From: Octopus sinensis
Lineage: Eukaryota
NCBI RefSeq assembly: GCF_006345805.1
Contig: NC_043000.1
Location: 65,534,001 to 65,598,000 of the forward strand
Direction of reading: 5' to 3'
Length of the DNA stretch: 64,000 bases
A program made the translations under genes and the position numbers. Shown piece by piece: positions 1-64,000 of the stretch. Each line of letters starts with the position of its first letter. Position 1 is the stretch's first letter. Under the pieces are notes generated by a model. It was not told where the DNA came from and did no database searches. It worked only from the letters and a program-made list of their open reading frames with translations.

Positions 1-160
1 GGAGTTGACATTTTCCGGTGTTACTGAAATAATACAGATACAAAGTATTATTTCTTATATCATATAATGATATTCCAGCAATAATTCTTCCGGTTAAGCG
101 TTGGCGGAACAATCGCAATGAAACGAGTTGCTCACTCTATTCTCCATGCTAACGGTGATG

Positions 161-540
161 TGTGGTATGGTGGTGTAAGGTGTAGTGGTGTGTGGTGTGG
201 TGTGATGGTGTTGGTAGGTGGGGGAGGCGGGAGTGGGGAAAGCACGGGTGGGGTGTGGGTTAGGCTGGGGTTGGGGGTAGAGGTGGGGTGTGCGTAGGTG
301 GAGGGTGGGGTATGTGGGAGTGAGTGTAAGGGATGGGGAAAGATAGGGAAGATGGGGTTGGAATGTATAGGGGTGGGGTGGGCTTACGAGGGAGAGGTGA
401 CGATGAAGGGAGGAAGGAGAAGGTGGGTAGGAGTGAAGAGAAGAGGGAAGGAGAGTAGGAGCAAGAGAGGAGAGGTGGGTGGGAGGATGTATGTGTGAGG
501 GGGTGAGAGGCGAGGGGAGGAGGTTAGATGAAGAGGGGAG
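161..540. repeat. G/purine-rich low-complexity tract downstream of the PLE endonuclease (C-rich on PLE sense strand)
   Basis: Dense GGG/GGGG runs (e.g. gggtggggtgtgggttaggctggggttggggg) grading into GA-rich sequence. Begins right after the GIY-YIG stop at 524 on the minus strand. Confidence 0.7.
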
Positions 541-960
541 GAGAGTTGAACTCATGTGGCGCAAAGGAGCGAAGAGAGAAGATTAATCCTTGTTCACGGC
601 GCAAATGGGAGTCCGGATGGCTCCTGTACAAGGACAATCCGAACACGGACAGGTGTTGCAAAGAGTGACCGGTAGAGCAGAAATGGCGCAAGACCGGGAT
701 GTCATTGCCGAGTCGGATGTCTCGGAGGTGTTCTGCGAACCGGTCAGCCAAGCGGCGTCCCGTTTGCCCGATGTATAGAGAATAGCGGAGAGAGCAGGAG
801 ATGCAGCAGATGATATTGGTAGAAGGGCAAATGAAGGAGTCGGTGATGTGATAGGGTCGATGATGGGTGCCGGTGAGGAGGGTGGTGTTGGAGAGGTAAG
901 GGCAAGTGCGGCAGCGTGGATGAGAGTGAATAAGAGAAATTGATTGTTTATAAAATCAAA
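524..960 (-). mobile_element. Penelope-like element, GIY-YIG endonuclease C-terminal remnant
   Basis: The ORF 524-751 frame extends upstream as RCRTCPY..TDSFICPSTNIICCISCSLRYSLYIGQTGRRLADRFAEHLRDIR. This is the PLE CxxC linker plus the (V)IY..YIG(Q/E)T..R..EH motif. In-frame stop near 960. Confidence 0.88.
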
Positions 961-1339
961 AGGGGAGATGTTGTATAGTGAAACTGTACACCCCGCCCGG
1001 TAAAAAGGGGTAGTGGCCAACCATTATAAATAGACTAGTAGCCGGTCAACAGGAGAAGGTTAGAAAGGTCGAGAGTACGTGTAGACTGTGTTAGTAGTCG
1101 TATCTGTGATGATATAGTAATTATACTGTGATACTGACTGGTTGTTATAACGATCCAACCCTTCGAGGATAATAACACTGTACGACTCGGGTTCGTACAG
1201 TGCCATGTAGATCCATTCTGTCGACGGTTTCGGAATATAACAATATCTGTCAGAGCGACAACCGTCGTCAAAAGACAGATACAAAAGTGGTAAAAGACCG
1301 CTTTACAACAGTCAGTAATATTTTTTCCATTCTATTACT

Positions 1340-1575
1340 CCTTCAGGTAGACGATGAAGTGTAAGGAATTGCCCGACAATTTGATCTATGTTAATCTGAA
1401 GCCATTTTGATTTCTTCTCAAAACCCTCCCAATTTCTGAATGTACTTTGTTGAGTAAGAGTGAATGATAAATTTTTGAAGCTATAGCTGTAAGAGTGACG
1501 CCTCTGTAGTTCTTTATGAGACTCAAATCACCATTCTTTGGAAATTGGAGTATGCAGCCTTCTGTCCATTTGTCA
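1340..1575 (-). mobile_element. RTE-clade LINE reverse-transcriptase fragment
   Basis: Manual translation DKWTEGCILQFPKNGDLSLIKNYRGVTLTAIASKIYHSLLLNKVHSEIGRVLRRNQNGFR shows the RT domain 0-1 motifs (KxGD..NYRGI.L, Q.GFR). Confidence 0.85.
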
Positions 1576-1849
1576 CTTGTAGATCTATAGCCAAAAGTAT
1601 GTATGTATGTATGTATGCTCCCTAGCCATGACTTTCGGAGGTTCTGAGATCGGTACGAGAAAGTTATCGAAGATGCTGCATTATGATATTAGTACCGAAT
1701 ACCAAATACGAATTTCATAGTTGCAAAACAACTTTCGTAAACAAACTGCTGTAAACCCGAATATGAAAGCCATTTTATTAACAAGATAATATCTGCAAGT
1801 ATCGGGACACACACGCGCGCGCGCACACACACACGCACACGCACGCACA

Positions 1850-2026
1850 GGCACCCACGTTGGGCTTCAACACAGTTTCCGTCTACCACATTCACTCACA
1901 AAACATTGGTTGCTCAGAGGCTATAGTAGAAAACACTTGCTCAAGGTGCCGCGCGGTGGGGTTGAACCTGGCATCGCGTGGTTACAAAGCGAGCTTCTTA
2001 AATGCATAATCGTGTCTGCTCCTATA
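1850..2026 (-). mobile_element. tRNA-derived SINE, 5' head (family A)
   Basis: The reverse complement reads B-box-like ggttcaacccc, then ggcaccttgagcaagtgttttctactatag...tggtagacggaaactg. The same sequence recurs at about 14.1, 31.3 and 38.3 kb. Confidence 0.75.
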
Positions 2027-2170
2027 TAATAAGAATGATAAATTTTTATTGACACTTTTGCGTACGTCATTCAGTACATATTTATCTTGCTTGCAAGATA
2101 AATATGAGCTCAGTGACGTAGGCAAAATAATTTAATCAATTGAAATTTCCTAATTAGGTGGAGATATAAC

Positions 2171-2234
<64 letters not shown>

Positions 2235-2235
2235 G

Positions 2236-2290
<55 letters not shown>

Positions 2291-2405
2291 GTATATGTAT
2301 ACACACATATACATGTGTGTTAGTTTTGGAGAGATAGAAAAAAGAGAGTGTGTGTGAGACTTTTTAAATTTCATGTTCTTCATTCATTTGAGTTATATAA
2401 TATAT

Positions 2406-2789
2406 ATACTAGCGGTATTGCCCGGCGTTGCTCGGGTTGTAAGGGAAATAACTATATAAGCATTTTTAGAGAGTTATAGCCAAAAAATGCATTAAAAATT
2501 GAAAAAAAATTAAGGAAAATTTTTTTTAAATCGTTGACACATCGTAGATATTTTTAGAGAGTTACTTCCCTTATATAAAAGCGAAAAAATGCATTAAAAT
2601 GGAAAAATATGATGGTAATTTTTTTTTAAATCGTAGACTCATCGTAGACGCGCGCTAATACCCAGAAGGGCTCGATATGAATCACGACTATAAGATACCC
2701 GCTTTTGGTTAAACTGCACCGCAAAATGTGGGAGTAATTACGAATGTAATCGAAGGGGACAGCACACAACTTCACTCTTATATAAAGAT
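2406..2789 (+). mobile_element. Non-autonomous Helentron/Helitron2-type (DINE-1/HINE-like) element
   Basis: Starts tatactagc..cccggcgttgctcggg (5' sub-terminal palindrome) and ends ...cttatataaagat before a T run. Internal short duplications are present. Confidence 0.6.
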
Positions 2790-2879
2790 GCTTTTTTTTT
2801 CATTTCCATAGAGTTAGATTTATGAAGGTCTTCAGTAGAAAATCCTTCGAATTCTGACTCGCTGCTTGATATAATGAAA

Positions 2880-3116
2880 TTCGTTTGCGTGTGGTGTAAA
2901 CCAGACTAAGAAAAGCATTTGACACACACACACCAGAATGTGAGTTTTCTGTAAATTTTGCTTAATTGGAGTTTAAATTTAAAAAACTGGACCTGGTATG
3001 ACGCGATGCATTGTACTCTTAAAACTGCTAGGTAAATTGTAATTGAAGAAATCCTATATTGTAGATTTCTATAACTCCCAAAGGGAGGCAGATAAAATCT
3101 GCCTTTTATAATAAGA
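2880..3116 (+). mobile_element. 3' end of a second Helentron-type non-autonomous element
   Basis: Terminal hairpin aggcagat-aaa-atctgcct (3086-3104) followed by tttataataagat. Confidence 0.5.
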
Positions 3117-3152
3117 TATATATATATATATATTCTTTTATTTTTTTAGGTG

Positions 3153-3365
3153 TTTCAGTCATTTGGCTGCGGCCATTCTGGAGCACCGCCTTGAAGGGTT
3201 TCATTCGAGAAAATCGACCTCAGAACATATTTTAAAGCCTAGCACTTATTCTATCGGTGGCTTTTGCCGAACCGCTAAGTTACAGGGACGTAAACACACC
3301 AACACCAGTTGCCAAGCAGTAATGGGTGGGGGAAAACACAGACAAAGACACACACACACACACAT
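3153..3365 (-). mobile_element. SINE family A body
   Basis: tttcagtcatttggctgcggccattctggagcaccgcc...ccgctaagttacagggacgtaaacacacc, homologous to many copies in the window. Followed by (CA)n/(TA)n. Confidence 0.8.
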
Positions 3366-3366
3366 A

Positions 3367-3401
<35 letters not shown>

Positions 3402-3562
3402 TTGTATTTATGTATATATAATATATATTGTATGTATTTATGTATAATATACATATATATTAAGTGCATGTATGTATGTGTGTATGTATGAATACACATG
3501 CGTACATAATACACTCACACACACCACCACACACCACACACAACACACACACACACTATATA

Positions 3563-3609
<47 letters not shown>

Positions 3610-4019
3610 TGGGGCAACACAAAATATGAGAACGAAGTGCCAGTATAACTATTCTGTGCCGTTTTAAGGCATACATACTTTGGATGAAGTTGTGCATTAT
3701 AAGGTCCTTTAGTGTGAACGATCACTAATTTAAAGTATTATGAAAGTGTTCGTGAAAAAGTACATTAAATGCCCTTTTTAGAAGCATGTGTAAATGGATA
3801 TCAGAAGGCAGTTTTTAGACAAAGTATTCTATTAAATAATTTTATTAAAATTGGAATGTATTTTTATTGAAATAGGAGAGTAGCAAGATGTATAGTCTGT
3901 ATGTGTATGTGAGACAGGTAAAGCATTATAACTTACTTTTGAACAAAATGATTCTGTTGGAAGCCGTTATAAACTAATAGGAAGAGATTGAGTTTAACAG
4001 AAAATATACAATTCATTAT

Positions 4020-4380
4020 GAGGCAGAGTTGTGGCTGATGTCATCCAGAGGAGCGAAGTTAAGTTGGTGGTGGAAAATCAAAAACTGATTCATATTGAAA
4101 GAAGAAATGTTGCTGCTGTGCCGTCTTTTCGCCAACTGCTTAAACTCCCTGTTTCTCTCCTTGGTCAGCAAACTGCGTTTTGTAGTCCTGTGCGTCCAGA
4201 CCTGATTGACTGGAGTATGCCATAATACAACTGTCCTATGCCGCTGCAACACAAATAGCTTTCCTGACTCACTACAGACCCCTTGTGTTACTTTGTGATG
4301 AGACCTAAAGTAATGCAGAAAGGGTTCCGTGTCTATGATATCAGCACTATCTCTTATACGAACTGTGGAAAGTTTACAGG
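4020..4380 (-). mobile_element. Degenerate PLE GIY-YIG fragment
   Basis: Frameshifted remnant ...LCCSGIGQLYYG(H/I)..QSIR... resembles C..C...Y(I/Y)GET...R. Confidence 0.4.
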
Positions 4381-4619
4381 TCAATTAAATAGCGGCTAGA
4401 TAATCATTATCGTTTTTGTTTTGTTTTTCCTTTTTTAGAGATAAAGTAACTTTCTACAAAATATGCAAAAAAAGGTGACCGACATTATATAAAATTTTGA
4501 AAAATGATATACTTAAAAGAAATACGTATATAGACATACATGCATACATTTCTAAGCTACTTTTATGTATGTGTTGGCTTCAAATTTTGGCATAATGCCA
4601 GCGACATCAGGGGAGGGGG

Positions 4620-4800
4620 TGTTTGTGTCTGTGTTTGACCCACACCACCGGTTGACAACCGTTGTTGGTGTGTTTACGTGCCCGTAACTAAGCGGTTCGG
4701 AAAAAGAGATCGATAGTATGAATACCAGGCTCAAAAAAACAATAAGTACTGGTGTTGATTCGTTCGGCTAAAATTGTTGAAGGCGGTACCCTAGCATGAG
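4620..4800 (+). mobile_element. SINE family A body
   Basis: gtttgtgtctgtgtttg...gtgtgtttacgtgcccgtaactaagcggttcgg...gaaggcggtaccctagcatg. Confidence 0.75.
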
Positions 4801-4803
4801 GCA

Positions 4804-4858
<55 letters not shown>

Positions 4859-5074
4859 CAAAAGTTTGAATTATAATTCGTCCTTTAATTTGGAGGATTC
4901 CCAAAAAGATTACTAATATAGATTCTTCATATTTAGCTGGTAACTGACTGGCGTAAATTTGCGAATATGAAAATAATACTTGCATATAGTGTGTTACGTG
5001 AATTTATGGAAAGGAATCCCATAAAACAAGTTTGTTTTAAAAATGGAGAAGAGATGTTAAAATTTAGGAGAATT

Positions 5075-5141
<67 letters not shown>

Positions 5142-5525
5142 ATATATATATATATATATATAGATATATATACATATACAAAATACATACATACATACAT
5201 ACATCATACATACATACATACATATACATAATGCGGCGGCAAAATTTATCAAAGTTGTTTATATTCTATAATTTTCACAGACCATAAGTACGATATTATT
5301 TGTTATTGTCTGAGATTTTGGTGTAATTTGAGAGGATAATACAAACGTTATGAATGATTCAGTGATTTACTGCAAAACCCATGGCGGCCAAAATGATCAG
5401 AACGGTTGCTTTTACTCCAGTTTTTAGTATATTTAACCGTCGAACTATAATGTTTTTATTTGGTTACGTGACAGTTCGTTTACTAAACATTAGTAAGAAT
5501 ATTTGTAGTGTACTTTGTTAATATA

Positions 5526-5834
5526 ATGCCACTTACTCCATTACCAATTCGTCAGTAGATTATTAAGCTTCGAAAGAAGGATAATTTAAGTATTAGGTCT
5601 ATTGCAAAGATTGTTAACAAGTCAAAAAGTGTTGTTCACGGTATTCTTAAGGTCTACGATGATTGTGGTTCGTGTGAAGCAAGAAAGTCTACAGGTAGGC
5701 CAAGAAAAACGACCAAGAGAGAAAATCGTGCTATGGTAAAGTAGGTTAAAAAGGACAGATTTAAAACTGCTGCTGCTGCTGTTTTTCGGGAAATGAGCAT
5801 TGTACTGAAGAAAACTTTATCCCGAAAAACTGTC
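5526..5834 (+). mobile_element. Tc1-family transposase N-terminal (paired-like HTH) pseudogene fragment
   Basis: Manual translation MPLTPLPIRQ*IIKLRKKDNLSIRSIAKIVNKSKSVVHGILKVYDDCGSCEARKSTGRPRKTTKRENRAMVK*VKKDRFKTA shows the HTH and GRPR motif, with two stops. Confidence 0.85.
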
Positions 5835-5927
5835 TGAGATTTTGGTGTAATTTGAGAGGATAATACACACACACACACACATACATACACACACATACAT
5901 ACATACATACATACATACATACATACA

Positions 5928-5963
<36 letters not shown>

Positions 5964-5969
5964 TATATA

Positions 5970-6260
5970 TGTCATTAAGAATGAAATATCCGACTTTCTT
6001 ATGCACTAAGTTTGACAGTTGTTAACTCTAATGTTTTATCCTGACAATTCTTTGTTTTACAACATTGAAGAGTTACATCATCACTTTTCGAAATGCAATT
6101 CATGGTGTCTGATTATATTGTGAGTTTTCTCTTGTAAATCAATTTTTGTGAACCCATGGATAGATAAGAAAATTCGTGTTGTTTATGAATACGAATTCCA
6201 TCGTGGAACCAATGCATCCCAGATAGCTCGAAACACCAATGAGGTATTTGGTGAAGATGT
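5970..6260 (+). mobile_element. mariner 5' fragment (first HTH)
   Basis: ORF 6148: DKKIRVVYEYEFHRGTNASQIARNTNEVFGED matches the mariner N-terminal (IR..F.YEF..G..A...ARNI..VFG) pattern. Truncated at (TA)n. Confidence 0.75.
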
Positions 6261-6922
6261 ATACATAGGCATATACATATACATTCCATTCTTCGTTCTT
6301 TCGTTCCCTCTCTCTCACATTTTCTGGCCTTCTCTTCATGCTCACTTTCCCCTCCACTTTCACTTCACTGTGTCCCTTTCATTTTTCTCGCCCATCCTTA
6401 ATTCTTCTATCCCTCTTCTCTCCCCACGTGATCTGTGTTCGGCCAAGCCTGACCTTTCTTGGTTAGACTACCATCCGTGCAACATCTATATTCTACCCTG
6501 TGCCAGTCAAATCTTATGTCCCTGCCGTAAGGCTTTACTTCTTCACACGCCAGCTTAATTTAATTCGGTCTTAGTCGCAAGTCACCTGTTGTTATGTCAG
6601 GTTATTTGCATTTATATTTGTGTAACATTCTCCGTTTATTTCCGTCCTTGTTTTCGTATATATTCGCTGCTTTCTTCCAAAGAATCTAATGCTCTTAGCT
6701 TAGTTTTTTTTTGGGGGGGGGGGGGGCTGGCCAGATTAGAGCAATCTTGAGTATAACCAGCCGAAATTGCAAAGATAATCTGGAACTCGACTGAGGATAG
6801 AAAACTCCGAATGACCCGTTCTTGTTTTCTTTGTCTCATCTGTCTGGATGTTTTGTATCCCCTTTTTTGTATCGCCTAACTGGATGTTTTGCGTTTTTGT
6901 CCCATTTTTTTATTATATATAT

Positions 6923-6955
<33 letters not shown>

Positions 6956-8327
6956 GAATGTATGTATGTATGTATGTATGTATGTATGTATGTATGTGTA
7001 AGACTAGGTGAAGTACTCGATAATACCTAGAAAAGTGTGGGTTATTTCCAGTTCCCGTTCCCATTACACTGTTTCATGTTCTATCCAGTTCCCTGTTCAG
7101 TTCTCGTTTAAATTACAAATAGATTTACAAATACACGGTGACGTGGGATAGATTTACAAATACTGCAAGTAATACAGATGAATTGATTGACTGTAATGGT
7201 AAGGTAATATTAAAGTTGAATTGGTGGATGCTTGGAAAGGTGAGAGGGTTGACGACGTGCGACTATGAAACAGTTGATTGATGGTTGATTATTACTAATT
7301 TTGCAGGGTTTCTTGATATACTACATTTTTGGTCTTACTCTCTGGAGCATAAATAAACAAATGGTTAATAAAATTTTAAAATTACATCAAAATTTTCAAA
7401 TTTGGTATACTGAAATAATTTTCCCCTTTAAATCCGATTTTGTTATTCATTTGTTCCAGAAAAATTGCTGTAAATTGTTACTGGGTTTTAAATTTTAATC
7501 AATTTTACCATATCAGAAAATACAATTTGGAAGCAGGCATTTTCTGTATGATAGCTGTCTATCACAAAATGAAAGCAGAATTACCAGGAGGAATTTATAT
7601 GAAACAAACGAAAGCAAAGCATTACGACGACCAAAGTTGTAAGAACTTCTGAAGTTTTAATGATTTTTAAGGAATAAACTCATGGTAAACGGTCGAACCA
7701 ACATTTAAATGATTTAAAAAGGAGAAAGATCGTCAAGGAATTTTTTTGCAAACATTGCATAAATCTGTCCTGATCAAGGGGCCTATCTGTCGCGGAAGGC
7801 ATGGTCTGACATGGAACAAACAAAAATTTATATAAGACTTTCTATTGTAAAAATTGCTCGACAACGACGGGCTATTCATCTATGAAAGAAGATGAAAGAC
7901 ATTATCTATAGTGTTATTGTTTCAGCACGTTGGTAAGATTTGGATACGGTGATTTGAAAACAAATATAAAAACACCTTACCTTTCACTTGTTTGTTTTAC
8001 ATATGTTGTTGAACAAATTGTAAAAGCTTTAACTGGGCTCACGATAGTTAATTCACTAAGGCGTATGCGTTAAGTGATAGGTAAAAATTAAATAACAAAG
8101 TATAAAAATTCTCTGTTCCCTTCAGTAAACACATCCTCTTTCTCACGATCTGTCCCTGTTTCTCGCGTTCTCTCTCTGTTTCTCACATTCTCTGTCTCTC
8201 CGTCTCTTCCCCATTCCTGATATCAATCACCTTAATTATGCCACATTTCATTCAATCTGTCACTCTTTTGTACCCTCCTCTTTTATCATATAATAGCCCA
8301 ACACCCGTTGTATGTATGTAATATATA

Positions 8328-8389
<62 letters not shown>

Positions 8390-8890
8390 ATATATATATA
8401 TAGATATATATATATATATCCCGCTGTGTCCTCTAGGACTTGTTCCATTTTCTCTATCCCGCTCTAGACTTGTTCCATTTTCTCTTTGCACTGAGGTCGT
8501 TCGACAGCTGCAAAGCTCTTTCTGTTGTATTTGTGGTGTATGTATAATTATTATTTGCTTCCGTTTTATATAGCTGTTATATATGCATAATTTTTTGTTG
8601 TATTTATATGTCTCACTTGTTTCTTCTGTCTTAGTACACATTCACTAACTTTTCATCAGTATCTTAATAAAAAGCACAGGCACCTGCAAAATTAAGCAGT
8701 ATCAATGGTAATTGGTGCGAAACTGCTATGATATTTTGTGTCACTGACTAAAGAGGAAAATTCAACTGCGAATATTCCGTGTATCTTGTCATTGCCTAGT
8801 TTTGCGTCAGTTAAGTTTTCGTCTCGTTTGCCGTTTGCTCTACTTTCTTCTTCTTAATGTATTCTTTCTGTTCAACCTTTGATATATATA

Positions 8891-9180
8891 GTGGTTAGGG
8901 CAGCGGACTCGCGGTCGCAGGATCGCGGTTTCGATTCCCAGACCGGGCGTTGTTGTGTTGTTTATTGAGCGAAAACACCTAAAAGCTCCACGAGGCTCCG
9001 GCAGGGGGTGGTGATCCCTGCTTACTCTTCACCACTCCTTTTCCACCACTCTTTTTTTTTCTGTTGGCCTGCTCGCTTAGCCAGCGGGGTGGTGTCTTCG
9101 AAGGCTAAAACAATGCGAACGCATTGTGACCAGCGATGTGTAGCAACATCTGATGGTCTGGTCGGTCACGTGATCACGTG
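8891..9180 (+). mobile_element. tRNA-derived SINE (family C)
   Basis: A-box-like gtggttagg and B-box-like gtttcgattcc in a tRNA-like head. Body ends ggtcacgtgatcacgtga followed by (TA)n. Confidence 0.7.
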
Positions 9181-9206
9181 ATATATATATATATATAATA
9201 TATTAT

Positions 9207-9352
9207 ATTAAATTAGAGATAAAACCACTATTAGGCACATCAAACAGTGAAAATCATAAGCCAATACATAAAATAAAATTATTTATTTCTATGTATTGGC
9301 TTATGATTTTCACTGTTTGATTTGCCTAATAGGGTGTTTTCTCTAATTTAAT
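9207..9352. repeat. Long near-perfect palindrome (about 63-bp arms, 19-nt loop)
   Basis: 9207-9270 attaaattagagataaaaccactattaggcacatcaaacagtgaaaatcataagccaatacata is the reverse complement of 9290-9352 apart from a few differences in the outer third. Confidence 0.9.
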
Positions 9353-9443
9353 AAATATAATATATATTTATACTATAAAATTATATTTAATCCTAAATCT
9401 ATTTTTTCCCTGTAAGTTTGGATTTACTCCCTAATATTATTAT

Positions 9444-9489
<46 letters not shown>

Positions 9490-10151
9490 TATATATATAT
9501 CAATATATCGAGAAAGAGGGAGGGGAGAGAGAAGAGTGTGTGTATATCCACGCGCTGCTACTACACTTTCGTCCTTGCCAGCAACAAGGCTTCTTCGTTC
9601 GTCCCCTTGTGTGGTTGATTTCCTGTATAGTATTCTGTTATTTTTTTCTCGTTTTGTAACTATTGTACTTTTTGTACATGTATTTTTATTTTTGCAGTTT
9701 TAATCGTTTGTCTATCCCAGAAAAAAGGCTTTTTCGTTCGTCCTCTTGTGTTTTGTTTTGTACATGTATTTTAATTTTGCAGTCTTATTGTTACGTCTTG
9801 TTTGTGTTCGTACTCATTTTGCCCCCGCTGCTTGGAATTTTATTTTAATTCTCTCGCAGGAAGGCCTATTGGATTAGTGTTCTGTTATGCCTTCGAAACA
9901 TGCCTGACTCCTCTACGACAGCTGATGACGGGGGTTTTGTCCTTGTGTACTCGTCCTGTATTTGTTTTTCGTTTTCCTTGTTTTTCGTTTTCCCTTTTCT
10001 TGTTTTTTGTTTTTTGGCTTTTTTTCCGTTTCTACGTCTTATTGTGATGTCCTGTACTCCCGTATAATTATTTATATATGCATGTATATATACATGTAGA
10101 TCTAGGTACGTACATATATGTTTGTATGTATGCATATATTTTTATTTATCT

Positions 10152-10195
<44 letters not shown>

Positions 10196-10279
10196 AAAAC
10201 AGTTGCAGCGTGAAAGGTGTTTATAAGCCATTTTAAAACACACAAAAACCGTTAGATTCACTTCAACATTTAAATTTAA

Positions 10280-10330
10280 TTTGCCAAAATATTTTCGTCG
10301 CTTTGTGACCGCGACCTGTTCACTGACAAA
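10280..10330 (-). ncRNA. Minimal type I hammerhead ribozyme with variant core GUGAACA (G3:C8), in a PLE pLTR-like repeat (about 10195-10357)
   Basis: Minus RNA: UUUGUCA GUGAACA G GUCGC-ggucacaaa-GCGAC GAAA AUAUU U UGGCAAA. Stem I is 7 bp (one G.U), stem II is 5 bp, and stem III is the loopless palindrome AAUAUU. Confidence 0.7.
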
Positions 10331-10360
10331 ATTCTGTGCTACACGAAATTTTGTCAGATA

Positions 10361-11455
10361 ACCTGGAGAGTGGTTACATGACTTTCTGAAGATAGAAGTC
10401 AGGCAGTGGTGGCCAATGGTGCCACCTCAAAGGAAGCATAAAATAGTGAGTGGTGTTCCACATGGTATTTTCTTAGAACCACTGCTTTTCTTAGTGGCCC
10501 TCTCAGATATGCCTTCAGCTGTCCGGATAGCCACCCTTGCTAGCTACGCAGACGACACAAAAGTCTCGCAGAAAATACAAAAATCTAGCGATGTTTCAGG
10601 CCTGCAACAGGAGTTGGACGCAATTTACAGATGGGCTGAGGATAATAATATGCAGTTTAATGCTGGAAAATTCCAAGCTTTGCGCTACCAACTCTCAAAA
10701 TTGAACGAAAAACATACAGAGTACACTGGCTCAGGCAGTGGTGGGGGGTTACAATCCCAGTAACGAAATCAGTGCGTGACCCGGGTATCGACATGATGGT
10801 GACAGAGTGCAAACAGCTGGCTGGATCCTGAGAACCTTCAGAACCGGAGAGAAGGAAACCATGATGGTCCTCTGGAGAACATTCGTCCTCAGCCGCCTGG
10901 ACTACTGCTCCCAACTATGGTCACCCCACAGTGGGATATTAACAGCAGCCCTTGAAGCAATCCAGCGAAGCTACTCAAAGATGATCGTCTCATTGCAACA
11001 GCTCAGCTCCAGGAAAAGGCTAAAACAGCTAAGAATCTACTCTTTTGAACGAAGGCAGGAGAGATACGCAGTAACATACATCTGGAAGATCCTGGAAGGG
11101 ATTGTACCGAATTTTGGCATTGAAAGCTACACAAATGCCAGAACGGGGTTGCCACTGCACAGTGCCAAAGATCCCAGCATTGCCGTCGCGTTTCAGGACC
11201 AGTTACAGCAACAGCGTGGGTTTCAAGGGCTCACAACTTTTAATATTCCCTCAAATAGCCTGAGGAACCTACACAGACGTAGGTGTTTTCAAAACAAAAC
11301 TGGGGCTCTTCCTGTCGAGAGTCCCAAGTGAACCTACCTCGCGGTGGGGGACACAAATGAGGGCAGCGACATCAAACTCTCTTATTCACCAAATGCCACA
11401 TATCAAAGGAAGCTCTCAATATTAGCAGAGTAGCAGAACAGCGGTGCTATAGCAT
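10361..11455 (+). mobile_element. 5'-truncated CR1/L2-group LINE (RT C-terminal half and 3' UTR), frameshifted
   Basis: SGVPHGIFLEPLLF (GVPQG motif), YADDTK, LDAIYRWAEDNNMQFNAGKFQ, then AGWILRTF..LSRLDYCSQLWSP..LEAIQR..ERRQERY...WKIL. Ends at (TA)n. Confidence 0.9.
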
Positions 11456-11460
11456 GGCCG

Positions 11461-11500
<40 letters not shown>

Positions 11501-11588
11501 GTATGTTTATATATATTCGTCTATTCTTTCTTTTATCCTTTTATATATTTCAGCCACACGGCTGCGGTCATGCTGGACACCAGTATAT

Positions 11589-11623
<35 letters not shown>

Positions 11624-11629
11624 CATACA

Positions 11630-11850
11630 TGTTTGTTTTTGTGTCTGTATTTGTCTCTCACTACCGCTTGGCAACCGGTTTTGGTGTGTTTACATCCCTG
11701 TAACTTAGCGCGTTTCGGCAAGAGAGACCGATAGAATAATTATCAAGCTTAACAAAGGCTAAGTACAGGGGTCGAGTCATTCGACTAAAAATTCCAGGCG
11801 ATGATACAGCATGACCGCAGTCTAATGACTGAAACAAGTAAAGGATGGAA
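11630..11850 (+). mobile_element. SINE family A body
   Basis: accgcttggcaaccggttttggtgtgtttacatccctgtaacttagcg...catgaccgcagtctaatgactgaaacaagtaaa. Confidence 0.75.
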
Positions 11851-12252
11851 GATAAAATATAAGAAATGTAAAAAATCTTTGAGTATCGGAATTCCCTAAG
11901 CCGCAGCCAACCGGCCAAGCAGAGCAGTAACTTTGAATAAGAGCAGATACAGGGTACTCTATTTCTGTCACAGGAACGTTTAAATACATATTGTCCATGT
12001 CGGTAAGTTGTCGTTAATTTGAAGGTATGCAACCATAAATCACGACATAAGATCAGTCAGTTTTCTGTTCATGTGTGTGATAGACGACGACCAAAATTGG
12101 CTGTAAAATAAAATATATAGTGTCATTACCATTCGTCTGTATTACTATGCTTTGTGCATATAACGACTTTGTTATTATGTATGCTCTTAGAATGTAGAGT
12201 AGATTTTCTGTTTTTTTACCGCGCTACTGACAGTAGAGAGAGGTTGCCTAAT

Positions 12253-12689
12253 CAGTGGTTCTTAATCACTTGTACCTATCGGCCCCTTTGATTCCTATTT
12301 TACTTGGGGTGAGCCCTCATAATCAATCGCTGTTTTAAAACACCTATTATATCTTTATAACTGAATATTATTAGAAATTGTTTTAAAATATTTTGTTTAT
12401 TGCAGAAGCATAACCAATTTTACTGCACATAAATTTTTAGTAACAAAAGCTTGTATTTTACAGGGACTACGTTAGCAGTAAATTTGGGTCTGTACGGGAG
12501 CTCTCAATGTCGGGATAAGGTTGTCGCTGCTATGTAGATTGGGACATAGGTGTTAGTGTAACTTCTGTGTCGGTTGGGTTTGATGCCTTCTACATGGAGT
12601 GTATTTAGAGGGTGGAGCAATAGTTAACAGGACAACATATTGCCTTTGACAAACATGATGGTCATATGGACACCAGTTGAGAACCAATG
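12253..12689. mobile_element. hAT (Charlie-like) MITE carrying an internal insertion
   Basis: TIRs cagtggttctt... and ...gttgagaaccaatg. Interior homologous to the MITEs at 52908 and 58568. Right flank gtctaaat fits the hAT NTCTARAN target preference. Confidence 0.7.
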
Positions 12690-13387
12690 GTCTAAATAAC
12701 CCTTTACACCCTTTATCAGTTTTTATTTTCTAGACAGGTAACTTGCGATGTAACGTGTAATGAAGTTCAAATCTCACTCGCACATTCAATTTTGGCTCGT
12801 TTTCTACGGTCTGATGCTCTTCGTTTCATACATAACTTTGAATAGCACACTGGGTACATTTTATCTTGCCATCAACATTAGAGATGTTGATTCGTTGAAG
12901 AAAGACCAAAAGAGTTCTCACTATCGAGTATTAATTCTTATTTGCGAAATCCACATCTCGTTTTAGTGTTCCATCGATGTAGGACCTCTAAAAGGTTACC
13001 GCTATCATATATTCAAAGATAGTAATCTGAAGGGTAGGTACTTTACGATGTATAGGTCTGTCCCTTTCGAACGTAACAGTGTTACAGAGGTTAATTGTGA
13101 CAGCTTTCGCAAACTTATTAGCTTTTGTTGCAGCATACAGAGTCAAAATCTTGTAACTGGAGGTCATTATCTGGAGCTACAGCCATTTTACAGGGACTAC
13201 GTTAGCAGTAAATTTGGGTCTGTACGGGAGCTCTCAATGTCGGGATAAGGTTGTCGCTGCTATGTAGATTGGGACATAGGTGTTAGTGTAACTTCTGTGT
13301 CGGTTGGGTTTGATGCCTTCTACATGGAGTGTATTTAGAGGGTGGAGCAATAGTTAACAGGACAACATATTGCCTTTGACAAACATG
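12455..13387 (+). repeat. Exact 203-bp direct repeat: 12455-12657 and 13185-13387
   Basis: Both copies run attttacagggactac...gacaaacatg with a 730-bp offset. No mismatch seen on line-by-line reading. Confidence 0.92.
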
Positions 13388-13400
13388 CGTCGTTAGATAC
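12760..13400 (-). mobile_element. Possible highly degenerate PLE-type RT remnant
   Basis: Only scattered motif echoes on the minus strand (DFDSVCCN for DF.SLYTN, LCNTVTFE, RSYIDG for RYIDD), across frames with many stops. Confidence 0.25.
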
Positions 13401-14089
13401 TAAAGTAATTTATCGGCCCAGACTGGTGGCTGTTAGGCGAATAAACCAGCTACCAAATTTTATAGGTTAAAATAGTACTTTGTCCTCAAGAATTGAATTA
13501 AGAGGGGATAGGTATTGAGGCCAACATTAGTAACCACACGACGTGTTAAATATAGATAAGCATATAGAGGAAGGGTGTTTGCTGTGATAGTCTCAGAAGA
13601 ACTTCACGATACGGTGAGCTTAGTCTGGACTGAGCGTCGAATATCTTAGGGAGTGCCAGCAAACCAAGTGTCTTAGACACAGGGAAAGATTCAACTTGTG
13701 ATGTAAGTAGGCAGGGAGGATCTCATACACCTTCGTATATAAATTTTATTTTACATTAATTTTTCAGTGTTTGCACTTAATTTGTTGTATCAGTTATATT
13801 TTCAATTTTTCTTTCCTGCAACCAACCAGCAGTGAAATGGGAAAGGCGCCCGGTTCTCTTTTGTTTCCGCAATATGGAAATGTTGAAATACATGGTTTTT
13901 CTCGAGCTCTTGACAATATCGAGTAGTGAGATCTAAGTGTGGAATAGCAATCGCTCCATGGTGCAATCGGTACGGATCATCTGTCAGCCAAGAAATATTT
14001 GGTTAGTGTCACGTCATACAATTGGTTCTTTATTTTCTGTCCCAAATTAATATCATCTGTATTAAAACACTAATCAGTGGGTTCAGTCC

Positions 14090-16410
<2,321 letters not shown>

Positions 16411-17759
16411 AAAAAAGAAAGATAAAAGAGTAAACATAAAGAAAATGGATTCTCTCTTAGTTTTGATAATGAGTATTCCATTTTCTTTTATGAACTCTAA
16501 GTAATGGTTGAATTATAGTATAAGTGGCTGGGACTTCCACAAATATTTATATTCTTAGCAATAGACAGACCCTTTGTTACAGGTATCGACTATTTGATGG
16601 ACAACATAGTTTGTCTACCTGAATGTACAAAGTAAAACGAAGCTAAGGTAGAAAAAACTTATCTTAAGACGTTACATGAGTGATTATGTACCATGATTGT
16701 AAAATGGTGATTATGAGGGACGCTTAACTATTTGGAGTTGTGAGGAGCGTAGTTACTCCTTAATTACCATTATTGCCAGGTCCATTCTGACTCAGAATAA
16801 TGGTACACGTCAGGGTCCAATCTTTGGATTAAATAGATTTCCCAAGATTTGAGGAGGTTCACGTTATTCTTGACAAAAACGTGGGGTGAGGCAACTTTTC
16901 TACCCTGGTATGAAACTCGCAGCCAAAATAGTACCAGTCATCTTGCTATGCTTGTCACTGGAACCTACTATGGCAACCGAGAGACGCAAAAGAGCGCACA
17001 AGCTTTTTTTCACTTAAATCCATTGGCGTACAGGTGCCACTAGCATTTCATTCTTGATCCGTTTTGAATTTTATAGTCCCATGGCGATGGATGCGCTGCC
17101 ATATTTAAACGCATATCCGCACACATGCAAAGATAAAAGTAAAACAGAACAATCAAGCTAAATGAGAGACGTCTGTCACCTGGCAAGATGAGACAATCAT
17201 CATCACTATCATAGATAGATACACACATTATTTACAATATATATATATATATATGTGTGTGTGTGCGTTATTTCCATATGTATATTATACACACACACAC
17301 CATCAACATCAATTTCAGTCCCCATTTCTATGCTTGCATGAAGGAGTTTATTGAAGCTAATTTTCTACAGTCGGATTCCCTTCCTGTCACCAATCCTCAC
17401 CTCTTTCCAAGCAAAGTAATATTTCCCCACGGTCGGCAGGAATGCTTTTCCAGAATATTACAAATTTATGACACTACCAGTATGACAGCGACTCTACGGG
17501 TTTCTTTCAGTTTCCATCAACCGAATTGGCTCACAAGGCTTTGGTCAGCCCGGGGCTATAGCAGAAGACAGGCAGTGGGAAAGAACAGGAAATCATGTAA
17601 CCACAAAGTCACTCCAGAGAGAGAGAGAGATTGTGACTGTCAAGTAGAATCGGCACAACAGGGCTGGACGTAATACAATCCATCCAATGAACTTTTACGG
17701 TTGCCATCTCCCCAATTTCACTCACAACGCTTGGACTGACCTATGGATGCAACTCATTT

Positions 17760-18100
17760 AAAATACAGCAGCTACAATAATAGAGAGAAGAAAGAAATTT
17801 GATCGTATCTCCGAACTTGTAATGGTCTCCACACTGACCTCCTGTAAAAGTCTGAATAACATTTAATATCCTAATGCTGACGTTGAAAGTTGTACATGGC
17901 CTTACTTCTCAATACCATAGAGAACTGCATCGTGAAAAGGAGATAACTGTATTTGAAAGCTATGGTAACTAGGCTTTTTGCAAGTCAGCTCCAGTTCTCT
18001 AGAATGAGCTAGCTACCTGTCTGTATGACCTGCACCATTTAACGTCAGCTGTCACATAAAATTTGAGGACTTTCTTTTCAGGAAATAGCAATGAACAGTC
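17760..18100 (-). mobile_element. Degenerate RTE LINE fragment (post-RT region)
   Basis: Minus translation AVLYGIEK*...MLFRLLQEVSVETITSSEIR echoes AMLYGSETW...MLRW..GVS..DRI.SEEIR. Confidence 0.4.
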
Positions 18101-20784
18101 TTTCACATTGTTGTTTATATGAACGGACGACTAGGGTGCCTATGAACATTTTTTTTTTTTGATGGATCTATAAGTACTTTATTATTATTGACAAAGCAGT
18201 GCATGCCATCAAAGTGACACTGGGGTACAAATATACAAAGCCCAATATATACCCATCATGACTACCTGTCATACACTAGGCATATGCATCACAACTATAT
18301 GTGCAAAACATGGTGATCTCATATCAAGATAAGCAGCGCATTACCTTGCAGGTGGGGCCCAGTTAGAATTTTCTTCAGGTCAAGCAGCCCATCCTGCTCA
18401 AAAGGTCCTTAAATAAGGGTTGTTTTAAGGATGATGAACAAAATACCCATGTTTCCAGAGGTGAATTATTCAAACCCCAAGGAATTCCTCTCAACATATG
18501 GCTATGATGATCCCCCACTACTTCTCGTGGATCAGAGATGCAAGTATCATCAGCTGGTTAAGGTAAAACAACTGACAAACAAATCTGTGGTATTGAGCAG
18601 AATATTTGCTGTAGCTCATCTTTTATAACAAGACAAAACAATGTACATGATAACACTTCCAATCAGTTAATATCAAAAGCCATGGGAGCAACTGCTTGGT
18701 ACTGCATTATTGTTATATTAGACATTTGCCTAAATGCCATGCAGTGGAGCCAAACTGGTGCTCATGGTTGAGAAGCAAACATCTTAGCTACATCCACTTT
18801 CTCACATAGGTCCTTATAATAATGATTTCCAGCTCCAAGAGGTTTCAAAACATCAGCATTTAATTGTAATTACTGTAATCTATGCATAAGGGATGTTACC
18901 CACTTCCTGTAAGATACTAATTGCTTACTTGTAAAACTAAATGTTGCTGTCCACATTCAGATAAAGAAAAAAGACGTGTAAATTTATAAGTGTCATACTC
19001 AGAGATTTGATGAAACACCTGCATTTGATCTGAACTTGTAAAACATAGTGCTGGCAATTGCTTCATAGCAACAGCTATTTTTGTACAGACACACATGTGC
19101 ATTAATAACAAATACATGCATAAAGGTGGCACTCCAGTATGGCTTTAACTATTATTGCTAAAACAAAGTAATTCTGAGCTTAGGTATGTAACCTTAGTAC
19201 CAAAATGTTCTTATCTTTACTAATTATATTCTTGAAGAGAGAAGCTGATTCCAGCCATAAAAATCCCAGCTTTTGTTATTAGACAGTGTATATTCTGGAT
19301 TATGCATTCCTTTTTAAAGTGGTAATTATTTCTAGTAGGTTGAGAGACCACATAGAAGCATTTCAAGGGGTTGTATTATTAAAGGAAATAAGCACATAAT
19401 TTAACAGTTACCATGCTGAAACTGTTTCAATGAAACCACCTTAGATACTAAAATAAAAGCTTGTTTTTCTTTATTACTTTGCCAGTCTTCACACTGTGTC
19501 AACTTTAGCACAAATGATTTTGAAATACATGTTAGCTACATCTGTCACTATTTATTCCAGTCCAGTCAAAAACTTCTTGAACTTGCAGATGGTGATTGAA
19601 TGTCAGGTCATGTCATTTAGTCACTAAATAATATAATAGCTTCTCTAATCACAGAGCTTCATTTCAATAAACTATTATACAAATCTGCCTGGAGATCAAT
19701 GAGAAAAGCAGCAATTGAAGCTATTGTGAATAGGTAGTTTGGCCATTTGAGGGAAACAAATTCGACAACTAAATAATAAAAATATTAATGAACAATGAAC
19801 ATTATAAAACATCTTGTCTGCGATGTCAATGTTAATAATAAAAACAATAACATTGATTTCAGATGTTTTTACTCACTACCAATAGTGGATGAGCTCTACA
19901 AACTTGAACTAAAAATCAAGTTTTAGGAGTATAGCTTCTATAAACGCGCAAAATAAAAACTTGCAAATTTTAATAGATTTATAAAAAATTTAAAACCATT
20001 CCAATTCATAATGGATAAAATCTGAATTGAAGAGTCAATTCCGGACACAAAGTTTAGACTGGGCAGTGAAAAATCTAAAGATGTCACAGAGTTTTCTCAA
20101 ACATTGTTAAATATTACAATATAATTTTAATAAATAAGTTGATATTTTCATAATGTTAGTAACTGTAAATAATGAACCAACTTAATTTACTTTCATTTCA
20201 TTGTCTCAAAAGTTCAAATTGTTCAATTCAGTAGCAAATAAGGAGAAAAAATAATAAATTCACCATTTTGAGCTACTGGATTACTTGAAACACTAACAAT
20301 GCCTGTGAGCTTTGTTTTACTTGTTTCTGTGTTTGTATGATAATTTATATATATATACAAAGGAAATATAAAATTTTTAAATAGAGGCCACAATTCAATA
20401 AAGGGAAAATCTAGATTTAATGAACAAGTCAAACATCTTCATTAGCAAACTGGACTGTATGACTAGGAAGTAGAACGGTGCTAGCAGAGTACCAACCGAT
20501 CCTAATTTAAATTAGGCACTTGAAATTGTTTTAATAGTCAAACACATGCACTACACATTGTATGTCTATGAGTGCATGAATGTATGCATGCATGCATGTA
20601 AGAATGCAAGCATGAATCTAAATATGAGAAAGTATTATGATATCAAATCACTTATGTATACATATGCATGACTGTAGTATGTGTGTATTTGTATAAAACT
20701 GTGCTTGAATGTAAAGGGTTACAGTGCTAAAACTATAAAATCTATCTTTAAAATACTGAATCTTTACAACTGTTATATGTTGTT

Positions 20785-23583
20785 TTAATTTGTAATACTC
20801 TGAAAATTTTCTGTTTGTCTTTCATTAGACTTGAGATACTGCCGTGCAATTTCTAAATCTCTTTGCTGTTCTTTTAAGATTTCTTTCAGTCGTTTAATAC
20901 GATCAGAAGAGTCACAAGAGGAACCTATTAATGGTAAGTTATTTTTTGGGGGAATATCAAGTTCAGTTAGTGGTTTTGGAGTGTCTGAAAATGTTAATCT
21001 TGGTGTTGTTTCTACTGCCTGGTGATAGTGAGGTTTGTCATGATACAACAATGTATTTATTTTTCCTTTACTTTCTTGTTGTTCATTACAAACTTTTATA
21101 TCAGGTTTTCCAATAAATGTTTCGCTTTTTAATTTCTTCTTTTTATCTATTGGATACATTATTTTATCAGTTCTAAAACCATTGTTGAATTGCTTTGAAT
21201 CTTCTGACTTAAGGTTTTTGTTTAATTCACTAGAAGCAAATTCTTTCTTTTTTGAGTATTTTGTGGTAATTTTTTCTCGTATTCCTTTCAGAACAGTCAT
21301 CCTTGGAGATGATATGTCTGTCTTCACTTTTTTCTTCAAATAATTTATCTTTCCATGATTTACAGGTTTCTTTGAAGGGCAGCTAACACATCCTACACAT
21401 TTGCATTCAGAACCAACACCATTAGCAATAGCTTTCATCTTAGACTTTCGGCAGTATTTTTTCCTTGTATGAGAACATTTAGCAATTTCAGGAATAATTT
21501 TCCAATAGAAATCTATTTCACCACTTCTTGGAACAATTCCAGTTGTAGACCCTAACTCACTGAGAAAATTATGACGACATTCTTTTGAACATTTTTCTGA
21601 AGTTTTGACTGTAGCTAAGCTATCATTGGTATTCATTAAGGAGAAGTCACTAGGAAGATTTAATTTGGGAACAACAAGATAACAACTAAAGCAGCGTGCT
21701 AATTCCCTAGAGACATAGCAGTGGCTGCTGATTTTACCCCCAACCCCACCTGACAAGTCGCAACACTTTTTGGATTTATCTGTATTGACTGTTGAACTGC
21801 GACAAAGTCCAAGATATTTAAAAAAGCTGTTAAGTTTCCGCTCCTCATCAGTAATAGGCTTTAAACTTTCAAAGTCATTTGCATGGCAACTTACAGTGAT
21901 ATCTTCCCTACTGATAGGTAAATTATTATTTAACACTGACTTGGATTCCCTAAGTGGTTTACTTGCTTTGATTTTTTTAGGTTTGTTGTCCCGCTGCTTT
22001 TTATTTACAAATTTGGGAGTCTTTTGAGGAGGTCGTCCTCGTGGTCTTTGCAAACTTGGTTTCCGTTTTGTTTTCACATTTTCCTTGGATTCTATTGAAA
22101 TTTTACCTGAAATATTAAGACCTAGCTTTGACGGTTTAAAACCTAATGTTGAAGGAACTAAATTGAGATCACATTTGTTTTCTGAATTGTCAGCAAGAGA
22201 ATATATTGAGTCTATCTTCAGGGCAAGTGGAGGGTCCGAACAATTGCCTGTAGTGTTTAGTAAAACTGGGTTTGTCAAAACAGAAGTGTTACCAAACGCT
22301 CCCTGAGTAAAATGAGATGAATTATGAGTGATGGGGTGGTTATGAGGGACAGGATTTATTTGGTGTGCTTGAGAAACTGGATTACTGTTGTGCTCTCGAG
22401 TACCTGGATTTATGTATTGCCCATAAGGAGAACCGAGAGCAAAATTCGAGTCAACTGGTTGAGATCTTTGTAATGGTAGAGTTTGGTTTTGAAATTGGCT
22501 ATAATCTATAGAGGGAGAAGTAAAACAGTTATGGGAAAGAGGACTATAAAACATTTGGAGTTGATTTGTTTGATTAAGAGTAGGATGAGGATTTGGCAGT
22601 GAATGAAGAGCCATGTTAGGATGATAAAACTGTTGAACAGGAACATATTTAGACTTTCTCACTTGATTAGAGCATGTGTTTTTTGATTCAATGTTTGTAA
22701 AAGGTTGTGGAACAACTTGAAGTGTCAGGTTTAATGGTTGTGACATTGTAGCTGTGTGATCAGAGAGTTCCGGTTTTGAATTGTATGAAGAAAAGATCAA
22801 TGGAGATGGCATTGAGGGAGAAGTGGTCAAGATATTATTGGAATTAGAATGAAACATAGAAGAATGTGGTAAAGACATTTTTATATTTGATGAAATTTTA
22901 TCACCTTTGAACTGTTTGAAGTTTTGACTTGCAAGAGCTGGTTCCCGATGGAGATCAGAATTGACATTCTTTTTTGAATTTGTTATAAGGGAAGCATTGT
23001 TTGGAACAATAGTTGCCACCGGTATCAGTTTTGTACAGTCATTTCCAAAGAATGTTTGTGATGCTGGTTTCATAAAGCTATTTGATTTTTCCCCAGCAGT
23101 AATCACATAAGTGTCTGATTTTGGTTGTGAGACAGAAGATTTAACAAAAATTAATTGTTGAGCAGATTGTTGATGTAAGTTGTTTTTTCCAGCAACCTGG
23201 CTACTTGAGCACAGAGGAGAAGAATTAGAAGTTGATGAAACAGGTTTCAAGGTTTGAGACATTAATGAAGTAGCTGTTGGATTAACAAATGCTACAAGTG
23301 GAGTAGTAACACAAGGAAGATGCCCAGTGGTAGACTGCAAAGAAGACCCAGCTAATGGTACACACTCAACATCTGATGTCTTTTTCATGCTTGGAAATGA
23401 AGACTCACGAGGAAATAGTTCTGTAAAGTTTTTTGTCTCAGAACTGAGTATCATGTCCCCTTTGTTTTGAACAGAAGGATTCATCCTGATAGTATCTCCA
23501 TTGTAACAGACTGTGTTCAGTTGACTGAAAGATTTTAGTTTCATCACATCAATAGGTCTTGAAATCAAAGTTAGAGAATCCAT
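20785..23583 (-). CDS. Large single-coding-exon nuclear protein (about 932 aa from ATG 23583): S/N/P/Q-rich N-half, AT-hook, Cys-rich block, Lys-rich NLS-like regions, LRIF1-like C-terminal coiled coil
   Basis: 2.85-kb uninterrupted frame in AT-rich DNA. First in-frame ATG (MDSLTL) is at 23583, with in-frame stops upstream at 23683-85 and 23722-24. AT-hook QRPRGRPPQK. C-terminus DRIKRLKEILKEQQRDLEIARQYL. No transposase or RT motifs. Confidence 0.85.
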   Translation of the reverse strand: MDSLTLISRPIDVMKLKSFSQLNTVCYNGDTIRMNPSVQNKGDMILSSETKNFTELFPRESSFPSMKKTSDVECVPLAGSSLQSTTGHLPCVTTPLVAFVNPTATSLMSQTLKPVSSTSNSSPLCSSSQVAGKNNLHQQSAQQLIFVKSSVSQPKSDTYVITAGEKSNSFMKPASQTFFGNDCTKLIPVATIVPNNASLITNSKKNVNSDLHREPALASQNFKQFKGDKISSNIKMSLPHSSMFHSNSNNILTTSPSMPSPLIFSSYNSKPELSDHTATMSQPLNLTLQVVPQPFTNIESKNTCSNQVRKSKYVPVQQFYHPNMALHSLPNPHPTLNQTNQLQMFYSPLSHNCFTSPSIDYSQFQNQTLPLQRSQPVDSNFALGSPYGQYINPGTREHNSNPVSQAHQINPVPHNHPITHNSSHFTQGAFGNTSVLTNPVLLNTTGNCSDPPLALKIDSIYSLADNSENKCDLNLVPSTLGFKPSKLGLNISGKISIESKENVKTKRKPSLQRPRGRPPQKTPKFVNKKQRDNKPKKIKASKPLRESKSVLNNNLPISREDITVSCHANDFESLKPITDEERKLNSFFKYLGLCRSSTVNTDKSKKCCDLSGGVGGKISSHCYVSRELARCFSCYLVVPKLNLPSDFSLMNTNDSLATVKTSEKCSKECRHNFLSELGSTTGIVPRSGEIDFYWKIIPEIAKCSHTRKKYCRKSKMKAIANGVGSECKCVGCVSCPSKKPVNHGKINYLKKKVKTDISSPRMTVLKGIREKITTKYSKKKEFASSELNKNLKSEDSKQFNNGFRTDKIMYPIDKKKKLKSETFIGKPDIKVCNEQQESKGKINTLLYHDKPHYHQAVETTPRLTFSDTPKPLTELDIPPKNNLPLIGSSCDSSDRIKRLKEILKEQQRDLEIARQYLKSNERQTENFQSITN

Positions 23584-23721
23584 TATAGTAGATTGAGTTT
23601 TTAATTTTTCTTCAGGTATTGATAATAAGTGCACAGAGCTGTTGATTTCTTTATTGTAAAGCTGCTGGTTTAAGCTGTTAAATCATTTTTGTGATTTGGA
23701 GATGGGTAGAAGTTTCCAAGG

Positions 23722-23770
23722 CTAGTTGCGTTTGGCATGCTTAATAACTAGATGGCTCATGGTAAAATCT
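23722..23770 (-). other. Splice acceptor of the large exon (AG 23770-23769, exon starts 23768) and 12-codon uORF (23760-23722)
   Basis: Minus strand ttatattttttttcttttgtag|attttaccATGagccatc... encodes MSHLVIKHAKRN*. Confidence 0.65.
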
Positions 23771-26476
23771 ACAAAAGAAAAAAAATATAAATATTACTTA
23801 AATTCTTGAATAGACAAACATTCTGAGGAGTGTTTAAATTCATATATAAGCTATAACAGCAGGAGTGAATGCAAACACTTTTCTTCCTCGTTTCACAAAA
23901 ATATTATTTTGCACTTGACACCAACTCGTCTGATACTGTTCTTGGTTCTCTAATGCTTATTTCTTGTTTAACAATGATCTAAATTAAAGCCATCCATAAA
24001 AATTTCATGTTAATTTAAATTCCAAACGCTAAATAATACTAGCTATTTCACAAAATTCTTCATTATTTTCAAATTTAATTGAAACATAGACCTCACATAT
24101 CAAAAAAGAATTTTAACAAAGGGATTAAAGGATTTGTTAGAACCGGAAAATGACAAATAAATGAAAGTTTTAAACTTTCTTTCATTCTAAAAGAAACAAC
24201 TGAATGTGTTAAACAACTATTTTATACCAAAACGTTTTTTTAAAAAGTGCTTTTGTTGTAGCCCAGCATATTTATAATCACTAAACTTGTTTCGATAATT
24301 CAAGTTCATAGGTAAAATATACAACTGCTAAAAAAAAACTTCAAATACTCATGAATAAATCATTAGAATACTTTCATAAACGGATTGGCGCGAATTAAAA
24401 TTCTAAAGACAAAACTTTCAACAATTTCTCATGTGATAAAATTTTCATACAACCCGACTATAAAACTGTAAGCGACGGTAGTTTCTGAACTACTAACATT
24501 AGAGTTGACCCAACATTTCACGAGACAAATACAACATCGATTAACAAGCAGTGTTGAACTTTAACATCCCGTTCTTTTATTGGAGTGTATTTCAACAAAT
24601 ATCAATCAGAACCTAGCTTTTCCAAGTTAGGTACAACTTCTTGTTAAATAAATACAATGCATGGTGTATGAGGTATAAAAATAATGAAAGTAAGAAAAAT
24701 TCTTCTAAAGTTATAATAAAATATCAACATTATAGTAAAAAAATATATTAAAATTTAGACTGTAAACAATATTCAGTACAATAATTTATCGCCCGCATTA
24801 AAAAAAAAAGTTTCTTGAAGAACTGACTTCTTGAATAAAGTAAAAGGTAACTTGCATATAATTCAGGGTTTTAATACAAGGAATATCCCCATTCAGTTAA
24901 TTTCCGAATCAACGTGAAAGGAAAAAATTTCAACGTAAAAAAAAAAAATTACGCCTATGTTATATCATCAAAATATACCCAAATACACCTAATCGCTGTT
25001 ACGATTAATACACTTCCTTTAGAATCAACGTGTATGTAATCTAGCACTGACTGAGAAAAAAAAATTAACAACAAAACATATTTTTCCTATTCTAATTTAC
25101 GAAGAATATTCTGAGTGAAGTTACACTGAAAAGTATTTTTATATCGAAATAGAAAATTAGCAAAATATCGTATTCCAATGGCTTTGCTGCTATGTAGTAA
25201 CTAAAACAGTTACAGCTGTGTCATTAGCAAATGAGAGAAAGAACGAGGGAGGAAGTGGATAGAGGTGTAGGGTGAAGTAATTTCCAATATTACACCCGTT
25301 GAAAAGTAGATTTTCGCAGGAAATAAATCCTGTAAATTGTAGAATGAGAAAACATTCCGTACGTTGCAGGTGTATTACAAAAAATATTCTGATGTGACGA
25401 TGAACAATATTTTAAATAAATTCTTTAGACCGTGAAAAAAAAGAAACTGTTGGTAACGATTCGAGTTAATTTCCATCATAAAAATCTGTTTTATATAATA
25501 AGCTCTATAATAAAGAAGCAGTAATGTGAAGAATCCAGACCAAGATGAAAACGGAAGATGATAAAGAAAACATTTGAAACGTAGCAAGTAGGGGAGAGGG
25601 TAATCAAAACATGAACAGCGGGTCCAAAACGTAAATCGAAGTTGTGTTTTGATGATAGTTTTTTAAAAAAAAAATTGAAAAAATCCTTCTGTGATTCATC
25701 AACAGCACAACATATCTATATAAAAAAATAGGAAGATATTTTGAATTGCAAAAGATATTTTAAGAATGTATGTCTTAATTCCTTCGAAGAATTAGCAAAA
25801 TTTAAATGTGGGATTTTTGATTTAAGCAACAAAATGGAAAAACTATTAGTTGCTTCGATTCTTGTATATAAAATCTGTGACAATAAAGCAAATTAAAAAT
25901 AAAATATTAATGTTATCAAATTACAATTCTTTTTTGCAAAATGAGTTTTGATATTTTATTCCATGACAAACAACCAAAAATTGCTAACAACAAACAATTC
26001 TACGAACCAATAATTATATAATTATTTCTAAAGTATTCGCAACTGGGAAATATTTTACATGTAATTAATATATATATGTAGAGAAAGAATGTCGAGAAAA
26101 AATACAAAAGAAAAAATAAAGAAAAAGCGAGAAACCCACTAATACTATAATTCTAATGTACAGATAGATCGATTATTGAGGGAAGAAAATATCTGACTGC
26201 AACTCACACGAACTTAACAGTTGCAATGCTGAAGTGTACAAGTAACACCTATTTCTGATCAGCAATCAATTTATGCAAGAATTACGGAAATGCAGCAAGC
26301 AAGCAGCATGTTAATGAAAGTAGAAATTGATAAACAAGCACAAGTATATATCAGTATATAATGTCATATGGAGAACTTTCAATAATCCACACACAAAACT
26401 TTGCTTCTGCAAAAAGAAAAAAAAATCTTTTAAGAAATAAATGTATTTGTAATTAAATATATTTATTTATACTTAC

Positions 26477-26504
26477 AGGCACTTATCTTCGGAATAATTT
26501 GGGC
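26477..26504 (-). other. Candidate 28-nt 5'UTR micro-exon of the 932-aa gene
   Basis: Minus strand tgtttttag|gcccaaattattccgaagataagtgcct|gtaagt: an AG acceptor with a strong GTAAGT donor. Confidence 0.35.
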
Positions 26505-26579
26505 CTAAAAACATACATGTGTATATAAGTCAGTGTCTTTCTTAAATGAAGGTATAAAATATACGTTTGTATGTATGTA

Positions 26580-26850
26580 TATAATCCGACTGCAGATAAA
26601 CTGTTACGGTGTCCTTATAGTTCCGTATAGAAAGCCGTGCGAGATGTTTAATGCCGATCGCTGTTGAGTTACAGTCAGTGAGAGGCTACGGAAACACACA
26701 CACACTTTCAACAAAGCACAATCGCAAAATGGCTGACTACAAACCGATGAAAGCGAGGCGACTATACGATCTAATGCGATCACTATGAATAGATGAAGAG
26801 TGAGTGACGCAGCGCGTATTTCAATAGCATCACGTGGTATTCATTGCCTA
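26580..26850. promoter_or_regulatory. CpG-rich promoter-like island, likely TSS region of the minus-strand gene
   Basis: Local CpG/GC enrichment in unique sequence, YY1-like aaaatggctg near 26727, and candidate minus donor gacacc|gtaaca near 26605. Confidence 0.45.
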
Positions 26851-28244
26851 CAATAGGCGAAGCGACCTAGTTATGATCAGCTCTGCAGATGGGGCAGTTA
26901 AGTTAATACGTTCGATATCTGCTTTCATCCCGTGAAACCTCAGCAATGTTTCGGGACAGCAAGCTGAATGAAGTCTGACGAATGGGTGTAATTGATGACT
27001 ATTACCTGCCGTATCTCCGGTGCCAATTGCTGATACTGCTACAACTAACCCTTCAGTCGTTGATGCCTGTGATTCATTGCAAAAGGCGATGACTTAATTC
27101 AGTCGTGCCTGCTTGGTCTATAAGAGATTGGTGGCGGCGAAGGTGGTGGTGGTGGCAGTTATAGTGGCGGTGGAAGTGGTGGTGGTGGTTAATCAGAACG
27201 TAAAGAATTAAAGCCTGAGATAAAAAGGATAAGTTGTCTGCATATAAGGCGGCATTGCAAGTTGAAGTAGTGTTCACAGAAAAACATAACAATAGAATCT
27301 TTTGAAGGAATAATTTGTATTTTTTGCAGTTTAGTTTTAAGTAGCCTAATTCGTTATTATTTGTGTAAAACGACATTCTAACGTGGCAAGAAAAAAGGAA
27401 AATAAACGAATATTTAATATAGTTTCAAGATTAATCTTTACACCTCAATTTTACTAAATGCATGTATGTTTGACTTTTTGGAGAGGGGAATTCTGGACTT
27501 TAAATTTTTTTATAAGGCTAGGTTTCAAGATTTTAATTTTTATAACTGTTAAAAACAAACAGTGAAATAGATAAGAGAAACACTATTGATAAGAACCTTG
27601 TCGGATTTTTATATTTTTCTTTTTATTCTTACTCTTATGACGTGCGTCTTCTCACTGAGTAAATTGATTTTCACGCCTGAAACGATGTAATAAATATGTC
27701 TATCACCAATCAACAAGCAGAATTTAGTTTTATTTCTCTGTGCATACACATACAACGTCATTAGGGCGTAAACATTCTTTTTTTTTCTTTTTTAAAGTAT
27801 AATTTTCTAAGTTATAACATTTTCCGTCGAAGAAATACGTATAGATTTCTTTAAATAGCAGTCAGTCTTTATGAGACAGTTGTCTCTGTCAAATTACAAA
27901 TTCCCTAAATGCTAACATTTGGATTCTAATATGTGCAGGGTTCTCTATCGAGTAACGATAGCCTGAAGTTCACATGATCAAAGTCATAGGTTTCTTTTTC
28001 TTTCTTTTTTCTTCTGGAAGTGATACTTAAGTGAGTATATGTTTGTCAAATTAGTGACGGGTAGGATTTAGGTGCATGCGTTGTTTCCAAAAGGAATATC
28101 TGCCAAAACATTACCAGTCGAGAATCCCTAACGGACTTGTACACAGACAAACATATTAGTAATTTGTTAGATTCGACTAATTATTAACAACAACATTGTT
28201 TCCGTTCGTTTGTTATTTTTAAATTTATTTTTCAGCCTTAATAA

Positions 28245-28252
28245 TAATAATG

Positions 28253-28295
<43 letters not shown>
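28245..28295. repeat. (AAT)n microsatellite
   Basis: Directly visible. Confidence 0.95.
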
Positions 28296-28297
<2 letters not shown>

Positions 28298-29432
28298 GCT
28301 TCTTCACAAGAGATATAAGTGTAATATAAGGAAACAACTAGTAATTAAAATAAAATGAAATAAGAAAAATGAGAAACGAGAAGAGGATAATCTCTTCAAG
28401 GTGACAGACGTCTAAAGTACGTGACCTTTAAATTATGCTAGTCTTCATAAGCGTTAACTTAAATTACAAATATTTTTATTCATACACATATATATTTTCA
28501 GTGAATTCTATAGTCAGAGCAAACAAAGTAGTTGTTGTATGAAAGATCAACACAAGAACTGTTTCTAATGTCGAAAATGAAATTAGGTCAGAGCAATATA
28601 CGAAAAACGTAATCTAGATATAATTAGTAATAATAGCTGGTCTCGGCCAACAAACATGAAATACAGCATTGGAAAATATTGAGGACAACCTAGCAAAAAC
28701 ACCAATCGACTTATTGCTTAAACTTTATTTATCCATTCTGCCATCAAATACATGCGACAATCGATTGCCATGCATAAAACATAGTCTGGCCGTAGAAATA
28801 CTAGAAAACAATAGATTTGGAAGAATTGACTTTATTGAACTGGTCGTTGTCCGTAAAACTCTACAGAAATTAATTGGTTAGATTTATTAATCTTCGAAAT
28901 TTGGTAGGATTTCATCCAAATATGTCTTGCCAAAATTGTTTCTGATTTATTCATGATTTCAAGAATCGAAGCGAGATCGCGCCAAGCTTTTAATTTCAAT
29001 TTTTAATTTTGGAATCGTTGTTTGAAGAGATTTTTTAGACTTTATTCTCTGTGCGGTACAGTAGATGGAAGCTCACGGCCAACCGAATTCATAATTTAGT
29101 TTGCTTCGCGTTTAAAGCAATTTATCTTATGCTAACAAATGCGTTTGCAAAGCACAGGAACGTTACTAAATTGCATTCCGGTTTTCACAAAAATCCATTG
29201 TGCTTACGTGTTGAATCTGTATACATCACTGGATACCGGATTCTTTCATCCGCTTCAAAGTTCAAGTTGTTATGTATGTAAGTATGTATGTATGTATGTA
29301 TGTATGTATGTATGTATGTATGTATGTATGTATGTATGTATGTATGTATTTATGCATGTATGTATGTATGTATGTAAATGGATAGACAGACAAATAGATA
29401 GATAGACAAATAGATGAGTAAGTATGTGTGTA

Positions 29433-29493
<61 letters not shown>

Positions 29494-29655
29494 CGGGAAA
29501 CTTTATGAAAATAAACAAAAGACGAAGGCAGGTTTACGGAAATAAACAAAAGACGAAGGCAGGTGGAATACAAACAAACAATTGTATTAGTATGGCGCTC
29601 CAGTAGTTCATATATCCGAAAAAGAAGACAAGAAGTTCAAAGTTATGCTCAGTCT

Positions 29656-29800
29656 TAGAGTGACCATTGGTTTCGTATCTATAAAGTACTTAGGAGTATA
29701 GGCGACTCATCAGGCTCAAAAGGTACCTTCAGCCATTTGAGTATGACGAGTTGCCTATACTGCCAAGCGCTTTATAGGCGAGAAACCAATGGTCACTCTA
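29656..29800. repeat. 145-bp fold-back (MITE-like) hairpin
   Basis: 65-bp arms with a 15-nt loop. The outer 19 bp are perfect (tagagtgaccattggtttc / gaaaccaatggtcactcta) and there are about 12 internal mismatches. Confidence 0.85.
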
Positions 29801-29855
29801 TGACCGGTAATAACTTTTAACTTCCTCTCTCTCTATCTCTCACTCTCTCTGCCTC

Positions 29856-29922
<67 letters not shown>

Positions 29923-29923
<1 letters not shown>

Positions 29924-30488
29924 TGGGTTGTCCGGAAAGTTCGTGCCGATTTATAGTAGCATACCTTCCGACTTATTTTAGAACATGGTTGAGTTCATAA
30001 AATAGGATTTGACTACACCTCCATTTAGAGCACAGTTTAAGATATCTTTTCCTGGAAGAAGGCTCATGTTCCTATAACCTGTGTTAATTTTGTAACCCTT
30101 TAAAATGGAAGATAAGAAAGTTCATTTTCGGCACTTGATGCTTTGGGAACCAGACAAAAATTGCTGCAGCTCAGCTGTGATGTGTTACCCCACCCTCTAT
30201 ATTCACCAGATATTGCTCCTTCGGATTTCCACTTATTCAGGTCTCTGCAGAATAGTTTTAATGGTAAAAATTTCTATTCCTTGGATGACGTAAAAAGATA
30301 CCTTGATGAATTATTTGCCATGAAACCACGTCAAATCTGGGAAGATGGTATTTTCAAGTTAAAGGAAAGATAGAGACGCATTGTGCAACAAAATAGTTCA
30401 TATTTGGTTGATTAAAAATGTAATGGCAAGTATTTATAGACCTTTTTCTTTCCTTTAAAAGTCGGCACGAACTTTCCGGACAACCCGA
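29923..30488 (+). mobile_element. Internally deleted mariner element (566 bp)
   Basis: 27-bp TIRs (ttgggttgtccggaaagttcgtgccga / tcggcacgaactttccggacaacccga, one mismatch) with TA on both sides. N-terminus MEDKKVHFRHLMLWE is fused to the C-terminus HPLYSPDIAPSDFHLFRSLQN. Confidence 0.93.
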
Positions 30489-31044
30489 TATATATTATGA
30501 CTAATTTACATGGTAGAAAGAAAATGGTACTCTATTTTATATATCGAAATATGATTGCTTTTAGTTGTTTTTAAAAACTTTGCCTTTAGTGGAAAAATGT
30601 GTTTCCCATAAAAAAAAAAGATATATTTACATTTCAGTCGAGAAGAGAGCGGAAAAGCAGCAGCGGCAATTCGTATTTTGTAGCTGACACTATACTGTGT
30701 TCATTCCAAGAAACCTAACTCTGATCAACCAAGCTCAGTTAATATAAATAGAAACCATACACTGATATACCATTCTTCAAAACTTTGAGATAGAGGGTAC
30801 CATTCTACTAGCAAATAGTTGGTAGAGTTTTCCACGCATTTCACGGAAAGAACTGTTTGTCAGTCGTGTAATTTGTACAAAAAGTGGGATCATAGTATGT
30901 GAAAGGTTTAATACTGGTTTCAGTGTCTTTTATCCTTGCGGGGTTTATGAAAACAGTACCAGTTGAGTACTGCAGTCAATGTGATAGACTAGTTCCCTAT
31001 CCCAAATTTTCAAGCTTTATATCTAGAAAGGAACTCTTACTTGT

Positions 31045-31418
31045 TTCAATCATTGGACTGTGGCCATGCTGGGGCACTATGCTGAAGAATTTTAGCCGAA
31101 CGAATGATCCTCCACCCCACCCAGTACTTCCTTTATTTTTAAGCCCGGTATTTGTTCTATCGGTCTCCATGACCGAACTGCTAAGTTGCCATGACGTAGA
31201 CGTATTAACACCGGTTGTCAAGCGGTGGTGGGAGAGAAAAAAACATAAATACATACATATGCGCGCGCACGCACACACACACATGCATATATTTCCGCCT
31301 ACCAAATCCACTAACAAGGCTTTGGTGTGCTTGGAACTATAGTAGAAGACATTTGCCCTAAGGTGCCATACAGAGGGACTGAACTCGGATTCATGTGGTT
31401 GGTAAGCAAACTTTTTAC
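31045..31418 (-). mobile_element. Full-length SINE family A
   Basis: Body (ggccatgctggggcac..ctatcggtctc..ccggttgtcaagcg), short microsatellite, and head (ctaccaaatccact..ctatagtagaagac..aaggtgcc..ggactgaactc). Confidence 0.8.
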
Positions 31419-33149
31419 CTATTTATTTGTTTGTTTGTTTGCTTATTGTATATTAGCTATCCAATTTGAATTTGTAAAAATTTTAATTCATATTATTTTT
31501 AAAAAAGAATTCGGTTTCTTACCAAATTATGATATAGCCGAGTCTCAATTAGTGGAAATTGACACTTTTATGAACGCAGTAATTCCATTATGTTCCTTGT
31601 ATTGCTGCTGCCTTTTGCAGAAGGAAAACAAGCTGAATGACACACTATCCTTAGTCATCTATTTTTATGGTCGTCTTCAGGGCATAGGTAATTAAGCAGC
31701 ACAAATTTTTCTGATTCGTTTTCTTTTATTATTTCTTCCTTATTATATCTGAACGTTACAACATAAAAGAAAATAGAATACAAGAAAATAGTATGAAAGA
31801 AATATGAAATTGAAAGAGGAGCGTCTGCTTTTCAAAGATGGAGGTTGGGGAATATAAAAGTAGATGAATAAACTTTGATCTACCCTGTTTGTAAACACAC
31901 TTAAAATATTTGAGGAAATACGGAGATGAAGAGAAACGCTTGTAACATATATACTCAAGCGTGACAGGACTGTAGCCTTCTGATTTGCGAACATAAGAAC
32001 AACTGTTACTAGAGTGAAACATGACATTTCTCACCAAACAGACTTATTTAAGTGATTTCAGCAGGGAAATTTTTTTTCTTCTGAAAGATTAGTTACAACT
32101 TATTTTTAAAAGGGTTAGAAATGACAATTTTGAAATTGTTTTATGTTTCCTGATCAAGTAATTATGTTTTTGAAATGAATAGTTTTAATTGAATGAGAAT
32201 TTTGATGGAACATACTCTGAATGTTTTGAATATTTTACTCTTTTCACATAATAAAAAAAAATGTCTCTAATAATCATAATATTATGACACTGAATTTTTG
32301 GGAATAAGATATTTAACTTTTTGTCTGTCCCGTGTATCTTATGTGATGCACACGACATATTTCCACACATTTCATATATGGTACACATCCCCCCACTTTT
32401 TTTTTCTTTCATCCATTAAAGTAAATTAGGAGTTATGAAAGGAAAGCTTCATATAATTCAGAACATATGAAACAAAGGCTAAGTCTGAAAACAAGCATGG
32501 ACGTTTCGGAAAAACGTATGAAAATGCTTTGACTAGATGAAGCATTGACCTGTTTCTGTGTTACGCAGTGGTGGCTCGTAGATAAAATTAGTGAGAGTGC
32601 TGCTTCAGAAAATTTTTAGCCGTTATTTTAATATTGTGTAAAAGGAAACAAACATATGAAAAAAATACATACATAAATTTGATCGGTTCGCGTTTTGGCC
32701 ACTGCCAGGTAGTGTGTCTAATTTGTTCACTGAATACTGTCGCGAGTTCCCCCTTGTTTTTAAAAAATGTTCCCTAAATCACAAAATAGGGGGAGGGGGA
32801 TGTGCTTTATTTTTCAAATCTTGGCAGCACTGAAGCTGGAAGCAGGATAATGATCTAATTCTACACTTTATCACATTCAAGAATATAAACACGTTTTTAA
32901 ACACAACACACGCGGAGTCAAAAAGAAACACTACCTTTCACCGGAACACCGGTCGGCACTGTCGTTCACGTAGTGCTCTCTCTCCCTAGCGTGCAGCTTC
33001 CTATCTCGGACATGTGAACATGCGCACAACAGCCAAACACCTGTGAAGTGCACAGTTCTATACAAGGATTTTTGTACTTTTTTCATAAACTAGGGCATGA
33101 CTACTGACATTAAGCTTGAGGATTATATAATGTACAAGTATAAAGAAAG

Positions 33150-33600
33150 AATTAAAGGAAAAAGGACTCATTATATTGAACGTTATTGATAATACTGAGT
33201 GGAAATAGGGGGTGCTGCAATTCCACAATGCCTATACTCGAGACGCCACTGGTGTTATGTAACATACTCGAACATTTACTATGTTTACAGTCAGTGCTTC
33301 CCCCAAGTCTAATAACCTGTTTAAACTGTTCGGCTACAGTAAGGTGAATACTTTCTTGAGGACCTAGTACGCCTTTCCTCAAGCTTCACATGACTGGACA
33401 GTTTCGGACAGAACTTTGCAGCAGTCCATGGAAGGCATTCTTTTGTATTATTAGTTCCAACTAGTTGGTAGTTTTTAAACCGTTGTGAATAAGAATAAAC
33501 TTTAGAAGACCTCGTAATTATGGTTACTGTCCCTTTTTTGATGACTGACATTATTTCAGGAGACTGTATCGCCATGTCCTTTTAAACATCTTGCCCATTA
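33150..33600 (-). mobile_element. Possible degenerate integrase-type DNA transposon C-terminus (KRBA2/SCAN-integrase-like)
   Basis: Weak echoes only: NYQLVGTNN..KFCP followed by a GG..CKHSKC Cys cluster, across frames. Confidence 0.2.
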
Positions 33601-34199
33601 CTTGTGATTCGTAAGCGATTCAGAGGCTTAACACGGAACAAATAACACCTGTGTTTAATATCGAAGAGAAATGCTCTAAGCCCAAGCCTAACGAAATGGT
33701 CACATCTAAGTGATTATTGACTTCACAACGTCAGCTTCGTTTTCTGGGAAAACCCCGAGTTTTGATGATGTGTATTTCTTATCATGGTAAAATAATGCTG
33801 TTCGGAATTATTTCGAATTGTGTGTCATATTTCTTATAGTTCTTCATTATTTTTTCTCGTTATTTTAGAATTTGTTGCTGCTACTATTCACTTTTGTGTT
33901 GATTTAGCTGTTTTGTTTTGTTTTTAAGATGAGTAAATTTTGTATTATATTTGTTATTGCTTCTCTTTATTTCGAAATAAAAAAAAAACAAAGAGAAAAT
34001 GCCTGTTTCTTAATTGCTTGGAAATAACATCACGCGTTTTAATTGTAGGAGTGAAAAAAGAAAAAAACTCCGTGGGATAAAAGTTAAGCAAACCGAAAAG
34101 GCTGTAGGAAACAAACAATAAAAAAGTGATAAAAAAGGAAGTCTTTGCTCTGACAGAGAATATAAATATGATGAAATTGTGTAATATTGCCAGACTGTC

Positions 34200-34700
34200 A
34201 TCGTTGCGTCTCGCTGCGAGTTCGTCTTTCGGCGACGACGCCCACCAGCCCGAAGCGCGGCGGGAACGGCGCGGATATGTAACGGAGCAGAGGGACGGCG
34301 ACGGCGACGAAAGCAAGAGAGGGGTGAAAAAACAAGAGTACCGGAGAAATACTCCGTTTCCTTGCGTCCACCGCTTACGCATCGTACTCTCCCTCCTGGT
34401 TCCTTTTCGTTTCCGCCGTGACCGCCGCCGTCGGTCGGCATTCGCTCAGTGGATCGCCATGAGAGCGTTCGTCCACACCGATGGAGCAGCAGCCGCCGCA
34501 CATCGCACTTTTTTTGCAATTTCTCTTATATTGCCCTCGATTCGGACGGGACTACTCGTCGAACTTAAGCATTTCGCTAAGCGGAGGAAAGGGAACCAAC
34601 CGGGATTCCGTAAGTAATGGCGAATGAACCGGGAGAAGCCCAACGCCGAATCTCGTCGGCCGCACCGGAGGTCGAGGGCTGAAAAAAAAGAGAAATTGTA
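34200..34700. promoter_or_regulatory. CpG/GC-rich first-exon or promoter island, orientation unresolved
   Basis: Strong CpG enrichment. Minus strand: acceptor tttctctttttttttcag| (exon start 34678) and donor ATGC|gtaagc (exon end 34379). Plus strand: gccATG at 34459 and donor ttcc|gtaagt at 34610. Confidence 0.6.
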
Positions 34701-34937
34701 TAACTTTTACGAAAACGAAACCGATGTTGTGAACTAACATTTTTACTATTACAAGGTTCATCATTTAAACATTCCCCAGCCTTACATCCTGTAAATTTGG
34801 TTATCTTTAATTTCATTGAACTTAATTTATTCTAATCCTACTGTGACCTTCCTTCTTAAGTCTATTATCTGATATTTTCGACATACTTGACAAATTAACC
34901 ATACGTTAGCATTTTTCATTTCCTTTGTAACATCTTC

Positions 34938-35062
34938 ACATACATACATACATACATATAAACATACATACATACATGCATGTATGTATGCATACATACA
35001 TACACATAGATACATACATGAATACATACATACATACATACATACATACATACATACATACA

Positions 35063-35094
<32 letters not shown>

Positions 35095-35216
35095 AACATA
35101 CATACATACATGCATGTATGTATGCATACATACATACACATAGATACATACATGAATACATACATACATACATACATACATACATACATACATACATACA
35201 TACATACATACATACA

Positions 35217-35247
<31 letters not shown>
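34938..35247. repeat. (TACA)n array with a 134-bp higher-order duplication
   Basis: Variant series tataaa / tgcatgtatgtatgca / cacataga / tgaa appears twice (tataaacata at 34957 and 35091). Confidence 0.85.
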
Positions 35248-35248
<1 letters not shown>

Positions 35249-35789
35249 ATTCCCCATTGACAGGACAGGCGTTTTAAAAACTCTCGCCCAGTTTCTTACT
35301 TCAAACTAACAACTGCCACTTCTCAATAATTTCCGAGGAAAATATCTGAAATTTTATTTTTTTAGAAAGTATTTATTTTTTTTATTAAAAAAAAGTTGAT
35401 ATTTTCCCAGGATTGAAGACTCTTTAAGTATTGAGAAGTGGTACTGCACGAAGTCATAATAAAATTATTTTATTGAGCTTGAAATAAAAATCTAATTCCG
35501 AACAGAAACAATTTAAATCTTTTGTCATGAAAGTAGGTATTGTAAAAAAAAACAAAAAAAAAACCAAAAAAAAACCCATTTCAATCCGCCAATGTGAGGA
35601 GGGAAGAAGAGGAAACGGATGTTAGTGTATATTGACGACGTAGATGAAGTGGCTTCAGTTGGAAATAACCTAAGCACAAATTCGTTTCTTCTTGAACTCG
35701 TTATGCATGTGAATGATATAGCGATTTCTTGATATATTTCCTGTGCATGCTATAACAGCGACAAATATATAAAAATATATGAGGCTCTG

Positions 35790-36265
35790 GCAACATACTC
35801 TTTCTTTGGCAGTCATAATGCTTATGTCGAATGTGACATTTAAGTCCCATCAACGATTTGCAAAGAAAGCCACAGATGTTGCAAGTATGAGAATTACAGG
35901 TCAGTGCAGGTGGTATATTTGCAGCCGATTTTCTCCTTTGCTTTGCACCCCGAAGCCTGTTAATGCTGGTTGCAACAAAGTTTTTAATATCATTTTGACA
36001 CAACAATTTCCATTTTGTTCGTTCCAAGGTTTTTCGGCCAAAGGTGTTGTGAGCTATTTTCGTCTCTAAGAGGTTACTCTTCAGCTTGTCCTTATATCTG
36101 AGCCATGGTCGACCAACATTCCTGTGCACACTCACAGACTGGCTGTACATGAGGACTTTGGGTATTCTTTCGTCACTCATTCCGACGACATGGCCAACCC
36201 AGCGCAATGGTGGTTGTATAAGGAAGCTCTCAATTCCACCAATTTTACACTTGCTAAACAAGTCG
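35790..36265 (-). mobile_element. RTE (Bov-B-like) LINE 3' end
   Basis: GIESFLIQPPLRWVGHVVGMSDERIPKVLMYSQ..GRPWLRYKDKLKSNL..W followed by a terminal C2H2 finger CNICGFLCKSLMGLKCHIRHKH. Confidence 0.9.
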
Positions 36266-36574
36266 GCATATATATATATATATATATATAAATATAGGGG
36301 TGAAATATAAAAAATCAACGAAAATGCATATTGTAGATATAAAAAGGATATATATATATATACACACACACACACATACACACACACACACACATACTTC
36401 AAACTACCAGTTCAACACCTTTCTACTGACCATTCTCTTACGCACACGTGACCGGGACACACTAAACAAAAGACAGTCACTCCTACTATAAATTCTTCCT
36501 ACGACATTAAGCGACACAAAGTTCATTCACACATACACATATAAACAGCCAAAATTTCACACACATATATATAT

Positions 36575-36740
36575 TCTTTTATTTGTTTCAGTCATTTGAC
36601 TGCGGCCATGCTGGAGCACCACCTTTAGTCGAGCAAATCGACCCCAGGCATACAAAGAATAAGTCCTGTGGTCAATTTCTTCGACTAAAGGCGGTGCTCC
36701 AGGATAGCCGCAGTCAAATGACAAACAAGCAAAAGAATAA
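36575..36740 (-). mobile_element. SINE family A body (short)
   Basis: tttcagtcatttgactgcggccatgctggagcaccacctttagtcgagcaaatcgacccc. The sequence turns back on itself (cgactaaaggcggtgctccagg..ccgcagtcaaatgac). Confidence 0.75.
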
Positions 36741-38062
36741 AAAAAATACATTCATATATACATACATCCATACATACATACGCGCATACACACACACATG
36801 TATACAATGTATCGAATTCATTACGAAGCCGTAATCTTGTCTTTTTTTAAAAGATATTCGTTCAATATTGAGTTACAGACACTCCCCATTAGAAAGAAAT
36901 GCATCGAACTAATGATTGGCCGGTTGGAAACTTGTAACCGACTAAGCTATCGTTCATCAGTGTGGACTAAAATAAATAAGTGCTACTTTAATTCAACATA
37001 ATAGGCCATGCTAGAAACTGACTCACTAAAGAGAAAAATATTACCGACGGAAAGTTGTAAAGAAAGCAAAGCCAAGATGATAATAGCGAGTAAAGCGAGC
37101 AGTGCTGCCTAAACAAAGACTACTGCTGCTGCTTAACACTTTATTTAGAATAGGTCAAATATGATTGACTCGTTGAAGGAAGTTAGAAAATATAACAATC
37201 GACAGAATGTTTCGTATATATTTATTTATTTATTTATTTATTTTTAACATTGACGAAGTGAAAGAAAAAACGTAATATGTTACCTACCTACCTATCTAAA
37301 CAAAGAAAACGACGGCGAGAGTTTCTAATGTGAGAAGGCATTGACGACCTCTATCACTTCTACATGGTATGATTACATAAACATTTAACTAAAATTTTTC
37401 TAACGTAATCTTTGTCCGGCTATGTTAATTTGAATATATAATTCCGTTCTTTTCTCTCTGCCCGTCACTCCTGCTTTCTCTCGACAACGTGATTTGCCTA
37501 GTGTAGATAAGTAATGTTTTACTGTACTACTTATAGTGTTAGCTAAATTATTCTTTTAGTGACGTAGGCTGGTATATTTGAGCAATATCCCGTCGGCTCG
37601 TTCCTAGAAAACGTTGCTCATGATTGTTCTATTTGTTCGATTGACTTGCTACAAATAGTAAACACATTTTTCCCAAATCACATACCCAACTGTCTAAATT
37701 AAGGAATGAAAATAAATCTGTAATAAAATATAATAAGATAAGTGTGATTACAGCTAGAATGCTTCTGATTATAAGATTACTCAATTGGAAAAGACCTGGG
37801 GCTAAAAAAAAAGCAGCAACAACGATATCAAAAAGAATCTGTAAAGAATAGATATACAACCTTCCAAACATACAGTTTGAAATACCTACAGGCTGTTCTA
37901 GTTTGAAAATTAAATTACTGAAACTTGTATTTCTTTTCTTTTCCTCATCGACCTTTACCTTGATAAAGGGCAAACTAACCGAAAAGTTGATAACTCTTCG
38001 CTTCCCTTCATAGCTTAAAATATAGATTTTTTGTTTTTCATTATGACCTTTATCTTTAACTT

Positions 38063-38410
38063 GTTTCCGTCATTGGACAGCAGCCATGCTAGGGTACCGG
38101 CTTGAAGGGATTAGTCGAATGAATCGACCCCAGTATTTATTTTCTAAACCCGATACTTACTCAATCGTATCTTTTGCCGAACCACTAGGTTACAGGAATG
38201 CTAACAAATCAACATCAGTTGTCAAGAGGTGGAGGAGAGAGACGCACAAGTATAGATATGTATACGAATGGCTTCTTTCAGTTTCTGTCTACCAAATCCA
38301 CTCCAAAGCTTTGGTCGGCCCGGGGGCTATAGTAGAAGACACTTTCCCAAGATGTCACGCAGTGGGACTGAATCCAAAACTACATGGTCGCGAAACAAGC
38401 CACACCATGT
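38063..38410 (-). mobile_element. Full-length SINE family A
   Basis: Body plus head as at 31045-31418. Confidence 0.8.
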
Positions 38411-38724
38411 ACGTCTATATGAAATGGACGCGCGCGTGCGTGCACGTGTATGTGTGAGAGAGAAAGAGAGTGAAAAAGAGAGACAGAGTGAGTGAGTGAA
38501 GTGTATGCCGTGATGATTAATGTCTTTTAAAGTACACAAACATATAGAAAAGATGACGTCATCACAAAATATTTACCATAGTTGATTCATAGAAAAGATT
38601 ATAATGTTAAATTCTTGAAATGCAAATATGTGAACGGAAATTGTTTCATTTGTAGCCGAAATAGTACAGAATCTTTTGATATCCCATACGTCAAAATCGG
38701 TAACTCAGTTTTGAAATGCATAAG

Positions 38725-38819
<95 letters not shown>

Positions 38820-39559
38820 AGACTTCTTTCAAACTGTAAGTATTATCTCACATTACAACAAAGACGTAATACTGAAATAGTGTAAGAGATAAGAGATTGC
38901 TCTGGGCTCGCATTAGGCAAGAAGTTGGAAATTTATTTGGCCCATGACACTGCATGGACCTTGGCTTTTGTATTTGATGACTGTTGCTTTAAGTATTTTA
39001 TTTCGATTTTTATGCATATATATATGTGTGTATGAGCCAATGAGGGAGACCTCTCCATGGTAGCTAAACCTGGTAGAAATAGCAGCCAAATCTCCATCAA
39101 AACACCCTACTTGTCTTAATCCGACAATTCTACCTGTTATGTAGTTTTAATGAGAAACTGTAACTAACTATTAAGATTATTAACCCCAAACTTGGACGGT
39201 GTTAAGTAGTGGAGATGTTTGGTGATTGCATGTGGCGGTTACTTTTCACTGTTTATTCTCAATAAGTATAATTGATTAATAACGAATCTTAACACAATAT
39301 ATATGCAACTTTAAGTGGAATCGGACATCATAAGGGAGACAGAGAGAGAGGAAAGAAGTGAGACAGCATAGCGACGGTTTTGATTGACTGTCATCATATA
39401 TTCCTTTTGTTGCTGGCGAAATAGTACGTGCCGACTGTCTGAGCAACTACGTTGCTTTTAATGGCGGAACAACCAGGACAAAAAATTACAAAAATAGAGA
39501 TTCTCACTTTGAAACTAACAATTTTGAAACTCTTTTTAGATTACGGAACGCTCCACTCT

Positions 39560-39654
39560 GTCATGTTTCCGTGTTTAAAATTTCAGCGCGATCGGATGAA
39601 CAACACTCGAGTTATAATCGCAGAAACGGACAGACATACAGAACGGATTTTATA

Positions 39655-39660
<6 letters not shown>
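39560..39660 (+). mobile_element. Helentron/DINE-1-like 3' end
   Basis: tgtttaaaatttcagcgcgatcggatg..acggacagacatacagaacggattttatatatat: GGAC/AGAC repeats and a TTTTATATATA terminus. Confidence 0.55.
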
Positions 39661-39751
<91 letters not shown>

Positions 39752-39767
39752 ATATTATATATATATA

Positions 39768-39809
<42 letters not shown>

Positions 39810-40589
39810 GCATATATGGGTATAGGACGTCACCAAACACTAAACAACATGAAATACGAAAGCAAATGAGTTCAATACGCTAACAACGAGAAAAACAAAT
39901 GAAAAACAGGACAAGTAACATAAAAAACGACCCTTCATCAGTTGTCGGTTGTCTCTCTACTCCCCGTTTCGAGCATTGAACGACAATATGAGTCTTCGAA
40001 GACAGTTGCTCCCATATGTACCAAAATAATATTTGGGACTTATGGAGGGTCAAAGTTTGGAACAAAAACAGGACAGTGGAGACATACAAGGAAACCGAAC
40101 GAAAACAAACATGGAGGGTCATTAGACCAGAACGAGGGTAAAATTGCGAACGCTGGAGAAATACTTTCTTTGACAAGAGAATATATATAAGAGAGAGATA
40201 GGGTACGTGCTGTCGGCTGTCTGTCTACTCCCCATTTCGAGCATTGTTGGTAATGTTTTCCGTTATCCTGACAACACGTCTTTATTTTTCCGTTCGGAGT
40301 AGAGTTTTTTTTTTATCTGTTATGGTTTTGCCGCCAATTTTTTTTTCTCTCCTTTGGCGATACCACCAGATTGTCGGATGTTGTCGAAATTGTGATATTT
40401 TTCGCCAACCGATGTAGGATAATCAATGTATGTGTTCGTTCGCTTGTATGTTTTTGTTTTCGTCTTTCATGTAAAGTTTTTGTCATCCACTTTTCGTATA
40501 TATATTTGTGTGTTTGTGTATATGTATGTATGTGTGTGTGTGCGCGCGCGCATGTGTGTATGTGTGTGTGTGTGTGTGTGTTTCTTTAT

Positions 40590-40765
40590 GTTTGTATTTG
40601 TCCCTCACCTTTGCTTGACAATCAGTGCTTACGTCCCTGTAAATTAGCGGTTCGGATAAAAGAAACTGATAAAATAAGACTTAGGATCGATTTGTTTGAT
40701 TAAACCCTTTAAGGCGGTGCCCCAGCATGGCCGCAGTCCAATGACTGAAACAAATAAAAGATAAT
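40590..40765 (+). mobile_element. SINE family A body
   Basis: gcttgacaatcagtgcttacgtccctgtaaattagcggttcgg..aaggcggtgccccagcatggccgcagtccaatgactgaaac. Confidence 0.75.
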
Positions 40766-41018
40766 AACTAAGTAAGAATTTACAAACTGAATATTAGAAA
40801 TATTGAAATTAATCAAAATTAAAAACAAAATTTTCCTTAAAATGTGAGACAAACTAAAGTTTTCAGTGTAGAATGGGAGTTTCTGCAGTCCCTAAATTTT
40901 AGATCAGGACCATAAATGAGCGATTATTTAAAATAAAATTTGCTATCGGAATGCTGAAATGTTAAATTTAGAGAGGATATAAGCAAATGAATACATTTTA
41001 TTATTTCTTTAACACATA

Positions 41019-41195
41019 GGCGGTGAGCTGGCAGAATCGTTACTGCGCCGGGCAAAATGCATAGCAGTATTTCGTCCGACTTTACGTTCTGAGTTCAAAT
41101 TTCGCCGAGGTCCACTTGAGTACTGGAGGCCAGTGTAAATCAACTTACACTCTCCTGAAATTGTTGGCCTTGTGCCAACATTTGAAACAGATATT
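41019..41195 (+). mobile_element. tRNA-derived SINE family B
   Basis: Head ggcggtgagctggcagaatcgtt..B-box gagttcaaattt..ttggccttgtgccaacatttgaaac. Confidence 0.75.
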
Positions 41196-41349
41196 TCTTT
41201 AATACCTATTGACATCGAAAAAATCCTTGCGACCAAAAGATATGCTCATTTTAACTGCTTCATATAGATATGGTAACCAAAACCCCTTCAAAGAACACTT
41301 TCTTAATTTGAAATAATACGAACTTACAGGGTAATATTGATCATAGATA

Positions 41350-41480
41350 ATGGTTTCCGATTTTGGCACAGGGCCAACAGTTCTTGAGAGGAAGGTGAAG
41401 TACTTGATTGGTACTCATTTTATCGACCCCGAAAAGATGAAGGGTAATATCGACCTCGGCGGAATTTGAGCTCAGAACGA
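41350..41480 (-). mobile_element. SINE family B, inverted relative to 41019
   Basis: ttttggcacagggcca..ggtactcattttatcgaccccgaaaagatgaagg..cgacctcggcggaatttgagctcagaacg. Confidence 0.75.
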
Positions 41481-43541
41481 ACGTGATCAAAGATGATGAA
41501 AGCAGGATAAAGGAGAATCATAATAAGATGGAAATGCTTTGACTATAGTTGTGTTTGATCGGAGACGAAAGAGCAAAAACAAATACCAGCAACCACGATT
41601 AGACGTTACTCAATATAGTGAAATAATGAATATAGTGAAAAACGAATTAGTAACTGTAAAACATTTAATGAGATATATTTAACCTTTCCTGAAATCCATT
41701 GCTCTGCTACACTTCTGCAATAATATACAACAAAAATATGATTACTTATACATTGCAAAATGGCCATTGAAATATTTTGGTCATAATATTAATGTAGTTC
41801 AGAAACGGTAGTGGGATGAATAAAATACTTTATGGTGTTTAGTTACGGATTTTTCCGGATTTCATTTTAAATACTGTACAAGTCAAGTTTGGATGAGATT
41901 GTAGTAATGGTAAGTCTTGATGGAGTTGTAGGAGTGCTGTCATAACTTACGATGTGCTTTGTGCATCTTAAACGCGATGGAGTCCATTCCTTTCCAGATC
42001 TGTACACGACCGATAGGTTTCAAAAAGAAAAAGAACGAGAAGAAACGAGAAAGAGACAAAGAAGAAGAGGAGAATCAACGTCAATACTTTATTTATCGAC
42101 TCCACAAGTATGAAAGGCAAAATTGATCTCGTCAGTATTTGAACTCAGAGCGAAAAGAGCCAGAATGAATATTGCAAGGCATTTTTATCCTACGCTTTAA
42201 CGACTGTATCAAATTGCTTGCTCCCTCACCAGTCAAGTATTGGGGTCAATATAATCGACTATTCCCTACTTAAAATTGGAAGCCTTACGGCTGTGTTAGG
42301 AATCAATATTATAAAACTAAGCTGTCACACGATGCAAAACTTTTATTTCGACGAAAGTAACACGATACTTCGAGTTAAAACAATACTGTGTCGTTCGAGA
42401 CGTTAAGGGTAAGGTTTTAAGATTTCACTGCTAAATTTAGCTGGCCGAGTGACAACATTGAGGCTCCCACCGATTTTTCTGTTGTCGATAAGAATAATAA
42501 GAAAATACTAGAGTTTATTCTTTGACCTATATATCTTAGCTTGTTACACGACTGTCTTCGTTGGCTCATGTTAAAACATATAAGAAATAACTGGAAGAAC
42601 TTAGCGCTGTACATAAATAGATCGGATTGAACGTGCTTTTGCTGCGACTCAAGTACGTTGAACAAATAAATAAACCAGTTTGTTTCTATACGTACAGATG
42701 TCACAGCAACTGAAACAATCTTGTTATGTTATACTATACCAATAATTTTCTTTGATATTGAACAGTCGTATAGTTTGAACACTTATTTTAAACCGTAGTT
42801 ACAGACGACAAACTGCCAGAACGGTTCAGTAATAACATTTTAAAATTAATCTCATCTCCAGACATATTGCTTCAAAAATGTATCCATTTCCCAAAGTAAA
42901 ATGGCGATAAACAGAAAATTAGAGATAGGGTTATTGATTATTGGTATTGAACAAATGGATATATTTGGATCTTTAATAGTAAAACACGAAATAGATTTCT
43001 GTGGATATAATTAGAAATATTGATTGTTTTTTTTCATTTGTTTTGTTTATTTTTTTCTTCTACTGTCTCTATCAATTTCACTCAGTTATAAATGAAATAA
43101 GTGAACGGAAGGATTTTAACCTAGATGCTATTAGTATATTACTTGTAATTAAATATGCTTGACATACAGGCAGTTACAAACAGAAAGAGGAAATATTTCA
43201 CGTTGGTAGAAAATACGTGCATCAATACTGACAAAAACGTCTTGTGGTATTTTCGTAAATCTAAGCAGTTCTCATTTTATGGTCTTTTCAGAAACTGCAC
43301 TATTGAATTATTCCCTTAGAAGGCGGATTGTTTCTAACTTTAAAAAGGCTCATATATTTTTATTGCATCTATTAAAGTAGCACGAAAGCTTATGCTAAGC
43401 TCATCCTTATATTAATTATTGATGCAGTTATTGTATGTTAGTTTTCCTTTAAGGCATTTTTATGTCTTCATTTACTAATAGGAGAGATACACGTGAGTCT
43501 ACACACGCACATACACACACACACACAGCACACACAATACG

Positions 43542-43578
<37 letters not shown>

Positions 43579-43825
43579 TCTTTTCTTTAATTATCAGGAA
43601 GAAAAGTTTAGACTCATTTAATGTCGGAACATATTCATACTGTCTTGGTTGGCTCCAAAGTTGCTAAATTGGACTACAAGCAACGGATTACGCTACTCTT
43701 CATGGCTGCACGTTGCCATATTTGTTTTCATGATATAGATTTAGGCCACAAGCTACTTTGCATTGAATATCGTATTAAAATGTCGAGTAAATACAGTAGA
43801 ACTGACCTACAAGGAATCCTTTTCT

Positions 43826-43887
<62 letters not shown>

Positions 43888-43934
43888 CGTGTGTGTGTGT
43901 GCGCGTGTGTATGTGTGCGTGTGTGTGTGAGACG

Positions 43935-44090
43935 ACGAATTTACACTTATTTACATTATTCACATTTGCCGGAAATTTATCCTCATCTTGTTTGTTGTTA
44001 ACACAACGTTTCGGCTGATATACCCTCCAGCCTTCATCAGGTGTCCTGGGGAAATTTCGAACCTGGGTTCTCATTCCTTAGGTATTTTTT
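43935..44090 (-). mobile_element. PLE pseudo-LTR copy 1 (inverted)
   Basis: About 150-bp near-identity, in reverse complement, to 46030-46190. Confidence 0.85.
44001..44045 (-). ncRNA. Minimal type I hammerhead ribozyme (copy 1)
   Basis: gACAC CUGAUGA A GGCUG-gaggguauau-CAGCC GAAA CG U U GUGU. Canonical core, perfect stem II, palindromic stem III ACGU. Confidence 0.85.
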
Positions 44091-44119
44091 CGCTACTTAT
44101 ATTCTGTAGTGATCCTGTA

Positions 44120-44480
44120 CAGCGGCGCGCGCGCGCGCCGTCCTTTTCTGTTTCGCGCGTGAGTGTTGGTGCCTTCACCAAGACAGAGAGGAAGGGCCCT
44201 CTCGCGCATGCGTGAAGCACCGGAAGTAGGACCCTTTTGCCTACGTGGCAGTTAGCCGAGGCAAGGGGGTCGTAGAACGTTTGACCACTAGCAGCAGCAA
44301 GCAGCGACTTGAGACAGGGCGACTGAAGGCAACGGTCACGTATATTTTCTCTCTGTCCGAATTTGATTCTAGCAGCAGTCAGCCTTTTCATAGAAGAAGA
44401 CGCATATTATCTTCGTCTCTCCCTGACATTTGTTGCCGACATCATCATCTCCCTATTCCGGACGCCATCTTGGCAGTGTT
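44120..44480. promoter_or_regulatory. Housekeeping-type promoter-like CpG island
   Basis: NRF1-like gcgcatgcgt (about 44204), ETS/GABP accggaagt (about 44219), YY1 cgccatctt (about 44463), and GC/CpG-rich non-PLE sequence. Confidence 0.55.
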
Positions 44481-44649
44481 GTTTTGCATTTGAACACTTT
44501 CTTATTTTACAGCGATAAAGTTCAGCTCTGACACATCTATACCAAAGGGATACCAGATACACCAATTATCTGTTACCACATAAGAGAATAAAGTAGATAT
44601 ATATTATTTACGCCTGCGTCTTGTTGTTTCTGACTGGTAGGGAATCTGG

Positions 44650-45527
44650 ATTATTAAAGCAACGGAAAGTGATTGCTTCTCGCACCCCCAAAAGGTCCAG
44701 AGAAGATATTCACACTAATTTCGTTACAATTCATTGCTCGAAGTTTTAGGCACTGAGCAATCCCGCTCTTTACACTGTATGGATGGTGGGAGTTGAAGTT
44801 GAGGTATCGTCCAGTGAAGGTCGGCTTGCGGTATACGGATGTCATGAATACACACTTGGTGCGTGTTATTAATACGTCCAGAATGCTAGCTAATTGTCTT
44901 TTTCTTTTTCCATTGTGAACTGTATGGATGGCTTTATTGAGTTCACATGATCTAACAGCACTTGGACATCTTCCTGGTGGGGCTAGAGTATGAAGGTGTC
45001 ACCAACATAGGGTTGGTTTTAGTGGTGTTGATCCTAAAGTCAAATTCTCAAAGTATTCCATGTATATATTGGATTTTATCGGTGATAATGGCGAACCCAT
45101 TGCTAAACCCTCTTCGTGTCGATATATATCAGTGTCCATACTGAAGTAGGTAGTTTCAACACAGAAGGTCAACATTTCCATCAAGTTTCTTATTGGTATA
45201 CTAATGCGTTCTTCTAGATGGGTGTCTGCCACTAGTTTTTCTTGAATCATCGATAGTGCTTCACCAGTTGGGACTTTGGGGAACAGACTTATCACATCTA
45301 GACTCACCATCTGGTTGGATTCAATGAGGGTATCCTAGATCAATTCTGTGAAGTGGATGGAATTCTTCACATACGATGTTGACTTACCTGCTAATGGACT
45401 GATTATATCCACAAGGAAGTGGCTCAGTGGATGACATGCTGAACCTCTACAGCTCATTATAGGTCTTAATGGAATACCATCCTTGTGAATCTTAAGAAGA
45501 CTGTACATGTGTGGTAGTTTACTGTAG
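44650..45527 (-). mobile_element. PLE (Poseidon-like) reverse-transcriptase fragment, inactivated
   Basis: YSKLPHMYSLLKIHKDGIPLRPIMS.., SLDVISLFPKVP, GLAMGSPLSP..ANIYME-like, catalytic YVDD mutated to YVGD with a frameshift, VYRKPTFTGRYLNFNSHHP. Confidence 0.92.
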
Positions 45528-45545
45528 TGTTCGAAATTTCCCCAA

Positions 45546-45591
45546 GACACCTGATGAAGGCTGGAGAGTATACTAGCCGAAACGTTGTGTC
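45546..45591 (+). ncRNA. Minimal type I hammerhead ribozyme (copy 2)
   Basis: GACAC CUGAUGA A GGCUG-gagaguauac-UAGCC GAAA CG U U GUGUC. Stem I is a perfect 5 bp. Predicted cleavage after 45586. Confidence 0.85.
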
Positions 45592-45963
45592 AACAACAAG
45601 CAAGATGGGGACAAATATCCGTCAAATGTAAATAATGTAAATAATGTACACAATTCCTCATCTCTTAAATATAGAACTGTATTACCTAATCGGTATGGAG
45701 TCGACATTAGACTTCAATGGAGATATATAGAGAAACTCCATCAAAAACTAGCTCGTCTTTCAAACCATCTAACTTTCCCGTGTAGATGTAGAGACTCAAA
45801 GCTAATACCACCTGGCTTGAATATAATGACACCAGTGGATTCATATAAAGCTAGGAGAGTAGCGGAAAGGGCAGGACATGCCCTCGTCAGTGAGAGGATC
45901 TATTACAACCGTTGGAAAAAACATCAACTAAATAACGTAATGGTTAAGAGCGCGGGCTACTAA
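45577..45963 (+). pseudogene. PLE ORF N-terminal domain fragment (open frame, no upstream ATG)
   Basis: Manual translation ..NRYGVDIRLQWRYIEKLHQKLARLSNHLTFPCRCRDSKLIPPGLNIMTPVDSYKARRVAERAGHALVSERI.. matches the PLE N-terminal (KLAR..NH..FL.RC....LIP.GL) pattern. Confidence 0.75.
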
Positions 45964-45998
45964 CCCCAAGAATCCGAGTTTGATTCCAGGCAGTGACC
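45936..45998 (+). other. tRNA-like (Pol III A/B box) segment upstream of pLTR copy 3
   Basis: gtaatggttaagagc (D-arm/A-box-like), ggg-ctactaa-ccc (anticodon-loop-like), gagtttgattcc (B-box-like). Incomplete cloverleaf, not a tRNA gene. Confidence 0.6.
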
Positions 45999-46076
45999 CG
46001 AATAATAATAAGAAGAAGAATAACAACATCGAAAAAAATACTTAGGAATGAGAACCCAGGTTCGAAATTTCCCCAG

Positions 46077-46122
46077 GATACCTGATGAAGGCTGGAGGGT
46101 ATATTAACCGAAACGTTGTGTT
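46077..46122 (+). ncRNA. Minimal type I hammerhead ribozyme (copy 3, stem II weakened), within pLTR 46030-46200
   Basis: GAUAC CUGAUGA A GGCUG-gaggguauau-UAACC GAAA CG U U GUGUU, with one C.A mismatch in stem II. Predicted cleavage after 46117. Confidence 0.7.
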
Positions 46123-46806
46123 AACAACAAACAAGATGAGGACAAATATCCGTCAAATGTAAATAATGTACATAATTCCTCATCTCTTAAATATAGAACT
46201 GAATTTACACTTGTTGGATATTAAATATAGATATTGGATATTAAATATCTCTTAAATATAGAACTGAATTTACACTTGTAAGATATCTTACGGAATTTGT
46301 TCCGCGTCTCTGTCTTTGAGTTCGAATCCTGCTCCTAAATCAAGAAGCGCCGACAGATAGTATCATACACTTACTTCCGTCCGTCCTTCCCTCCACCCAT
46401 ACTTCCATCCTTACACCCACACACACACGTGTGTGTGTGGGGGGGAGTGCGTATGTGTGTGTGTATGTACGCGCGCATGCGTGTATGTGTGTGTACATAT
46501 CTCTCGGTTGATTGATTGTTCTCTTTTTGGCAAGGGAGAGAATCGTCTGCTCAGTTCGTTGCTTTTGTTAGCAAGAGGAATATAATTTTATTAAATTAAT
46601 ATGAATACATTTTCTTTCTTTTAACTTTTCTTTTTATTATAGAGCTCTTTTAACACTCGCATATAGCTAGGTCAGTTTCTTTAGACATCATCAGAAAGAA
46701 GTTTTATTTCATCAAATTGAATTATTATTAACTTTTCATGAGTATAAGGTTTACAATGAAAGTATTTCTTTAGCATAAAGGCATTATCTTTCGCAGTTAA
46801 TGATGT

Positions 46807-46807
<1 letters not shown>

Positions 46808-46837
<30 letters not shown>

Positions 46838-46905
46838 AAGAAGAAGAAGAAGAAGAAGAAGAAGAAGAAGAAGAAGAAGAAGAAGAAGAAGAAGAAGAAG
46901 AAGAA
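46808..46905. repeat. Compound (TAG)n-(AAG)n microsatellite
   Basis: Directly visible. Confidence 0.95.
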
Positions 46906-49900
46906 ATATTTTCTTCTGGGCTACTTTCAAACACAGTCCACTCTGGCTGGTATCCTTCAGTTACGAAAATTAATATTGCTTACCTCATTGAATTTTAGTA
47001 AGTACTTGACCAGACTAATAGGTAAGACCAGTTGCTGCTTAAGCAGTAGAATTCCGAACCCATCGTTATCTCTGCAATGTTGGACAGCTATTTTGATATA
47101 GGAGTTGCTTAAGCAACTGTAAAGTGGACTGACTTTGAGACGCTACTCGTCATAGATCCGTATTTAATCTCAGAGAGACCCTCCTTAAATCTATATTTAA
47201 CCTAAACCTTACCCATAAGTCTGCTATATCTGCAAGAGATTGGAAATTTAGAACAAGAATTGCCGTACTCTGAAGCGAACTACAAACCAAGAATGTGAAG
47301 CCCCAATTGTTCGATGCTCTCACTACTCACATAAATATTATCCTTTTAACTCCGAAATGAAATTCTGGTTAGTCAAGTAATGATGTTAGATATCTACCAA
47401 AAATAGAATTGGTATTTTCTGCAAGTCATGTTGTTTCAATAAACTCGACATATCTCAACAGAAAATTGTTTCAAAATTTGAAATTCCTCAACAAATGATG
47501 TATTGGTATATAAAACTGCTTTCGGCAGTTAAACTTAGTGAAATTTTGAATGGATATATCTCATTTCCAAAGTAAAAAGGTTATAAGACACTAAAGCATA
47601 TCTTTATTTTTTATAAATAGTCTTTCTTAATAATTCATATTTAGGTCATGAGGGTGTATAAATGCCAGTGATTATTTTTCAAAATATTTTGTTAGGAGTG
47701 TCTAGGTTACCGCCACACATGGTGAACTTAGTTGCTGAACCTGCTAAGACTATCAGCGAAATCTCACCTGACTATGTTTTAATTTTATTTTGATTTTTAA
47801 ACCAGAAAAAGCAGTGCCTATGATTGATTTTTTTCCCCTTTTCTTTTGTATTTGGCCTCGAAGAGGAAGAAAGGGAATTATCCTCGAACTAGAGGCTTGA
47901 TATGAATGTTTGCTAAAGTGCAAACTCATTTACAGTACCTAAGGATTAGCTGGCGGGATTAAACTGGATGCCGGATTAAATTTATAAAGAACTCAGAACG
48001 CAATGAACCGAATCAAATACTGCCAATCTATCGCCCCGGCCAGGTACTTTATTTTATCAACCTCGAAATGTCGAAAAGCAAAGTTAGTCTTGGCGGTATA
48101 GTAACTCAAGAATTAATGCCGCCGGTATTTTATCATATGCTGCAAATTCGTTGTTAGAAATATTAGCCAAATCAGATCTGTTGTTGATTAGGCTCAGGTT
48201 GAAAAAAATTTGATTATTCCGTCTTCTTTTCTTTTCTTTTTTTTTTTTTTTTTCGCTTGAGTATCTAGAATGGTTGGATATGATTTTAGGAGACTTACCT
48301 CTGACCATATTGACACCTTTTCACGGAACCAAAGTTGATTCCTGTACTGTATAATGGCGTAGACATTTTCTACTCTCCTACGCTTCGTTCCTCTGATCAT
48401 CGCGTCTCGAAAATTCTTAATAACACAAATGCTATATACACTTATGTATTGCATGCTACCAAATAAATAATGATTAATATGTTGTGCAGAAGTGAAAGGA
48501 TTCAAGCCTTTTTGTTGCTCTACATTTAATAAATATTATATGTGCGCTAATTTCCATTTCATTTTTCTATAAATCAATGCTTAACCTGAAAATCTCATTG
48601 AATTGCTAATGCTTGGAATCATTGCTATATAAACTTTTAGCCACGTCATTGTGTTTTCATTTCTTAATTCATAGAGAAAATAATCTCGATATGAGGCCAG
48701 ACAGGAGCATATAGGATCATATATTGCATCCTTCGGCAGTCGTTTAGTGATCATATATTTCATATAACTATTAAACCCCTTATTGATTTATGCAGATAAT
48801 AAATTTCCAAAGATACGTTGGAATTTACAATATGTACAGAAATTGATATATATAATTGAGAAATTGATAAATAAATATATATTTAATCAACGCTATGCGA
48901 AACAAGAATGCTGCATATGAGTTTCGTGTATGTATGTATGTATGTATGTATGTATGTATGTATGTATGTATGTATGCATGTATGCATGTATGCATGTATG
49001 AATGGATGGATAAAGGATGAGGAGAGAGAGGAAGGGTGGGAGGGCGGATGGTGGGAGGAATGGAGAGAGGGAAGGATAGATGGATGGATAGAGGAAGAAT
49101 ATATCGTCTGGGTAGACAAGGTAGGCGGTATGTACCCAAACTAAAACTACAAATGTTAATTATTAATTATAAAAAGTAAATGATTTCCAATTCATTATAA
49201 ACATGCTAATTTTACGCATAGAATTCAGCGTATAATTTCAATAAACGGGTACTTCTTTGATGTAAGACAGGTATAATTTCCGTTGCTGTTCAAGTCCAAT
49301 GTATAAATTACATTTAACGATAGTAAAACACGCACGCTTTGAGTTCAGTTCCACAATACAAAAATTATAGTGAAAATTGTAGCAGATGAAATATATGCTT
49401 ATGTTGATTTTATAGAACGAGAAGTGTGTGTGTAGGGCGGTGCGTATGTGTGTATATAAATATGTATGCGTATGTGTGTATGTGTGCGCGCGCGCTTTTC
49501 TTACCTCTGTTGATTGAGTCAGTTTGTAGAGACATTGTTTATTTCGTGTGAATATATAAAACAGCATTTCATACGTGTGTTTGTGTGTGTATGTGTGTGT
49601 GTGCGTAATGATATATAACTCACTATATATATCTAAACATTTTTTGTTGTTGCTATATATGTATATGTTTATGCAGTTTTACAACTTATCAAGCATCAGC
49701 CACTGGACGGCAGCGATGGTGAGGCACCGCCAAGAGCTTAGTCGATAATAACGATACGAGCACTAGGTTCAACCTGCCACTTATTTTATTGATTACTATT
49801 AATCGAATCGTCAAATTACAGGACGAAAAGTGACACAACGTAAGCGACATATGGGCAGAGAAGGCAGGCAGATAGATAAACGTTTGTATATGTAAATATA

Positions 49901-50177
49901 CTACACACACACACCAAACTAGCTCAGGTAAGCATAATACTTGACGGAAGGCAAAGATCATAGAGGACTGCAGGGTAGTGAAACATATTGAGTTTAAAAG
50001 CCATCAGGCTACAGCAGCAAAAGAGACAGCAGAGGTAAACTACCATATTACCAACATTCTGTCCTCCAAATCCATTCGTCCTGAGCTCCATTAAACTGGA
50101 TACCATGGGAAGGTTGCAACTGCTAAAACCTCTCCGATCCCTCATCAACATTGATAAACGGGGAATAAATGGTGTGC

Positions 50178-50349
50178 CTATAGCAGTGAGTCCCAATGTA
50201 AATCTATTGCAGTGAGTCTATAGCAGTGAGTCCCAATGTGAGTATATTGCAGTGAGTCTATTACAGTGAGTCCCAATGTGATTCTATAGCAGTGAGTCCC
50301 AATGTGAATCTATTGCAGTGAGTCTCAATGTGAGTCTACAGCAGTGAGT
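50178..50349. repeat. Minisatellite built from about 14-bp (ctatwgcagtgagt) and about 26-bp (ctatagcagtgagtcccaatgtgaat) units
   Basis: cagtgagt recurs eight times with alternating spacers. Confidence 0.85.
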
Positions 50350-50659
50350 ACCATACGTCCTATCGGTGGGTCCTGGAAAAATTGTGGTAGAGCTTGGGAT
50401 CAAACATTTTTCATTTTTTTTTAAATGGGATGTGGAATTGTGAAAATCTTTTTTTCTTTTTCTTTTCTTTTTTTTTTTGTTCACAGCAAATATATTACAC
50501 TTATAATCAGCTTAGCCAAATCAATCCCTCCAGTCAAGTATAGAGCGTGAAAACTGTTTGCTACAGTTTAGCGCTATTTTAATGCTCTAGTGTGAATATT
50601 TCTTAAAGGGAAGTATATAAATATTAAATATTAAAAATAAGTTGTTTTTTTTTCCCAAC

Positions 50660-51930
50660 CACCAGTGGGGTATACATTTTTCTGGAAAGTTATAGTGAGG
50701 GAAAATAGATTGGGCAACACTGGTCTACACTATCAGAAGTGGTCAACGGCTTGATGGAACAATGTCAGTTTCTCCGACGAATCATTATTCACCATTTACC
50801 CACACTTTGGAGCGAGTTTATGCCGGGAGATACCCGAAAGAAGAACCTCTGGTATCCACTAATAGCAACAGAATCATATGGTGTTATAATGGAGGCAGTT
50901 GAATGCAGATCAATGATCAGGTTCTTATACTTGAAAGGTCGTACACGAAAAGAACTTTCGATGAGATGAAAGAGGTTTATGGTTACGATGCACCATCATA
51001 CGGCGTAGTCAAGCACTGGCATCCCCAATTCAAATGTGGTCGGGCATCGGTGGAGACACCATCCATAAAGTGAAAGCCGCCATCTTCGAGGATCACCGCA
51101 TAATTATTCAGCAACTAGCCCAAGAAGTGAAGATAAGTGTAGGGTCCGTGGAAAAAATCACTCACGGCCATTTGCACATGCGGAAGTTGTCTGCACGATG
51201 GATTGATTCCCCGGATGCTCACACATTTTCAGGAGCAGAGACGAGTCAATTACTCCCAGGCTCTTTTAGCAAGATGCCAAGAAAACGAGAACTTTTTCGG
51301 CAAGATGAAACATCGGTCCATCAATATGATCCTGAGACTGAAGTCCAGTCGAAGTAATAGAAGCATGATAACTCACCACCTGCAAAGAAGGCTCGTGCCC
51401 AATCCTCAGCAGGAAAGGTGATGCTCACAGTCTTTTGGGACCAGCGCAGTGCAGTGATGATGGATTTTCTGGCAAAGGATACCACAATTGATTCTCTGCT
51501 GCAGAAATTGCGAAACGCTACCAAAGCAGAGAGGCGTAGTATGCTGCCCAAAAGAGTCCGTCTCCCCCAGAACAATGCCCCAGTTCACAATGCGCATGTT
51601 GCCCAGATGAAAGCACACTCCTGCAGCTATGAAATCCCTCTTCGTTCCCCTTACTCTCTCGACCTCGCACCATTTGACTTCTACCTCTTTCCAACCAAGA
51701 AATCTGTTTTGAACGGGAAGCAATTTTCAGATGATCATAAACTTATTTCCGCGGAAAATTCTTGGCTCCAGACGTAACATACAGACTTCCACAGCTGCAT
51801 AAAGCGATGGGAGAAGTGTATCACCATTGGTGGTGGCTGTGTAGAGAAGGAATAATAATTATACCAAGTTTCGTTTATCCCAGTCCTTGGGAAGTGGGTT
51901 AGGGGAAATCTTTAATGAACACCTCTCGTA
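50660..51930 (+). mobile_element. Near full-length degenerate mariner (irritans/Himar-like)
   Basis: Frameshifted transposase 50889-51854: MEAVECRSMIRFLYLKG.., ARWI/PRMLT, DET..HQYDPET, GKVMLTVFWD, QNNAPVH, PYSLDLAPFDFYLFP. Right end ggttaggggaaatctttaatgaacacctctcg+TA. Left TIR not recognisable. Confidence 0.9.
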
Positions 51931-51995
51931 TACCCCTCACATACGCATTTATATATAAATATAAATGCTTTCGCAAATAAAATCATTCTTCAGTT

Positions 51996-52110
51996 TTGAA
52001 GCTCTGATGAAGTTTAAGGTTGATACACTAGCACTGAACTATGAGTGCATTGCTTCTTATGGCAGAAACAGTTGTAAGCAAATGAAGTTCATGACATAGT
52101 TTTCTCATTT
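51996..52110 (+). repeat. Dispersed HHR-core-bearing repeat, family 2 (copy A)
   Basis: gctCTGATGAag..ctatgagtgcattgc.tcttat..GAAAcagttgtaag..aatgaagttca, homologous to 56369-56468 (-) and 56575-56675 (+). Confidence 0.7.
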
Positions 52111-52526
52111 CCTTGCCATTTTAATTTCTTACACATATACACATACAGACATACACACACACGCACACACACACACACATACACACAAACACACACTCAT
52201 GCACACACACACACACACATACACAAACACAGATAGAAAAGATTGGTGAAATCAAAAATTCAATGTTTTTTGTATTAGTAGCAGCCACCGAAGTAATCCG
52301 CCTTTTTTTTTAATATTCTCAATCAAAGTCTCAATGACGTATATCATTATTGATAATATGTAATTAAGATTGTAATGCCAGAATAACATTTTGTTCGGAT
52401 TTATTCTAGCTACGCGGTATTTCAATTAAACTCATTTTTCTCTCTCCTGATTTACTCTGGAACGAATCCTTATCTCTGATTTTTCTTTATTGTTTTTCAC
52501 CTCTCTCTGTAGACAGCTGTTTGATT

Positions 52527-52800
52527 TCAACGGAATTTCTTGTGGATTATTTGTCTTTCAGTTACTATTTTCTGATGGTGAAGTTTTTCATTAACAGCTT
52601 TTAACTCCTGTTTGAGAAGGATCAGTTTATATTCAAGATTTATCTTTTGGCTAATCTCCGTGCAACATTTCTGTAATATTTTTTTCAAATTTTGTTGGAA
52701 AGAATAGCTATTTTCTTGTTTGTGTTTGATAACAATCGCTAATGCAATTGACAGTCTTCCGTAGATCAACGGCTTTTTCTGTTTTCCAAATCCAGAAGTT
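52527..52800 (-). mobile_element. Fragment of a non-LTR retrotransposon, probably RLE-type (R4/Dong/NeSL-like), pre-RT region
   Basis: LKQELKAVNEKLHHQKIVTERQIIHKKF resembles the LKQ.L.A...KL...K...R..IN..F region preceding RT in RLE LINEs. Pattern recognition only. Confidence 0.4.
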
Positions 52801-52907
52801 CATCCCACCTCCCCTATTGTTTTGCCTTGTATGTTCAAGAAACTGTTTAACAATTGTGAGAAGGTGTTTATTGACATAAACGAGGGTTTAATACTCACTG
52901 AATAGCT

Positions 52908-53155
52908 CAGTGGTTCTCGACTATATTTTGACCCATGGGCTCCTTTTAATCCTTATTGTATTCAGGCGGACCCTAATAGCCATTCGATGTTTAAAAGCTC
53001 CCATTTATATTTTTATTATTAAGTATTATCAGGAATTGTATTAAAAAATATTGTTAAAATATTTTGTGCATTGCAGAAGTATAACCAACTTAATTTGATT
53101 ATAAAATCTTATATTGACCTCCAAGGGTCATATGAACTCCATTTGAAAACCACTG
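52908..53155. mobile_element. hAT MITE
   Basis: TIRs cagtggttctc / gaaaaccactg. Interior homologous to the 12253 and 58568 copies. Confidence 0.75.
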
Positions 53156-53868
53156 GTAGAGTTAATCACCATCAATATCAACTTCGTAGGTTTCTTATCA
53201 TTGCTAGTTGAATATGGTCTGTCTTACATCCGTAGTATTAGGAACTAACAAGCCTTCTTTTGAAAATACTTCGATAAGAACAACTTGTTCCAGTCATACT
53301 TATCGTGGTAGCTAGATGTAGACAGACGACTAGCTTTACTGCGAGCTAACATAATGATTTCTATAGGTTTGTTATAGAACGTGCTGTCATAAATGTTGTG
53401 GCAATGCGTGCTTTATTTACTGTAATTTATTGTTTGTTTATTGTTGTTTCTACACTGCTCCCACTTCTGCAAACAACATTTTAATCAGCAGACACTCCTC
53501 TTGCATGATACTAGCGTCGCTTGATGACGTAATTGTTTTGCCGGGAAATACTTAAATTCTTGTATGAAGTTCATCTCAGAATATTTTCACTTAATTCATA
53601 TAATCAACATTCATTTTTATGTTATTTTCTAGCAATTATTTTCTTGCCCTTTTAAAGCGATTGCAAAATTCATTATTGACTCCATTTTATTTTACTTGCC
53701 CCGATGGTTTTTTATTTATTTTTTTTTTTCGCTAGTGTTTTTAATATCGTTGGATATGCAGAAACAAAAGATTGCACGATCTTGAATGAAACGGTTACTA
53801 AAATGAGTGTTATCAGAAGAATAACTGGTTATATAACCACCACCACCACCACCACCACCACCACCACC

Positions 53869-53923
<55 letters not shown>

Positions 53924-53924
53924 C

Positions 53925-54135
53925 GGTTTCAAATTTTGGCACAAGGCCAGCAATTTCTTTTAGAAGAGTGGGAAGTCAATTACGATGACCCCAGGGATAA
54001 ACTGGTACTTATTTTATTCATCCAGAAAGGATGAAAGCAATGTCGAATTCGGCATTATTTAAATTCAGAACGTAAAGCTGGCAGAAATGCTACTAAACAT
54101 TTTGTCCAGTGTGATAACAATTCTGTCAGCTAGCC
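53925..54135 (-). mobile_element. SINE family B flanked by (ACC)n(ACA)n and (ATA)n
   Basis: ggtttcaaattttggcacaaggccagcaat..actggtacttattttatt..aggatgaaag..ttcagaacgtaaag..attctgtcagct. Confidence 0.75.
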
Positions 54136-54197
<62 letters not shown>

Positions 54198-54318
54198 TCT
54201 CAATTATTTTTGTTCCATGTCTCAATGGGAGCCAAATTTCGGAAATCAAATCAGTTTTCGCGAGGACGCAGTTTCGGAGCCTTTCCGTGAGGTATTCACA
54301 TACATGCACATATACACT

Positions 54319-54362
<44 letters not shown>

Positions 54363-54392
54363 AGAGAGAGAGATTTATGTATGCATATGTGT

Positions 54393-54442
<50 letters not shown>

Positions 54443-54725
54443 TGTGTAGTCCAGTTGAAACCAGAATCAATGAGAGACATCTTTCATAAAAAGTTATAAA
54501 TTCTTTCTTCACATTTCCATGCTTTCATAATTTTCTTCGAGTTTTCTTGAACGCACGTTGAAATACAAATTCTCAAAATTTTTGGTTCTTATACATTTGT
54601 AAACAGGTTTTGCGTTTCCATCTTCATATCAGTTGCGTTAGCATTGTCTTTTCTATGGTTATAATCGCTCTGTTAAACAGTGAAATTGGTAGACGGAAAT
54701 TGTATGGAATCGTGTCATCAGTTTG

Positions 54726-54773
<48 letters not shown>

Positions 54774-54859
54774 ATATATAATCCACACATAAAGAAAATG
54801 AATATACGATTACAGGAGGAAGAAGAAAAACCACCAATAGTAACTCCGCAGGGAGAACG

Positions 54860-55236
54860 GAAAAAAAATCACATGTAAGTGTACACGTAAAGAGGAATTC
54901 CGATTTAACAACAACTGCATGATAAAGAATGTAGTTTACAAATGTGAGGTGAAGACAGGTATGCAGAAATACTTGTACATTGGGGGCAACGGAGACATCA
55001 GGAAAAACCGTCTCCGTAACCATCTTACATTATTATTAAAAATGCTGCACCCATACAACAGAGCATCATGGGCAAGCAACTTATGCCAAGAAGAAACTCT
55101 AGAAATCATCACATCCAGGGAAAACGTGGTCAATAGACACTCCGAGGTAATCATATCATGTAAACAAAAAAGAAAAACATTATTTCTGGAATTTGAAGAA
55201 AACATTTTAAAACGGAATAATATCAACCGCCCTTAG
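54860..55236 (+). mobile_element. PLE GIY-YIG endonuclease fragment (second family)
   Basis: KITCKCTRKEEFRFNNNCMIKNVVYKCEVKTGMQKYLYIGGNG..KNRLRNH..CKQ..: CxC..C..NVVY..YIG..R..NH. Confidence 0.75.
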
Positions 55237-56169
55237 CATATTACAGAACAAGGAAGGAACACAAACAAAAAACCAAACCAACCGGCATTTAGGATACTAT
55301 ACACCTTATCACTGTATCACCAGAAGTAATTAAAAGGTCGCCCTATGAAAGTATCGTTTATCAATTCAGACAATAAACTACAACAGTTGATGGCTGTAGT
55401 GGGTGTACCCGCTGACCTGTTTACTGCAGAATTCATTGATGAGAGTCATGCCTTAAATGAGATCGAACAAAAGGATGTTCTACTCATCCTTGACATCTGC
55501 AGACTGAATAGCAAAATAAGTCCAACGTCATATAATAAAATAAGTCCAACACACATATAATAACCATATAACTACCATTCATTCCTCTTTTTTCATCACC
55601 AAATACACCCAGAAATACCCACATAAGTCAGTCAACCTTCTCACTGGTCAAAAGGGATAAACAACCCTCCGCTAAACACCCATTGGTGTTATATCGCCTG
55701 AAGAAATGAATTCATAAAGATGATCTACCCGATGCCCACGGATACTAAGGGCTACACTGTAATCATCTCAGGAATATGGACTGTGATCCCAAGCGATATG
55801 TGATTTTTGGAAACGTGCATAGCGATGCATTAGATGTTTATAAATTCCATCCAAGGTTAATTGCTATTATTACTATATTTATCTTGCATTATATCGGCAC
55901 AGCTCGATGCAACTCCAAAAAACTGGCATTATTGGACCGTGGCTGGCATAATGGATTATGATCTTTATTTGCATATTCAAAACGTTTCCCGTGAACAAAT
56001 TTAAAGATATATATATATATATATATTAATCAATTAAGGGTAGCAAAAAATTCAGTAAAAATTTTGTTTTTAAATTTTCACCTTATTTCCGAATTACACT
56101 ACTTGGCGGTTGGAGGTCTGGCTGCTCTTTCTGGTGGACGAATGGCCTGTTTAGGCCATTCCTAAATTG

Positions 56170-56207
<38 letters not shown>

Positions 56208-56368
56208 TGAATGAGTGCGTATGCATTTTTGCGTTTGTGTCTGTATCCATGTACATATTTATGTTTGTGCATGCCCGTCATTTAGAGGTTTGACAAAAAC
56301 AAATCGATAAACTAACACTAGATTAAAAATATATATATGATGGATGCTCCATCATGGTCGCAATCCAG

Positions 56369-56675
56369 TGAACTTCATTATTTTACAACTATTTCGGCTA
56401 AAAGATGCAATGCACTCATAGCTGAATACTTGTCTATCACACTATAGCTTCATCAGAGCTTCAAACATGATGTGTCGTTTTATTTGGGAGAACATATCCT
56501 TTTTCATTGGTAGTGCTTTTCTTTGTACATACAAATGTAAATGTTCTTCCAAATAAATCTGCACTTCATATTTAAATCTCCGATGAAGCTATAGAGTGAC
56601 ACTTAAGCATTTAACTTTGAGTGCATTACATCTTATCGCAGAAACAGTTATAAACTAATGAAGTTCATAACATGA
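56369..56675. repeat. Divergent inverted pair of family-2 HHR-like repeats (56369-56468 minus, 56575-56675 plus)
   Basis: The reverse complement of the left copy aligns with the right copy (ctgatgaagctatag.gtga..gagtgcatt.catctt..gaaa.agtt.taaa.taatgaagttca). Confidence 0.75.
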
Positions 56676-56807
56676 TTGTTTATTCATTCACCATTCTAAT
56701 CTTCTATTACCGCTCTGTACTCGTTCTGAAGCATATGTATATTGAGTTCTAAATTTTGATTGGTCATCTACTAGGTAGCAAGGTTGTAAAGGAAAGGATC
56801 CTTCTTT

Positions 56808-56839
<32 letters not shown>

Positions 56840-57179
56840 TGTATGTATGTATGTATGTATGTATGTATGTATGTATGTCATTATTCAGTTTTATTTCAAA
56901 ATTTCTCGCCAATAAAGAACCAGCTTCTAACATAGATCAGAAGCACCTTCATAGTATTTCAACAACATCAAAAGTGTATTTTTGCATGTATGTGTATATG
57001 TGAAGAGTTTGGAGTCAGTGCCTGTGCACATTTGTATTCTTTGTTTTACGTATATATTCTCGTGTATATAGCTGCATGTCTAGATAAGCTCATATATATC
57101 TAAAGGATAAACTTCTGTAAGGTTTTACAGATTTTTACAATTCCAGTGATGGCTTGGATCTGCAGTTTTCGAATCAGCC

Positions 57180-57720
57180 TTCTCCTTTCTGGCCTTGAGA
57201 GGTCTAATTTCTCATGATTGGTACTTAGGCAATGCGTTATATATTCCAGTACCCCAATAATTACAGGTATAAACCTGAACTTGTAATCTGTAGGTTTCTC
57301 AATAGTTCAGCATAGGTATTTTCTTTCTGGATGATCTTCAGCTTTATGTTAATATCCGCTGGGCAGCTGATTTCCACAAGTGTACACAGTTTCTCTTCGC
57401 TATTCCAAATCACTATGTCAGTTCTATTATGCTTACATTTTATTGAAGTTTTTACAGGGACATTCCACCAGTACTCCTTATTTTGAGTGGCTATGGTTTC
57501 TACCATACTGTGGGTTCTTATTCCTTTGTCTCCAGTGTTTTCATTTCAACAGATTTCATACAGCGTCCAATTTTCGGACAACCTCTTATGCTGTGGGTGA
57601 TATATTCTGTGTTAACTCCACAAAATCTGCTTCGGTTAACCGATTTTGGTACTTTTCCTGCGTCTCTATTCCTTACATGCAGCAGGTATTTGTAGACGCA
57701 TACCCTTCAAAGTGGAAGTT
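57180..57720 (-). mobile_element. RLE-type non-LTR retrotransposon C-terminus (zinc knuckle plus restriction-like endonuclease)
   Basis: (C>S)RFCGVNTEYITHSIRGC CCHC knuckle, then WWNVPVKT..KHNRTDIVIW..CTLVEISCP.D..KE..Y, the RLE (P)D..E..K motif. Confidence 0.8.
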
Positions 57721-58567
57721 ACTAATGTATGTATGTATGTATGTATGTATGTATGTATGTATGTATGTATGTATGTATGTATGTATGTATGTATGTATGT
57801 ATATGTGTATATGCGCATTCTCTTGACTGGAATATAAGGATATTGATCAGCCACCTGATCGATAGGAATATTGTTAAGAAAAGATATTACATGATTTTTT
57901 TAAATGTGCTTTTATTCTTTTTGTCATTCTTTGCAACCATTCAGCCTTTAAATTTCAAGAGCTTGCAGATTTTTGTTGACCCAGATATTGGTGATTATTA
58001 CAACCGATCAGATCTTGGAGGTTTAGAGGATCTTTTTTTCATTTATTAGGTAAATTGCAAATCTTCTACTCTTGACTGCAGAAGCATAGCCTTCGAAATA
58101 TGGCGAATGCAAGAAAGGCTATACTTAATGCTATTTTTAGTATCATCCTTAAGTTTACGAGACATGCTCGTGCATAAGTTTTTCTAGCTTTTGATAAAGC
58201 GCTCCTTTTAAAGGGATATGTTGTGGTATGCAGTCCATTCATTGTGAGATCTTGTGGAATGTCATCAGCAGGTGAGTGTTTTATGAGGTTCGCTACCGTC
58301 CTGTAGAATGCATGTATCCATGTATGTATGTATGTATGTATGTATGTATGTATGTATGTATGTATGTATGTATGTATGTATGTATGTATGTATGTATGTA
58401 TACGCACGCTTGTGTATGCATGTACGTACGTACATATATATGTATGTATGTTTTTTCCTTCCTATCAGGAATTTTAGTATAAAAATGGTCTTGTTTTCTA
58501 CATGATCTTTTGTTCAATCATTTTCCCTTTAAAGTTTTATTGTCCCAGACATTGGAATTATCTATTC

Positions 58568-58815
58568 CAGTGTTTCTCAACCATTTTTTTTTTCACCTAT
58601 AGCCTCCTTTGATTCCTATTTTACCTGTATGGACAATCTTAGTCATTCACTGTTTAAAAAATCTTATATATTTATAATTATATATTATTAGGAATTGAAT
58701 TTAAAAAAAAGTTAAAATATTGCAGAAGTATAAACAATTTATTGTCGATAAATTTCAACAACAAAATCTTATATCAACCCCCAAGGACCATATCGTCCCT
58801 GGTTGAAAATCACTG
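58568..58815. mobile_element. hAT MITE with degenerate 8-bp TSD
   Basis: TIRs cagtgtttctcaacc / ggttgaaaatcactg. Flanks atctattc and atctatag (6/8 match). Confidence 0.8.
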
Positions 58816-58914
58816 ATCTATAGCTTATAATGGAACTACAATAATCCCAAATTAACCATAATTTGATTCAAGCAGGAAGGTGCATATCATGTAGCTTTAA
58901 TAATCCTGAAATCT

Positions 58915-59095
58915 TTGTGGGAGGGGGCTAGTCGAATATATCGACCGTCGTGTTTCAATGGTACTTATTTTATTGACCCCGAAAGGATGAAAGGCAAACT
59001 CGACCTCAACGGAATTTGAACTTAGAACATAAAGACGAACGAAATGCCTAAGCAATTTGGCCGGCGTGCTCCCGATTCTGCCAGCTCGCCGCCTT
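58915..59095 (-). mobile_element. SINE family B
   Basis: ggtacttattttattgaccccgaaaggatgaaaggc..cggaatttgaacttagaac..gattctgccagctcgccgcc. Confidence 0.8.
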
Positions 59096-59294
59096 TTGTT
59101 GCTTTAATACTAACGTGCATAAAACTGAAAGTATGTTCGTATTGAAGGATCAACATTTATGGTCCCTGTAGGTTTGCTACCATATTTATGCAAAATAAGC
59201 AGCTGAGTGTTATGTATGTGTGCGTATGTATGTATGCATGCATACATGTATGTGTGCATGTATGTATGTATATACATGTCGGTATATATGTGAA

Positions 59295-59540
59295 AGGTAG
59301 GAGAGTCCAGTTTGCTGGACATTGCTGTAGAGCTGAAAAAGAAGTAATTTCTACTCTTCTCCTCTGGAAGCCATCTACTCGCAATACCAGAGGGCGCACA
59401 CTCTCCTACCCTGATGTAATCTCCAGGGATACAGGCATCCAGCAACAGGACCTCCGTAATGCCATGATGGACCGTGAAGTCTGGCGTAGCATGGTAAATT
59501 CCATTGTCTCGACCACGGTCGAACAATGATGATGATGATA
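59295..59540 (+). mobile_element. RTE LINE 3' terminus with (TGA)n tail
   Basis: RRVQFAGHCCRAEKEVISTLLLWKP..RGRTLSYPDVISRDTG..LRNAMMDREVWRSMV followed by tgatgatgatga. Confidence 0.88.
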
Positions 59541-59558
59541 TATGTATGTATGTGTTAA

Positions 59559-59640
<82 letters not shown>

Positions 59641-61419
59641 CGAATATGTAAGTACATGTATGATAGCGGCTTCTTCATTTATTAAGAAGATTGTTTACTG
59701 GTATTTATATAGTAAAAACTTGAATGAAAATGTGAATTTCGAGAATTTTTATATATTTTCAACTGTAATAGTAACAGTACATTGAATTAGTCGAGTCCAG
59801 GCCAATTGTTTCAATTGTTTCTTTGAAAAGCTTTTGAAAGTTAGCACGTTTACAACATTTGCGTGCAATACATCAATGAATATTATGAAGATATTTTATT
59901 TTCCCAAACGTCTGATGTGACATTTGCATTAACTGGACCAATGACCATCACAACAGTAAGCAGCTTTGCGTCTCAGAGAACAATATCTGCTCTATTTTCG
60001 ATGCATTTGATGGACGGACGTTTCAGCTAGAATTCCTAAAATTTAAGTAGTAAGAAGCTGATTTTGTATATGACAGATATATCTATTACGGTGTTAAGTG
60101 ACAGCAGTTGTTTATCTAAGATGCATGTTCTTAATAACTGTTTATCCTGCCTTCTCCTTTTTGACAGAGTAGGAGCTACTTCTCTGTTATTTCTATTGTT
60201 TGTATTCTTCGAAATTTTCAACAAATGAAAGTTGTCACAAATTACGAAGTATATGCATTTGTAAAAACTCAGGGGACATAAAACCATAAAAGCAGTATGC
60301 TTAGCTCTAAGAAAAACTTACATATTTTGACAGCTTTGTCCAGAGATTAGCAGCGTAAAAGAAGGATGTAATGCAATTTAGGAAGCAAGATTTAGAAAAT
60401 AACAAAAAATTTACCCCAGCAATTAGAAAAAAAAAGGTTTCTTCATAAAATGGATGTATAATATAACCAAAATATTTCTAAGGAGTCATTCAAAATATAA
60501 TTCTCTTGGGAAACGAATCGCAAATAGACTTTTCTAGAAAGGAACACCTCTTTCAATTCGGTTAAGGATGTAATACATTTTAACATATTTTTTTGGATTA
60601 CAAAGTAAAAAAAGAAAAAGAAAAAGAAGAATCTGGATATATAATGCACGAGTATTCATTGTTACTTACTTTATCAGCATCATGAACAATATTTCAGTTT
60701 TAGATATTGAATTGTATAAAATTTGTCGAAAACCAACGGTACTTTAATTTTTTAGCATTTTATGCCATCTACATTGTAGTTTTAAAAATTTATAATTGAT
60801 AAGAAAGTAGAAAAGAGAAGCGTGAATAAAGTCTTCAAGAGAATCTGGTACTAGGTTATACTAAACTAACTTGTATCTCAGTCACTACTGCCGAGTCTCA
60901 GGTTAGCTGTGATCAAGCAGGCAAAAATATATACAAGGAAACATAAATATTTTAAATTATATTCCACAATCATGTGTTTAAATCAGAATAGTAATAAGGA
61001 TATTATTTAGATTCATAAACATGATTTTGAAATATAATTTAAAATGTGTCCTTCTTTTTTAAAGACTATAGTGTGAGACTGGATATAGATATGACTGTTA
61101 TTTCTAATATATCAAGCGACAACGCAGAGTCTCCCTCACTGACTCCGATATTTCGTGATAGCTCACCGACGTCAGAGTGGTTTGTATCTACTTTGCGGGC
61201 GATGGATATTAAGTTGTTACTTCTTTTAGTGTAATTAGTCTAGCAGTGTACTTCCAGTATACTTAGCAGAAATTAATGTCAGATAAACTAAACATGTTAC
61301 GTGAGACAAACTGGCAACTTTTTCAAAGAGATATTTATTTCTCAGTGTTTCCGGTAAAGAAAAACCAGAGCTAATAGAGATCTATATAAGCTTATCTTTC
61401 ATTTTTAATCTTTTACTAA

Positions 61420-61590
61420 TTTCAGTCTCCGGACTGCGGCCATGTTGGGCACTACCTCGAAGAATTTAGTCGAACAAATCGACCCCAGTAATTATTCTAT
61501 CGGTCTCCTTTTTCCGATCTGCTAAGTTACGGGGACGTAAGTAAACCAATGCCACTTGTCGTGCAGTGATGGAAGACAATCACACGCACG
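61420..61590 (-). mobile_element. SINE family A body
   Basis: ggactgcggccatgttgggcac..tagtcgaacaaatcgacccc..ctaagttacggggacgtaa. Confidence 0.75.
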
Positions 61591-62034
61591 CGTACACTGT
61601 CTGAACTATCTGCTATCATATTGAACTATCTGCTCATTGAAATAATCGTATAAGTAACCAAGTATTCCGCATACACGTGTACCATTAAAGTGACCATCAG
61701 TATATGACAAGACTGTAACTTTGAATTATAAGTACAATCTATCCAACGGCTCTCCACTCACTTTGCGTCAGCACAATTTCACATAGAAGGCTTTGATTAA
61801 CCCATGGCTACGGTAAAAGATGCTTGTTCAAGCTGCCCCACAGTAAGAACGAAGCGTCGACCTCATGATTGCAAAGCGAACATTCTAATCATTCGGCTAT
61901 GCTACATCAAAATATAACAAAAGCTTTATAATTAATACATATAGTTAATCAATTATAGTGTTAAAATCTTTGATTGATTAGTAGGAATTTATGCATTACT
62001 ATTAGTATTGAATTACGCATACACACATATACGC

Positions 62035-62296
<262 letters not shown>

Positions 62297-62892
62297 CGAA
62301 CAGTTGAGATTTCAAACAACAGAAATGCTATTCAATACATATAGAAAAATTCATTTAATCTGAAAAACTCTGATGATCCATTCTGCTGCTACTCAGGTTT
62401 TCTCGCTACGTATGATCTTTCAGTCAACAAAAAAGATGTCTCCAGAATGATCATATGTAGTGAAAAGATTCAAGTTGCGTCGGAGTGAATTGCAGATTTT
62501 TAACGAATAATAATTTATCATAATATATATATATGCATTATGACATAATATAAATTTACCATGCTCTTTCATCGACCGTAGACTGAAGATGAAAGCAATT
62601 TCGGTGCACTTATCATCTGAATTGCACACTTACCACAGCGCTACTGAGTTTCGATGTCGAGATTGAACGACAAATGTGCAAAATTAAACGAAATATTAGG
62701 TTAGGATGAACAAAACAGAGATAAAAAGATTAACTAGTGACGACTGTGCGAAGTGTAACGCTAAGAGAAAATGAGTGGGTAGCTGGGAGTTAGCCCTCCA
62801 ACAAAGAAAGAAAGAAAGAAAGAGAGAGAGAGCATGATAGATAGATAAATAGATAGAAAAAGAGAGGGGGTGAGATAGGTAGCTAGCTAACC

Positions 62893-62966
<74 letters not shown>

Positions 62967-63619
62967 GTGGAGAGAAAGGGAAAGACAGCGAGAGTGAGAG
63001 AGAAAGCGAAAGAGAGAAAGAGGGAAATAATCTGGAGCAGTTCAGAGAACAAAATGAACGAAGAAGGCTGGGCAATGGGATTAGAATCATATGAAGACGT
63101 AAAGGTATTGTGGCAAGGTTGCAATCGAATAGAGAAATGGAAGGGGAGAATAGATTGGAGCGCGAAAGGGTAAGACGGGAAAGTGCTAGAGAGAGAGGGG
63201 AGAGAGAAGGAGAAAGAGGGAGGAAGAGAAAGAGAGACAAAGGATGTGGTTGCTGAAAGCAAAAGTACAATGAAAAAAATATTACATGGCGTTACCATTA
63301 AAGAGAAGAAAAATTAAGCACGGAAAACAGATAAAGCACTGTGAAAAGTGCAAACAAGGTCATCACACTTTCTCAAGGTTATTTCAGTGTATCAATTAAC
63401 AGAAATGCGTACATACCGTAGCGTCACCGGAGTTTGGTGTCCAGACAGGATGACAACAAATATACAAAATGGAACGGAACATTAGTTCGTGAGGTTAAGA
63501 CGAACAAAACATAGGGCGAAATTAGAAAGGATGTATGTATGTATGTATGTATGTATGTATGTATGTATGTATGTATGTATGTATGTATGAATGTATGTAT
63601 GCATGTATGTAAGTAAGGA

Positions 63620-64000
63620 AAATAGGTTGCCCCCACCAAAAAAATTAAATTTGTAAACATGATCAGGGCTTTGCATCAAGATATGAAAGCTAGAGTTAAT
63701 TTTGGTGGTAGGCTCTCTGAATCTTTCACAGTGGAAAATGGAGTAAAGCCCTTGCTTTACTCCATTTTCCACAGACCCTGATGCACCCACCCTCTTTGCA
63801 ATATACTTTGCTGTTGTGTTGCCACATGCTTTACAAAACTCTGAGGAGAGTATTTATATAAAATATCGAACAACAGGGAATGTTTTTAATATTACCAGAC
63901 TGAAATTCAAAACGAAGGTTTTAACTTCACTCACTAGGGAACTTCTGTACGCTGACGATTGCGATCTTGTCAATCATTCTGAAACAGGTCTGCAATATCT
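63620..64000 (+). mobile_element. RTE (Bov-B-like) LINE RT region, runs off the window
   Basis: KFVNMIRALHQDMKARV..SESFTVENGVK[QG]..APTLFAIYF..KYRTTGNVFN..RL...TK..RELLYADDCDLV. Confidence 0.92.

Follow-up and report, generated by a model that had tools for sequence, protein, structure and literature searches.

A cephalopod-only protein of Octopus sinensis ends in a highly conserved helix that locally resembles the SMCHD1-binding helix of LRIF1

The window, the stretch of 64,000 nucleotides of Octopus sinensis DNA that we analyzed, contains a complete, intronless coding sequence on the minus strand (20785..23583) for an uncharacterized protein. Starting from the ATG at 23583, the open reading frame encodes 932 amino acids and ends with a stop codon at 20785-20787. 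A longer reading of the same frame, from an upstream GTG, gives 949 amino acids (20785-23634, minus strand). The coding sequence was without interruption in Octopus, Argonauta, and one decapodiform genome. The ten-kilobase flanks in Argonauta and in the one decapodiform genome contained no informative neighbor genes.

The gene is real and is found only in cephalopods. We found five orthologs in cephalopods, in both octopods and decapodiforms, all of which are named 'uncharacterized' in the databases. The whole-gene dN/dS was 0.21, with a dS of 0.61. There were no orthologs outside cephalopods when a six-orthologue profile was compared with 5.8 billion word-indexed proteins and, using HMMER, with 1.84 billion representatives. 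The sole non-cephalopod match of that profile, a bacterial repeat protein (P0007), was spurious.

The protein of ~930 amino acids is basic, rich in serine, asparagine, proline, and threonine, and mostly disordered. It carries a net charge of +51; basic clusters lie at residues 501-600 and 701-800, and the protein is probably nuclear. The AF2 model of the full-length protein (pLDDT 30) was disordered apart from a helix at residues 892-931, the sole region with a pLDDT of 50-66. Pfam searches with the full-length protein, its orthologs, and ten conserved blocks scanned separately gave nothing beyond sub-threshold matches to the tail, and sequence searches of the PDB with profiles of the full protein, the tail, and the Cys-rich region found no relatives.

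Several blocks upstream of the C-terminal helix are conserved among the orthologs. In one near-invariant block, PLVAFVNPTATS (23266..23301, minus strand), 11 of the 12 residues are invariant as judged by motif scan and alignment. This block contains PLVAF (residues 95-99), the sole conserved PxVxL-like variant in a motif scan of the ortholog alignment, and is at most a candidate for HP1 binding. The initial annotation had noted no clear PxVxL, and the canonical motif is indeed absent. Two further near-invariant blocks, KLIPVATIVPNNASLITNS (residues 185-203; 22975..23031, minus strand) and LKIDSIYSLADN (residues 455-466; 22186..22221, minus strand), were identified from invariant columns, and neither had a match in Pfam.

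The middle of the protein contains a Cys/His-rich region and, in octopods, an AT-hook. The Cys/His-rich region (residues 561-735; 21379..21903, minus strand) has 11 invariant cysteines and one invariant histidine. These invariant columns suggest a putative zinc-binding module, the fold of which is unclassified. The dN/dS of this region was 0.09, compared to 0.21 for the whole gene, at a similar dS. We found no relative of the region in Pfam or the PDB. Its AF2 model was of low confidence (pLDDT 33), and at this value, as at the pLDDT of 30 for the full-length model, matches from fold searches are meaningless. The AT-hook core RPRGRPP (residues 513-519; 22027..22047, minus strand), read from the sequence, lies in a basic tract and consists of R-G-R-P flanked by basic residues. 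An AT-hook had been reported at this locus and is present, although it is limited to Octopus and Argonauta and does not extend to the squid-like orthologs (decapodiforms P0003-P0005). The octopod proteins have RPRGRPP flanked by K/R in common with HMGA-type AT-hook proteins, which carry the RGRP motif. However, the protein has just one hook, which the decapodiform orthologs do not conserve, so the AT-hook does not define the cephalopod family.

The C-terminal helix is under purifying selection, and no other part of the protein is as constrained. This amphipathic helix, SSDRIKRLKEILKEQQRDLEIARQYL (residues 892-917; 20833..20910, minus strand), includes R898-L899-K900. Across the six cephalopod proteins, from both octopods and squid-like species, 20 of the 26 residues are invariant. 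The dN/dS of the helix was 0.07, the lowest in the gene, with a dS near the gene average. As read from the sequence, the a/d heptad spacing is satisfied by I896, L899, L903, L910, A913, and L917. The initial annotation had described this helix and had made its proposal depend on conservation in orthologs, which proved to be strong. It had also ended the protein at ...QYL, and this needs correction. The protein continues for 15 residues, KSNERQTENFQSITN (20788..20832, minus strand), and ends in ...QSITN. The extension is present in Octopus and Argonauta and missing in the squid-like orthologs, which end in ...ARQLLL; the helix in the AF2 model runs through it. Ahead of the helix is a short motif, KPLTELDI in the octopus protein (20953..20976, minus strand) and PIALPQGDI in decapodiforms, in which L, D, and I do not vary among cephalopods.

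There is, at the level of sequence, a local resemblance between this helix and the SMCHD1-binding helix of LRIF1, including the RLK triad. LRIF1 (HBiX1; Pfam family PF15741) is a vertebrate adaptor between SMCHD1 and HP1 and, to our knowledge, has been described in vertebrates only. Published reports concur that the C-terminal coiled coil of LRIF1 is the SMCHD1-binding element and that the m1 mutant, with R-to-E, L-to-A, and K-to-E changes in the RLK triad, no longer binds SMCHD1; LRIF1 is reported to be the sole validated chromatin partner of SMCHD1. We found nothing usable in the literature on SMCHD1 in molluscs or octopus. The LRIF1 helix given in the initial annotation agreed with mammalian LRIF1 C-termini from the databases, and the proposed pattern I.RLK..L.E....LE..R fits both LRIF1 and the octopus protein. 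The pattern common to LRIF1 and the cephalopod protein extends to E-[KR]-I-x-R-L-K-x-[VI]-L-[KR]-E-x-x-x-x-L-E-x-x-R. Both are long, mostly low-complexity proteins of nuclear type, with a short coiled-coil helix, preceded by a disordered, basic region, at the extreme C-terminus, and both have a P-hydrophobic-[TA] motif ahead of the helix.

Profile comparisons placed LRIF1 first or joint first, C-terminus to C-terminus, but with every score below threshold. The comparison set consisted of mammalian short-isoform LRIF1 sequences and the Pfam model (length 745, gathering score 27 bits) only. Comparison of the full profiles with hhalign gave a probability of 60.6% (P = 8.3e-5) over 36 columns, and comparison of the tail profiles gave 85.7% (P = 5.4e-6). 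The alignment pairs residues 892-917 with residues 205-230 of 233 in LRIF1, with R898-L899-K900 opposite R211-L212-K213, the triad needed for SMCHD1 binding. The motif ahead of the helix, which contains a proline, aligns to an LRIF1 segment and is covered by both the 36-column match and the Pfam match (model positions 707-740). In Pfam, LRIF1 was the top or joint-top family for every tail that had a match. The isolated decapodiform tails scored 17.8-19.6 bits (model positions 707-740 of 745), below the 27 required, and the octopus helix alone scored 10.2 bits (E = 0.26). Against a model of the mammalian LRIF1 tail, the octopus protein scored only 8.3 bits. With the full-length protein and its orthologs, there was no match to LRIF1 in Pfam at E ≤ 10. 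An LRIF1-family hit, on which the initial annotation had also made its proposal depend, was obtained in rank and position, with every score below threshold.

We compared the LRIF1 match with shuffled sequences and with other coiled coils, and the support for homology appears marginal, at the edge of chance. Sequence shuffles attained the real score in 5 of 5000 and in 9 of 5000 cases, and column shuffles of the profile did so in 1 of 400; the real score exceeded 99.7% of shuffles that kept composition and heptads. Conservative shuffle tests gave P values of ~0.001-0.003. When heptad-preserving shuffles were searched against Pfam, 2 of 20 had a match at E ~1e-3, and 1 of the 20 matched LRIF1 (E = 6.8e-4). 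Ribosomal_S15, a plainly spurious match, scored equal to LRIF1 in the Pfam searches with the tails, and unrelated PDB chains reached bit scores equal to that of the LRIF1 match. Generic short charged coiled coils (for example exocyst EXOC4, designed helical proteins, and Ribosomal_S15) match the cephalopod tail in E/K/R/Q/L/I composition and in heptad spacing, and reach equal bit scores against it (10-15 bits in the PDB and ~20 bits in Pfam). Their matches differ from that to LRIF1 in that they cover 11-22 columns, are internal rather than terminal, and are without a common functional context. The LRIF1 match itself spans only 22-36 columns. Because the resemblance is limited to ~25-35 residues and is at the edge of chance, we treat it as a lead and not as a finding.

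The two proteins differ outside the helix. Searches with hhalign that allowed alternative alignments detected no LRIF1 similarity beyond the helix, and the ten conserved blocks scanned separately had no LRIF1 match. The HP1 box of LRIF1 (DLRVCL) is missing from the cephalopod protein: a profile of the box (LRVCL; DLRVCL) had zero matches in the six cephalopod proteins. Because this profile matched nothing, we dropped a by-eye alignment of FFKYLGLC with IFGLTKDLRVCL. The 12-ligand Cys/His region has no counterpart in mammalian short-isoform LRIF1 and no match to the Pfam LRIF1 model, and the octopod proteins, unlike LRIF1, also have an AT-hook. The cephalopod coding sequence lies in a single exon. 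LRIF1, by contrast, is split into several exons, and its isoforms arise through alternative splicing of exon 2.

Based on the conservation of the helix, its heptad spacing, and the AF2 model, we believe that its role is most likely that of a coiled coil that docks on a partner. The stretch flagged in the initial annotation is the 3'-terminal part of the gene, which is real, intronless, and cephalopod-only. The terminal amphipathic helix, of ~26-40 residues or three to four heptads, would form a short coiled-coil module for docking or dimerization, and would connect the middle of the protein (the basic tracts, the octopod AT-hook, and the putative zinc module of 12 Cys/His) to that partner. We somewhat favor the explanation that this is a partner-docking helix on a cephalopod-only, basic, mostly disordered protein with a Cys-rich region, in which the resemblance to LRIF1 arose by convergence or chance. 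For this resemblance between charged coiled coils, convergence or chance seems a more likely source than proven common descent.

A less probable explanation, but the strongest of the alternatives, is that the protein is the cephalopod counterpart of LRIF1, either as a divergent ortholog or through a homologous C-terminal module, and that its helix docks on SMCHD1. The helix would then bind the hinge of SMCHD1 or the flanking coiled coils, and SMCHD1 would be tethered to chromatin by the AT-hook, basic tracts, and Cys module, perhaps with HP1 bound through PLVAF as well. The hhalign probabilities, the low frequency with which shuffles reached the real score, the rank of PF15741 among Pfam families, the alignment of the RLK triads, the extension of the match into the motif ahead of the helix, and the extreme C-terminal position in both families all favor this explanation. 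It is weakened by the sub-threshold scores, the equally strong S15 match, the shuffled control that matched LRIF1, the absence of similarity beyond the helix and of the HP1 box, the Cys-rich region that mammalian LRIF1 does not have, and the failure to find intermediate relatives outside cephalopods. The 'candidate LRIF1-like adaptor' of the initial annotation is a reasonable lead in its likeness to the LRIF1 helix and triad, yet the rest of the protein does not align with LRIF1, and we consider it doubtful, from the sequence comparisons, that the protein belongs to the family. It is similarly doubtful that the protein is the cephalopod equivalent of LRIF1, with an RLK docking helix older than vertebrates and a body in which a zinc module and an AT-hook replace the HP1 box or stand beside it.

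We consider it improbable that the terminal helix, instead of being a docking coiled coil, is a short linear signal of another kind (a leucine-rich nuclear export signal, a basic helix that binds nucleic acid, or a degron, for instance). The regular spacing of leucine and isoleucine (L899, L903, L910, I912, and L917), the many basic residues, and the small size of the helix, the sole ordered element in the AF2 model, would all fit such a signal. However, almost none of the 26 positions varies, even where charged residues lie on the surface, a degree of conservation beyond the usual requirements of export signals or degrons, and the a/d heptad register is regular. The idea that the open reading frame arose by chance, has no function, or belongs to a pseudogene, and that its helix is meaningless, is already refuted by the 932 open codons in DNA of ~33% GC, by the orthologs in octopods and decapodiforms, and by the dN/dS of the gene at the dS observed.

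The gene is of interest even without a link to LRIF1. It is well conserved and found only in cephalopods, and its product combines a Cys-rich module of unclassified type with a terminal helix that is nearly invariant; these features make it a convenient starting point for finding partners. If the link to LRIF1 is genuine, then the SMCHD1-adaptor pair would be older than X-inactivation and imprinting, and the silencing module that it forms would be an ancient bilaterian feature. The deep conservation would delimit the minimal docking helix, and the gene would provide a way into SMCHD1-type silencing in cephalopods.

The protein-coding gene is real and is restricted to cephalopods. The window is AT-rich eukaryotic DNA, and an open reading frame on the minus strand, from 23634 to 20785, encodes 932 amino acids from an ATG at 23583. 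We searched 5.8 billion proteins and found five relatives: the closest is 93% identical, in a cluster that includes Octopus bimaculoides XP_014771713.1 and O. vulgaris CAI9721570.1, one from Argonauta hians is 75% identical, and three squid- or cuttlefish-like proteins are 35-38% identical. Every named copy in the databases is annotated as 'uncharacterized' or 'hypothetical'. Searched against a word-indexed protein database, a profile built from the six sequences brought up no additional relatives; when HMMER was run in full on 1.84 billion representatives, it added only one fragment and one bacterial repeat protein, the latter spurious. Argonauta and a decapodiform genome contig both carry the coding sequence as one exon without interruption. 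Overall dN/dS (Octopus versus Argonauta) was 0.21, with dS of 0.61, and was lowest in the C-terminal helix (0.07) and a Cys-rich region (0.09). The dS of both was close to the gene average, indicating constraint at the protein level.

In frame a short distance upstream of the ATG (23605-23619, minus strand), octopus has IPEEK compared with the MPEAK that starts decapodiform orthologues, and an ATA codon (23617-23619, minus) occupies the likely ancestral start-codon position. The octopod start, MDSL, is about 12 codons downstream of the ATA site, and about 35-50 N-terminal residues are missing in octopods. Argonauta has a stop within the frame upstream of the octopod start.

Elsewhere in the window, a (TA)n microsatellite of about 2 kb (14206-16250; about 1060 copies, 85% matches) accounts for the local GC fraction of 0.04; it is not an assembly gap, because the window has no N. 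Two ORFs resembling the C-terminal part of LINE-type reverse transcriptase by eye only (10807-11331, plus; 35701-36402, minus; example translation ...PLRWVGHVVGMSDERIPK...) are probably retroelement fragments. Tetranucleotide and dinucleotide microsatellites at 34827-35237 (minus), about 57700-57826 (plus) and 39700-39883 (plus) translate as MYVC or IYIY runs, giving spurious long ORFs. At the window ends, GC is raised (0.47 in 1-2000; 0.37 in 62001-64000), GC skew is strongly positive (0.32-0.35), and ORFs have low-complexity translations, P/S/T/H-rich or L/S-rich, so that both ends are probably simple repeats.

The best-supported statement about the 932-aa protein is that it is cephalopod-restricted, disordered and basic. 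Its net charge is +51, and AF2, run on a shallow alignment, predicted a single helix (892-931, pLDDT 50-66) in an otherwise disordered chain (mean pLDDT 30). In the six-protein alignment, a variable S/T/N/P/Q-rich body is interspersed with short blocks that are invariant or nearly so (PLVAFVNPTATS, IPVATIVPNNASL, QPLNLTLQ and LKIDSIYSLAD), together with basic tracts, a Cys/His region, a variable linker rich in K and the terminal helix. An AT-hook, RPRGRPP (residues 513-519, minus strand), is octopod-specific. In the Cys/His region of about 175 residues (561-735; 21379-21903, minus), 11 Cys and one His are invariant, with the pattern C-x27-C ... CxxC ... CxxxC ... CxHx5C ... Cx4CxxC. Modelled alone it was poor (pLDDT 33), and Pfam and PDB sequence searches recognised no part of the protein, this region included; it could represent a previously undescribed zinc-binding module confined to cephalopods.

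The terminal helix (residues 892-917, SSDRIKRLKEILKEQQRDLEIARQYL; 20833-20910, minus) is invariant at 20 of 26 positions between octopods and decapodiforms. The initial annotation gave its sequence correctly and had the protein ending there; 15 more residues, KSNERQTENFQSITN, precede the stop codon at 20785-20787. Decapodiform proteins do terminate right after the helix (...ARQLLL).

The helix had been likened to that of LRIF1, the vertebrate adaptor between SMCHD1 and HP1. In published work, the LRIF1 C-terminal coiled coil binds SMCHD1 and a PxVxL-type motif binds HP1; in a preprint, R214E/L215A/K216E in the coiled coil abolished SMCHD1 binding, and changing V to D and L to E within the HP1 motif abolished HP1 binding. 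A human LRIF1 C-terminal segment, used only as bait, retrieved 90 short isoforms, all mammalian and all with PF15741, whose tails confirm the LRIF1 helix sequence given in the initial annotation. With hhalign, the cephalopod profile aligned to 30 LRIF1 sequences in the tail alone (36 columns, probability 60.6%, P 8.3e-5), C-terminus to C-terminus, pairing R898-L899-K900 with the LRIF1 RLK triad. Tail-only profiles gave 22 columns, probability 85.7% and P 5.4e-6. The terminal position, the RLK triad, a pre-helix motif and the shuffle statistics below favor SMCHD1 as partner. In Pfam, three decapodiform tails matched LRIF1 model positions 707-740 of 745 (E 4e-4 to 1.3e-3), and the octopus helix alone gave E 0.26. 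The cephalopod tail profile scored mammalian LRIF1 at 8-15.5 bits, and with the LRIF1 tail profile the decapodiform proteins reached 11.9-13.7 bits, compared with 8.3 bits for the octopus protein.

These LRIF1 scores are sub-threshold, and spurious matches were equally good, both of which argue against SMCHD1. The same decapodiform tails matched Ribosomal_S15 as strongly (E 6e-4 to 2e-3), a meaningless match. Reversed and fully shuffled tails had no Pfam match. In a set of 20 shuffles, composition, hydrophobic pattern and pre-helix segment were retained; one of these matched LRIF1 (E 6.8e-4) and another DUF5945 (E 1.1e-3), indicating that Pfam E-values for such helices are about a hundred-fold too optimistic. 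Among 177,635 PDB sequences, the cephalopod tail profile had 18 unrelated matches at 10-15 bits, and the top unrelated match of the LRIF1 tail profile was 13.2 bits. Other controls favor the match: heptad-preserving shuffles reached the real LRIF1-tail-model score in only 5/5000 (squid) and 9/5000 (octopus) cases, and class-preserving column shuffles reached the real hhalign score in only 1/400 (29.0, against a null mean of 12.2, SD 3.3). Based on these controls, the residue-specific match is real, with P of about 0.001-0.003 in a single comparison picked after the resemblance was noticed; judged database-wide, it is at the noise ceiling.

Similarity to LRIF1 did not extend beyond the helix, and this also counts against SMCHD1 as partner, as does the lack of bridging taxa. 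No alignment was found outside the helix, and the compared LRIF1 sequences have no counterpart of the cephalopod Cys-rich region. The HP1 box is missing: LRVCL in the retrieved LRIF1 sequences is the counterpart of the published HP1 motif, and its profile found no counterpart in the cephalopod proteins. The initial annotation had seen no clear PxVxL, and indeed the only hydrophobic-x-V-x-hydrophobic motif common to all six proteins is PLVAF (residues 95-99), a non-canonical candidate. Literature on SMCHD1 in octopus yielded nothing informative.

We consider it rather unlikely that the protein is the equivalent of LRIF1, and it should not be classed as a member of that family; the proposed interpretation is partly supported, as a lead only. 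The protein is probably located in the nucleus and associated with chromatin or DNA, and its near-invariant terminal helix most likely functions in docking or dimerisation as a short coiled coil. We regard the protein as a reasonable candidate for an LRIF1-like mode of working in cephalopods.
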